IMG/VR virus record: IMGVR_UViG_2609459769_000020
Strand: one strand, 5' to 3'
DNA from: a virus
Taxonomy: Duplodnaviria; Heunggongvirae; Uroviricota; Caudoviricetes
DNA: 10,526 nt
Shown: piece by piece, positions 1 through 10,526 of the stretch
How the letters are laid out: the number at the start of each line of letters is the position of its first letter
Numbering within the stretch: position 1 is the first letter of the stretch
The notes under the pieces: generated by a model
Databases searched by the model: none
What the model saw: the letters and a program-made list of their open reading frames with translations, nothing else
Told to the model about the DNA's origin: nothing
Position numbers and translations under genes: made by a program

Positions 1-546
1 CGTTTCCCGTAAACCGACGTTATCGATAAAAGCCCCTTTATCCGGAATGTCTGCGCCGTTCTGCTCCCTGCGCAGGTAACGGTTATCACCTTCGCTTTTG
101 CTGTAAACATCCAGATTATTACGGGCGGTTCCCTTATTCTCCAGGTCGGCGAGATTCTGATCCTTCGCCAGGGCATTAACGTCAGCGGGACCAAGACTGT
201 TTTTTGTGGCAAGCGTCCCCAGACCAAGATAACCACGGGCCAGACGCTGGGCCTCCGCACCGGCATCAGCAATTTCTTTCAGGTTATTTTTCCGGGAAAA
301 GGCATTCGCAGCGATAATGGCTTTAATGGACAGCGTAAGCTGGTTTAACTGCGCCTTATCCGGCTGAATACTGGCTTCAGCCAGAATATTCAGCAGTTCG
401 GCCTGGAGAATATTCAGCCAGTCCTGACCAATCCAGCTGATACCTTTTTGTCCGTCACCTTCGGTAAACCAGGTGGTGGTATTACTCTGCGCCGGTGCCA
501 GCGCAGGCATATTCGCCACGCCGGAATTATTATCAACATGAAACAT
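1..546 (-). CDS. Phage tail fibre protein, N-terminal portion (5' end in window at 546; continues past position 1)
   Basis: Absent from the ORF track because it runs off the edge. My own minus-strand translation from ATG 546..544 is open for 182 codons to position 1: MFHVDNNSGVANMPALAPAQSNTTTWFTEGDGQKGISWIGQDWLNILQAELLNILAEASIQPDKAQLNQL...RGYLGLGTLATKNSLGPADVNALAKDQNLADLENKGTARNNLDVYSKSEGDNRYL... SD GAGGAG lies about 9 nt upstream. The WFTEG...DWLN..Q.EL and LGLGT.AT...NNLDVYSKSEGD motifs match my memory of enterobacterial phage tail-fibre N-termini. Confidence 0.6.
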   Translation of the reverse strand, partial: MFHVDNNSGVANMPALAPAQSNTTTWFTEGDGQKGISWIGQDWLNILQAELLNILAEASIQPDKAQLNQLTLSIKAIIAANAFSRKNNLKEIADAGAEAQRLARGYLGLGTLATKNSLGPADVNALAKDQNLADLENKGTARNNLDVYSKSEGDNRYLRREQNGADIPDKGAFIDNVGLRET

Positions 547-686
547 TAAATAGTCTCCTCTTCATGGCTGTTTGCATAAACGTAAATAAACGTCTGCCAT
601 GCAGGCTTATAACGGTTCAGAATACATTCCAGCGCACCGCCTTCATAAATACGCAGCGGCGTGAGAATATCATCCAGCACATTCAT
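546..686 (-). CDS. Small ORF (46 aa) bridging the gemA-like stop and the tail-fibre start; possibly a remnant 3' end of a baseplate/tail gene rather than an independent gene
   Basis: My translation: MNVLDDILTPLRIYEGGALECILNRYKPAWQTFIYVYANSHEEETI. Its ATG (686..684) overlaps the gemA-like stop and its TAA (548..546) overlaps the tail-fibre ATG (TAATG). No recognisable family. Confidence 0.25.
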   Translation of the reverse strand: MNVLDDILTPLRIYEGGALECILNRYKPAWQTFIYVYANSHEEETI

Positions 687-886
687 ATTCCGGTAACCGG
701 CTTCTGACGCACTTTAAAACCGCGTTTTTTGAAAACATCCAGCACGCGGGATAACTCATCCGGTGACATATCCCGGCAACTGGGTTTGCCGGTGGCTGCC
801 AGTAGTACGGATGTGTAGGTCTCATGGTCAAGCTGTAGATCGCGTTTTGCGACATGTATTAAGGTAATCAGGGAAGCGCGATTCAT
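683..886 (-). CDS. gemA: GemA-family (Mu gp16-like) protein, apparently truncated (67 aa)
   Basis: ORF-track protein MNRASLITLIHVAKRDLQLDHETYTSVLLAATGKPSCRDMSPDELSRVLDVFKKRGFKV... fits the GemA/DUF1018 N-terminal pattern (LIHVAKR.L.LD.ETY...TGK.S...MS..EL..VL..FK..GF) as I recall it. SD GGAGA lies upstream of the ATG at 886. I recall family members being considerably longer (over 100 aa); here the frame stops right after the conserved N-terminal block. Confidence 0.5.
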   Translation of the reverse strand: MNRASLITLIHVAKRDLQLDHETYTSVLLAATGKPSCRDMSPDELSRVLDVFKKRGFKVRQKPVTGI

Positions 887-950
887 TATCGTGTCTCCGT
901 AACAACAGGCGGCATGGCAACGCCGCCCGGATAAAACTAAAGGTATCGAT

Positions 951-1361
951 ATGAAAATAGATTACGATGAAGTATTAAGTATTCTCACAACTTTTCAGGA
1001 TGCTGAAACACCTTTCCTTACACTACAGGATCTGGGCATGGCTGAGGCAGAAGGAGAGGAAAAGGATAAAAAAGTTTTTCATCTTATGCTTCTCGCTGAT
1101 AATGGCTCAATTGTTAATGGTGATATGCAGTCAGAAACACCCAAATATATTGGTTTCTTTTTCCATTCTCTGGGCGTTGGTTTCAGAAACACGCCCATTA
1201 TGCTTACCCAGCAGGGGCATGATTTAGCTAACGCCCTGAGAAAAAAACCAATCCTTGAAAGAATCAAAAAGGAGTTTACAGACGCACCATTTGATCTAAT
1301 TAAAGAAGTTACCAAATCAATGTTAACCAGGTTCGTCAAAGAACGTATTGGGATTGACTGA
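951..1361 (+). CDS. Hypothetical protein (136 aa), opposite-strand insert; possibly DUF2513-like
   Basis: ORF-track ORF with AAAGG about 7 nt upstream of the ATG. Visibly more AT-rich than neighbouring phage genes and the only convincing plus-strand gene inside the minus-strand operon. The LTQQGHDLANALRKKPILERIKKEF segment faintly recalls small prophage-associated DUF2513 proteins; unverified. Confidence 0.5.
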   Translation: MKIDYDEVLSILTTFQDAETPFLTLQDLGMAEAEGEEKDKKVFHLMLLADNGSIVNGDMQSETPKYIGFFFHSLGVGFRNTPIMLTQQGHDLANALRKKPILERIKKEFTDAPFDLIKEVTKSMLTRFVKERIGID

Positions 1362-1631
1362 ACAACTTAATTCAGCCAGTAATCGCAGGGCGGCGACAGC
1401 CGCCTGCTTGTCACTTCTTTTAGCTATTTCCGCAAGAGTATGCACAATCCATAACGGACTTAACGCCACGGCTGAATCCAGAATCATGTCATCCATAATA
1501 ATTTCTGGCATATCCCGCTTGTCACATTCTTTATCCATAAAAGAAACGAATTTCTCTGCATCTTCCGGTTTCATGCCTCCGGCGATAAGGATTTTGCGAT
1601 ATTCATAAGACGATCTTAATTCAATACTCAT
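1323..1631 (-). CDS. Hypothetical protein (102 aa)
   Basis: ORF-track ORF with ATG at 1631 and SD AGGTGA upstream. Its 3' end overlaps the plus-strand gene by 39 nt. No recognisable motif. Confidence 0.45.
   Translation of the reverse strand: MSIELRSSYEYRKILIAGGMKPEDAEKFVSFMDKECDKRDMPEIIMDDMILDSAVALSPLWIVHTLAEIAKRSDKQAAVAALRLLAELSCSVNPNTFFDEPG
1385..1429 (+). terminator. Candidate intrinsic terminator for the plus-strand gene
   Basis: GCAGGGCGGC (1385..1394), loop GACA, GCCGCCTGC (1399..1407): a 9-bp GC-rich stem with one bulged G, followed by the T-rich stretch TTGTCACTTCTTTTAGCTATTT. It works only in plus orientation and lies inside the convergent minus-strand ORF 1323..1631. Confidence 0.25.
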
Positions 1632-1646
1632 TATTCACCTGCCTGC

Positions 1647-1997
1647 TTAATCTGTTTCCAGTGCTTTGCTACGGGCTATAGCCTCACATTCAAAAAATAC
1701 CGACTCCGGCACGCGCTCTTTTAATTCACGAACAAGGAAATCATTAACGCGTTCATGACGTCTTATATTTCTTTCCTTTTCCTCCTGGCGCAATACAGCA
1801 AGGCGGTATTCAACAGCCCGGCGTTGTTTCTGAAAGACAGCCAGTGCTTTTCTGGCAGCATTACGCCATGCATCATCGCCACATGGTGCGTATTCAAGCT
1901 GAAATTTAATCTCTTCAATAGTTTCTTTGATTTTTGCCAGCAAGCTAAGACAGTCGCTTATTGTCTCCAGCTTTTCATTATCAATATAACTTCTCAC
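1647..1997 (-). CDS. Hypothetical protein with predicted coiled-coil character (about 116 aa from revised start)
   Basis: The track ORF 1647..2039 starts at a GTG with a 46-nt overlap into the upstream gene. An in-frame GTG at 1997..1995 sits about 6 nt after a strong SD GGGAGGTGA and overlaps the upstream TGA, so I place the start there. Charged heptad-like sequence (KIKETIEEIKFQLEY...RLAVLRQEEKERNIRRHER). Confidence 0.5.
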   Translation of the reverse strand: MRSYIDNEKLETISDCLSLLAKIKETIEEIKFQLEYAPCGDDAWRNAARKALAVFQKQRRAVEYRLAVLRQEEKERNIRRHERVNDFLVRELKERVPESVFFECEAIARSKALETD

Positions 1998-2323
1998 GCA
2001 TTCACCTCCCGTAATTCCGGTAAAGCCGAAATATGACACCAGTGCGTCACCTGTCCGTCTTCATCTTCAAGGCAGGCTCCGGTTTCTTCATCAACAAAAA
2101 AGCCTTCATACCCCATATGGCCGATGCGCAGCTCCTGACGGTGACCATACTGAACAATCAGCACGACAGCCTCCATATCAGGTGGGAAAGCATCATTCAG
2201 TGAATGCCAGGGATAACCGCGTAAATCCCCGAAATAAACACCGGTCAGCGTTCCGCCACAGAGCGGCATTCCGGCGGCACACACAAGAGGTTCATCTGAT
2301 TCAACAAATAAGGTCGTTATCAT
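1994..2323 (-). CDS. Hypothetical protein (109 aa)
   Basis: ORF-track ORF; its ATG overlaps the upstream stop (ATGA coupling at 2320..2323). No recognisable motif. Confidence 0.5.
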   Translation of the reverse strand: MITTLFVESDEPLVCAAGMPLCGGTLTGVYFGDLRGYPWHSLNDAFPPDMEAVVLIVQYGHRQELRIGHMGYEGFFVDEETGACLEDEDGQVTHWCHISALPELREVNA

Positions 2324-2871
2324 GGCGTTAACTCCCGTAATACAGCGTCCTCGGCAGTCCGGCGACGGTAATAAACTGCGTGAGCAGAATGTTCAGATAT
2401 TCCAAACTTTTCGCCAATTTCCCGGAATGACAGACGGCGTGGGTAATCGGAATCACGCAGCGCACGTATAAGACGTACATCATCATCAGATATGCGCGTG
2501 CCGGGGCGTAACTCTCCGCACTTTGTTAATCCAGCACCAATCATTCCTGCCCGACATCTGACAGAATCTTTATTACGTCCGAGATATTCTCCCATTTGCT
2601 GGCAGGTCATTGTTCTGGCATTTTTTCGAATAAACTTATCTTCATCAGGTGTAAATCTTGGGTGTTTATATTTCAGTAACTCCGGGTATGAACTGCGCAA
2701 TACACCAGTCCGGTTATATACAGCCCAGACAGTTCTTTTTATTCTGGCAGCAATATCCTTAACCGGGGTGGATGAATAAAGCGCAATCAGTAGCGCATCT
2801 TCTTCAGGTGTCCACGCGCGGACATGAGCGGGTGTACGACCTTTTCGCCCCATGTGTTGTAAAATCATCAT
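2320..2871 (-). CDS. Putative DNA-binding regulator: two Myb/SANT-like repeats plus a C-terminal HTH resembling the Mor/C activator family
   Basis: ORF-track protein (183 aa). Repeats WTPEEDALLIALY...IAARIKRT and FTPDEDKFIRKN...MGEYLGRNKDSVRCR; C-terminal SDDDVRLIRALRDS...LSFREIGEKFGISEHSAHAVYYRRR. SD GGGGGTGA upstream of the ATG at 2871. Confidence 0.55.
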   Translation of the reverse strand: MMILQHMGRKGRTPAHVRAWTPEEDALLIALYSSTPVKDIAARIKRTVWAVYNRTGVLRSSYPELLKYKHPRFTPDEDKFIRKNARTMTCQQMGEYLGRNKDSVRCRAGMIGAGLTKCGELRPGTRISDDDVRLIRALRDSDYPRRLSFREIGEKFGISEHSAHAVYYRRRTAEDAVLRELTP

Positions 2872-2874
2872 ACA

Positions 2875-3390
2875 TCACCCCCTGACTCGCTTTTCGGCAG
2901 CATAAAACTCATCAGACAGAATTTCGGTCATTTTCCGTTTTGCGGAATCATCTTCGCACTGAAGATAAATCACATTGTCAACGCAGAACCAGTTCACGGG
3001 ACCATACAATATTGCTGAGAAGTCAATACCCAGCCAGAACAACAGGGCATCGGTTCTGGCATACGTGACGGGCGAATATTCACGCCACAGACTGTTCAGT
3101 TCATCAGAGGCAACACGCAGGGCTTTAGGGATACGTGATGTGCGCGGTGTGCAGCTCCAGCCATTCGACGCAGTCGGTTTTCGCCATAAGTCGCGATGAA
3201 AAGGATATTTGTCCTCCGTAAAACGCAGTCCCTTAAAACAAAAACCACTGATACTGAATTCAAATACCGACCGGCACGCAACATTCAGCACGGCCTCAAG
3301 GCGTTTCGCCTCATCTTTTACCGTCTGGCAGTCCTGCTGGTATTTTTGCCACGCAGCCAGCGCGGAAGGGTTTGATGTTTTAAAGAACAT
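2875..3390 (-). CDS. Hypothetical protein (171 aa)
   Basis: ORF-track ORF with SD GGAGGTG upstream; its ATG overlaps the upstream TAA (TAATG at 3390). No recognisable motif. Confidence 0.5.
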   Translation of the reverse strand: MFFKTSNPSALAAWQKYQQDCQTVKDEAKRLEAVLNVACRSVFEFSISGFCFKGLRFTEDKYPFHRDLWRKPTASNGWSCTPRTSRIPKALRVASDELNSLWREYSPVTYARTDALLFWLGIDFSAILYGPVNWFCVDNVIYLQCEDDSAKRKMTEILSDEFYAAEKRVRG

Positions 3391-3923
3391 TACGCCACCT
3401 CCGCAGATATCCCGGCAGGCGCTGCTGTCCGGTCAACAATCAGGTAGCGCAGAACACGCGCGGTGATATTCCAGCCGCTTAAACCGCAGATGATGACACC
3501 CAGGCGAATGTCGATATACGCCATCACAAACTGGGGCACGCCTTCTTTCATGGCCTGCTCATCAACTTCAGCCACCACATAAACGGTTTCACAGGTCAGA
3601 ACGCCCTGAGCAAATTCCCACGCCATCGACGGAATATCATGCCCCTCAATCCATGGCAGGGATTTTCTGAAGCTGCACCACTGAACATCATCAGCCGCAG
3701 ATTCCTGTCTGCATTTGCGACGAATCGGCTGCACCGGGCGGGAACGCGGAATATCATAAAAACCGTTACATTCCGTCAGCACCCCGGCATCAACCGCATC
3801 ACGCAGAAAATAAACCATGGAGGATGGCGGCATATTCATTTTTTCAGCCAGTACGCCGCAGGTCAGACGCCCGTAAATACTCAGCCAGTTTTTAACCCCT
3901 TCAAGCACTTTTGCATCAATCAT
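3390..3923 (-). CDS. Hypothetical protein (177 aa), possible N-terminal winged-helix DNA-binding domain
   Basis: ORF-track ORF with strong SD GGAGGAA upstream of the ATG at 3923. The N-terminal segment LAEKMNMPPSSMVYFLRDAVDAGVL is HTH-like; this is a weak call. Confidence 0.5.
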   Translation of the reverse strand: MIDAKVLEGVKNWLSIYGRLTCGVLAEKMNMPPSSMVYFLRDAVDAGVLTECNGFYDIPRSRPVQPIRRKCRQESAADDVQWCSFRKSLPWIEGHDIPSMAWEFAQGVLTCETVYVVAEVDEQAMKEGVPQFVMAYIDIRLGVIICGLSGWNITARVLRYLIVDRTAAPAGISAEVA

Positions 3924-3926
3924 GAA

Positions 3927-4469
3927 TTATTCCTCCGTCAGCGCCACATATTCAGAATGTTTAATTTCCTGGCATTCTTCAGGAATACATCCGTTTATTT
4001 CCCTGCCATAAGCGCCCACTTTAAACACCACGCACAGGGCATCACGGGAGAACGAAGGGGTCCACCAGGAGTCCGTGTTAAACATGGAGGGGATTCTCAT
4101 TACCCCCAGCTTTTCACAGAGCCAGACAAGGAAATCAGGACGCTTTCTTAACTCGCGTTCAGCGGCTTCAATCATTGCGGCAATCGCCGGTCCTTCAGGG
4201 CATGACTCATCAGGTCTGGCTATAAAGCACTGTCCGCCACCGATAAAAGCCACATCATCGCGCTTACGCCAGCCCGCAGGCAGAGCACCGGCAAAATAAA
4301 ACTCACTGATTCTGTCCATGGCGAACGGCTTTAAGCGCAATCCGGCAGCGCCTGTATTTTTCAGTAATGTCCGAAGAATACTGTTGCGTAGCGGTAAAAC
4401 AGCCTGTTGATATTTGGTGAAATATTTATTTGTCTGCACACGGTCTAATTTGAAATAAAAATATGCCAT
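3927..4469 (-). CDS. Hypothetical protein (180 aa)
   Basis: ORF-track ORF with SD AAGGAA upstream of the ATG at 4469. First gene after the 97-nt AT-rich gap downstream of gam. No recognisable motif. Confidence 0.5.
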   Translation of the reverse strand: MAYFYFKLDRVQTNKYFTKYQQAVLPLRNSILRTLLKNTGAAGLRLKPFAMDRISEFYFAGALPAGWRKRDDVAFIGGGQCFIARPDESCPEGPAIAAMIEAAERELRKRPDFLVWLCEKLGVMRIPSMFNTDSWWTPSFSRDALCVVFKVGAYGREINGCIPEECQEIKHSEYVALTEE

Positions 4470-4566
4470 ATTTCCGATTCCTTATTTTCAGCTTTCAGGC
4501 GCAAGCAGTCCCCTGACGCGAGCGCCATAATTAAAATGAAGTGATATTTAAATAATTAATGCGGTG

Positions 4567-5097
4567 TTATTTATTCAGTCCGGCATCCTGTTCAAAAGGC
4601 TCGACATAAAAACTTTCAGCGCCTTTATTCACCTTTATACCGGCAATGCCTTTCACCGCATCCGGCTCCGCCAGGACGGCTTCCTTGTTCACTTCCTCTT
4701 TCGTGCGGATGAATCGCTCAAGCCCCATACGGCGCAGCGTGTCAATCACACCTTCCACATCACGGCTGACGCTGCATGATGGCGTTCCCAGCCGCCATGA
4801 CACCGTTCCGGTGGTCAGATTGGCAGTTTTGGTTTTGCCGCCGTTCGTCAGCTCATCACGGTTGGTTTTACACCAGTCCTGAATCCCTTTAAAAAGCACT
4901 TTGATTTGCTTTTTAAGATTTTCAATCTGCGGCGTATAACGGGCGGTGATTTCTGCCACTTCATCATTCATCGCCGTTTCCAGGCGCAGCGCCTCTCGCT
5001 GAATATCGCCCAGGGTGCGGATATCGCGGCTGACTTCTTCGCGGGTCTGCGGTGCGGCCTCGGCTACAGCCTTTAATTTTGTAACGCGTTTTGCCAT
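4567..5097 (-). CDS. gam: Host-nuclease inhibitor protein Gam (Mu Gam family, Ku-like DNA-end binding)
   Basis: ORF-track protein (176 aa) MAKRVTKLKAVAEAAPQTREEVSRDIRTLGDIQREALRLETAMNDEVAEITARY...CKTNRDELTNGGKTKTANLTTGTVSWR...ERFIRTKEEVNKEAVLAEP...EPFEQDAG closely matches my recollection of Mu Gam in length and in the LQREA.RLE.EMND, NRDELTNGGK.KTANL, RFIRTK.E.NKEA and PFEQ.AG blocks. SD AAGGA upstream. Confidence 0.8.
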   Translation of the reverse strand: MAKRVTKLKAVAEAAPQTREEVSRDIRTLGDIQREALRLETAMNDEVAEITARYTPQIENLKKQIKVLFKGIQDWCKTNRDELTNGGKTKTANLTTGTVSWRLGTPSCSVSRDVEGVIDTLRRMGLERFIRTKEEVNKEAVLAEPDAVKGIAGIKVNKGAESFYVEPFEQDAGLNK

Positions 5098-5108
5098 TTT
5101 GTTTTTCC

Positions 5109-5402
5109 TTATTGCAATGTATCTGGTGCGTTCTGCAAGGAGCGGCGCTCAATGCTGCTTTTCACCCCCAGAGCCTGCATGGAACCCTGAAGTTCATCTG
5201 TCAGAAACTGAATAATTGTGGGGCTGTGATATTTAAGAATTTGCGCATAAACATCACATGGGCCTGTCGGTCTGTTCTCCGTATCACGTTCGATTTTTAC
5301 AGTGGCAGTAACCCCCTCCGTGATTTCCTGACTATCATTACCGGCTGGCTTTACTTCATGCATTACGTGGTTAAATTCAAAAATAACGCGTACTTTGCTC
5401 AT
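5109..5402 (-). CDS. Hypothetical small protein, paralog 2 of a tandem pair (97 aa from revised start)
   Basis: The track ORF 5109..5429 has an internal ATG at 5402 placed 4 nt after the upstream TAA; this gives MSKVRVIFEFNHVMHEVKPAGN..., which parallels the N-terminus of the upstream gene. The two 5' ends also align at the DNA level. Confidence 0.45.
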   Translation of the reverse strand: MSKVRVIFEFNHVMHEVKPAGNDSQEITEGVTATVKIERDTENRPTGPCDVYAQILKYHSPTIIQFLTDELQGSMQALGVKSSIERRSLQNAPDTLQ

Positions 5403-5406
5403 GGAA

Positions 5407-5679
5407 TTACCCCTGCTGATTAAATTCATTACCGTTAATAACCCCGGAAGCCATGCCCCTGTCTTTCATGAATGCACTGGCTTTCATTGCCACAAGCTCT
5501 GCGAAGTTTCTGCTTTCCGCGAGCATAACCACCCCAAAAATCATGGCGGGTCCATCACCTTTCTGCTTTATCCCGGTTGAACGTATGTCCAGACTTACCC
5601 CCATGCGCACTGTTCCATCAGCGTTTTTATGGATAACGTGCTCCTTATATTCGAAAATAATGTGTACGACTTTACTCAT
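5407..5679 (-). CDS. Hypothetical small protein, paralog 1 of a tandem pair (90 aa)
   Basis: ORF-track ORF starting MSKVVHIIFEYKEHVIHKNADG...; its ATG overlaps the upstream TGA (ATGA). Confidence 0.45.
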   Translation of the reverse strand: MSKVVHIIFEYKEHVIHKNADGTVRMGVSLDIRSTGIKQKGDGPAMIFGVVMLAESRNFAELVAMKASAFMKDRGMASGVINGNEFNQQG

Positions 5680-5957
5680 CCTCTGGTCCTCGTTCTGTTT
5701 GGATAACTGACCCGGCGTCTGACCTCACGGCAGAACCGAATCATGGCATTAAAGGCTTCTTCCTCCGTCACCGCTTCCGGTATCCCCGGAACCAGTAACT
5801 GCTCCTGTTCATCACGTCCATGACGCGCCATAACCTCAATCACATGCCGTACCGTGGCAGGCTTTCCGGCAACTATCGGCAATGCACCTTCCGGCAGGAC
5901 GTAACCAAACTCAATAAGACCACTCGACCACGCCCATGCAATGAGATTTTTTTTCAC
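5676..5957 (-). CDS. Hypothetical protein (93 aa, GTG start)
   Basis: ORF-track ORF. The start is GTG at 5957, with a strong SD GGGAGGTG about 6 nt upstream. Confidence 0.45.
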   Translation of the reverse strand: MKKNLIAWAWSSGLIEFGYVLPEGALPIVAGKPATVRHVIEVMARHGRDEQEQLLVPGIPEAVTEEEAFNAMIRFCREVRRRVSYPNRTRTRG

Positions 5958-5958
5958 C

Positions 5959-6213
5959 TCACACCTCCCAGTAAACCGTGCAGCCGCTGATGCGGGTGGC
6001 CTTCACACGGCGGCGCAGGCCGTTGGTCTGTATGGTGATTTCAATTTCACCGGTTCCCTGCACGTTGCCTACCGGCGGCGTGGTTTTCAGTGCAAAACGT
6101 TGCGGATAGCGCTTACTGCGTTCCAGTACCGCACCGGCAAGTTCGGTCAGACGGCGCGCGCTGTTCAGGGAGTCGAATAAATTCATTTTGTTACCGCAGG
6201 ATTGCATATTCAT
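5959..6213 (-). CDS. Hypothetical protein (about 84 aa; start uncertain)
   Basis: Track ORF 5959..6225. The first ATG has no SD, whereas AGGTG precedes the internal ATGs at codons 5 and 7, so the start is more likely 6213 or 6207. Confidence 0.35.
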   Translation of the reverse strand: MNMQSCGNKMNLFDSLNSARRLTELAGAVLERSKRYPQRFALKTTPPVGNVQGTGEIEITIQTNGLRRRVKATRISGCTVYWEV

Positions 6214-6225
6214 ATAACACCTCAT

Positions 6226-6447
6226 TTAGCTGACTTGTTTCGCACCAACAGAACGGCATATTCCGCTGTAAACTTCTGTCGCACCTTCGCGATCAAGTCC
6301 GGCAGATATCACCATTCGTGTGCGGTCATTAAATTCAAAAAGTAAATCGCCACATTCTTTATTTTCGGCCAGTGAAATCACCTTCACGTTATCGAAATTA
6401 ACCAGGTAAAAGCGTCCGTAAATATCAGGAATATTAAATACCGCCAT
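6226..6447 (-). CDS. Hypothetical small protein at the position of Mu kil (first gene after B); function not established
   Basis: Track ORF 6226..6453 begins at a GTG. An ATG at 6447 with SD AGGTG 7 nt upstream sits 2 nt after the B stop codon. The kil assignment is by position only. Confidence 0.4.
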   Translation of the reverse strand: MAVFNIPDIYGRFYLVNFDNVKVISLAENKECGDLLFEFNDRTRMVISAGLDREGATEVYSGICRSVGAKQVS

Positions 6448-6449
6448 AA

Positions 6450-7391
6450 TCACACCTGTGAGAGTAATTCAGGGTTGGTATAAACCTCTTTAAAGGCCGC
6501 ATTAATATGTTTTTCTGTCAGCGCCGCGCCTTCACCGCTGGCGGTGAGCCACGCCTGGTTAAGCGTATGTGTCAGAACGCGTAACGCTCCCGGCTTTTCA
6601 GCGATAGCCTGCATGACGGCCAGCTCGGCCTCACCACTGATCCCCCACGCCATGGCAATGGCCAGCACATCCGCCTTTTTGGCCTTGCGAAGTTGTTTTG
6701 TACGGGCAAGACGGCTGAACAGGCGCGATAAATCATCAAAGGCGCGGCGTCCACCTTTAAACAATCCGCGCGGGTTACCAATAAGCACCATCCCGATCCC
6801 CGTGGCGTCCTGAATTGCCCGGAGTTGCTCCAGACCGTCAATACCAAGATGATCCGCCTCATCCACAATCACCAGTCCACGCGTTCCCATCAGGCGACGG
6901 CGGATGGCGCGGGATAATGCCCCTTTGTTCGCGCGGGTGTAATCAATCCCCAGCGCATCGGCCAGCTCCAGCAGACACTCCGTGACGCTGGAGTGCGCGG
7001 GTGACAGGGTGATCATCCAGGTGTTTGGTTGCTCCTGGCAGTAATTACGGGCAGTGGCCGTTTTACCCACACCCGGTACGCCCACAATAACGTTAATACA
7101 GCCCATCAGGCGAACCGCCTGAAACAGTGCGCGCAGCTCCTGGACTGTCTGAGTTTCCACAAACTGCGGCGGTTCCGGCAGTGCGCTTTGTTTATTCCAG
7201 TTCTCATACCAGGAGCGCAGGGAAGCAGCCACAGCAGCGTTATCGCCTTTATATTTTCCCTTACGGAAAGCCGATAATGTGCCGTCGGAAATTCCCGCCT
7301 CTCTGGCGATGGCATACTGCGTCAGTACGCCGCCATCAATAAGTTCATCAATGGTCTTGATTACATCGTTAATATCGGTCATATTATTCAC
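6450..7391 (-). CDS. B: Mu B-like ATP-dependent target DNA activator (AAA+ transposition ATPase)
   Basis: ORF-track protein (313 aa). Walker A GVPGVGKT and Walker B LVIVDEADHL are present, and the N-terminal HTH-like segment and overall length match my recollection of Mu B (312 aa). The track start is GTG at 7391; an ATG at 7382 preceded by GAGG may be the true start. Confidence 0.85.
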   Translation of the reverse strand: MNNMTDINDVIKTIDELIDGGVLTQYAIAREAGISDGTLSAFRKGKYKGDNAAVAASLRSWYENWNKQSALPEPPQFVETQTVQELRALFQAVRLMGCINVIVGVPGVGKTATARNYCQEQPNTWMITLSPAHSSVTECLLELADALGIDYTRANKGALSRAIRRRLMGTRGLVIVDEADHLGIDGLEQLRAIQDATGIGMVLIGNPRGLFKGGRRAFDDLSRLFSRLARTKQLRKAKKADVLAIAMAWGISGEAELAVMQAIAEKPGALRVLTHTLNQAWLTASGEGAALTEKHINAAFKEVYTNPELLSQV

Positions 7392-7464
7392 CTCGCTTGA
7401 GACAGCATTCTCCGAGACTGAAACCTCAAATAACCTGAGTCACCCCTCGGGTTATTTTTTTATT

Positions 7465-9555
7465 TCAGGCCAGCGGATCACTTTCTTTTAATTTCGCTTC
7501 GAGCAGTTGCAATCCCCGCTGGAAATTACGCTCGTATTCTTCATCAGGTTCATCGTCAGCGACCGGTTGCTGAACGGTCACCGTATTACCCACAGGGCGG
7601 TATATGTTTTCCAGCCAGGGCTCCTGCGGCTTGTGCTCCAGCACGTTGACAACCTCATCCTCGGCATCACGGATTTTTTCCTCTGCGCGTTTACGCATGC
7701 CTTTAAGGCGCTGCTGCTGTTTGTAGTATTCCGCGCTGACAGGGAAGGCTTCGCGTTTATTGCCGTCCCATACCGCCTCGCAAATCACGCTGCCATCCGG
7801 GCGGCGCACGGTAATTCGTTCGGCATCATGAATGTCATAGCTGATAAGTACCTTACGGCCATGCTCGTCACGCAGCTCGGGCGCGTAGTAAATATTATTC
7901 AGCCAGCGTATTTCACAGCGTCTTACAGGGCGCTCCACCATCGGCCGGAACATATCCCGCAGTTCAACATCGGACAGCCATTCAATTTCCGTGTCCTCTT
8001 CCGCCAGGCGTTTTTTTCTGAACTCCGCCGGGCTGTAATGTTTACCGTTCGGCTTCATGGGTAATTCATCGTGCGGCCGGTTGTTGTACCACTCAACACC
8101 GTCACGAATGGCATCAATCAGTTCAGACCAGGACGGTAAATCACGCATCGCTGACTGCTGCCGGGCGTTCAGCCGTTTGCCCTGTTGCAGGGCACTGAAT
8201 GCCGAGCGTAAATCGCGGTTGGTTTTACGTAACGTCTCGCGATCTGCTCCTTTCCCGAAATAGGTGCGGTATTTACGGGCTATGCGCATCGGTAATGTGC
8301 GGTTAAGCCGTTCGATAATGCCCCGTCCCTGCGGATTACCGGCAATCCCTGTCGGGTGATTAATCCCCAGTCGTGGCAGTATCCCCACAATCTCCTTATC
8401 CAGGACGTCGGCGGTTTCCCCGGAGCCATTATCCGAGTAATACAGAAACGGTTTGCCATGATGGCGAATACCGTGCTGTATGGCACCGGCTACGGCGAAA
8501 ACATTTTCAGCCAGGTCAAGACTCCAGCCCACCACAAAGCGCGTGCCACCGTCGATAACAAAGGTCACTTCCGGTGCGAATGGCCGCCCGTGAACCGGGT
8601 GCGCGCATTTCAGCTTCATGCCGTGACCGTCACCAATCCAGACATAATTCACCGGCATTCTGGACCAGTCGCGGCGCGTGAATCCCTCAAGCTGACGGTA
8701 TTCACTGCCAGTTACCCGGCCTTTTTGTTTCACCACTTCCGGCAGTTTCTTCATTGCGCGGCGAATGGTGTCATAAGAGGGCATGATATCGAGCATATAA
8801 GGCTCATCAGCGTGCCGGTGCTGCCATTCAGCAACAAAATCCTCGTAAGCCTCGGTCATTGGTCGGCCGTTTGACTGGCGATACTGCGCCAGAAATTCGG
8901 GCAGCCAGTTAATATCTTCGGCTTTTATTTCCTGGCGTTTACCCGGTGCCAGTAAAAGCAGGCGTTCAGCGGCGTTCTGTGCCTTGTTAAAGGCCGCAAT
9001 CCAGCGTTTCAGCGTGATTTCACTCAACGCGCGGCTGTTTCCCTTTTTGGCGTTCGCCGTCTCAACCATTGCCACAATGCGCTCGTCCAGTTGTGATCGT
9101 GCCAGGCTGTTAACGAGGAACCGGATAGCCTTAGCGCAACTAAAGCCGGGTTGTTGCGCGATTTTCAGCACCTCGCTGACGATCGCTATTCGTGCCTCTG
9201 CCACTTTACGTTGGTTTTCAGTCAGGGCATTGAGGCGTTCGACCATCAGTTGGGGTGATCCGCGATATGCCTCCACCGCATCAACCACGGCAGGTGAGCG
9301 TCTGGCCTTTGTCACCACCGGAGCCGGTGATTCATCGGCTTTTTGCGTCATCAGTTGCAGGGCGTAGCGTTCACGTAATGCCTGCTGCGTCACTTCAGGT
9401 AAACAGTCGATGCTGTATTCAGTTGCTTTAGAGCCTGAGCGACGACGGGAACAACAGCTTTTCCCTTGTACGTAACGTTGTAATGCCTGGCGAATACCTT
9501 TTGTTGTAGCAGGCATTCCGGGCGCGCCAATCAGTTCTTTTGCAATGACATACAT
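7465..9555 (-). CDS. A: Mu A-like DDE transposase
   Basis: ORF-track protein (696 aa). Candidate catalytic DDE triad in the segments WIGDGHG, YYSDNGSG and GRGIIERLNRTL, with spacing consistent with the Mu A/retroviral-integrase fold. Position is immediately downstream of ner (the ner stop and A start are 1 nt apart). Confidence 0.85.
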   Translation of the reverse strand: MYVIAKELIGAPGMPATTKGIRQALQRYVQGKSCCSRRRSGSKATEYSIDCLPEVTQQALRERYALQLMTQKADESPAPVVTKARRSPAVVDAVEAYRGSPQLMVERLNALTENQRKVAEARIAIVSEVLKIAQQPGFSCAKAIRFLVNSLARSQLDERIVAMVETANAKKGNSRALSEITLKRWIAAFNKAQNAAERLLLLAPGKRQEIKAEDINWLPEFLAQYRQSNGRPMTEAYEDFVAEWQHRHADEPYMLDIMPSYDTIRRAMKKLPEVVKQKGRVTGSEYRQLEGFTRRDWSRMPVNYVWIGDGHGMKLKCAHPVHGRPFAPEVTFVIDGGTRFVVGWSLDLAENVFAVAGAIQHGIRHHGKPFLYYSDNGSGETADVLDKEIVGILPRLGINHPTGIAGNPQGRGIIERLNRTLPMRIARKYRTYFGKGADRETLRKTNRDLRSAFSALQQGKRLNARQQSAMRDLPSWSELIDAIRDGVEWYNNRPHDELPMKPNGKHYSPAEFRKKRLAEEDTEIEWLSDVELRDMFRPMVERPVRRCEIRWLNNIYYAPELRDEHGRKVLISYDIHDAERITVRRPDGSVICEAVWDGNKREAFPVSAEYYKQQQRLKGMRKRAEEKIRDAEDEVVNVLEHKPQEPWLENIYRPVGNTVTVQQPVADDEPDEEYERNFQRGLQLLEAKLKESDPLA

Positions 9556-9556
9556 A

Positions 9557-9805
9557 TCATGACGCCTTTCTCATATAGCTCTTAACCTGGTATCGACTGG
9601 GCCAGATTTCTTCAGGTGATACCCCAAGAGCATCAGCAATTATTTGCTGATACGGTCGGCAAGGAGTACGTAATACGCTTTTCAGCGAATCCCTGCTGTA
9701 ACCAGCCTTTAAAGATAAAGAGCGCAGTGATAAGCCAGCCATGTGTAAGCGCGCCTTGATGATTTCAGGCGGCCAATCGTGATCTGAAACTTCTCTTCTA
9801 CTCAT
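9557..9805 (-). CDS. ner: Ner-like DNA-binding protein (Mu Ner / E. coli Nlp family)
   Basis: ORF-track protein (82 aa) ...DWPPEIIKARLHMAGLSLRSLS...QQIIADALGVSPEEIWPSRYQ... matches the recalled Ner/Nlp pattern, including the C-terminal IWPSRY block. SD GAGGAAG upstream of the ATG at 9805. Confidence 0.8.
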   Translation of the reverse strand: MSRREVSDHDWPPEIIKARLHMAGLSLRSLSLKAGYSRDSLKSVLRTPCRPYQQIIADALGVSPEEIWPSRYQVKSYMRKAS

Positions 9806-9995
9806 ACTTCCTCTATTCTAAAAAGTTACCCGCGCGGATATTCGTGCGGATATCTGTACGGGTAAATAATGCATCACCAAAAATACCAAATCAAGGTATT
9901 TTTGGTATTTTGGCTAATTTTTGCTTTTATCCTTATTTTTCAATTGGATAAATAGAAAGAAACCTTTCCTTAGAAAAGCACCAAGAGGTATCTTT
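9806..9995. promoter_or_regulatory. Divergent repressor/ner control region (operators and promoters for early and repressor transcripts)
   Basis: A 190-nt AT-rich gap between divergent regulator genes. It contains a tandem 8-bp direct repeat GCGGATAT (9834..9841 and 9846..9853) and a perfect 12-bp inverted repeat plus a further half-site copy. A TAGAAT -10-like hexamer sits on the minus strand just upstream of the ner SD. Exact promoters were not resolved. Confidence 0.6.
9876..9906. repeat. Perfect 12-bp inverted repeat ACCAAAAATACC-N7-GGTATTTTTGGT, candidate operator
   Basis: Read directly: 9876..9887 and 9895..9906 are exact reverse complements with a 7-nt spacer. A third direct copy GGTATTTTGG overlaps at 9904..9913. 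Confidence 0.6.
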
Positions 9996-10526
9996 ATGTC
10001 GCAGGGAAAAGAACCTGTTATTGAACGTATTGGAATGCTTACAAAGCGCTACCCTTCAAGAAGTGCAGCTGCCAGAGCGTGGGGAATCAATATCAACACA
10101 TTAAACAGCTATTTCAAGGGAGGACAAACACAACCAGCCCCCAGAGAAAGTATCCTTATACGAATTTCTGAAAGTGAAGGCGTTAGTCTTGAGTGGCTTA
10201 AAGAGGGCAAGGGTGAATTACCAAACGATATTGGTATTTATGGTAATTTTGGTTGTTCTGGTGATAAGGGAGATCAGCTTACACAGATGCTTTCATTCCT
10301 TACGAAAGACGAACGAGAACAGTTAACCAATCTCCTTGCTCGCAAAGGTGTGGAGACGGTTCTGACACTGCTGAATAAAGAAAACCAGGATTTATTACAA
10401 CTAGAAGGCAGGAAGCGCCTGGCTGCGTTGATGATTGTAGATATGCCAGACGATTGCGTCAGAGAGATTTTGGAAAAAACCGAGACAAGTAGGCAATCAA
10501 ATCCGGTAGAATCTAAAGCGGGTTAG
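9996..10526 (+). CDS. Prophage repressor (functional and positional analogue of the Mu/D108 c repressor)
   Basis: The track ORF 9921..10526 has an internal ATG at 9996 preceded by SD AAGAGG, which I take as the start (176 aa, MSQGKEP...). N-terminal HTH-like segment with GVSLEWLKEGKGE, typical of phage repressors; the C-terminal helical region loosely resembles the Mu c C-terminus. Divergent from ner. The TAG stop falls on the last three bases of the window. Confidence 0.7.
   Translation: MSQGKEPVIERIGMLTKRYPSRSAAARAWGININTLNSYFKGGQTQPAPRESILIRISESEGVSLEWLKEGKGELPNDIGIYGNFGCSGDKGDQLTQMLSFLTKDEREQLTNLLARKGVETVLTLLNKENQDLLQLEGRKRLAALMIVDMPDDCVREILEKTETSRQSNPVESKAG

Follow-up and report, generated by a model that had tools for sequence, protein, structure and literature searches.

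A defective Sp18-like prophage of E. coli with a 22-kb internal deletion, probably joined at a recurrent TA-centred breakpoint

Results

Gene content of the window

The window, which is the whole stretch of 10,526 nucleotides that was analysed (IMG/VR record IMGVR_UViG_2609459769_000020), carried an intact early operon on the minus strand (1323..9805), as indicated by its open reading frames (ORFs) and by gene lengths and Pfam families that agreed with those of intact prophages. From the ORF list, the operon comprised ner (9557-9805), the transposase gene A encoding 696 aa (7465-9555), B (6450-7391), and gam (4567-5097), together with kil-region ORFs and semi-essential early ORFs down to 1323, all on the minus strand. 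The repressor gene c (9921..10526, plus strand) diverged from ner, and the window ended at its stop codon. In all related loci, c was called as 176 aa at the same position, and a Mu-like left end was located about 250 bp beyond it in contigs L003 and L005. The Pfam families HTH_Tnp_Mu_1, Mu-transpos_C, and Phage-MuB_C were matched on identical proteins. A divergent repressor and ner, followed by a MuA-type transposase and a MuB ATPase, were thus found in the arrangement of a Mu-like phage, and the early region showed 99.92% identity to that of strain JKHS016. These alignments identify the window as the left 10.2 kb, or early region, of a transposable E. coli prophage that is Sp18-like (Mu-like).

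A DUF2513 gene (951..1361, plus strand) was located inside the early operon on the opposite strand and was not part of the joint described below. It matched PF10711 with E=7e-5 and 23.6 bits, below the curated cutoff of 29.6, and it was annotated by RefSeq in both JKHS016 and the intact TOE17 prophage. Its region had a G+C content of about 42-44%. A defence role for the early-region ORFs was dropped because PADLOC gave no defence match for any of them, the DUF2513 gene included.

At the other edge, a gix-like crossover site, TTCCCGTAAACC GA CGTTATCGATAA, was located at 4..29. It marked the outer edge of the inverted repeat bounding an invertible fibre segment, and we take it to resemble Mu gix. 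The arms of the inverted repeat were at 3550-3635 and 4797-4882 in contig L028, and positions 1-24 of the window mapped inside the left arm. The invertible segment was in opposite orientations in contig L002 and in TOE17. Contigs tended to break at the gix-like site. The 7.1-kb right-hand part was considered as a possible mobile module of its own; the deletion types showed 1-5 differences in 5.3 kb there, and the intact prophages, within 1-16, were similarly close.

Three overlapping ORFs between the fibre and early genes

Three ORFs on the minus strand lay between the early genes and the left edge. The first was gemA', a truncated gemA/gp16 gene of 67 aa (683-886), exactly where the earlier note had placed a shortened GemA-like frame. 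The second was a 46-aa ORF (546-686), and the third was the 5' part of the tail-fibre gene (1..546, 182 codons), which ran off the left edge of the window. The overlaps that had been described were confirmed: the ATG of the 46-aa ORF overlapped the gemA' TGA as ATGA, and the fibre ATG at 546 overlapped the TAA of the 46-aa ORF as TAATG.

The 67-aa product matched the Pfam GemA profile PF06252 over positions 1-45 of 119 with E=7e-11. A full-length relative of 170 aa spanned positions 1-119, and the suspected truncation of gemA was borne out by this comparison. Residues 1-64 of gemA' were the same as those of the 170-aa gp16 of JKHS016, and the final three residues were foreign. The reading frame thus consisted of 64 authentic codons, three out-of-frame codons derived from gp48, and a stop. 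The product had neither the full 119-position domain nor the length of about 170-185 aa that is typical of the GemA family. By this homology, it is a fragment of a GemA family member and not a naturally short member.

The 46-aa ORF was identical (100%) to residues 141-186 of the 186-aa YmfQ/Mu gp48 protein. It matched phrog_203 (baseplate wedge subunit) over positions 164-207 of 224 with E=6e-11, and it gave no match in Pfam. The full-length YmfQ protein matched PF10076 (Phage_Mu_Gp48), and the 46-aa ORF lacked both the length of about 186 aa and the profile match of that family. According to the alignment, it is a C-terminal gp48 remnant. With three further gp48 codons that reached the joint, the 3' remnant of this baseplate gene extended over 546..695 on the minus strand. 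Both the 67-aa and the 46-aa ORFs are gene remnants and do not count as independent genes.

The fibre N-terminus was a different case. The 182 aa in the window matched the tail fiber protein family phrog_1833 over positions 1-182 of 322 with E=1e-104, in agreement with the tail-fibre N-terminus that had been proposed on the same strand. The full fibre gene encoded 293 aa in the longer contigs (L010, L029, and TOE17), and the 293-aa protein of L010 matched phrog_1833 with E=7e-141. Caudo_TAP and Resolvase genes came after the fibre gene. The order retained in the window, as read from the sequence, is repressor, ner, A, B, gam, gemA, then the last ~150 bp of gp48 and the fibre gene.

A 22-kb deletion joins gemA to gp48

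The window was compared with intact prophages by BLAST. Positions 1-704 matched YmfQ and fibre, positions 690-1500 matched gp16 and DUF2513, and the matches of 1-704 and 690-10526 fell at separate loci. The DNA on the left and right of position 695 matched regions 22 kb apart in intact prophages, which meant that the ORF arrangement had not arisen by chance. Compared with the intact 39,088-bp TOE17 prophage, 22,312 bp were missing. In TOE17 coordinates, position 9636 was joined to 31948, and reference positions 9638-31947 were absent. The deletion extended from gemA codon 65 to about codon 138 of gp48/ymfQ. With it went the 3' part of gemA, mor, and the genes for lysis, terminase, portal, head, sheath, tube, and tape measure, as well as the baseplate genes as far as about codon 138 of gp48. 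The element therefore lacked the complete middle/late gene set (mor, lysis, head, and tail). The earlier note had favoured an internal deletion that brought the early region up against the fibre gene and the 3' end of a baseplate gene, and the DNA comparison with intact relatives supported this reading.

The joint, CCGGTAACCGGCTTC, was located at 690..704, and three-way alignments placed the crossover in the TA at 694-695. Bases up to and including 695 came from gp48, and bases from 696 onward came from gemA. The joint was a hybrid of two quasi-palindromes, CCGGCTACCGG from gp48 and CCGGTTAACCGG from gemA. The parental sites shared TA exactly and CCGG..TA..CCGG imperfectly, at 10 of 11-12 bases.

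Distribution of the joint and insertion site

The identical joint was present on two IMG/VR contigs. The exact 67-aa product was found on at least 24 contigs (33 index blocks) with 99.9-100% identity, drawn from NCBI isolates, Logan SRA assemblies, and SPAdes and MEGAHIT gut metagenomes. The joint was absent from all 5,426 complete genomes, and it was not found among species-representative genomes or JGI metagenomes.

Contigs L003 and L005, which both reached the host flank, shared one junction at which the left end, TGTAACCAGG..., adjoined yddE. These results showed that the element is carried by one E. coli lineage and is inserted in yddE beside nhoA. No host/left-end junction was found among the complete genomes searched. 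A mobile mini-Mu would be expected to show more than one insertion site or transposition, and both flank-reaching contigs had the same yddE junction.

Toward the other end, contig L010 read on through fibre, assembly-protein, invertase, and DUF6645 genes. The earlier note had proposed a leftward extension to look for the first three of these and a phage end; the right end of the element was not recovered, because the contigs stopped at the invertible segment. Nothing was found when IMG/VR was scanned for the stretch of yddE that lies immediately beyond the insertion point. A scan with a 47-mer of the right end gave 12 contigs, none of which came from carrier genomes or was flanked by yddE. In the TOE17 prophage, which is inserted in cheB, both ends and a CCAAA target duplication were seen. 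The right end of the element would be expected within yddE as ...GCGCTATA followed by GCAAT and ACGTTGTG, which would give the element a length of about 16.8 kb. By analogy, its full extent and mobility are taken to be like those of the sister elements L029 and L125.

Recurrent breakpoints in Sp18-like prophages

CCGG-N-TA-N-CCGG quasi-palindromes occurred only three times in the 39-kb phage, and the joint linked two of them. The earlier note had not foreseen a joint at a recurrent, sequence-specific breakpoint. The gp48 site was the right endpoint of five independent deletions, including that of the window. Five left partners (kil region, gp41, A, gemA, and a DNA-circularisation gene) were fused with gp48 at one and the same base, and each of the five left parents had TA at the join. 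A similar site in the transposase gene A was the left endpoint of six deletions with six different right partners. In addition, sites 28147 and 31743 were each used again with new partners, and JKHS016 carried one TA-type inversion joint. The gemA site was seen broken only in the lineage of the window.

The TA was common to about 15 of some 20 mapped joints, several of which were obtained through the 46-aa ORF search, in which breakpoints could be detected only within a gp48 stretch of about 135 nt. In a few joints, the exchange point was AA, CC, or CA/TG (three cases) instead. In every informative joint, the left parent supplied the base before TA and the right parent the base after it. The looser pattern CCGG.{0,2}T[AG].{0,2}CCGG occurred six times in 39 kb, and four of these six were breakpoints. 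The flank N-C-S-G-N was present at 12 of 32 half-sites, compared with 6.4% of all TA sites (p=3e-7). In anchor-based samples, which were drawn irrespective of structure, no breaks were seen near the anchors other than those at these sites. At many of the mapped sites, but not at every one, a hairpin was predicted with the TA in its loop. The predicted hairpins, scored with RNA parameters, were only moderately stable, with a median rank at the 25th percentile among all TA-centred windows. In the literature on Mu-like prophages, we found no report of recurrent deletion sites.

Discussion

Formation of the joint

Taken as a whole, these results are best explained by a deletion prophage that arose through break-and-join at recurrent CCGG-N-TA-N-CCGG sites, and we consider this highly probable. 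The joint would have formed by an illegitimate break-and-join between two copies of the rare GC-clamped quasi-palindrome, with the exchange inside the central TA. The process appears to have been repeated, as the gp48 site and the matching A site would have been reused in independent prophages with partners that were nearly all TA. We favour a sequence- or structure-directed cleavage, with a 2-nt or blunt cut at TA and subsequent rejoining of the ends; abortive induction of the prophage, or its replication by transposition, is the probable occasion. A gyrase-like 4-nt staggered cut with subunit exchange was also considered and was contradicted by the parentage of the bases around TA. Neither the transposase nor a Gin-like invertase, the candidate enzymes that were compared, fitted well. 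A further step is more tentative. Sp18-like prophages may possibly contain a few C-S-G-clamped TA sites, strongest in A and gp48, at which a dedicated activity cuts and rejoins the DNA. The agent could be the transposase acting on pseudo-sites, or else an as yet unrecognised nuclease or recombinase, of host or phage origin, with a TA core of 2 nt. Such an activity would give recurrent, predictable deletion and inversion derivatives, that is, natural mini-Mus, and the window would be one of them. We regard this extended proposal as rather less probable than its opposite.

Several other explanations were weighed against break-and-join at these sites. A role of the phage transposase, a MuA homologue that would cleave after pyrimidine-A at internal pseudo-sites, with the 3'-TA ends rejoined crosswise or with nested adjacent deletions, is rather doubtful. 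The exchange points, TA and in three cases CA/TG, were the same as the dinucleotides of the phage ends (5'-TG on the left, TA-3' on the right). Their flanks resembled the target pentamer of Mu, whose consensus is N-Y-S-R-N. In all cases the gp48 site served as a fixed right endpoint and the A site as a fixed left one, and several events occurred per single element, suggesting a phage-specific process. However, the binding repeat YATTTGATACY was not present at the spacing found at both true ends; pseudo-ends with transposase-binding repeats were rejected because the resemblance was weak and the spacing wrong. The idea that the hot-spot flanks mimic natural insertion flanks was likewise rejected, as at least 12 natural insertions of the phage did not follow N-C-S-G-N. 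A target attacked by an end would need no TA, yet TA was present in every left parent, and the Mu end sequence was at none of the joints. Random microhomology slippage, with the coincidence of other deletions due to ascertainment and selection, is unlikely. It agrees with the match of the parental sites at 10 of 11-12 bases, and identical sequence was indeed found at the exchange. The 46-aa ORF search also favoured breakpoints just upstream of Met141, and deletions starting in A would be selected because a lethal function would be removed. By our own estimate, though, about 700 perfect 10-nt direct-repeat pairs are expected in 39 kb, so the imperfect pair would not be a favoured substrate. The kil-region site shared only TA with the gp48 site, yet it was joined at the identical base. 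The anchor-based samples, which were not keyed on ORF calls, broke only at these bases, and selection cannot pin a breakpoint to one nucleotide. Homology alone does not account for the reuse of sites with unrelated partners.

The Gin-like serine invertase of the prophage, acting on quasi-sites as Cin of phage P1 has been reported to do, is very improbable as the source of the joints. An identical 2-nt core in both partners is a signature of serine recombinases, and a palindromic TA core would permit both deletion and inversion, as in the TA-type inversion joint of JKHS016. The invertase gene was kept in all deletion derivatives examined, which was partly due to how the derivatives were found. 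In contrast, the gix site (4-29) had the core GA/TC and A/T-rich AAACC half-sites, whereas the hot spots were C-S-G-N-TA-N-C-S-G, and the true gix site was neither partner at any joint. Gin-family invertases normally disfavour deletion. Gin/gix recombination was rejected, since the joints had neither a gix or cix partner nor like half-sites with the same core. Just as improbable is the naturally compact functional mosaic, a mini-Mu or satellite in which transposition genes and a fibre/invertase module would be held together by selection, which the earlier note had given as its alternative. The intact c, ner, A, and B genes and the existence of two-ended sister elements, such as the 12.5-kb L125 in a 13.1-kb contig, are in line with it, and the stop/start overlaps would let the early transcript give fibre translation. 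This alternative was not supported, however, because each flank was a piece of a gene that intact phages carry at full length and because the two flank-reaching contigs showed one chromosomal site. The joint lay inside two genes and left out-of-frame fragments, and it occurred at a single insertion site. Other derivatives had lost A, so no common functional design was conserved. Finally, an assembly chimera can be practically dismissed. All joint-bearing contigs were shorter than 20 kb, and none of the 5,426 complete genomes had the joint. However, two features account for the short contigs: the invertible segment, which lies 670 bp away, and a second Mu-like element that the genome also carries. 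Misassembly was rejected because the identical joint was found across assemblers and samples, in isolates and metagenomes, and the shared sequence (2 bases exact, about 10/12 imperfect) was far below any k-mer size.

Consequences for the element

In the reading as a deletion prophage, the element is an ordinary defective prophage. Since Mor and the late promoters were gone, no particles could be made, and the predicted defect in particle production thus followed from the gene loss. The c, ner, A, and B genes were full length and the left end was present, and on this gene content the element may be transposition-competent and fibre-expressing. The fibre gene would now form the 3' end of the early operon, and its transcription would be possible only from the early promoter. 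Taken alone, the element is a decayed prophage. It is useful chiefly as a guide to annotation, in which both the 67-aa "GemA" and the 46-aa ORF would be correctly labelled as pseudogene fragments. What may matter more widely is that the same few bases bound the DNA lost from independent prophages of one phage family, which is very common in E. coli. If the breakpoint pattern is true, prophage decay in the Sp18-like family would be partly predictable, and the origin of natural mini-Mu-like elements would be explained. The pattern also offers a simple assay for a cleavage-and-rejoining activity, none of which was described in the literature searched.

Comparison with known systems

The retained parts showed 94-99.9% DNA identity to Sp18 of E. 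coli O157:H7 Sakai and to Mu-like relatives such as TOE17. The order c, ner, A, B, kil, gam, gemA was shared on one side, and gp48, fibre, invertible segment, invertase, DUF6645, com, mom on the other. Unlike these prophages, the element lacked 22.3 kb of middle and late genes, its gemA and gp48 were truncated, and no particles would be possible. The Sp18-like family has been described as common and transposable in STEC (PMC7430833, PMC10132054).

The joints also invited comparison with palindrome-associated deletion. Palindromes and hairpins are known as deletion hot spots, and palindromes can be joined after a break at their centre. Similarly, the breakpoints coincided with the centres of symmetry of short inverted repeats with GC clamps, and TA was in the predicted loop. 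The stems were only 3-5 bp, however, far shorter than those known to trigger such deletions, and several partner sites had no palindrome at all. A second comparison is with the DNA invertases of phages, which recombine secondary sites (quasi-cix and quasi-gix). Recurrent joints, an identical 2-nt core, and the occurrence of deletions and an inversion were common to both, but the joint sites were unlike the gix of the phage and no true gix was involved.

The closest parallel in overall form is with laboratory mini-Mu and the defective Mu that survive induction ('X mutants'), which have internal deletions and keep the ends and early genes. The element has an internal deletion of the same kind, and helper-dependent packaging would be expected for it. 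In contrast to them, it is natural, and its right end and transposition are deduced from relatives. Its joint fell within a quasi-palindrome centred on TA that recurs as a breakpoint; neither an IS element nor a Mu end was involved.

Gene content and identity of the ORFs

ORF calls placed every gene of the window on the minus strand except two. The repressor gene c (9921–10526, plus strand) was followed by ner (9805–9557), the gene for a 696-aa MuA-type transposase (9555–7465), the gene for a MuB-type ATPase (7391–6450) and, beyond it, small early ORFs that included gam (5097–4567). ORFs of 67 codons (886–683) and 46 codons (686–546) were called, and a third ORF began at 546 and ran off position 1. 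A DUF2513 gene (951–1361, plus strand) separated gemA from the early ORFs upstream of it and ran in the opposite orientation; G+C content in this region was about 42–44%. It had no match among known defence families. The same gene was found in JKHS016 and TOE17, and STEC2018-553 carried other small ORFs in its place.

Together with the ORF calls, family matches confirmed what the earlier note had observed, namely a short gemA-like ORF, a 46-aa ORF and a tail-fibre ORF. The 67-aa product matched Pfam GemA at profile positions 1–45 of 119 only, whereas a 170-aa relative covered the whole profile, and the proposed truncation was thereby established. The two proteins were identical over residues 1–64, and the final three residues of the shorter one were different. 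The first 60 residues of this remnant also matched phrog_8067, a profile just 65 positions long, which suggests that the gemA genes annotated in the genomes of other phages include truncated or split ones. The 46-aa product matched phrog_203 (baseplate wedge subunit) and was identical to residues 141–186 of the 186-aa YmfQ/Mu gp48 baseplate protein; this was the baseplate 3' end that had been predicted. The third ORF matched phrog_1833 (tail fiber protein, E=1e-104). The claimed stop/start overlaps were present as ATGA at 686–683 and TAATG at 548–544.

A 22-kb deletion joined at a TA dinucleotide

The window was compared with 5,426 complete E. coli genomes. Positions 1–704 matched YmfQ and the fibre gene of Mu-like prophages, positions 690–1500 matched gp16 (gemA) and DUF2513, and none of the 5,426 genomes spanned both matches. 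In intact prophages, such as those of STEC2018-553 and TOE17, gp16 and YmfQ were about 22 kb apart, with mor, lysis, terminase, portal, head, sheath, tube, tape-measure and baseplate genes between them. This comparison supported the internal deletion proposed in the earlier note. Relative to the TOE17 prophage assembled here (39,088 bp, target duplication CCAAA), the window joined base 9636 to base 31948 with a loss of 22,312 bp. The prophage belongs to the Sp18-type family, which is described as common and transposable in STEC (PMC7430833, PMC10132054).

The joint was aligned with both parents in gene orientation. The gemA parent read ...GAAGCCGGT TA ACCGGGCC..., the gp48 parent ...GAAACCGGC TA CCGGAATATG... 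and the window ...GAAGCCGGT TA CCGGAATATG...; the exchange therefore occurred in the TA at window 694–695. Both parents fitted CCGG-N-TA-N-CCGG, a pattern with only three occurrences in the 39-kb reference.

Carriers, extent and remaining function

A 40-mer spanning the joint was present in two IMG/VR contigs, which are the NCBI isolate contigs JONB01000034 and JONA01000087. The exact 67-aa product was found in at least 24 contigs, spread over 33 index blocks, that were 99.9–100% identical to the window. Its carriers were the E. coli isolates 3-020-07_S3_C1, 2-460-02_S4_C2 and GCA_009767305.1, SRA assemblies, and gut metagenomes assembled by different assemblers. The joint is genuine, and a single lineage carries it. 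Two contigs reached the host flank, and both placed the left end (TGTAACCAGG...) in yddE beside nhoA.

The right end of the element was not recovered in the IMG/VR scans. The earlier note had proposed extending the contig leftward to see whether only fibre, assembly and invertase genes and a phage end follow. Past the fibre gene, the metagenome contig L010 carried a fibre-assembly gene, a second fibre C-terminus, an invertase gene and a DUF6645 gene, collinear with TOE17. Nearly all joint-carrying contigs ended a few hundred bases further on at most, close to window position 1. Two features explain this: window positions 1–24 are part of the inverted repeat that belongs to the invertible fibre segment, and the same genome has a second, rearranged Mu-like element. 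This repeat, in which the left edge of the window falls, bounds the segment (L028 3550–3635 / 4797–4882). At its outer edge lies a gix-like 26-mer, TTCCCGTAAACC GA CGTTATCGATAA (window 4–29), a putative gix site whose core, by similarity to Mu gix, would be GA/TC. The segment (L028 3028–5525; L010 3088–5585; L002 39787–42293) holds two alternative fibre C-termini but a single fibre-assembly (Caudo_TAP) gene. In TOE17, JKHS016 and L010 the segment is oriented such that this gene and the expressed fibre gene diverge in direction, whereas the two are co-oriented in STEC2018-553.

The lengths of c, ner, A and B were those in intact prophages, and the left end was present. mor is lost and, of the late genes, only the fibre module remains, so particles cannot be made, in agreement with the predicted defect in particle production. 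No terminator-like site was found between the truncated gemA and the fibre gene, and the overlapping stops and starts, as read from the sequence, would allow fibre-gene translation from an early transcript. The element itself is an ordinary defective prophage.

Recurrent breakpoints in related elements

Public assemblies were queried with the 46-aa ORF. The same gp48 remnant and fibre gene were recovered with differing upstream partners. At the nucleotide level, the identical gp48 base was joined to five distinct left partners: the kil region, the gp41 start, transposase gene A, gemA and the DNA-circularisation gene. Each of these joints occurred in at least two assemblies and had a genomic context different from the others, at a distinct locus where host flanks were visible. 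TA was at the exchange point in all five left parents. A site in the transposase gene (the A site, GGCCGGG TA ACTGG; TG in some alleles) was the left endpoint of six different joints, with partners at reference positions 2395, 2446, 9886, 20493, 21701 and 31948, and sites 28147 and 31743 each had two different partners. Several elements, for example L125 and L036, carried three or more such events.

Both parents had TA in about 15 of the 20 mapped joints; CA/TG was seen in three, AA in one and CC in one, and two could not be resolved. Where the neighbouring bases of the parents differed, the left parent supplied the base before TA and the right parent the one that follows, which places the exchange within or at TA and not in a 4-nt stagger. 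The reference contained six matches to the looser pattern CCGG.{0,2}T[AG].{0,2}CCGG, and breakpoints fell at four of them. With symmetrised flanks, N-C-S-G-N was found in 12/32 half-sites, compared to 6.4% around all TA sites (p=3e-7).

Contigs were also sampled by sequence anchors 40–110 nt from the sites, irrespective of contig structure. With the gp48 anchor, 3/22 IMG/VR contigs were broken within 140 nt upstream, all three at the hot-spot TA. None of seven metagenome contigs was broken within this distance, and two of them had joints further upstream in gp48 (~31744 and ~31693). Among 35 IMG/VR contigs with the A anchor, one new break was seen in the stretch of 170 nt that follows, and it coincided precisely with the A site; this stretch lies downstream of the anchor. 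The gemA anchor (32 IMG/VR contigs) gave a gemA-site break in the window's lineage only. The gp48 site was intact in 228/230 complete-genome records; derivatives are therefore rare, yet stereotyped when present.

Possible origin of the joints

Random microhomology fails to account for the data: we estimate that 39 kb should contain hundreds of direct repeats better than these, and some partners share nothing but TA with the gp48 site. The putative gix site is unlike the hot-spot sites, and an invertase origin was rejected. A gyrase-like 4-nt stagger was ruled out, given which parent supplied each flanking base. An origin by the transposase is attractive, since the exchange dinucleotides are the terminal dinucleotides of this phage's ends and the endpoints at the gp48 and A sites stay fixed. 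However, the hot spots lack, at the corresponding distance, the binding repeats located at +20 from each true end, the motif is not matched by the flanks of natural insertions, and TA is needed in both partners, unlike the prediction for an end attacking a target.

At many sites, a short hairpin with a GC stem was predicted to have TA in its loop; the predicted stability was only moderate (median rank, 25th percentile). Our reading goes no further than a sequence- or structure-directed cut at TA and subsequent rejoining, which probably acted on the prophage at induction or replication. The recurrent TA-centred breakpoints are the part that merits follow-up.

Other Mu-like elements of the family

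A strain carrying the window's element has a second Mu-like element, L042 (IMGVR_UViG_2609459799_000018, same genome as L004), with deletions of its own (A-site|9886 and 20070|31743). An exact 109-aa gp48 fragment was on record in two carrier isolates and TOE17, and probably came from an element like L042. The JKHS016 prophage (L001 / L014; NZ_CP147059.1 ~919–951 kb) was 99.92% identical to the window in its early region but occupied another site, a CP4-44-like island. This prophage was itself scrambled: 6 kb had been inverted, with a TA joint, the head-morphogenesis genes were lost, and the DNA-circularisation gene was fused to gp48. Its flanking pentamers, ATAAG and TAAGG, gave no clean 5-bp duplication. 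L125 (QZLY01000953.1, 13,122 bp) held a complete Mu-like mini element of 12.5 kb, including both of its ends and flanked by host DNA, with three internal joints (2116|21701, 23900|27222 and 28148|31744). Its transposase gene is truncated, and it could therefore move only with a helper. The flanking repeats of JKHS016 and L125 were offset by one base, which would fit either a duplication of 4 bp or ambiguity in the terminal A.

The nhoA-yddE-narV region held two independent Mu-like insertions within about 1 kb of one another in opposite orientations (L003 1739–2852 and L029 17004–19478), the window's element in yddE and the DEC6 element in a narI-like gene. The left flank of the latter was a fimbrial usher gene, not the remainder of the nar gene, which implied a larger rearrangement. 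In strain 2013C-4081, a DNA cytosine methyltransferase replaced mom (L130 13972–15024). An IS66-family element was found within the DNA-circularisation gene of 23CRST047 (L131 727–3143), and IS1 was found in gam in one of the copies in TW14588 (L066 14772–15466). The right end of the family terminated in ...GCGCTATA, that is, in TA (L015–L026, L029–L031 and the TOE17 reference), unlike the right end of phage Mu, which has CA.

Follow-up and report, generated by a model that had tools for sequence, protein, structure and literature searches.

The window, that is, the whole stretch of DNA analysed here (10,526 nucleotides), comes from a Mu-like prophage of E. coli and has 99.9% identity to strain JKHS016. 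The region of interest extends from gam to gemA; it was found in 233 of 5,426 complete E. coli genomes, and the exact proteins encoded between the two genes (P1 to P7) occur on 500 to more than 1,000 contigs. Its upstream boundary is gam (4567–5097, minus strand; Pfam Phage_Mu_Gam, E = 7e-42; PHROG 491), the product of which is, judged from its sequence, a host-nuclease inhibitor of the Mu Gam family and a RecBCD antagonist. Its downstream boundary is gemA (683–886, minus strand; Pfam GemA, E = 7e-11), which a deletion with its junction at 690–704 has cut down to 67 aa. The alignment of the window with JKHS016 begins only at position 690, and positions 1–704 match the tail-fibre/YmfQ genes located 14.7 kb further along the same prophage. 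Among the genes lost with these 14.7 kb are mor, C and those for lysis, head and tail. Since the prophage is thereby defective, P1–P7 may never serve a productive lytic cycle in this genome. No RNA family was detected in the window by the Rfam scan.

The coupled row between gam and gemA

Seven genes follow gam on the minus strand: P1 (3927–4469, 180 aa), P2 (3390–3923, 177 aa), P3 (2875–3390, 171 aa), P4 (2320–2871, 183 aa), P5 (1994–2323, 109 aa), P6 (1647–1997, 116 aa) and P7 (1323–1631, 102 aa). The earlier note had placed seven coupled genes within 1647–4469; the coupled row itself stands, but only six of its genes (P1–P6) lie there, and the seventh, P7, lies outside, at 1323–1631. The interval contains an eighth gene, the DUF2513 gene (951–1361, 136 aa), which is located between P7 and gemA on the plus strand and overlaps the end of P7 by 39 nt. 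In the JKHS016 segment (100% identity), the NCBI annotation has the same ORFs as the coupled row of the window.

The tight coupling and the good ribosome-binding sites noted earlier were both borne out. Start/stop overlaps or short spacers are present at all junctions from P1 to P7, namely a 3-nt spacer at P1/P2, a TAATG overlap of 1 nt at P2/P3, a 3-nt spacer at P3/P4, an ATGA overlap at P4/P5, a GTGA overlap at P5/P6 and a 15-nt spacer at P6/P7, and a purine-rich Shine-Dalgarno sequence is found upstream of every start. The start codon of P6 is the GTG at 1997, which overlaps the stop codon of P5, and not the first in-frame start at 2039; this choice is supported by the alignment to PHROG 6158, which begins at residue 15 of the longer ORF, and the NCBI annotation likewise puts the start at 1997. 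Promoter-like and terminator-like sites show no excess in the stretch (2 against 7.0 and 5 against 4.3 expected from shuffled sequence, respectively). Given the overlaps, the Shine-Dalgarno sequences at the junctions and the lack of such an excess, P1–P7 fit one polycistronic unit. By analogy, they would share one message with ner, A, B and gam after inactivation of the repressor, and their translation would be coupled.

All seven proteins are placed by PHROG in existing families of unknown function. The earlier view that none of the genes could be placed except a regulator-like one was too strong: the regulator-like gene is joined by P2 and P3, which are orthologues of Mu gp11 and gp12 (P2 with the Gp11_C domain), and by P1, which is DUF5420-like. 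Over its full length, P2 shares 67% identity with Mu gp11 (E = 1e-81), and its match to Pfam Gp11_C (PF25754) reaches 136.3 bits (gathering score 27) and covers all 78 profile positions; in E. coli and Salmonella its relatives make up more than 220 clusters, none of which bears a label other than hypothetical or 'Uncharacterized protein 11'. The N-terminus of P2 might be read as a winged helix, i.e., as DNA-binding, and a search of PDB sequences with the gp11-family profile gave this reading no support. P3 (PHROG 2314) shares 52% identity with Mu gp12 (E = 5e-64). In a set of 1.84 billion proteins, its relatives at E ≤ 1e-3 fall into 68 representative clusters, and no Pfam match was obtained in any aligned gp12-family member scanned (59 rows including the query).

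P4 is a basic protein (pI 10) in which three tandem repeats can be aligned on the motif [WFI][TS]P[ED]ED. Its score of 25.2 bits to Pfam Myb_DNA-binding is marginal (gathering score 24.4), as no single stretch passes alone, and HTH_AsnC-type and HTH_10 matches remain below the Pfam threshold. In PHROG it falls into family 323, 'transcriptional regulator, D5-like' (E = 5.8e-52), and its RefSeq name is SANT/Myb-like DNA-binding domain protein. P4 is thus predicted to be a DNA-binding protein with three SANT/Myb-like HTH repeats.

P1, the first gene after gam, belongs to PHROG 2260 (E = 2e-73) and has no Pfam match at E ≤ 0.1. It is 41% identical to SfMu gp11, whose RefSeq name is 'DUF5420 family protein', and 37–39% identical to the Salmonella protein P0032, which is named DUF5420 by its source and scores 15 bits to Pfam DUF5420 (PF17457; gathering score 26). 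The allele occupying the P1 slot at the related locus L016 reaches 50.3 bits against the same gathering score. Because P1 itself has no Pfam match and its relatives are named or scored as DUF5420, its membership is one of transitive homology only, and P1 is regarded as a divergent DUF5420-like protein. Moreover, P1 is probably a distant paralogue of gp12 (P3), a kinship that the profile comparisons suggest and do not prove. The direct BLASTP comparison of the two was not significant, but hhalign gave E = 0.032 with shallow profiles, and with deeper profiles a score of 23.8 (P = 0.0057) between the gp12 and P1 families; none of 150 column shuffles reached 23.8, their maximum being 20.8. Both families carry the motif [FY][FY]K in their N-terminal part and EI..SE[FY].A in their C-terminal part.

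No informative family was found for P5, P6 or P7. P5 (PHROG 6925) is an acidic orphan of narrow distribution, with a pI of 4.3 and a net charge of about −14. The homologues found are at least 76% identical except for one E. coli protein at about 51–53%; where named, they come from E. coli or Salmonella only, and among phage records P5 occurs only in Mu-like inserts. No Pfam match was obtained for P5 even at E ≤ 10, so that its UniRef label 'DUF551' was not reproduced, and its AF2 model has a pLDDT of 45. P6 (PHROG 6158) is helical or coiled-coil-like, and among PDB sequences it finds only compositional matches, to designed coiled coils. Homologues with 39–41% identity occur in Aeromonas phage AsXd-1 and in the lambdoid Escherichia phage Fraca, where the gene lies between that of an ORF6N protein and xis/int. 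P7 (PHROG 1988) is acidic (pI 4.7), has neither a Pfam nor a PDB sequence match, and is 36% identical to SfMu gp14 (E = 8e-14); in many relatives the match is limited to its first 75%. The label 'Predicted thioredoxin/glutaredoxin' attached to P7 has no Pfam support, and P7 contains no CxxC motif. The DUF2513 gene scores under the gathering score of Pfam DUF2513 (E = 6.6e-5) and is named DUF2513 domain protein in RefSeq.

Variation among relatives and comparison with Mu and SfMu

Variation was followed in 41 close IMG/VR loci of one lineage, 24 of which span gam to gemA. Neighbourhood conservation, which the earlier note had proposed as one check, holds among these loci for one part of the row and fails for the other. 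P2, P3 and P4 are constant, being present in all 41 loci wherever the locus extends that far; P4 has two alleles, of 95–100% or 71–75% identity. P1, P5, P6, P7 and the DUF2513 gene are variable. The P1 slot has three states, in which it is occupied by P1, occupied by a replacement allele of about 24–26% identity, or empty, and both the presence/absence and the replacement lie between flanks of more than 90% identity. P5, P6, P7 and DUF2513 form a mosaic with at least 10 arrangements among the 24 spanning loci; in L016 and other close relatives, gp13- and gp14-like genes take the place of P6 and P7. The DUF2513 gene exists in some relatives only (it is missing, for example, from L036 and L029), and its slot is filled by other antisense genes in SfMu (gp16) and L016 (79 aa), so it looks like a variable moron outside the coupled operon. 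The cassettes P1, P5, P6, P7 and DUF2513 are exchanged by recombination among related prophages. In Mu-like phages with a Gam of about 54% identity, the gam–gemA interval measures between 374 bp and 4.7 kb and contains unrelated ORFs.

At least P4 and P6 are common to unrelated temperate phages as well, where their homologues belong to the early accessory regions of lambdoid or P2-like phages; besides the P6 homologues described above, a P4 homologue of 35% identity is found in the early operon of the P2-like Citrobacter phage Shae_phiSM.

The proposal that the row corresponds to the semi-essential early (SEE) region of Mu agrees with the gene order c/ner/A/B ... gam ... gemA and with the gp11 and gp12 orthologues. 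The row lies between gam and gemA on the strand of ner-A-B, and Gam, GemA, MuA and MuB ORFs were recognised by Pfam and PHROG. In Mu (AF083977), the SEE genes gp11–gp15 are located at the same position and on the same strand, between gam and gemA/mor, after the same gap of 97–98 nt downstream of gam. In both, the gp12 orthologue follows that of gp11, and the stop and start codons at their junction overlap by one base (TAATG in the window); Mu's gp11–gp15 are likewise uncharacterised. However, Mu lacks P1, P4, P5, P6, P7 and the antisense DUF2513 gene, whereas gp13 (a zinc ribbon), gp14 and gp15 of Mu are missing from the prophage of the window, none of P1–P7 having a significant BLASTP match to them; the gam–gemA interval is about 1.9 kb in Mu and about 3.7 kb in the window. 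The earlier note had named as decisive against an anti-defence module that all seven would match Mu housekeeping proteins with established roles; only P2 and P3 match Mu proteins, and neither of these has an established role.

SfMu (NC_027382) resembles the window in that a DUF5420-family gene of 41% identity to P1 comes straight after gam, in its gp11 orthologue (66%), in its P7 homologue (SfMu gp14, 36%) and in an antisense gene immediately ahead of gemA. It differs in having no P4, P5 or P6, in possessing gp13 and a Mu-gp14-like gene, and in its gp12-like ORF, which is frameshifted in the deposited sequence. The cassettes are absent in close relatives, and SfMu, a viable phage, has a disrupted gp12-like ORF in its deposited genome; the genes of the row thus appear to be dispensable.

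Possible functions of the region

The gam–gemA stretch is best explained, with a probability of roughly 0.8, as the distal half of the early (Pe) operon, i.e., an SEE accessory region composed of a conserved backbone and exchangeable cassettes and providing dispensable early functions. The SEE region has been described as long, poorly conserved and coding for small uncharacterised proteins (PMC8705779), and the stretch fits such a poorly conserved accessory region with an ordinary, widespread set of hypothetical prophage genes. P1–P7 would then contribute dispensable accessory functions that target either host processes or the DNA transactions of the phage during the first minutes of its lytic development. 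Most likely, the backbone P2/P3/P4 would act on DNA, either in regulation or in support of transposition/replication, and the exchangeable small proteins would most likely be stoichiometric binders of host proteins.

As for the backbone, a specific form of this action is possible, though on balance it should be held only tentatively: P2/P3/P4 may bind DNA or the transpososome/replisome and enhance replicative transposition or tune early-to-middle transcription, like 'arm', the classical phenotype that maps to the SEE region of Mu. Deletions of the Mu SEE region reduce replication (arm) yet do not abolish growth, which is consistent with such a role, as are the invariable presence of the backbone, its co-linearity with A, B and gam, the retention of gp11 and gp12 from the window prophage to Mu (and of gp11 also to SfMu), and the basic, multi-HTH nature of P4. 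However, the three proteins have no homology to replication or transposition factors, and no literature was found that assigns the arm phenotype to these genes. P4 is not a general requirement, since Mu and SfMu do without it, and the apparent disruption of the gp12-like ORF of SfMu also counts against the idea.

With regard to the small proteins, host take-over or non-immune superinfection exclusion has been considered, in which they would bind host proteins of the envelope, of division or of metabolism, much like Kil or gnarl2, and so condition the cell or keep other phages out. The Mu SEE gene E6/Mup07 is gnarl2, which was shown experimentally to alter the O-antigen (PMC12373910), and the same segment of the Mu operon holds both this gene and the division inhibitor Kil; the genes described here are also small, variable and devoid of a recognisable catalytic domain. 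But P1–P7 have no Kil or gnarl2 homology, and no obvious hydrophobic stretches or signal peptides (GRAVY −0.66 to +0.14); this explanation seems unlikely.

An anti-defence island, for which the earlier note had considered this region the most likely location, would mean that at least one of P1, P5, P6 and P7 inhibits a host immune system (e.g., restriction-modification) and is expressed early beside Gam. The genes come immediately after gam in the operon, and the Gam of Mu interacts with the RecBCD/Gabija axis (PMC12407980). Several of the genes show presence/absence and allele replacement among near-identical prophages, between flanks of more than 90% identity; P5 and P7 are small and acidic; P6 is common to accessory regions of unrelated phages. 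The region also resembles the accessory regions screened for counter-defence by Silas et al. in consisting of fast-changing small early genes, functionally uncharacterised, of a temperate enterobacterial phage (PMC12373910), and gnarl2 (Mup07) offers a precedent for a host-directed SEE gene. However, gnarl2 is located upstream of gam in Mu and has no homologue in the window, and this sole SEE precedent found targets the O-antigen, not intracellular defence. In the accessible part of the supplement text of that study, Mup07 is the only entry from Mu, and no peptide strings of P1–P7 were found (PMC12373910).

The database searches were equally uninformative as to defence. Beyond Gp11_C and the HTH/Myb domains, P1–P7 gave nothing in Pfam; there was no match in NCBIfam, nothing meaningful among PDB sequences (searched with single sequences, and with profiles for the gp11 and gp12 families), and no informative PHROG match, all of which is an absence of evidence. 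Against PADLOC-DB at E ≤ 0.1, no defence match was obtained except a meaningless 10-bit one for P7, and the PDB sequence searches showed no likeness of P1–P7 to solved anti-defence proteins (e.g., Ocr, ArdA, Acb, Tad, Gad, Acr). Literature searches on Mu gp11/gp12, DUF5420 and transposable-phage anti-defence, one of which returned mostly mouse Mup genes, yielded nothing about the genes of the row. Furthermore, the variability of the cassettes would be equally expected of superinfection-exclusion, host-takeover or regulatory morons. An anti-defence island is, on this evidence, rather improbable, and it is more doubtful still that the cassettes by gam (P1, P5, P6, P7) form an anti-defence hot spot with one or more new inhibitors and that P1/gp12, in addition, represents a new superfamily with an unseen fold.

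That the ORFs are functionless and decaying in a defective prophage, as its 14.7-kb deletion and truncated gemA might suggest, is largely refuted by conservation and can hardly be upheld: all seven are intact and identical to those of the undeleted JKHS016 prophage, they are kept across the 233 complete genomes, they retain tight coupling and Shine-Dalgarno sequences, and homologues of P1, P2 and P7 exist in viable phages, e.g., SfMu and Yersinia Mu-like phages.

Few parts of a classic model phage are understood as poorly as the SEE region of Mu-like phages. The division of the gam–gemA stretch into backbone and cassettes reduces it to a short ranked list for expression screens against defence systems, namely P1, P5, P6 and P7. 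If it were true that one of these cassettes is an immune inhibitor, it would constitute a new family, and the rule that anti-defence genes cluster would extend to transposable phages.

The coupled gene row and the prophage that carries it

A six-frame ORF map combined with Pfam and PHROG scans places a Mu-type early region on the minus strand of the window, in which ner (9557–9805), the MuA transposase gene (7465–9555), MuB (6450–7391), five small ORFs (5109–6453), gam (4567–5097), the seven genes P1–P7 (1323–4469, numbered from the gam side) and gemA (683–886) follow one another; a repressor-like gene lies on the plus strand (9921–10526). The calls of P1–P7 were taken from the NCBI annotation of the identical segment in E. 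coli JKHS016, a strain with an undeleted copy of the prophage, together with our own junction analysis: P1 (3927–4469, 180 aa), P2 (3390–3923, 177 aa), P3 (2875–3390, 171 aa), P4 (2320–2871, 183 aa), P5 (1994–2323, 109 aa), P6 (1647–1997, 116 aa, GTG start) and P7 (1323–1631, 102 aa), all on the minus strand. Spacers of 3 nt separate P1 from P2 and P3 from P4, and one of 15 nt separates P6 from P7; the other junctions are overlaps, TAATG for P2/P3, ATGA for P4/P5 and GTGA for P5/P6. A Shine–Dalgarno-like sequence precedes every start, and the gene stretch shows no enrichment in promoter-like or terminator-like matches. Therefore, the tight coupling described in the earlier note is real, and the row is a translationally coupled gene string within a Mu-type early operon. 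The same note had counted seven genes at 1647–4469, an interval that holds only six, since P7 falls beyond it. Rfam detected no RNA family in the window.

The window from 690 to 10526 is 99.9% identical to the JKHS016 prophage, relative to which about 14.7 kb is internally deleted. In the alignment to JKHS016, positions 1–704 match YmfQ-like baseplate and tail-fibre genes and positions from 690 onwards match gemA; the two alignments share 15 bp at the junction (690–704), an overlap that looks like junction microhomology. The deletion cuts gemA to 67 aa and takes out mor, C and the lysis, head and tail genes, and because of this loss the copy in the window is defective. Among 5,426 complete E. 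coli genomes, the deletion junction was found in none and the segment 1300–4600 in 233; two Stx-converting phage records likewise contain this segment, within inserted Mu-like elements. In LC727881.1 and LC727895.1, close copies of the element are annotated as inserted inside Stx2c- and Stx1a-converting lambdoid prophages, an arrangement in which a transposable phage is nested in another prophage.

Conserved backbone and mobile cassettes

The gam–gemA region consists of a conserved backbone (P2, P3 and P4) and mobile cassettes (P1, P5, P6, P7 and a DUF2513 gene), and the exchangeable cassettes spread horizontally between phages. This was seen when 80 IMG/VR loci were retrieved with Gam as the query and the window proteins were mapped onto them. 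All close-lineage loci (Gam ≥91% identical) that reach far enough contain P2, P3 and P4, the last as one of two alleles (95–100% or 71–75% identical). The P1 slot holds P1, a 24–25% identical allele or nothing, and P5, P6, P7 and the DUF2513 gene combine as a mosaic, with 10 arrangements among the 24 close-lineage loci that span gam to gemA. Relatives resembling the compared locus L016 carry gp13-like and gp14-like genes and a different antisense ORF instead of the P6–P7–DUF2513 module. Where Gam is about 54% identical, as in distant Mu-like phages, gam and gemA lie 374 bp to 4.7 kb apart, and none of P1–P7 was detected in the interval. Mu itself has counterparts of P2 and P3 only, whereas Mu gp13, gp14 and gp15 are missing in this prophage. 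The pattern agrees with the published description of the semi-essential early (SEE) region as long and poorly conserved, with small uncharacterised proteins (PMC8705779).

The DUF2513 gene (951–1361, plus strand) is an eighth gene between P7 and gemA, antisense to the early operon; it converges on P7, and the two genes share 39 nt at the 3′ end of P7. Only some relatives carry it, and it has no PADLOC match. The slot directly upstream of gemA is occupied by unrelated antisense genes in phage SfMu (gp16, 88 aa) and in L016 (9128–9367, 79 aa); it looks like a moron slot, with possible expression of its gene during lysogeny. A GC-rich hairpin at 908–930, with a 10-bp stem and a 4-nt loop, separates the DUF2513 start from the gemA Shine–Dalgarno sequence and is followed by UGUUGUU on the minus strand; it may serve as an attenuator or as a bidirectional terminator that closes the accessory segment.

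On the other side of gam, the five small ORFs (5109–6453, minus strand, 73–97 aa) that separate it from MuB are likewise coupled. One of them (5959–6213) is weakly Kil-like (33% identity over 39 aa), and none matches Mu E6/Mup07 (gnarl2). In distant Mu-like phages, homologues of the ORF at 5676–5957 immediately follow gam; therefore, gene positions have been shuffled.

Relationships of the encoded proteins

Among the backbone proteins, P2 is 67% identical to Mu gp11 over its full length and contains the Pfam Gp11_C domain, and P3 is 52% identical to Mu gp12; on these alignments they are assigned as the orthologues of gp11 and gp12, respectively. In E. coli and Salmonella, the Gp11 family comprises over 220 clusters, every one labelled hypothetical. 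For P3, 1.84 billion representatives were searched exhaustively with HMMER, which returned 68 clusters at E ≤ 1e-3, mostly full-length and 23–33% identical, and no P3-family member aligned and scanned had a Pfam match. In the viable phage SfMu (locus L083, NC_027382), a Mu gp12-like ORF at 3443–3958 is unannotated and, owing to a frameshift or to an error in sequencing, runs into stops after about 25 codons of the deposited sequence; should that sequence be correct, the ORF is disrupted and gp12 is therefore dispensable. P4 is basic (pI 10), with a strong match to PHROG 323 ('transcriptional regulator, D5-like'), a marginal one to Pfam Myb_DNA-binding and sub-threshold matches to other HTH families. 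Three of its segments align as tandem SANT/Myb-like HTH repeats, and a P2-like Citrobacter phage encodes a homologue within its early accessory genes. P4 is thus predicted to be a multi-HTH DNA-binding protein within the backbone.

P1 itself has no Pfam match. It is 41% identical to SfMu gp11, whose RefSeq name is DUF5420, and the same-slot allele of relatives, about 25% identical to P1, scores above the Pfam DUF5420 threshold; these comparisons suggest a place for P1 in or near that family. Its AlphaFold2 model is confident (pLDDT 88.6, pTM 0.80) and resembles three uncharacterised phage proteins of equal size in BFVD (TM 0.68–0.74); the predicted fold has no solved relative and is counted here as putatively new. 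In profile–profile comparison, the gp12 and P1 families score 23.8 (P 0.0057), above all 150 of 150 column-shuffled controls, and they have in common an N-terminal [FY][FY]K and a C-terminal EI..SE[FY].A motif, so P1 and gp12 are probably distant paralogues.

P5 is an orphan of pI 4.3 with a poor model (pLDDT 45); its detected homologues come from E. coli, Salmonella or unnamed assemblies and, with one exception, share at least 76% identity with it. P6 is helical or coiled-coil-like, with homologues at 39–41% identity in Aeromonas phage AsXd-1 and in lambdoid phage Fraca, where the homologue is flanked by an ORF6N protein and xis/int. P7 is 36% identical to SfMu gp14. Public sources label the exact P5 protein 'DUF551 domain-containing' and the exact P7 protein 'predicted thioredoxin/glutaredoxin'; neither label was reproduced with Pfam, and P7 lacks a CxxC motif.

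Possible functions and the place of the region among Mu-like phages

The earlier note had proposed the row as a candidate location of an anti-defence module; it is unlikely that any of these genes is a bona fide immune inhibitor. In favour of such a role, the row adjoins gam, and Mu-type Gam is reported to block RecBCD and to license Gabija (PMC12407980); both P5 and P7 are small, acidic proteins. Moreover, the Mu SEE gene E6/Mup07 is gnarl2, which in a screen of accessory genes altered the O-antigen and sensitised wild E. coli to phage T5 (PMC12373910), the only Mu SEE gene for which our literature search found a recently demonstrated host-modifying phenotype. However, gnarl2 has no homologue in the window, none of the proteins has a PADLOC, NCBIfam or PDB-sequence match, and the predicted fold of P1 is unlike any known inhibitor. 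The cassette turnover among close relatives also fits an inhibitor, but it is predicted equally by exclusion, take-over or regulatory morons.

On the most likely reading, P1–P7 would be co-transcribed from the early promoter Pe after derepression; the backbone would act on DNA, either as a regulator or by supporting transposition and replication, and the cassette proteins would be stoichiometric binders of host factors. The genes would be dispensable, since close relatives lack cassettes and SfMu, as deposited, has a disrupted gp12-like ORF.

The exact proteins are common in public contigs (500 to more than 1,000), where they are annotated as hypothetical except for P4, which is named as a SANT/Myb-like or AsnC-family DNA-binding protein, and all of P1–P7 fall within existing PHROG families. 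The region is of a kind already known, and what is modestly new is its split into backbone and cassettes, the suggested placement of P1 in or near DUF5420, and the probable paralogy of P1 and gp12.

Follow-up and report, generated by a model that had tools for sequence, protein, structure and literature searches.

Does a small DNA-binding protein encoded in the early operon of a Mu-like prophage stand in for a missing Mor activator, or does it serve another function? The question is raised by the gene at 2320-2871 of a 10,526-nt stretch of viral DNA (hereafter the window), which forms the early (left) end of a Mu-like Escherichia coli prophage with its early operon on the - strand. An earlier note had described the product as an unusual fusion of two Myb/SANT-like repeats with a C-terminal helix–turn–helix (HTH) of the Mor/C type, possibly substituting for absent mor/C functions or regulating accessory genes. 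Our analysis favours another reading, to which we give a probability of about 60%: the gene encodes an accessory early DNA-binding regulator of the prophage, built of three Myb-like modules, and not a Mor/C-type activator of middle or late transcription.

The open reading frame was confirmed at exactly the coordinates first proposed, on the - strand and with a length of 183 aa (Table 1). It is a real gene under purifying selection, as indicated by a dN/dS of about 0.3 (0.28–0.30 against alleles 70–72% identical to it) and by its match to PHROG 323. A 100% tblastn match to the protein exists in E. coli JKHS016, where RefSeq annotates the product (WP_000973019.1) as ‘SANT/Myb-like DNA-binding domain-containing protein’. 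Upstream on the same strand lie ner, A, B, gam and the gp11-like gene; gam is followed by three genes of ~175 aa, by the gene itself and by three more small genes. The gene belongs to the non-essential (‘semi-essential’) early region, with the Mu gp11-like gene on one side and gemA on the other. Its Shine–Dalgarno-like element, GGGGGTGA, shares nucleotides with the stop codon of the preceding gene (2875-3390), and its own stop codon overlaps the start of the downstream gene (1994-2323); these two overlaps indicate that the gene is embedded in the early operon and translationally coupled with its neighbours.

Table 1. Positions of the gene, its protein segments and signals, the surrounding early genes and the P2-like loci with a neighbouring methyltransferase; positions refer to the window unless a locus (L) is named.
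Feature	Position	Strand	Basis or remark
Coding sequence, 183-aa protein	2320-2871	-	ORF list; pI 10.0
N-terminal basic peptide, aa 1-18 (MMILQHMGRKGRTPAHVR)	2818-2871	-	Alignments; predicted disordered
Repeat 1, aa 19-60, Myb/SANT-like	2692-2817	-	W20-TPEED; helices 22-32, 37-43, 48-59
Repeat 2, aa 72-111, Myb-like	2539-2658	-	F73-TPDED; helices 75-84, 90-97, 101-110
Repeat 3, aa 125-170, diverged tri-helical HTH	2362-2499	-	Helices 129-140, 149-156, 160-169
C-terminal helix, aa 171-183 (RTAEDAVLRELTP)	2323-2361	-	AlphaFold2 helix 173-181
Shine–Dalgarno-like GGGGGTGA	2875-2882	-	3 nt 5' of ATG; read from sequence
ATGA stop/start overlap with downstream gene (1994-2323)	2320-2323	-	ORF coordinates and sequence
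Repressor-like gene	9996-10526	+	Corresponds to RefSeq CDS of JKHS016 prophage, L001 15309-15839
ner	9557-9805	-	Early operon, upstream of 2320-2871 gene
MuA transposase	7465-9555	-	Early operon
MuB	6450-7391	-	Early operon; run of small genes next
Gam	4567-5097	-	Early operon
Mu gp11-like gene	3390-3923	-	Pfam Gp11_C; one of three ~175-aa genes
gemA/gp16, truncated	683-886		67 of 170 codons
P2-like methyltransferase-neighbourhood loci	L016 4698-5666; L018 5060-6004, 6537-7544; L020 4993-5958, 6452-7471; L023 4729-5682		

Regulatory signals were scarce around the gene. A scan for sigma-70-like promoters returned no match near it, and promoter-like sites in 600-10526 were fewer than chance (5 versus 12.6 expected from shuffles). 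A search of the window for repeats and inverted repeats yielded only short two-copy matches at chance level and no candidate binding-site repeats; the dyads that had been anticipated upstream of the downstream genes did not appear 5' of any of them. Rfam identified zero families at gathering score across the whole window. PADLOC gave no match for the 183-aa protein or for the seven neighbouring gene products, and membership of a defence system was rejected on this ground. At the other end of the operon, the intergenic region between ner and the repressor-like gene contains a near-perfect 18-bp inverted repeat (9873-9918; ACCAAAAATACCAAA ... TTTGGTATTTTGG), which also scored as terminator-like on the + strand and lies at what we take to be the expected place of the early operator/promoter region of a Mu-type phage. 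The repressor-like frame can be extended to an upstream TTG at 9921 in the ORF listing.

Structure prediction, which had been advised as a check, returned three HTH bundles. In the AlphaFold2 model of the 183-aa protein (mean pLDDT 78, pTM 0.41), these appear as separate three-helix bundles, with low confidence in the linkers and the N-terminus and pLDDT below 50 for residues 1–16. Both of the W/F-TP-E/D-ED blocks described in the earlier note, W20-TPEED and F73-TPDED, are present, and the repeats that carry them (R1 and R2) are homologous, with hhalign probabilities of 97% (E 2.5e-11) from 14 sequences and 98.7% (E 1.6e-16) from 28. In the 28-sequence alignment, the third module (R3) aligns with R2 at a probability of 92% (E 5.8e-7) and with R1 at 84% (E 8e-6); all three pairwise alignments share one register, that of R3 to R2 running from helix 1 through helix 3. 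Repeat 3 is read as a putative diverged third copy of the R1/R2 module, with the qualification that short HTH profile matches can also reflect convergence.

Conservation is distributed unevenly along this architecture. Helices 1 and 2 of repeat 3 (DVxLIRALRD and FREIGEKF) form the most conserved part of the family (~1 bit entropy); likewise conserved are the KCGD linker and the C-terminal tail, whose helix keeps T172, D175, E180 and L181. The N-terminal peptide keeps the motif L-x-P-M-G-x-P-G-x-x-P-x-H in the family alignments, including the 28-sequence set. Among the helices of each repeat, variability peaks in the third (2.2–2.7 bits), which in an HTH usually serves for recognition, while the scaffold is otherwise conserved; this is the pattern that lineage-specific DNA targets would produce. 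Collectively, the model describes three tandem homeodomain-like/Myb-like HTH modules connected by predicted flexible linkers and flanked by a conserved basic N-terminal peptide and a C-terminal helix. This predicted fold, together with an excess of basic residues (35 K+R versus 22 D+E; pI 10.0), suggests that the protein binds DNA.

The likeness to Myb/SANT domains holds in a broad sense. Pfam Myb_DNA-binding (PF00249) passes marginally at 25.2 bits (gathering score 24.4; E 1.7e-5), with an aligned stretch restricted to residues 19–33 (15 of the 46 profile positions); Myb_DNA-bind_6 stays below threshold at 17.5 bits, and the homologues P0005 and P0022 carry precomputed PF00249 matches. A profile of 14 homologues matches c-Myb R2R3 (1h88_C; E 1.8e-4) in a single alignment through both repeats, covering profile positions 19–106 and chain residues 60–149. 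The expected bundle of three helices, the second and third of which make up the HTH, is present, as is the tandem arrangement of ~50-aa repeats known from R2R3, with R1 and R2 aligning at E 1.6e-16. The triad of regularly spaced Trp residues is not kept in the repeats, the whole protein having just two Trp: only the first position is aromatic (W20 in R1, F73 in R2), and the second and third positions of R1 are occupied by V37 and V57 in a residue mapping of the HMMER c-Myb alignment.

Compared with known systems, the three-repeat arrangement is analogous to the DNA-binding domain of c-Myb (R1R2R3, and R2R3-MYB proteins; PF00249, PF13921), although the phage protein keeps only the first Trp, has shorter repeats between helices 1 and 2, a strongly diverged third repeat and a Pfam score barely above threshold, and is of bacteriophage origin. 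A Foldseek search of the whole model against PDB gave nothing at E<=1e-3; its top match was archaeal Cbp2 (2lvs; probability 0.96, E 0.085), which the sequence profile also found at E 3e-3. Cbp1 and Cbp2 are likewise small, basic proteins with only two or three imperfect homeodomain-like HTH repeats (PMC3597662). The likeness is nonetheless weak, common descent is at most a possibility, and these archaeal host proteins bind CRISPR repeats, a different biological context.

The proposed fusion architecture turned out to be neither unusual nor a fusion of the kind described; the protein belongs to a recurrent family of ~180 aa. Residues 5–182 match profile positions 82–256 of the 319 in PHROG 323 (E 5.8e-52), whose label ‘transcriptional regulator’ is an annotation of putative function, and the protein is 97% identical to a cluster, built at 90% identity, that comprises 447 sequences, making it a direct member of the PHROG 323/RefSeq SANT/Myb-like proteins of enterobacterial prophages. 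An exhaustive profile search retrieved 8,547 representatives at E<=1e-3, which fall into two classes. The first comprises at least ~25 clusters at 50% identity, retains the ~180-aa three-module layout with conserved end motifs and originates from Enterobacterales (E. coli, Salmonella, Citrobacter and Kluyvera). The second consists of many long bacterial and metagenomic proteins with 3–10 tandem copies of an R1R2-like unit. Large prokaryotic Myb-repeat arrays of this kind (P0024, P0027, P0035, P0045 and others) span 300–1,340 aa; P0024 carries Pfam ResIII and Helicase_C helicase domains followed by seven Myb repeats, and P0035 derives from a Propionibacteriaceae MAG. A literature search on Myb-like proteins of prophages, the RefSeq accession and the annotation name retrieved no paper on the family.

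Homologues occupy early, accessory, mosaic regions in prophages of Mu-like, P2-like and lambdoid type. In Mu-like prophages the homologue always has the o171 gene on one side and the o109 or o102 genes on the other. Within this lineage, the 70–72% identical allele is flanked by neighbours that are 88–97% identical; its dS reaches 0.56–0.61, compared with 0.10–0.27 for the neighbours, and dN/dS is unchanged at ~0.3. Raised dS at a constant dN/dS points to cassette exchange by recombination, and accelerated evolution of the 72%-identical allele was rejected, dS having risen along with dN. The 180-aa gene at 3927-4469 (-; PHROG 2260) is a hypervariable cassette, only 24–34% identical in L012 and L015, and in L012 the genes flanking its counterpart are 95–98% identical. 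The DUF2513/PHROG 585 gene at 951-1361 (+) has the opposite orientation inside the early operon, its 3' end overlapping the convergent gene at 1323-1631 (-) by 39 bp, and resembles a moron that was inserted with an orientation of its own.

An accessory early regulator could operate as follows. Position in the early region and translational coupling to neighbouring genes make it most probable that the gene is expressed from the early promoter Pe as lytic growth begins. Almost all of the protein consists of three HTH modules on flexible linkers, for which reading as a monomer is the simplest mechanism: a single molecule would contact an extended, asymmetric stretch of DNA with its three recognition helices. 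c-Myb R2R3 reads an extended site as a monomer with successive recognition helices. Among homeodomain-repeat proteins, the HTH array of Cbp1/Cbp2 reads a long asymmetric site as a monomer (PMC3597662). Once bound, the phage protein would modulate the transcription of phage or host genes; its conserved surface may contact a common partner, and variation in helix 3 may direct it to lineage-specific targets.

The main rival to an accessory early regulator is a non-transcriptional DNA-binding role in early host takeover or counter-defence, which we regard as possible and clearly the less probable of the two. It is suggested by genomic neighbourhoods with methyltransferase, Lar and Gam genes, and by the resemblance of the C-terminal domain to GcrA. 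In P2-like phages the homologue belongs to the early operon, where it follows cox and stands shortly before replication gene A. Four of these loci have a D12-class (Dam-type) adenine methyltransferase gene just upstream of it (directly in three, with one short ORF between in L023), the homologues being 39–46% identical to the window protein; directly downstream, before replication gene A, some P2-like loci have a gene with a PAPS-reductase domain or one for a C5 cytosine methyltransferase. In a lambdoid-type Salmonella prophage, the homologue sits between the Lar restriction-alleviation gene and the Rha/Ash genes. Such a role might consist of targeting or modulating methylation, occluding restriction sites or, like the GcrA DNA-binding domain, recognising methylated DNA.

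The GcrA resemblance has a defined extent. The DNA-binding domain of Caulobacter GcrA (5yiu) has a fold similar to that of the phage protein at an identity of only 15–17%, but the phage protein is devoid of the sigma-interacting C-terminal domain and has three DNA-binding modules where GcrA has one; the GcrA family profile (PF07750) gave no match at E<=10, so that the likeness is limited to the fold of the DNA-binding domain. A more specific idea, that the ~180-aa family is a monomeric Myb-type reader of DNA state, either a GcrA-like sensor of adenine methylation or a specificity or targeting partner of the Dam-type methyltransferases encoded beside it in P2-like phages, appears improbable. 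If true, three types of temperate phage would use it to reprogramme host transcription or evade restriction and defence early in infection.

The same C-terminal domain could be taken for a sigma-region-4-like module, making the protein a factor that binds RNA polymerase as a sigma mimic or appropriator. Its structural neighbours include the GcrA DNA-binding domain (6.2) and region 4 of ECF sigma factors and SigA (5.8–5.9), and further CENP-B, Tc3, Cdc5L Myb, Reb1, Rap1 and c-Myb R1. The sigma-70 region 4 profiles that had been suggested as a check scored under threshold, however, with matches to PF04545 and TIGR02937 far under the gathering scores of 24.1 and 42.9 bits; the matching region scores equally weakly against HTH_AsnC, HTH_10 and MarR, and no sigma region 2 or 3 is present. 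We consider such a factor unlikely.

An AsnC/Lrp identity was also examined. The HTH_AsnC-type profile reaches 19.8 bits, short of its gathering score of 27; the model has helices only and lacks the AsnC_trans_reg ligand-binding domain; with a sub-threshold match and no second domain, this identity was rejected. Alleles 57–73% identical to the window protein (P0002, P0004 and P0006–P0014) bear the name ‘AsnC family protein’ in RefSeq/NCBI, which is probably a propagated misannotation resting on the sub-threshold HTH_AsnC-type match.

Also unlikely is an origin from a transposase or homing endonuclease, whose DNA-binding module would persist in domesticated or remnant form and possibly aid phage transposition or replication, with a Tc3- or IS630-like bipartite HTH or an HNH-associated HTH array as conceivable sources. 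Against it, no catalytic domain is encoded within the protein or adjacent to it, and the ~180-aa length and end motifs are kept across more than 25 clusters (50% identity) under purifying selection, which marks it as a functional protein in its own right. No homologue at E<=1e-5 exists in phage Mu itself, which places the protein outside the core transposition machinery.

The relation to Mor and C, from which the question arose, was addressed at the levels of profile, sequence and fold. The shared ground is that all are small, basic proteins of Mu-type phages with an HTH (Mor/C: PF08765; 1rr7, 9l0x, 9l0y). PF08765 gave no match at E<=10, either with the full-length protein or with residues 120–183, although the Mor-family protein of the near-identical JKHS016 prophage scored 106.9 bits in the same search and also matched the solved structures of Mu C (9l0x, E 2e-28) and Mor (1rr7, E 2.5e-11). 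That gene at the Mor position of the JKHS016 prophage (L001 5193-5615, -) is much nearer to Mu C (9l0x) than to Mu Mor (1rr7). Comparing the C-terminal domain with the lineage's own Mor-family protein, hhalign returned a probability of 0.3%; BLASTP gave no alignment at E<=100; the profile of the domain retrieved no Mor or C chain from PDB at E<=10, and no similarity to Mor (1rr7) or C (9l0x) was found in sequence or structure. Mor and C combine an N-terminal dimerisation domain with a single C-terminal HTH in about 130–140 aa (cf. PDB 1rr7). The phage protein differs in layout, with three independent three-helix bundles in the 183 aa of the AlphaFold2 model and no dimerisation domain. Of the C-terminal Mor/C-like HTH in the earlier note, the HTH itself was recovered and its Mor/C character was not: the domain is a generic tri-helical HTH.

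The absence of mor from the window has a separate explanation. Positions 690-10526 are 99.9% identical to the prophage of E. coli JKHS016, and 248 of the 5,426 complete E. coli genomes contain a match to one part or another of the window. Positions 1-704 match tail genes (the YmfQ family and its neighbours), which lie ~14.5 kb past gemA in the same prophage region of JKHS016 and ~22 kb past it in JE86-ST02. The tail and early-region homologies overlap by ~10–15 bp at about 690-704, where gemA is fused to a tail gene and the gemA/gp16 reading frame is cut to 67 of its 170 codons; the overlap at this junction suggests a microhomology-mediated deletion. Lost in the internal deletion were mor, the lysis genes and most of the late genes, which leaves the prophage defective; mor is missing because of this event and not through takeover by another gene. 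In relatives whose contigs reach past gp16, a Mor-family gene stands directly after gp16/gemA in addition to a homologue of the 2320-2871 gene (L001, L006, L008, L009, L011, L013 and L015, the L015 homologue being 51% identical). A genuine Mor-family gene thus has its own locus after gemA in intact relatives, and its coexistence with the homologue contradicts the suggestion that the protein replaces the missing mor/C. That two Myb repeats were fused to a Mor/C-type activator HTH to supply the absent middle or late activator function, as the existence of a C-terminal HTH and the lack of a mor or C gene inside the window might imply, is contradicted on Mor/C membership and is the least credible of the readings.

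The protein itself is unsurprising to a specialist: its annotation as a phage DNA-binding protein or regulator was already known, and the three-repeat reading and the correction of ‘AsnC family’ are small refinements. The chief value of the analysis is corrective, in that there is no Myb–Mor chimera, mor was lost by deletion and the label ‘AsnC family protein’ on the sister alleles is misleading. Beyond this, three-repeat Myb-like proteins form a family that is found repeatedly in early accessory regions of enterobacterial prophages, whether Mu-like, P2-like or of lambdoid type, and the DNA targets of this family would reveal what such temperate phages regulate early in lytic growth.

Follow-up and report, generated by a model that had tools for sequence, protein, structure and literature searches.

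Two adjacent early genes of a Mu-like Escherichia coli prophage share a conserved N-terminus and occupy a recombination-swapped slot upstream of gam

Results

Two small genes between kil and gam in an Sp18-type prophage

The DNA analysed here (the window, a whole stretch of 10,526 nucleotides) comes from a Mu-like, Sp18-type prophage of E. coli, of which it represents the left (early) end. The 2.1 kb compared matched a prophage of E. coli JKHS016 at 100% identity, and among 5426 complete E. coli genomes 232, including many of O157:H7, had related copies with 88–96% identity. The early genes of the window all lie on the minus strand, in the order ner, transposase A, B, orf75, a kil-like gene, orf93, g1, g2, gam, orf180, a gp11-like gene and a gp12-like gene. 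The main features are as follows, with coordinates given in the window:

9557–9805, minus strand: ner
7465–9555, minus strand: transposase A
6450–7391, minus strand: B
5959–6225, minus strand: kil-like gene
5676–5957, minus strand: orf93 (phrog_1518), upstream neighbour of g1
5407–5679, minus strand: g1, 90 aa (ORF and RefSeq CDS WP_000049397.1; phrog_4107)
5647–5679, minus strand: conserved 5′ module of g1, codons 1–11, MSKVVHIIFEY (family consensus MSKVVRIIFEY)
5403–5406, minus strand: g1–g2 spacer of 4 nt from the g1 stop to the g2 start, read from the sequence
5109–5402, minus strand: g2, 97 aa (RefSeq WP_000049308.1; phrog_2230)
5373–5402, minus strand: conserved 5′ module of g2, codons 1–10, MSKVRVIFEF
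4567–5097, minus strand: gam, Mu Gam family (Pfam PF07352, Phage_Mu_Gam, E 7e-42), downstream neighbour and anchor gene

In RefSeq, g1 and g2 are annotated as hypothetical proteins of 90 and 97 aa, which begin with MSKVVHIIFEYKEHVIHKNADG and MSKVRVIFEFNHVMHEVKPAGN, respectively; a longer g2 ORF reaching position 5429 exists, the RefSeq annotation being the 97-aa form. The gam gene that follows encodes a protein with 56% identity to Mu Gam. A first-pass annotation had described two adjacent small genes just upstream of gam in the early region, and this description holds: the N-terminal peptides it quoted were found at their positions, the two plus-strand DNA strings it gave are the reverse complements of the g1 and g2 5′ ends, and the genes are adjacent, co-oriented and real, being annotated in RefSeq and showing dN/dS values of about 0.3, below 1. 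The ATG of g1 overlaps the orf93 stop codon in the sequence ATGA, g1 and g2 are 4 nt apart and the gap from g2 to gam is 11 nt; the operon is therefore tightly packed and presumably translationally coupled, as orf93 and g1 presumably are to each other. A likely Shine-Dalgarno sequence for g2, AGGGG, lies within the 3′ end of g1. The upstream neighbour orf93 is absent from some relatives (loci L005, L013 and L046).

The N-termini of g1 and g2 are alike beyond chance

No alignment of g1 with g2 was returned by BLASTP, sensitive settings included, because of the seeding limitation of the program with a short gapped match, and Smith-Waterman alignment with sequence shuffling was used instead. The Smith-Waterman score of 54 compared with 23.3 ± 4.1 for shuffled sequences, with none of 5000 shuffles reaching the observed value and a Gumbel p of ~4e-5 to 7e-5. 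At the DNA level, when the first 33 nt of g1 were compared with either strand of the window, the top non-self match was the 5′ end of g2 (score 16 versus 5.5 ± 1.6), the two 5′ ends being identical at 25 of 30 nt with one 3-nt (one-codon) indel. In a survey of 1612 ORFs from 37 loci, the N-terminal motif was confined to genes in the slot corresponding to gp7 of phage Mu and one other ORF. On these comparisons, the common N-terminus of g1 and g2 is confirmed as genuine and beyond chance, in agreement with the first-pass annotation, which had also correctly described the C-termini as divergent. After removal of the first 12 residues, the pairwise comparison of g1 with g2 gave p 0.04, counted as not significant, and the comparison of their profiles gave E 0.18–0.28, against 0.05–0.8 for unrelated small early proteins used as controls. 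At the level of sequence, homology between g1 and g2 is demonstrable for the first ~11 codons only.

Between the N-terminal codons of g1 and g2, pS was 0.41–0.58 and pN 0.08–0.12, computed over few sites. The synonymous sites have thus diverged while pN is low, so that the similarity appears to have been kept at the protein level, which fits a protein-level constraint rather than recent gene conversion. In a 20-sequence alignment, the invariant columns V6, I7, F8 and F10 coincide exactly with the segment common to g1 and g2, and within the gp7-like family as a whole no segment is more conserved than the 5′ module of g2.

Protein families and predicted structures of g1 and g2

The g1 protein is a full-length member of phrog_4107 (E 8e-59, residues 1–90 on profile positions 1–90 of 90), a family that carries no annotation, is very narrow and has matches essentially limited to E. 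coli Sp18-type prophages. Searching 1.84 billion (1.84e9) representatives with a g1 profile gave nine matches, of which the credible ones were all close relatives or fragments; two repeat proteins (P0086 and P0087) were judged spurious, and proteins of the g2 or Mu gp7 type were absent at E ≤ 1e-3. Likewise, g1 showed no cross-hit to phrog_2230 at E ≤ 0.1 among the PHROG profiles. Across related prophages, g1 shows internal mosaic patches, and the deep g1 allele P0084 shares 54% identity with it at a locus where gam is 95% identical and a g2 gene follows as well.

The g2 protein is a full-length member of phrog_2230 (E 4e-37, residues 3–97 on profile positions 1–88 of 89) and shares 31% identity (E 4e-7) with an 89-aa protein encoded at the gp7 position of Escherichia virus Mu_3F6. 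The match of g2 to phrog_2230 survived removal of the N-terminus, with hhalign E values of 4e-5 to 1.5e-8. Prophage genes of the phrog_2230 type are also present in Yersinia, Cronobacter, Salmonella, Kluyvera and another enterobacterium. The canonical Mu gp7, MAKVIIEIKNTVSG..., belongs to phrog_10252 and is not the sequence matched by g2; Mup07 of NC_000929 was ruled out as the homolog of g2, its allele family being other than that of the Mu_3F6 gene. A weak match between g2 and orf75 (FEFN..., E 0.067) was taken as chance. Pfam, NCBIfam and PDB-sequence searches gave no family for g1, g2 or Mu gp7.

In an AF2 model of reasonable confidence (pLDDT 80), g2 is predicted to form a long β-hairpin (residues 4–21 and 24–39) followed by helices at 48–58 and 60–77. 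The g1 model, of low confidence (pLDDT 62), has a β-hairpin at 3–18 and 24–38 and a helix at 57–73, so that the two proteins, which are of similar size, have the same predicted order of elements, a hairpin and then a helix. Fold searches with g1 and g2 returned nothing informative. A hydrophobic run in g1, AMIFGVVMLA, was rejected as a transmembrane segment on inspection, as it spans 10 residues and has charges on either side.

A loose gp7-like family and its link to Mu gp7 (Gnarl2)

Members of the gp7-like family are proteins of 85–98 aa encoded in the early operon within the kil–gam interval, with the N-terminal signature M-[AS]-K-V-(x)-(x)-[VI]-I-[FI]-E-[FIY]. When the g1 family was compared with a 25-sequence gp7-like alignment, hhalign gave a probability of 83% and E 8e-6 over 73 collinear columns, and comparison with the g2 subfamily gave probabilities of 81–88% and E 3e-6 to 1e-5; in the trimmed comparison of g1 with the phrog_2230-type family, E was 0.1. 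An HMM of the phrog_2230-type family searched against the 1612 ORFs recovered Mu gp7 (E 1e-4) and then six g1 alleles (E 0.01–0.26); the first unrelated ORF followed at E 0.76, with two further g1 alleles, that of the window included, below it (E 1.2–1.4).

Silas et al. (bioRxiv 10.1101/2023.04.06.535777; Nat Commun 2025, PMC12373910) gave the name gnarl2 to the gene for Mu gp7 (also E6 or Mup07; NP_050611.1). Expression of Gnarl2 shifted the O-antigen bands downwards in the wild E. coli strains ECOR1 and ECOR22, and in these two strains, not in ECOR3, T5 infection rose 1e5- to 1e6-fold (PMC12373910). The phenotype comes from heterologous expression, the target of Gnarl2 is unknown and the name is tentative according to the authors (PMC12373910). 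Gnarl1 and Gnarl3 (a GalU-binding small protein of phage Mangalitsa) are of lytic-phage origin (PMC12373910); g1 and g2 would fall with them in one functional class, non-enzymatic phage accessory proteins of 40–90 aa that alter the O-antigen, by analogy and with no expected relationship in sequence. The literature on the gp7-like family yielded nothing beyond the two papers of Silas et al.

At the profile level, hhalign aligned Gnarl2 with the phrog_2230 family over 70 columns (E 2e-6), and Gnarl2 also gave a PHROG cross-hit of E 0.009; with its first 9 residues trimmed this link weakened to E 0.08. The links among phrog_2230, phrog_4107 and phrog_10252 all depend on the first 9–12 residues, the trimmed E values of 0.08–0.28 lying in the range of the controls, and the PHROGs database keeps the three as separate families. 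Pairwise comparison with Gnarl2 gave p 0.44 for g2 and p 0.14 for g1.

The gene order in Mu is B, kil, gp6, gp7, gp8, gp9, gam, and a comparison of positions placed g1 and g2, like Mu gp7, among the small early-operon genes between kil and gam. Mu gp7 resembles g1 and g2 in being a small early protein (87 aa) of the kil–gam interval in a Mu-type operon, in its N-terminal signature (MAKVIIEI, versus MSKVRVIFEF in g2 and MSKVVHIIFEY in g1) and in occupying a slot that is also swapped as a cassette. Unlike them, it is single-copy in Mu, and its body is without detectable similarity to either protein (trimmed profile E 0.08–0.11). The gp7 allele of the phrog_2230 type in Mu_3F6 and PhiR68_1 has the VIFEF start, the GP.D..A.I motif at the start of a helix and the P.II motif in common with g2; g2 and its alleles differ from the Mu_3F6 gp7 by a 5-residue hairpin insertion and a longer C-terminal tail (97 versus 89 aa), and g2 lies directly upstream of gam, whereas the Mu_3F6 gene lies between gp6 and gp8.

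Alleles, breakpoints and selection at the slot

Between Mu and Mu_3F6, both flanks are 95–100% identical and the identity inside gp7 is 30–58%; as the drop spans exactly the gp7 ORF, the two genes are interchangeable, very different alleles with the same first residues. In the Sp18-type prophages, two allele classes of g2 were distinguished, that of the window and an O157-type, with ~60% protein identity and 53–78% DNA identity in a backbone of 93–100% identity, the drop beginning just after the conserved 5′ codons and ending at the start of gam. Between the two classes, pS was 0.00 over the first 12 codons and 0.60–0.64 in codons 13–70, and between deep g1 alleles it was 0.17 in the 5′ module versus 0.71 and 0.39 in two body segments. 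With allele pS of 0–0.17 in codons 1–12 and mostly 0.4–0.7 in the body, the 5′ module therefore belongs to the backbone and the breakpoints lie just 3′ of it. Taken over all comparisons, the flanks of the slot are 93–100% identical and the gene bodies 30–78%, a sequence pattern that makes the slot clearly recognizable as a recombination-swapped cassette.

The first-pass annotation had seen in a local duplication with later diversification the pattern expected for factors under diversifying selection, a proposal that the substitution rates do not bear out. Gene-wide dN/dS was 0.31 for g1 and 0.34 for g2, compared with 0.07 for gam, 0.14 for kil, 0.13 for orf93 and 0.15 for gp11, and dS was raised in parallel. 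The highest segment value, pN/pS 0.94, was that of the C-terminal third of g2 between the allele classes. As estimated from these alignments, constraint on g1 and g2 is relaxed, yet gene-wide dN/dS does not exceed 1. The dS between g2 alleles was 0.75, which is near saturation, versus 0.17 in gam, and this high dS alongside the allele divergence points to old alleles moved by recombination and not to a burst of adaptive substitutions.

Copy number and natural variants

The g1–g2 tandem was present in 39 of 41 Sp18-type loci from IMG/VR, and Muvirus genomes have a single gene in the slot. In E. coli STEC299, a single gene of 98 aa combines the upstream context and first six codons of the g1 type (ATGAGTAAAATCGTACGC) with a remainder of the g2 type, an in-register chimera of the kind that the two 5′ repeats would yield by unequal recombination. 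A second g1-less form of the junction was found in locus L046, where a remnant of orf93 is joined straight to an intact g2, and in locus L083 g1 is frameshifted and g2 truncated. From the g1-less and chimeric variants it follows that g1 is a dispensable extra copy and that the two 5′ ends recombine.

Discussion

The best joint explanation of these data, and one that on balance we consider somewhat probable, is that g1 and g2 are tandem gp7-like cassette genes, probably encoding small envelope modulators; here we infer both whole-gene paralogy and function. They would be co-transcribed early accessory genes of a loose gp7-like family, with a conserved N-terminal strand and a hypervariable remainder, and their slot would pass from phage to phage through recombination, the breakpoints lying at the borders of the gene and right after the conserved 5′ codons. 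The tandem would have arisen by duplication of the slot, either in situ or through unequal recombination stacking two alleles that had already diverged; the stacking route is at least as likely as duplication in situ, because in Mu, where the slot is single-copy, its alleles are just as divergent. As for function, g1 and g2 would encode small non-enzymatic proteins that, as the phage develops lytically, bind factors of the host and disturb O-antigen/LPS biosynthesis, with effects that differ between strains, the variable body setting target specificity and the conserved N-terminal strand forming the structural core. The functional analogy with Gnarl2 is suggested by slot position, size and the 10-residue signature, on which it rests, and strain-specific perturbation of O-antigen/LPS by g1 and g2 is accordingly worded here as a tentative possibility, more doubtful than probable. 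The first-pass annotation had proposed host-interaction or anti-defence factors; the former part receives indirect support from the same-slot, same-signature Mu gp7 being Gnarl2, whereas nothing in the analysis ties g1 or g2 to known defence systems.

Alternatively, only the 5′ ends may be related, as a junction or “anchor” of ~30 nt spread by recombination, with the bodies of g1 and g2 and their functions unrelated. The non-significance of the trimmed g1–g2 comparisons would be expected if this were so, as would breakpoints that directly follow the conserved codons, a stretch in which alleles differ little even at synonymous sites (pS 0–0.17); from the STEC299 chimera it is seen that the 5′ ends of g1 and g2 do recombine, and g1 and g2 fall in separate PHROGs, both uncharacterised, and not in unrelated characterised families. 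Such a reading accounts less well for the hhalign matches, which are collinear over 73–77 columns and so extend beyond the N-terminus, and for the same size and the same predicted β-β-α order of the two proteins, the g1 model being weak. The hydropathy cross-correlation of the bodies peaks weakly at the collinear offset (r ~0.3, z ~2.4), a method of low power even for true homologs. Moreover, the N-terminal pS of 0.41–0.58 between g1 and g2 is unexpected for a recently copied junction, and as a protein sequence the motif is the best-conserved part of the family, also where its DNA varies, MAKVIIEI of Mu being an example. We regard relatedness confined to the 5′ ends as a serious but rather unlikely alternative to tandem gp7-like genes.

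The explanation advanced at first pass was a local tandem duplication followed by positive selection on the C-termini, with products acting in anti-defence or interfering with DNA repair or restriction. The adjacency of g1 and g2 and their common 5′ end are in keeping with it, as are a dN/dS 2–5 times that of gam, kil, orf93 and gp11, the pN/pS of 0.94 in the C-terminal third of g2 between allele classes, and the location in a known accessory region beside gam. Of the duplication itself, the paralog-like 5′ ends stand, although homology can be demonstrated for ~11 codons only and local duplication is only one of the routes to the tandem. The selective part fares worse, since gene-wide dN/dS never exceeds 1 and the allele divergence is paired with a dS of 0.75 (0.17 in gam), as in old recombined alleles; alleles of like divergence in Mu, which has a single copy in the slot, further imply that divergence need not follow duplication. 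With regard to the products, there was no Pfam or NCBIfam match and no link to repair or defence proteins, nothing ties g1 or g2 to DNA repair or restriction, and the sole experimental datum for the slot, that on Mu gp7, points to the cell envelope and not to DNA-targeting defence. As a whole, this scenario appears unlikely.

A more elaborate and, in our view, improbable form of the favoured explanation would make the gp7 slot a modular specificity system with tandem effectors that differ in their O-antigen or serotype targets. The first ~11 codons would then act both as the core strand and as an in-frame “handle” of recombination homology, by which phages could swap, delete and stack the bodies of Gnarl2-like envelope modulators, and the g1–g2 tandem would be kept to widen the host range for remodelling of the cell surface by the prophage.

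Finally, many E. coli phage genes begin with M-S-K, and the absence of a BLASTP alignment might likewise suggest that the N-terminal resemblance is a coincidence of common MSK/MAK starts followed by a hydrophobic strand, but this is effectively refuted by the shuffles (0 of 5000), by the g2 5′ end being the best non-self DNA match in the window, by the restriction of the motif to gp7-slot genes and one other ORF, and by the STEC299 chimera, in which the two 5′ ends are joined in register.

Temperate phages carry mosaic (“moron” or hypervariable) accessory slots in which conserved boundary sequences guide recombination, and a small, hypervariable accessory gene in one such slot of the early region is expected and largely ordinary phage mosaicism. 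The slot described here is like others of this type in its sharp identity drops within one gene and its breakpoints at gene edges, and differs from the usual ones in having its conserved boundary within the gene, in the first ~11 codons of the coding sequence, which also encode the protein signature of the family. Two points are modestly new, namely that an in-frame conserved 5′ module serves as the edge for recombination and that alleles are stacked in tandem. Should the proposed function hold, Sp18-type prophages would represent a natural Gnarl2-like allelic series with two slots in a near-identical backbone, both of which have deeply divergent alleles, and would provide a ready panel for studying the strain specificity of phage-driven O-antigen alteration and the target of Gnarl2. 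Independently of function, the locus offers a clean case of recombination breakpoints that fall within a coding sequence, immediately 3′ of the part for a conserved N-terminal module, and the natural deletion chimeras document the breakpoint process at g1 and g2.

Replacement and variation of genes in the gp7 slot

The gene encoding gp7 (gnarl2), which lies between kil and gam, is cleanly replaced as a cassette between canonical Mu and the related phage Mu_3F6, as observed in a comparison of the following segments:
L014 1485-1748 (NC_000929 4784-5047), gp7 segment of Mu
L001 2495-2764, gp7 segment of Mu_3F6

Identity between the two was 30-58% within the gp7 ORF and 95-100% on either flank, with the common residues of the proteins limited to approximately the first five (MAKVI). 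The locus of the two gp7-like genes of the window, g1 (90 aa) and g2 (97 aa), was also found altered in E. coli:
L007 (strain FORC_029) 1978-2280, extended g1, stop codon lost
L004 (strain 23CRST049) 84-2419, IS66-family element ISEc22, inserted directly after g1

The extended g1 of FORC_029, a form shared by protein P0001, gained 10 additional codons to reach 100 aa, ending in ...QQGEFHEQSTRYF and overlapping the start of g2. In 23CRST049, the ISEc22 insertion changed the C-terminus of g1, giving a protein of 98 aa, and removed or displaced g2 and gam from the locus. Among 1612 ORFs, the N-terminal motif of gp7-like proteins had a sole match beyond the gp7 slot, which is probably due to chance:
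L023 (Gilliamella sp. wkB112) 4454-4894, 146-aa ORF downstream of gam, starting MSKMTLIIEFENG

Variation at other early positions

Three further early genes of the window varied among related loci:
6226-6453, (-), orf75 (phrog_3375), between B and kil
5676-5957, (-), orf93 (phrog_1518)
3927-4469, (-), orf180 (phrog_2260), flanked by gam and the gp11-like gene

Two allele classes were also evident for orf75 (protein identity of 75-78% versus 96-99%), with a sharp mosaic boundary, as in FORC_029 at window 6412-6233. The orf180 position is a further presence/absence accessory slot: Mu has no counterpart, the gene is missing in two close relatives (L011 and L012), and a third locus, L013, carries a 24%-identical allele in its place. 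In L013 and two other loci (L005 and L046), only the last ~22 codons of orf93 are left, the bulk of the gene being gone. The label “host nuclease inhibitor” given to orf93 in PHROGs and some RefSeq records may be a propagated annotation; no similarity to Gam was found and a Pfam search gave no match.

The gemA region and gene order

Three further ORFs of the window have the following positions:
2320-2871, (-), orf183, downstream of the gp12-like gene
951-1361, (+), 136-aa ORF, just upstream of the GemA-like ORF on the opposite strand
683-886, (-), GemA-like ORF of 67 aa

The GemA-like ORF covers only profile positions 1-45 of 119 and looks truncated. The 136-aa ORF showed a sub-threshold match to DUF2513 (E 7e-5; 23.6 bits, cutoff 29.6). 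This arrangement may reflect insertion of a moron or disruption of the gemA region. In addition to weak Myb/HTH-type matches, orf183 showed likeness to Mu gp9 (E 4e-6). Its location downstream of the gp12-like gene, rather than upstream of gam, represents a rearrangement of gene order with respect to Mu.

Follow-up and report, generated by a model that had tools for sequence, protein, structure and literature searches.

The window, i.e. the whole 10,526-bp stretch of DNA that was analysed, carries between 6450 and 10526 four genes in the order of phage Mu, a c-like repressor on the plus strand followed by ner, A and B on the minus strand, all of them full length (Table 1). The preliminary description had claimed a complete repressor-ner-A-B module, and open reading frames with the lengths seen in relatives are indeed present at these positions. 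With ECs_4943-4946 of Sp18, a prophage of Escherichia coli O157 Sakai, the four proteins share 97.4-100% identity. Alignment with four independent relatives and with Sakai Sp18 gave equal lengths and 97.4-100% identity throughout and revealed no lesions, including in A and B, where inactivating lesions had been considered. The identity and the intactness of these genes are thereby established.

Table 1. Features of the 10,526-bp window, with coordinates, strand and distinguishing characters.
Feature	Position	Strand	Remarks
Tail-fibre gene, 5' part	1..543	-	runs off the window
YmfQ-family baseplate gene	546..686	-	46-aa C-terminal remnant
Deletion junction	681..696	-	join at the TA of 694-695, within GCCGGT/TA/CCGGAAT read on the minus strand
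Truncated gemA (gp16)	683..886	-	67 aa vs 170 in relatives; positions 1-45 of 119 of the Pfam GemA profile
Remaining early region	951..6453	-	small genes of unknown function among the named ones
DUF2513 gene	951-1361	+	lone plus-strand gene of 951..6453
gp11-like gene	3390-3923	-	
gam	4567-5097	-	
kil-like gene	5959-6225	-	
B, MuB-type AAA+ target-DNA activator	6450..7382	-	310 aa; Walker motifs, MuB identity
Transposase A	7465..9555	-	696 aa; Pfam, PHROGs, MuA alignment, Sakai identity
Second recurrent breakpoint, intact copy inside A	8700..8714	-	TAACTGGCAGTGAAT
ner-like early regulator	9557..9805	-	82 aa; Pfam HTH_35 2.5e-19
Divergent control region, ner/repressor	9806..9995	.	operator-like repeats
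Predicted immunity repressor (c-like)	9996..10526	+	176 aa from ATG 9996; open frame upstream to TTG 9921

Transposase A matches the Pfam families Mu-transpos_C (2e-17) and HTH_Tnp_Mu_1 (2e-6) as well as the PHROGs transposase category (3e-211), and is 97.4% identical to ECs_4945 of Sakai. Identity to MuA amounts to 22-26%, yet the two proteins align from end to end (BLASTP 9e-11; hhalign probability 97%), and A displays the Mu-type domain order, with an N-terminal winged-helix domain, an RNase H-like core bearing D, D and E, and the Mu C-terminal domain. Compared by sequence with the solved MuA structures, A reached merely E = 0.25-0.74, so that its relation to MuA is shown by pairwise and profile alignment; for the core, retroviral integrases score above these structures. 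Retention of the catalytic motifs in A and B had been proposed from the sequence and is borne out for both proteins. In A, these residues are D309 (codon 8629-8631), D375 (8431-8433) and E415 (8311-8313), of which the first aligns with D269 and the second with D336 of MuA. E415 is part of GNPQGRGIIERLNR, a match to the RSV integrase motif around E157; hhalign places MuA E392 opposite R430 of A, not opposite E415, and the assignment of E415 therefore depends on the integrase alignment. Eight homologues of 78-97% identity show no variation at any of the three positions. The 120 matches listed for A in a large protein search were all at least 77% identical and thus say little on the deep conservation of the DDE residues.

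Directly after A lies the gene for B, whose open reading frame (6450-7391, minus strand) encodes 313 aa if read from a GTG; relatives are annotated with the ATG at 7382 as start codon, which gives 310 aa. B carries a Walker A (GVPGVGKT) and a Walker B motif (LVIVDEAD), matches Phage-MuB_C (8e-25) and AAA_22 (4e-18) in Pfam, and falls among the DNA transposition proteins of PHROGs (6e-110). Its identity to MuB is 48% across 300 aa (PDB 8xvb, E = 3e-84), and that to ECs_4946 is 99.7%. The Ner-like protein is classed in PHROGs as a transcriptional repressor (3e-26), with 43% identity to Mu Ner and 100% to ECs_4944.

The repressor gene is the leftmost gene of the element, its stop codon forming the final triplet of the window, and gene order and distances show that it is transcribed divergently from ner, with both genes less than about 1 kb from the left end. 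Its product is identical to WP_005136380.1, 97.7% identical to ECs_4943 of Sakai ('regulatory protein') and, over its full length, matches PHROG 3037 'transcriptional repressor' (7e-61); a match to PHROG 7148 is limited to residues 91-174. Searches of Pfam and NCBIfam with this protein gave no match. Likeness to Mu c is confined to the C-terminal part (29% over 80 aa, E = 0.04), and whereas Mu c resembles MuA N-terminally, the N-terminal domain of the window repressor has no similarity to that of A. PHROG 3037 and the position of the gene point to an immunity repressor; its DNA-binding domain differs in type from that of Mu. The same slot is filled by other immunity types in relatives. In the control region between the two regulatory genes, a perfect 12-bp inverted repeat, ACCAAAAATACC-N7-GGTATTTTTGGT, occupies 9876-9906, with a third, partial copy reaching 9918, while the tandem 12-mers CGCGCGGATATT and CGTGCGGATATC at 9831-9854 lie within a 19-nt inverted repeat at 9826-9865. 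These repeats are putative operators, an element that in Mu overlaps the enhancer; a simple sigma-70 scan of the control region found no consensus promoter.

The remainder of the early region (951..6453) is collinear with JKHS016 at 99.9% identity and ends, on the side away from the transposition genes, in a deletion. Positions 1-704 match a tail gene and positions 690-10526 match early-region sequence, both from one prophage type, and the two parent sequences of the junction were mapped on the intact JE86-ST02 prophage. The internal deletion previously thought likely is real: 22.3 kb are gone, from gemA through the last baseplate gene, so that mor, the lysis genes and every head gene are lost, together with most of gemA and almost all of the tail genes. 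The sequence shared by the two parents at the junction is an exact TACCGG, or 13 of 15 nt, and independent NCBI, Logan and ENA assemblies, metagenomes included, show this junction in 33 blocks. Carrier strains include E. coli 3-020-07_S3_C1 and 2-460-02_S4_C2 (proteins KDY62056.1 and KDY72253.1). Within the tail-fibre portion, the gix site of the invertible segment is found at 4-29; TTATCGATAACG TC GGTTTACGGGAA is the reverse complement of these positions. The deleted element as a whole has a predicted size of about 17 kb.

The left end of the element was recovered from contigs which contain the window. Contig L006 carries all of it with one mismatch over 10,526 bp, and L007 and L018 differ by two mismatches; all three extend exactly 250 bp past the window to 5'-TGTAACCAGG... 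(5'-TGTAACC), beyond which lies the host gene yddE. The terminus had been predicted shortly to the right of 10526, and this is where it lies. In four independent insertions of relatives, similarity is lost at the same left-end nucleotide. A 5'-TG end accompanied by repeated A-binding sites had been suggested as its hallmark, and both are there: the 250 bp carry three TTTGATAY repeats, predicted to be of the A-binding type. In the prophage type, six such sites are located 18, 113 and 165 nt from the left terminus and 18, 40 and 75 nt from the right terminus, and they account for six of the eight TTTGATAY matches in 38.5 kb. In a matrix scan they were the top six of 76,426 positions, the matrix having been built from those same six. 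As in Mu, the left end has a single terminal site plus two distal ones, and the three right-end sites are set close together.

Two expectations derived from Mu were not upheld. Sp18-type termini begin with 5'-TG on the left and finish with TA-3' on the right, and in place of the expected CA-3' the right end reads ...CTATA-3' in 19 of 19 contigs and in Sakai Sp18. Likewise, the target duplication, for which 5 bp had been expected, measures 4 bp in four informative end pairs of the family, namely TAAA in Sakai, CATC in LC727881 (annotated as 4 bp by its depositors), AGAA in IMG 2529293218 and AACA in IMG 2548876695. The 4-bp duplication is a property of the Sp18 subgroup and no argument against transposition. 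For the copy in yddE, the right junction would be predicted to read ...GCGCTATA, followed by the duplication CAAT and ACGTTGTG. This junction was not found in JGI metagenome contigs, a search of IMG/VR for its host side returned nothing, and none of the IMG/VR right-end contigs carried the flank expected for the yddE copy. Contig L011 follows the right arm through gin as far as the DUF6645 gene.

We consider it probable that the region 6450-10526 holds the immunity and transposition genes of a transposable Mu-like E. coli prophage of the Sp18 type, which is internally deleted by 22.3 kb, resides in yddE with its left end 250 bp past 10526, and by structure is a natural mini-Mu. By analogy with Mu, the rightward-transcribed repressor would keep the leftward early operon (ner-A-B-kil-gam...) silent. 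Once repression is lifted, A would assemble on the repeats at both ends, nick the termini and join them to the target DNA which B, the ATPase, has captured, giving rise to the 4-bp duplication. As mor, the lysis genes and the virion genes are gone, particles cannot be made. The Sp18-type family as such is mobile, the examined loci showing 14 distinct left flanks; variable insertion sites have been described for Mu-like phages (PMC10132054, PMC7430833), and Sp18 was reported as not inducible by mitomycin C (PMC2669165). Judged solely by its intact genes, the deleted copy in yddE may still be able to move.

It is possible, if on balance unlikely, that this copy is instead an inert remnant, in which the module looks intact merely because the deletion is recent, and which is fixed in yddE, inherited vertically and decaying, for instance since its right end is lost or damaged or since repression can no longer be lifted. 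All deletion-bearing contigs which reach host DNA (L006, L007 and L018) share one yddE junction, and none of them places the deleted copy elsewhere; there is thus no sign of movement after the deletion. Most sister contigs differ by 0-2 substitutions per 10 kb, as expected of a young clone, A is truncated by some of the several deletions present in other family copies, and the right end was not recovered in the junction searches. On the other hand, neither the four genes of the module nor the left end can be told apart from those of relatives which have clearly moved, and the right arm is present at least to gin and DUF6645 (contig L011). A and B are intact in the sister contigs of the deletion lineage except for contig L008, where A stops eight codons short owing to clustered substitutions; the lineage has hardly diverged, so that the conservation of both genes is uninformative on selection.

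Very improbable is a helper-dependent life cycle, in which the deleted prophage transposes by itself and is packaged by a co-resident intact phage of the Sp18 type. Genomes often harbor one to three Mu-like phages (PMC10132054), and IMG genome 2609459799 contains the deleted copy (L066) together with a second copy (L061), but the latter is itself defective, with A truncated at the hot site described below and 11.7 kb of tail genes missing, and there is no evidence of spread to further sites or hosts. That the tail/early join at about 690 stems from a chimeric contig has a negligible likelihood, since, although the window starts at an inverted repeat where assemblies break and the overlap at the join is short, the 33 independent assembly blocks agree on the junction and the shared sequence is far below any assembler k-mer.

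The deletion of the yddE copy is one of several within the family which use the same positions. Its tail-side breakpoint (window 695/696; 32078/9 of the intact prophage) recurs with nucleotide precision in at least five deletions with different partners, and for a second one, inside gene A (the 2254 join), other strains show four different partners. TA is common to nine of 13 mapped joins and T alone to two of 13. Both hot sites conform to T-A-N8-TGAAT, in the register and on the strand of the true left terminus (TGTAACCAGGTGAAT). Tentatively, the internal deletions of Sp18-type prophages could be products of a site-directed process and not of random decay, the one in the window among them, in which the phage's own transposase would nick pseudo-ends at the hot-site sequence TACCGGAATATGAAT. 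The nicked pseudo-ends might then be joined to each other, or the nicks might turn into breaks that are repaired by 3'-anchored joining, and either course would yield natural mini-Mu derivatives. This idea, which we regard as rather doubtful, is weakened by the fact that a matrix of the six true sites detected no transposase-binding site adjoining the hot sites. If the process were driven by the transposase, such nucleotide-exact loss of DNA would be a way in which mini-Mu elements arise in nature and prophages become domesticated.

Several other causes of the recurrent breakpoints were rejected. The Gin invertase acts on gix, whose TC core and well-defined consensus of half-sites are absent from the hot sites. 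Ordinary transposition of a sub-element into upstream targets is out for the partner side, given that real insertions have no TA after the duplication, and the ligation of restriction cuts with CCGG overhangs fails because the joins are one base shorter than expected. A look-up bias in favor of the fixed tail-side breakpoint was likewise rejected: no in-frame start lies in the 87 bp that were examined ahead of the 46-aa frame, so any breakpoint within them would give the same product, yet five fall at one nucleotide.

Compared with known systems, the window element is closest to Sp18 of Sakai and the Sp18-like 'Mu-like phages' of STEC, with which it shares gene order, termini and end repeats. 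Sp18, at 38.8 kb and predicted to be intact (PMC2669165), resides in sorM, whereas the window copy lies in yddE and has lost 22.3 kb of late genes; its DUF2513 gene (951-1361) is missing from O157-type copies. Mu and the window element have in common the c/ner/A/B/kil/gam/gemA layout beside the left end and the 5'-TG left terminus, but differ in the distance from repressor stop to end (338 bp in Mu, 250 bp here), in the duplication (5 vs 4 bp) and in the right terminus (CA-3' vs TA-3').

Laboratory mini-Mu or Mud elements (e.g. Mu3A) transpose, and their packaging needs a helper. They possess both Mu ends, c, ner, A and B without virion genes, an architecture which the window element is predicted to match. 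Unlike them, it is of natural origin and keeps the arm with tail-fibre, gin, DUF6645 and com-mom, which was followed into DUF6645.

As Sp18-type Mu-like prophages and their A and B genes have already been annotated and defective copies are common, the finding is largely ordinary. It may serve as a worked example of how public data can supply what a truncated contig lacks, here the left end, the repeats at the ends and the site of insertion. It also draws attention to a large E. coli group with a 4-bp duplication and a TA-3' right end, whose transposase cluster alone has about 7,000 member sequences. The complete Yersinia phages vB_YpM_5 and vB_YpM_6, elsewhere unrelated in DNA to the window element, share 81% DNA identity with gene A over 1.46 kb.

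The element in the window is a deleted new member of a known prophage family, and this membership explains the finding well. Over positions 690-10526 its identity is 99.9% to a prophage in E. coli JKHS016 and ~94% to copies from numerous STEC genomes. It belongs to the type of Sp18, the Mu-like prophage carried by E. coli O157 Sakai, in which the counterparts of the window's repressor, ner, A and B genes are annotated as ECs_4943-4946. Sp18 is predicted to be intact and is not induced by mitomycin C (PMC2669165), and Sp18-like phages occur in one to three copies per genome at variable sites, some of them within Stx phages (PMC10132054, PMC7430833). The nearest complete relative, the JKHS016 prophage, has undergone rearrangement of its own (locus L014, 7121-14763), with a 6-kb head-tail segment inverted and further deletions.

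In a six-frame ORF listing, minus-strand genes are nearly continuous over 683-9805 and a single plus-strand gene lies at the right edge, its stop codon being the final triplet of the window. The ORFs and the Pfam and PHROGs assignments (see table) agree, and the preliminary description of an intact-looking repressor, ner, A and B module at 6450-10526 is thus correct. Downstream of B, Pfam and PHROGs identify kil-like, gam, gp11-like and truncated gemA genes. A DUF2513 gene at 951-1361 lies on the plus strand, opposite to the surrounding early operon; it occurs in the JKHS016 and JE86-ST02 copies and replaced by other small genes in O157/O103-type copies.

Transposition and regulatory genes of the window with their family assignments
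Gene	Position	Product	Strand	Pfam	PHROGs
B	6450-7391	310 aa from ATG at 7382	minus	Phage-MuB_C, AAA_22	DNA transposition protein
A	7465-9555	696 aa	minus	Mu-transpos_C, HTH_Tnp_Mu_1	transposase
ner	9557-9805	82 aa	minus	HTH_35	transcriptional repressor
repressor	9996-10526	176 aa	plus		repressor family (7e-61)

B is 48% identical to MuB across 300 residues and carries Walker A (GVPGVGKT) and Walker B (LVIVDEAD) motifs. The identity of A to MuA is 22-26%, yet the two align end to end (BLASTP 9e-11; hhalign probability 97%); a search of the solved MuA structures with A gave no significant sequence match. D309 and D375 of A align to MuA D269 and D336, respectively, and the third catalytic residue, E415, lies within GNPQGRGIIERLNR, which corresponds to the motif around catalytic E157 in RSV integrase. 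Since hhalign puts MuA E392 at a place other than E415, it is the integrase alignment that supports this last assignment. D309, D375 and E415 are unchanged in eight of eight homologues. Furthermore, every protein has the same length as in four independent relatives and Sakai Sp18 (identity to the latter: B 99.7%, A 97.4%, Ner 100%, repressor 97.7%), and comparison with these five revealed no inactivating lesion in the window proteins. The claim that A and B retain their catalytic motifs and that the regulatory genes are complete thus holds on alignment. In one sister assembly (L008, JONA01000087.1), a cluster of four substitutions in the 3' end of A, equivalent to window 7462-7490, introduces a stop that shortens the protein by eight codons; the changes may be genuine or sequencing errors.

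Likeness of the repressor to Mu c is confined to residues 95-171. PHROGs relates its N-terminal part to general families of CI-type repressors, and no similarity links that part to the N-terminus of A, whereas the repressor and transposase of Mu have a common N-terminal domain. In relatives the slot is occupied by at least two further types of repressor, one of 181 aa and one of 203 aa that carries HTH_3 and Phage_CI_repr, and these sequences support the view that the immunity gene in this slot is exchangeable. Operator-like repeats lie in the control region at 9826-9918: a perfect 12-bp inverted repeat ACCAAAAATACC-N7-GGTATTTTTGGT whose third copy is partial, and, within a 19-nt inverted repeat, tandem 12-mers CGCGCGGATATT / CGTGCGGATATC.

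A left end and host junction a short way rightward of position 10526 had been predicted. Only the window's deletion yields this truncated gemA product, and an exact look-up of it matches 33 blocks of public assemblies. Three public contigs contain the whole window, L006 with one mismatch and L007 and L018 with two. In these, the element continues for exactly 250 bp past position 10526 to a 5'-TG terminus and is followed by host DNA. The junction (slash) reads ...GTGGGGCAAT/TGTAACCAGGTGAATCATTTGATACC... and lies in yddE, which adjoins nhoA; the unoccupied site is GGGGCAAT/ACGTTG. Similarity ends at the identical nucleotide in four relatives' insertions, each in another gene, and this shared boundary, together with the 250-bp continuation, confirms the prediction.

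Repeated A-binding-type sites, also anticipated, are present at both ends of an intact relative (38,238 bp), in which TTTGATAY occurs 8 times where 1.85 occurrences are expected. Six of them are terminal and face inward, with distances of 18, 113 and 165 nt to the left terminus and 18, 40 and 75 nt to the right one, resembling the spacing of L1-L3 and R1-R3 in Mu. With a matrix made from these same six sites, they rank as the top six of 76,426 positions, the seventh being far below. The right end reads ...CGCCGCGCTATA ahead of the flank in 19 of 19 right-end contigs examined (right-end loci L029-L044), the terminus of these Sp18-type phages being ...GCGCTATA-3'; the register of the first repeat likewise demands the final A. 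The family thus ends in TA-3', whereas Mu ends in CA-3'. The expected 5-bp target-site duplication, as in Mu, did not stand: the family makes 4 bp, as found in all four informative end pairs, namely those whose fifth flanking base is not A (TAAA in Sakai Sp18; CATC in LC727881, also annotated as 4 bp by its depositors; AGAA and AACA in two IMG genomes; loci L084 471-480 and 39221-39234, L017 174-180, L016 11134-11144). Two additional end pairs are consistent with this length.

The suspected internal deletion could be mapped on both sides using JE86-ST02, an intact prophage of Sp18 type. Position 9776 (in gemA) is joined to 32078 (3' end of a YmfQ-family gene), with 22.3 kb absent; window 1-704 matches tail-fibre and baseplate genes of this prophage type at 99.7% identity. 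At the join the parents share an identical TACCGG and 13 of 15 nt overall. Retained are ~10.1 kb of early DNA and, judging from the comparison loci L045 and L011, about 7.1 kb of right arm (tail fibre, gin, DUF6645/SASA gene, com-mom), giving a predicted total of about 17.2 kb. Because mor, the lysis genes and every head gene are missing, virion production is impossible, as had been proposed, and in structure the deleted element would be a mini-Mu.

In the right arm (L045 12724-14778), a 684-aa SASA/DUF6645 protein is encoded between gin and com-mom. Sialate O-acetylesterases belong to the SASA family, and the gene may serve an accessory role, its usefulness favouring retention of the arm. At its start (1-29) the window has the gix site of the invertible tail-fibre segment, which has 86-nt inverted repeats (L045 10663-10748 and 11910-11995) and adjoins gin. 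Assemblies of this element mostly break at most a few hundred bases from gix, a pattern that inversion heterogeneity or repeat collapse could produce.

From its intact parts we infer that this copy would be competent for transposition, and put it no higher because the yddE junction is identical in all deletion-bearing contigs that reach host DNA, the right junction of the lineage was not found in searches of JGI metagenome contigs and IMG/VR, and L008 has the early stop in A. Most sister contigs are 0-2 substitutions apart, which points to a young lineage.

The recurrent deletion breakpoints are the part that merits pursuit. A 46-aa remnant beside the junction (window 681-696, minus strand) adjoins at least five different upstream partners across E. 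coli genomes: inside A, after B and an adjacent 73-aa gene, in gemA (the window), at a tail-assembly gene start, and in a DNA-circularisation gene. Partner positions on the intact prophage are 2250, 4788, 9776, 24496 and 27486. The tail-side breakpoint is one nucleotide in five of five joins (32078 in L055, reverse complement; ~10000 in L045-L054), with TA common to all. Look-up bias is ruled out as the cause by the 87 bp examined upstream, since breaks anywhere within them would yield the same 46-aa product. A second breakpoint, GGG/TAACTGGCAGTGAAT in A (window 8700-8714, minus strand), is unbroken in the window and has four partners elsewhere (L052, L054, L047, L061). Among 13 mapped joins, TA is shared in nine and T only in two.

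Candidate causes are pseudo-end processing by the transposase, a precise nick with subsequent 3'-end-anchored joining, and some TA-specific enzyme. Both hot sites read TA-N8-TGAAT, versus TG-N8-TGAAT in the same register at the left terminus; the matrix from the six true end sites detected no transposase-binding sites next to them. Plain transposition into a target leaves the TA at the joins unexplained, and Gin is unlikely as the agent because gix sites differ from the hot sites. An unbiased IMG/VR sample of 32 contigs includes three that are broken at the first hot site. IMG genome 2609459799 carries both the window's deleted element (L066) and a second Sp18-type copy (L061), which is likewise defective, with A cut at the hot site and 20212-31874 absent.

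Follow-up and report, generated by a model that had tools for sequence, protein, structure and literature searches.

Organisation of a predicted lysis/lysogeny switch in a Mu-like E. coli prophage, with an operator-like site inside the repressor gene

The divergent repressor and ner genes analysed here and the DNA between them most likely govern the choice between lysis and lysogeny in a Mu-like transposable E. coli prophage, as the regulatory core of its switch. They lie in a 10,526-nt stretch of DNA from a Caudoviricetes virus (IMG/VR record IMGVR_UViG_2609459769_000020), the whole of which we call the window. As far as sequence comparison can tell, the switch looks real and functional, and its features are probably best explained by a leftward early promoter, Pe, that would be controlled by the repressor on a palindromic operator and on auxiliary sites, and by Ner on a 40-bp dyad-symmetric element. 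An additional copy of the repressor's binding site also seems to lie within the repressor gene itself. The genes concerned are:

6450-7391, MuB-like gene, after MuA
7465-9555, MuA-like gene, after ner
9557-9805, minus strand, ner, first gene of the early operon (82 aa; Pfam HTH_35, E 2.5e-19; PHROG 769)
9996-10526, plus strand, repressor gene (176 aa; PHROG 3037 'transcriptional repressor', E 6.7e-61)

The repressor and ner genes adjoin the left end of the element, and ner is followed by the transposase gene A and the ATPase gene B, as judged from the open reading frames and the Pfam matches of the early genes (HTH_35, Mu-transpos_C with HTH_Tnp_Mu_1, and Phage-MuB_C). The ner product is 43% identical to Mu Ner (E 3e-14). 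We compared the window with about 25 distinct related elements, labelled by L-numbers. In one of them, L001, a 98.9% identical copy, the element ends about 250 bp past the repressor stop codon. Three repeats of the transposase type lie at the left end, at about 25, 120, and 172 bp, and resemble Mu L1-L3. Among 5,426 complete E. coli genomes, at least 116, including many of O157:H7, contain elements of the window type, which have been seen inserted within Stx-converting prophages; heteroimmune relatives are present in 70 or more additional genomes. The window most likely holds an ordinary kind of element, widespread in E. coli O157. Sp18, a Mu-like prophage of O157 Sakai, is reported not to be inducible by mitomycin C (PMC2669165), and we infer that the window element is of the Sp18 type. 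Once the operators, the early promoter, and the immunity types of such elements are known, their induction, superinfection immunity, and mobilisation become testable. A literature search found no description of the operators of the PHROG 3037 repressor family. SfMu, considered as a member of this family, was rejected on account of its D108-type repressor.

The sites discussed below are, from ner towards the repressor gene:

9826-9865, no strand assigned, 40-bp dyad-symmetric element with half-sites TTACCCG (9826-9832), CGGATAT (9835-9841), ATATCTG (9850-9856), and CGGGTAA (9859-9865)
9866-9871, minus strand, candidate -10 hexamer of Pe, CATTAT; predicted start site near 9859
9873-9909, no strand assigned, predicted primary repressor operator with the perfect core ACCAAAAATACC (9876-9887) / GGTATTTTTGGT (9895-9906)
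9889-9894, minus strand, candidate -35 hexamer of Pe, TTGATT, inside the 7-nt palindrome spacer
9904-9915, plus strand, third copy of the right-arm unit, in tandem, GGTATTTTGGCT, set 9 bp further downstream than the right arm
9974-10015, no strand assigned, start-of-gene cluster, AAAAGCACC (9974-9982), GGTATCTTT (9987-9995), and AAAAGAACC (10007-10015)
10216-10265, no strand assigned, distal cluster in linker codons 74-90, AATTACCAA (10216-10224), GGTATTTATGGT (10233-10244), GGTAATTTTGGT (10242-10253), and TGGTGAT (10259-10265)

The palindrome, the third copy of its arm, and the direct repeats near ner had been the starting point of the original prediction, and all of them are present where it had placed them. 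The two palindrome arms, ACCAAAAATACC and GGTATTTTTGGT, are 100% complementary and separated by 7 nt. No other perfect inverted repeat with arms of at least 12 nt and a gap of at most 12 nt exists in the 10.5-kb window, and one of this kind arose in only 5 of 5,000 Markov-1 simulations of 9806-9995 (about 0.001). In the family consensus the arms are lengthened to 15 bp (ATCACCAAAAATACC-N7-GGTATTTTTGGTGAT). The word TTGGTATTT is found exactly three times in the window, always inside 9881-10239. Conservation in relatives, on which the original prediction had staked its case, was found for both repeat families: across the distinct relatives, the spacing between the ner start codon and both the palindrome and the ner-proximal repeats is constant and free of gaps. 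Compensatory changes affect both arms of the palindrome in L004, L008, L006, and L009.

The assignment of the palindrome to the repressor is supported by natural exchanges of modules. The E. coli elements L013 and L032 have a 100% identical Ner, a MuA N-terminus that is 96% identical, and the same 40-bp dyad; their repressor shares only 43% identity with that of the window, and neither palindrome arm is the same (AACAAAAGAACC / GGTATTTTGTTC). The same swap happened independently in three more pairs (L003 versus L033/L035/L039, L004/L027 versus L036, and L011 versus L028), in which the break of homology falls between the 40-bp dyad and the left arm. Hence, in four independent swaps the repressor and both arms were exchanged while Ner and the ner-proximal element were kept, which supports the earlier view that the two repeat families serve two different proteins. 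The operator sequence also co-varies with the residues of the repressor helix-turn-helix (HTH), with two operator types for two HTH types: type-A operators go with SRSAAARAW...TL(N/K)SY(F/Y) and type-B operators with SR(S/N)(E/Q)AA.AW...TLQNYYKR. The palindrome as a binding site of the repressor, as originally proposed, is what both the swaps and this covariation point to. We rejected the converse assignment, with Ner on the palindrome and the repressor on the dyad, since L013 keeps Ner and the dyad and changes the repressor and the palindrome. A transposase enhancer at the palindrome was also rejected, because the palindrome is changed in L013 though the MuA N-terminus is 96% identical. The third arm copy, written as GGTATTTTGG, occupies 9904-9913, overlaps the right arm by 3 nt, and gives rise to another dyad, shifted from the first (9880-9890 / 9901-9911). 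Most type-A relatives have a GGTwATTT-like unit after the right arm, which in L019 is a perfect repeat.

The predicted operator overlaps a candidate early promoter, deduced from the consensus promoters of relatives. On the minus strand, a promoter scan reported TTGACA-17-TATGCT in L036, TTGACA-17-TATTCT in L033, and TTGATT-18-TATATT in L011, with the -35 hexamer within the palindrome spacer in all three. The CATTAT of the window is the positional orthologue of their -10 hexamers, and nearly all relatives retain TCAA in the spacer. The window's own Pe scores 8/12, which is below the threshold of the scan, so that it was not reported. Pe would read leftward into ner, A, and B, with the left palindrome arm filling the promoter spacer between the -35 and -10 hexamers. 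With its candidate -35 hexamer placed between the two palindrome arms, Pe should be blocked by bound repressor: the repressor, as a symmetric oligomer on the palindrome, would keep RNA polymerase off the promoter and thereby maintain lysogeny. The tandem copy at 9904-9915 and the distal copy at 10216-10265 would be extra repressor sites, occupied cooperatively by multimers formed through the C-terminal domain, probably with looping of about 350 bp of DNA; they may tighten repression, let the repressor throttle its own gene, or both. The 40-bp dyad would cover roughly -6 to +34 of Pe, and Ner bound there may damp early transcription once the lytic path has been taken.

The same scan found no intergenic plus-strand promoter for the repressor in the window or in the three relatives. 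By eye, TTGGCT-18-TATTTT (9909-9938) can be seen upstream of the repressor on the plus strand, and it scores only 8/12. A TCAAT-N3/4-WTA motif is conserved at 9941-9954; it fits the integration host factor (IHF) consensus WATCAANNNNTTR perfectly in L009 and L037, and has two mismatches to it in the window. Within 9806-10526, the matches to this consensus with at most one mismatch are 9889-9901 (one mismatch) and 10091-10103 (perfect, in coding sequence); the whole window has five, below the number expected by chance.

Next to ner, the 'tandem 8-bp direct repeat' of the original prediction is present (GCGGATAT at 9834-9841 and 9846-9853, with TCGT in between) and proves to be the core of the larger, 40-bp dyad. 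An exact 8-bp direct repeat at close spacing occurred in 520 of 5,000 simulations, about 1 in 10, which is not significant alone, and GCGGATAT occurs once elsewhere in the window, at 5017; the repeat is credible only because relatives conserve it. The arms of the dyad are 19 nt long and 79% complementary, and CGG triplets recur every 12 bp (9835, 9847, and 9859). The element has a fixed offset in all relatives and becomes a perfect palindrome in some of them: it reads GGATAACCGCGCGGTTATCC in the Yersinia phage Tongde, while one Shigella/E. coli relative has CGGATATCCG-GT-CGGATATCCG. As a nested, global dyad, it co-varies across its centre, with 81.9% of the cells paired and 21 double changes versus 9.8 in shuffles (none of 500 shuffles as high). 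A description as two separate 16-bp palindromes was rejected, as it shows no covariation whereas the global dyad does. The dyad is identical in the heteroimmune L013, whose Ner is 100% identical, and the type of the site follows the Ner clades (DWP versus DWH).

From its position and by analogy with Mu and D108, the 40-bp dyad is probably the operator of Ner. In Mu and D108, too, a small HTH protein of the Ner family goes with a symmetric site of several parts that lies between ner and the early promoter. Two inverted repeats of 11 bp with an 8-bp A/T-rich spacer make up the Ner operator of D108, and the Mu Ner site is made of 12-bp repeats; the recurrence of CGG every 12 bp in the window is a further likeness. 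The predicted site of the window differs from these in having TTAyCyG / CGGATAw half-sites, four over 40 bp, and by eye 9826-9865 does not resemble Mu 1020-1075.

The dyad might instead bind the N-terminal, Mu I-alpha-like domain of the transposase and thus be a transposition enhancer, separated from the operator because repressor and transposase would no longer share a DNA-binding domain. MuA retains the PF02316 N-terminal domain (E 2.2e-6), which has no match in the repressor, and a distinct enhancer would then be needed somewhere; moreover, the dyad is unchanged in the heteroimmune pairs that share MuA. Its similarity across elements tracks residues 1-80 of MuA as well as it does Ner (Spearman 0.60 versus 0.57), and such pairwise identity correlations do not separate the two proteins, which are always co-inherited in the comparative data. 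Hence, of the two candidates that the earlier proposal named for these repeats, Ner or a host factor, Ner agrees with position and symmetry, but the comparative data would suit the MuA N-terminus equally. We nevertheless think a role as enhancer instead of Ner operator unlikely. The Mu I-alpha domain binds asymmetric repeats as a monomeric domain, whereas the global dyad symmetry with co-varying arms suits a small symmetric HTH protein, and the dyad spans the predicted start of Pe just upstream of ner, the place at which the Ner proteins of Mu and D108 act according to the Mu annotation. The two roles are not mutually exclusive. The covariation by itself would also be expected of an RNA stem, and either or both dyads could be hairpins in RNA instead of sites for proteins: the 40-bp element a leader hairpin or attenuator before ner, and the AT-rich palindrome with its T-run a terminator or attenuator on a rightward transcript. 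A scan does call the palindrome terminator-like on the plus strand, and the dyad core likewise in L033 and L036, and the ner leader of the window folds somewhat better than shuffled sequence (z -2.07). Yet neither hairpin would be transcribed in full from Pe, whose -35 hexamer falls within the loop of the palindrome and whose predicted start falls within the 40-bp dyad. The arm sequences are conserved beyond what pairing alone would ask for, the palindrome stem has only four G-C pairs, the palindrome arms co-vary with the HTH residues of a protein, and single arms recur in the repressor gene. Among the non-Watson-Crick cells of the dyad, 23 are G-U versus 45 A-C, so that G-U is not in excess on the early strand; the dyad as an early-strand RNA hairpin was rejected on this wobble-pair asymmetry, and a search of Rfam gave no match. 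Altogether, we regard RNA hairpins as a very improbable explanation of these dyads.

The original prediction had described operators between the two genes; in fact, the set extends beyond the intergenic region, as a cluster of operator-like sequences lies inside the repressor gene at 10216-10265 and another inverted repeat extends across the start codon of that gene. The search for half-sites elsewhere that it had proposed, especially near the ends, gave no operator copy in the last 250 bp of L001, at the left end, and a type-specific one in the repressor gene. The distal cluster is about 350 bp from the centre of the primary dyad; two of its sequences match the right arm at 11/12 positions and repeat the 9-bp tandem spacing seen there. 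The best match to a lineage's own operator falls at codons 75-89 in 15 of the 16 lineages (binomial 2.6e-12 assuming independence, which overstates the significance because the 16 lineages are related); the linker of L002 (phage VW-6B) has no match with two or fewer mismatches to a 12-mer of its own operator. The match is specific to the operator type, as type-B genes show 0.44 mismatches to type-B operators versus 2.08 to type-A operators. The motif occurs in differing frames and orientations and encodes differing peptides, so that, for instance, the arm GAACAAACAAAAGAAC of L013 recurs as GAACAAACAAAAAGAAC within a completely different linker peptide, and the codons TCA-CCA and GGT-GAT are invariant across proteins that are only about 50% identical.

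We consider it an evenly balanced proposition that the linker-coding DNA doubles as an immunity-specific distal operator, acting through a loop of about 350 bp, as a roadblock to its own gene, or both, and belongs to a portable, three-part immunity cassette. The parts of this putative cassette would be the operator, the HTH domain, and the in-gene operator, exchanged repeatedly among enterobacterial Mu-like prophages; when the specificity of the HTH changes, the intergenic operator and the in-gene copy would change too. The linker would tolerate almost any sequence, which would allow a copy of the binding site to be written into the gene. If real, the in-gene site is a clean natural case of one piece of DNA in which a protein linker and a regulatory site co-evolve. 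It is less probable, and to our mind doubtful, that the cluster is no functional operator and that the intergenic sites repress by themselves. It would then be a by-product of composition and fast evolution in a low-complexity linker, or recombination at the boundary between the domains would have left it behind as a relic. The linker is indeed A/T-rich, like the operator, and rich in Lys, Pro, and Gly, and there is partial conservation, at the amino-acid level, of the ESP and GD residues that ATCACCA and TGGTGAT encode. Codon-shuffled controls ranged from 0/500 to 263/500, leaving many single lineages unremarkable, and hence the case for an operator rests on consistent position and type specificity. 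A mere by-product fits poorly with a best match that falls within the same 15 codons in nearly all lineages, a motif type that switches with the operator type, and the presence of the motif in various frames, on either strand, and in unrelated peptides. The invariant choice of codons speaks against it as well.

In the repressor, the HTH domain takes up residues about 8-70 and is followed by a linker, modelled as disordered, at about 74-90 and by a C-terminal domain at about 91-174. Residues 91-174 match PHROG 7148, the Mu c family (E 1.5e-10), and Mu c itself matches both PHROG 7148 (E 6.9e-73) and the window family, PHROG 3037 (E 1.1e-4); the direct hhalign comparison with Mu c gave E 1.8e-4, at a probability of only 49%. 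The N-terminal part matches PF07022 in 20 of 39 homologues (best E 6.9e-6), the window protein itself falling below the threshold. An AlphaFold model has a five-helix N-terminal domain and a disordered linker. Searches among solved structures and folds returned no significant match, the best local Foldseek matches being 434 Cro and the N-terminal domain of 186 CI (probability 0.90, E 0.13). The repressor has no similarity to the MuA N-terminus (BLASTP E 23), and neither the window protein nor its 39 homologues carry a Peptidase_S24 domain of the LexA/lambda CI autocleavage type. From these profile and structure comparisons, the repressor is best described as a CI/Cro-type HTH domain joined to a C-terminal domain homologous to Mu c. 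The PHROG 3037 family has thus replaced the DNA-binding domain and kept the Mu c C-terminal domain, and a DNA-binding domain and site shared by repressor and transposase, the Mu paradigm, is not universal among close relatives of Mu.

The switch resembles Mu in layout. The gene order beside the left end is the same, homologues of MuA and MuB are present, the repressor shares its type of C-terminal domain with Mu c, and the predicted operator would overlap the early promoter if the candidate Pe is right. Copies of the repressor site in the repressor coding sequence are another likeness, since Mu has CTTTTYNRW copies at 891-930, in the first codons of c; for comparison, we confirmed Mu's own repeats at 891-930 and 980-1027. 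The claim of a Mu-type layout with operator sequences specific to the element is therefore borne out by gene order and by the dissimilarity to the Mu sites. The suggested comparison with O1-O3 of Mu and D108 gave an analogous layout, but in sequence the sites are unlike the operator and Ner sites of Mu; the analogy ends with layout because the repressor is not a DNA binder of the Mu c type. Mu c has a winged helix that it shares with MuA, unlike the CI/Cro-type HTH of the window, and its O1-O3 are arrays of asymmetric CTTTTPyNPu-type repeats, whereas the window operator is a long palindrome with arms of 12 to 15 bp. The extra site of the window is in linker-coding DNA about 350 bp away, no consensus IHF site lies between the sites, and the overlap of operator and enhancer seen in Mu is not to be assumed for this element.

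CI-like repressors are also found in the Pseudomonas transposable phages D3112 and B3 and in other Mu-like phages. Phage Fc02 is a comparison case for such Mu-like phages (PMC9936078). D3112 and B3 share with the window a Mu-like transposition module and a lambda/CI-style HTH repressor that diverges from a ner-like early gene, but the PHROG 3037 family of the window is enterobacterial and keeps a C-terminal domain of the Mu c type. Among looping systems, lambda joins OL and OR, and 186 CI uses the flanking sites FL and FR, about 300 bp from pR; intragenic operators are known from lac (O2) and gal (OI). The window resembles these in its predicted primary operator at the lytic promoter, with a putative auxiliary site a few hundred base pairs off, here within a gene, and in an oligomerising repressor whose N-terminal domain weakly resembles that of 186 CI. 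It differs in that this putative auxiliary site is in the codons of the repressor's own disordered linker and changes with immunity type, and in that the C-terminal domain is Mu c-like, without the S24 peptidase domain; looping in the window is a prediction.

The start-of-gene cluster (9974-10015) straddles the ribosome-binding site and ATG of the repressor. It is a near-perfect inverted repeat in relatives, such as AAAAGAACG-N4-CGTTCTTTT in L008. It is possibly a third operator, positioned like O1 of Mu, and a coding constraint is another possible origin. Its middle arm, GTTCTTT, is present in 9/9 type-B versus 2/9 type-A elements (Fisher 0.002).

The window corresponds to the early end of a Mu-like transposable prophage, with the following features:

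6450-7391, minus strand: MuB-like ATPase
7465-9555, minus strand: MuA-like transposase (Mu-transpos_C and HTH_Tnp_Mu_1)
9557-9805, minus strand: ner (Pfam HTH_35, E 2.5e-19)
9996-10526, plus strand: repressor gene, 176-aa product (PHROG 3037, 'transcriptional repressor')
10216-10265: operator-like cluster in the repressor gene, AATTACCAA, GGTATTTATGGT, GGTAATTTTGGT and TGGTGAT, the same motif as the intergenic palindrome

The element probably corresponds to an O157 Sakai prophage, the Sp18 type (PMC2669165). The last 1 kb of the window is 98.9% identical to a 'Mu-like phage' inside Stx1a- and Stx2c-converting phages; in this copy (L001), the element terminates ~250 bp past the window end. The region is present over at least 80% of its length in 116 of 5,426 complete E. 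coli genomes, many of them O157:H7. The comparison set comprises about 25 distinct related loci: the phages VW-6B (L002), Tongde (L003), and vB_YpM_5 (L015), loci from E. coli, Shigella, Pantoea, Sodalis, and other genomes (L004-L014), and IMG/VR viral contigs (L016-L039). They align without gaps from the ner start codon across both repeat families that separate ner from the divergent repressor gene.

All the repeats listed in the original prediction were recovered where it had placed them. The palindrome (9876-9887/9895-9906, 7-nt spacer) is the sole perfect inverted repeat of that size in the window, and a perfect 12-bp inverted repeat arose in 5 of 5,000 Markov-1 simulations of the intergenic region. 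Natural module exchanges identify its likely partner. L013 and L032 share with the window an identical Ner, a 96% identical MuA N-terminus, and all of the ner-proximal 40 bp, but repressor identity falls to 43% and AACAAAAGAACC/GGTATTTTGTTC stand in place of the two palindrome arms. The joint exchange of arms and repressor is repeated in L003 versus L033/L035/L039, L004/L027 versus L036, and L011 versus L028, every time with the homology breakpoint between the two repeat families. The operators thus exchanged are of two types, type A (ATCACCAAAAATACC-N7-GGTATTTTTGGTGAT), with compensatory arm changes (ACG...CGT in L004 and L008, an additional A:T in both arms of L006), and type B (GAACAyAAAAAGAAC-N9-GTTCTTTTTrTGTTC). 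The repressor helix-turn-helix covaries with them, SRSAAARAW...TL(N/K)SY(F/Y) accompanying type A and SR(S/N)(E/Q)AA.AW...TLQNYYKR type B. Because the arms switch with the repressor while Ner and the MuA N-terminus stay, both Ner and the transposase are excluded as partners. This is strong indirect evidence that the palindrome is the repressor's operator, as originally proposed.

The repressor is not a Mu c-type DNA binder: it lacks a PF02316 match and does not resemble the MuA N-terminus. The N-terminal domain is of the CI/Cro kind, with PF07022 matched in 20 of 39 homologues and weak Foldseek matches to 186 CI and 434 Cro. Its C-terminal half, to judge from profile comparisons, is homologous to that of Mu c (hhalign E 1.8e-4); it matches PHROG 7148 (E 1.5e-10), as does Mu c (E 6.9e-73), which also matches PHROG 3037. 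The C-terminal region of Mu c mediates multimerisation, a property that would let the repressor bind cooperatively at the palindrome, at the tandem third copy of its arm, and at the distal in-gene site. Upstream of the annotated start, which is preceded by an AAGAGG Shine-Dalgarno sequence, the reading frame is open as far as TTG 9921 (9921-9998). The LRKAPRGIF encoded ahead of the annotated ATG aligns with the relatives' N-terminus MRKAPQGSF; the ancestral start codon therefore seems to have been lost in the lineage of the window, L006, and L007, with translation starting ~10 codons later.

The palindrome also overlaps a predicted early promoter, Pe, which reads leftward into ner-A-B. Nearly all relatives keep TCAA in the palindrome spacer; on the ner-ward strand it reads TTGA and begins a -35 hexamer. 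For this strand, the promoter scan returned TTGACA-17-TATGCT in L036, TTGACA-17-TATTCT in L033, and TTGATT-18-TATATT in L011. The window orthologue, TTGATT (9894 to 9889), 17 nt, and CATTAT (9871 to 9866), scores 8/12, slightly below the scan threshold. From these positions, the left arm forms the promoter spacer and the -35 hexamer the dyad centre, and the early start is predicted at ~9859. Repressor bound to the palindrome should exclude RNA polymerase from Pe. The scan found no repressor promoter; visual inspection suggested one weak candidate on the plus strand, TTGGCT-18-TATTTT (9909-9938), which overlaps the third arm copy.

The ner-proximal repeats had been read as an 8-bp direct repeat bound by Ner or a host factor. 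Such a repeat arose in 520 of 5,000 simulations and is not significant alone; it carries weight because it is conserved in relatives. There, the GCGGATAT-N4-GCGGATAT region is a palindrome (Tongde GGATAACCGCGCGGTTATCC, L009 CGGATATCCG-GT-CGGATATCCG) with an outer inverted arm on either side; in the window these arms are TTACCCG ... CGGGTAA. Taken as one nested dyad (9826-9865; 19 pairs by 18 sequences), 81.9% of cells are complementary, and double changes number 21 against 9.8 expected (0 of 500 shuffles as high). Counted as two separate palindromes, covariation is absent. Three tandem units of 12 bp, with CGG at 9835, 9847, and 9859, are an alternative reading of the dyad and explain why a direct repeat was seen.

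The dyad covers about -6 to +34 of the predicted Pe. An RNA hairpin is not favoured as its explanation: the predicted start falls within the dyad, the early strand has no G-U excess (23 versus 45 A-C), the leader fold z is only -2.07, and Rfam gives no match. Dyad type tracks Ner clades, DWP Ner occurring with GGATAT and DWH Ner with GGATAA/GGTTAT, and the dyad is invariant among relatives with identical Ner. Dyad similarity correlates with Ner (Spearman 0.57) and with the MuA N-terminus (0.60), which are inseparable as partners because they are always co-inherited. We tentatively assign the dyad to Ner from its position, its symmetry, and the precedent of Mu (annotation) and D108.

One feature that merits experiment is an apparent immunity-specific operator copy in the repressor's own linker codons. 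The cluster at 10216-10265 spans codons 74-90, a linker that AlphaFold predicts as disordered (pLDDT <50 at residues 78-90). When each lineage's operator was compared with the body of its own repressor gene, the best 12-mer match lay in codons 75-89, at a distance of 334-387 bp, for 15 of the 16 lineages (binomial test 2.6e-12, treating lineages as independent though they are related). In type-B genes, the mismatch value is 0.44 against type-B and 2.08 against type-A operators; in type-A genes, it is 1.41 against type-A and 2.03 against type-B. The L013 arm GAACAAACAAAAGAAC recurs as GAACAAACAAAAAGAAC within the linker MKKEPIEQTKRTKKQ, and Tongde has an exact ACCAAAAATACC on the opposite strand in the linker ENTKNTKHGD. 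The motif occurs in varied frames and orientations, and TCA-CCA and GGT-GAT codons are invariant among proteins only ~50% identical, which points to a DNA-level signal. Shuffle tests on single lineages often give weak results, the linker DNA is A/T-rich, and the VW-6B linker has no close operator match. Against the 96-99% identical copies L001 and L014, repressor residue differences concentrate at 10216-10262 (ELPNDIGIYGN, ESPNDVGICGN, ESPKDIGISGD), with the GGT/TGGT motif cores retained.

Mu has the same layout, Ner, A, B, and repressor C-terminal domain, and its repressor sites in the first codons of c (CTTTTYNRW, 891-930) are a partial parallel to the in-gene site. The window element differs in the repressor DNA-binding domain, in operator symmetry and sequence, and in the linker-embedded distal site; the Mu rule of repressor and transposase competing for one site should not be assumed here. 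Our literature search found no paper describing the palindrome, dyad, or in-gene sites. On sequence grounds, the element appears to be a genetic switch of an ordinary kind, in a new variant; the central idea of the original interpretation was correct, but some of the anatomy was not.

Other candidate sites surround the repressor start. At 9974-10015, AAAAGCACC, GGTATCTTT, and AAAAGAACC form an inverted repeat plus third copy across the ribosome-binding site and ATG. The repeat is near-perfect in relatives (L008: AAAAGAACG-N4-CGTTCTTTT), within N-terminal extension codons, and its middle arm GTTCTTT occurs in 9/9 type-B versus 2/9 type-A elements (Fisher 0.002). It could be a third operator at the position of Mu O1, a hairpin in the mRNA around the start, or a coding constraint. 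Most relatives also conserve a TCAAT-N3/4-(A/T)TA motif (9941-9954) whose distance to the right operator arm is constant at ~45 bp. Its fit to the IHF consensus WATCAANNNNTTR is perfect in L009 and L037 and poor in the window; IHF might bind here, as it does between Mu O1 and O2, or the motif may belong to the repressor promoter. Right of the palindrome (9895-9940), five T-tract units with a 9-bp period (GGTATTTTT, GGTATTTTG, GCTAATTTT, TGCTTTTAT, CCTTATTTT) could bend the DNA in phase, serve as additional weak repressor sites, or act like a promoter UP element. At 10091-10103, about halfway from the primary operator to the in-gene cluster, the codons of the conserved GININTLN helix contain a perfect IHF consensus, TATCAACACATTA; IHF-like matches in the window are below chance expectation.

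E. coli also carries a heteroimmune sibling of the element (L013, L032, L034, and ~74 genomes in the 84% band). Its ner and dyad are identical and its transposase nearly so, but its operator differs and its repressor is 43% identical; some genomes match the query in two places. Past the window end, L001 carries three (A/G)GTATCAAA repeats (4105-4260), whose starts are 25, 120, and 172 bp in from the left end of the element, a spacing similar to that of the Mu L1-L3 transposase sites; they also occur in the heteroimmune L013 and in Tongde. Among the small ORFs of the early region lies another perfect inverted repeat (4889-4916, 10-nt arms, 8-nt gap), which together with the palindrome makes up the window's only perfect inverted repeats with arms of at least 10 nt.
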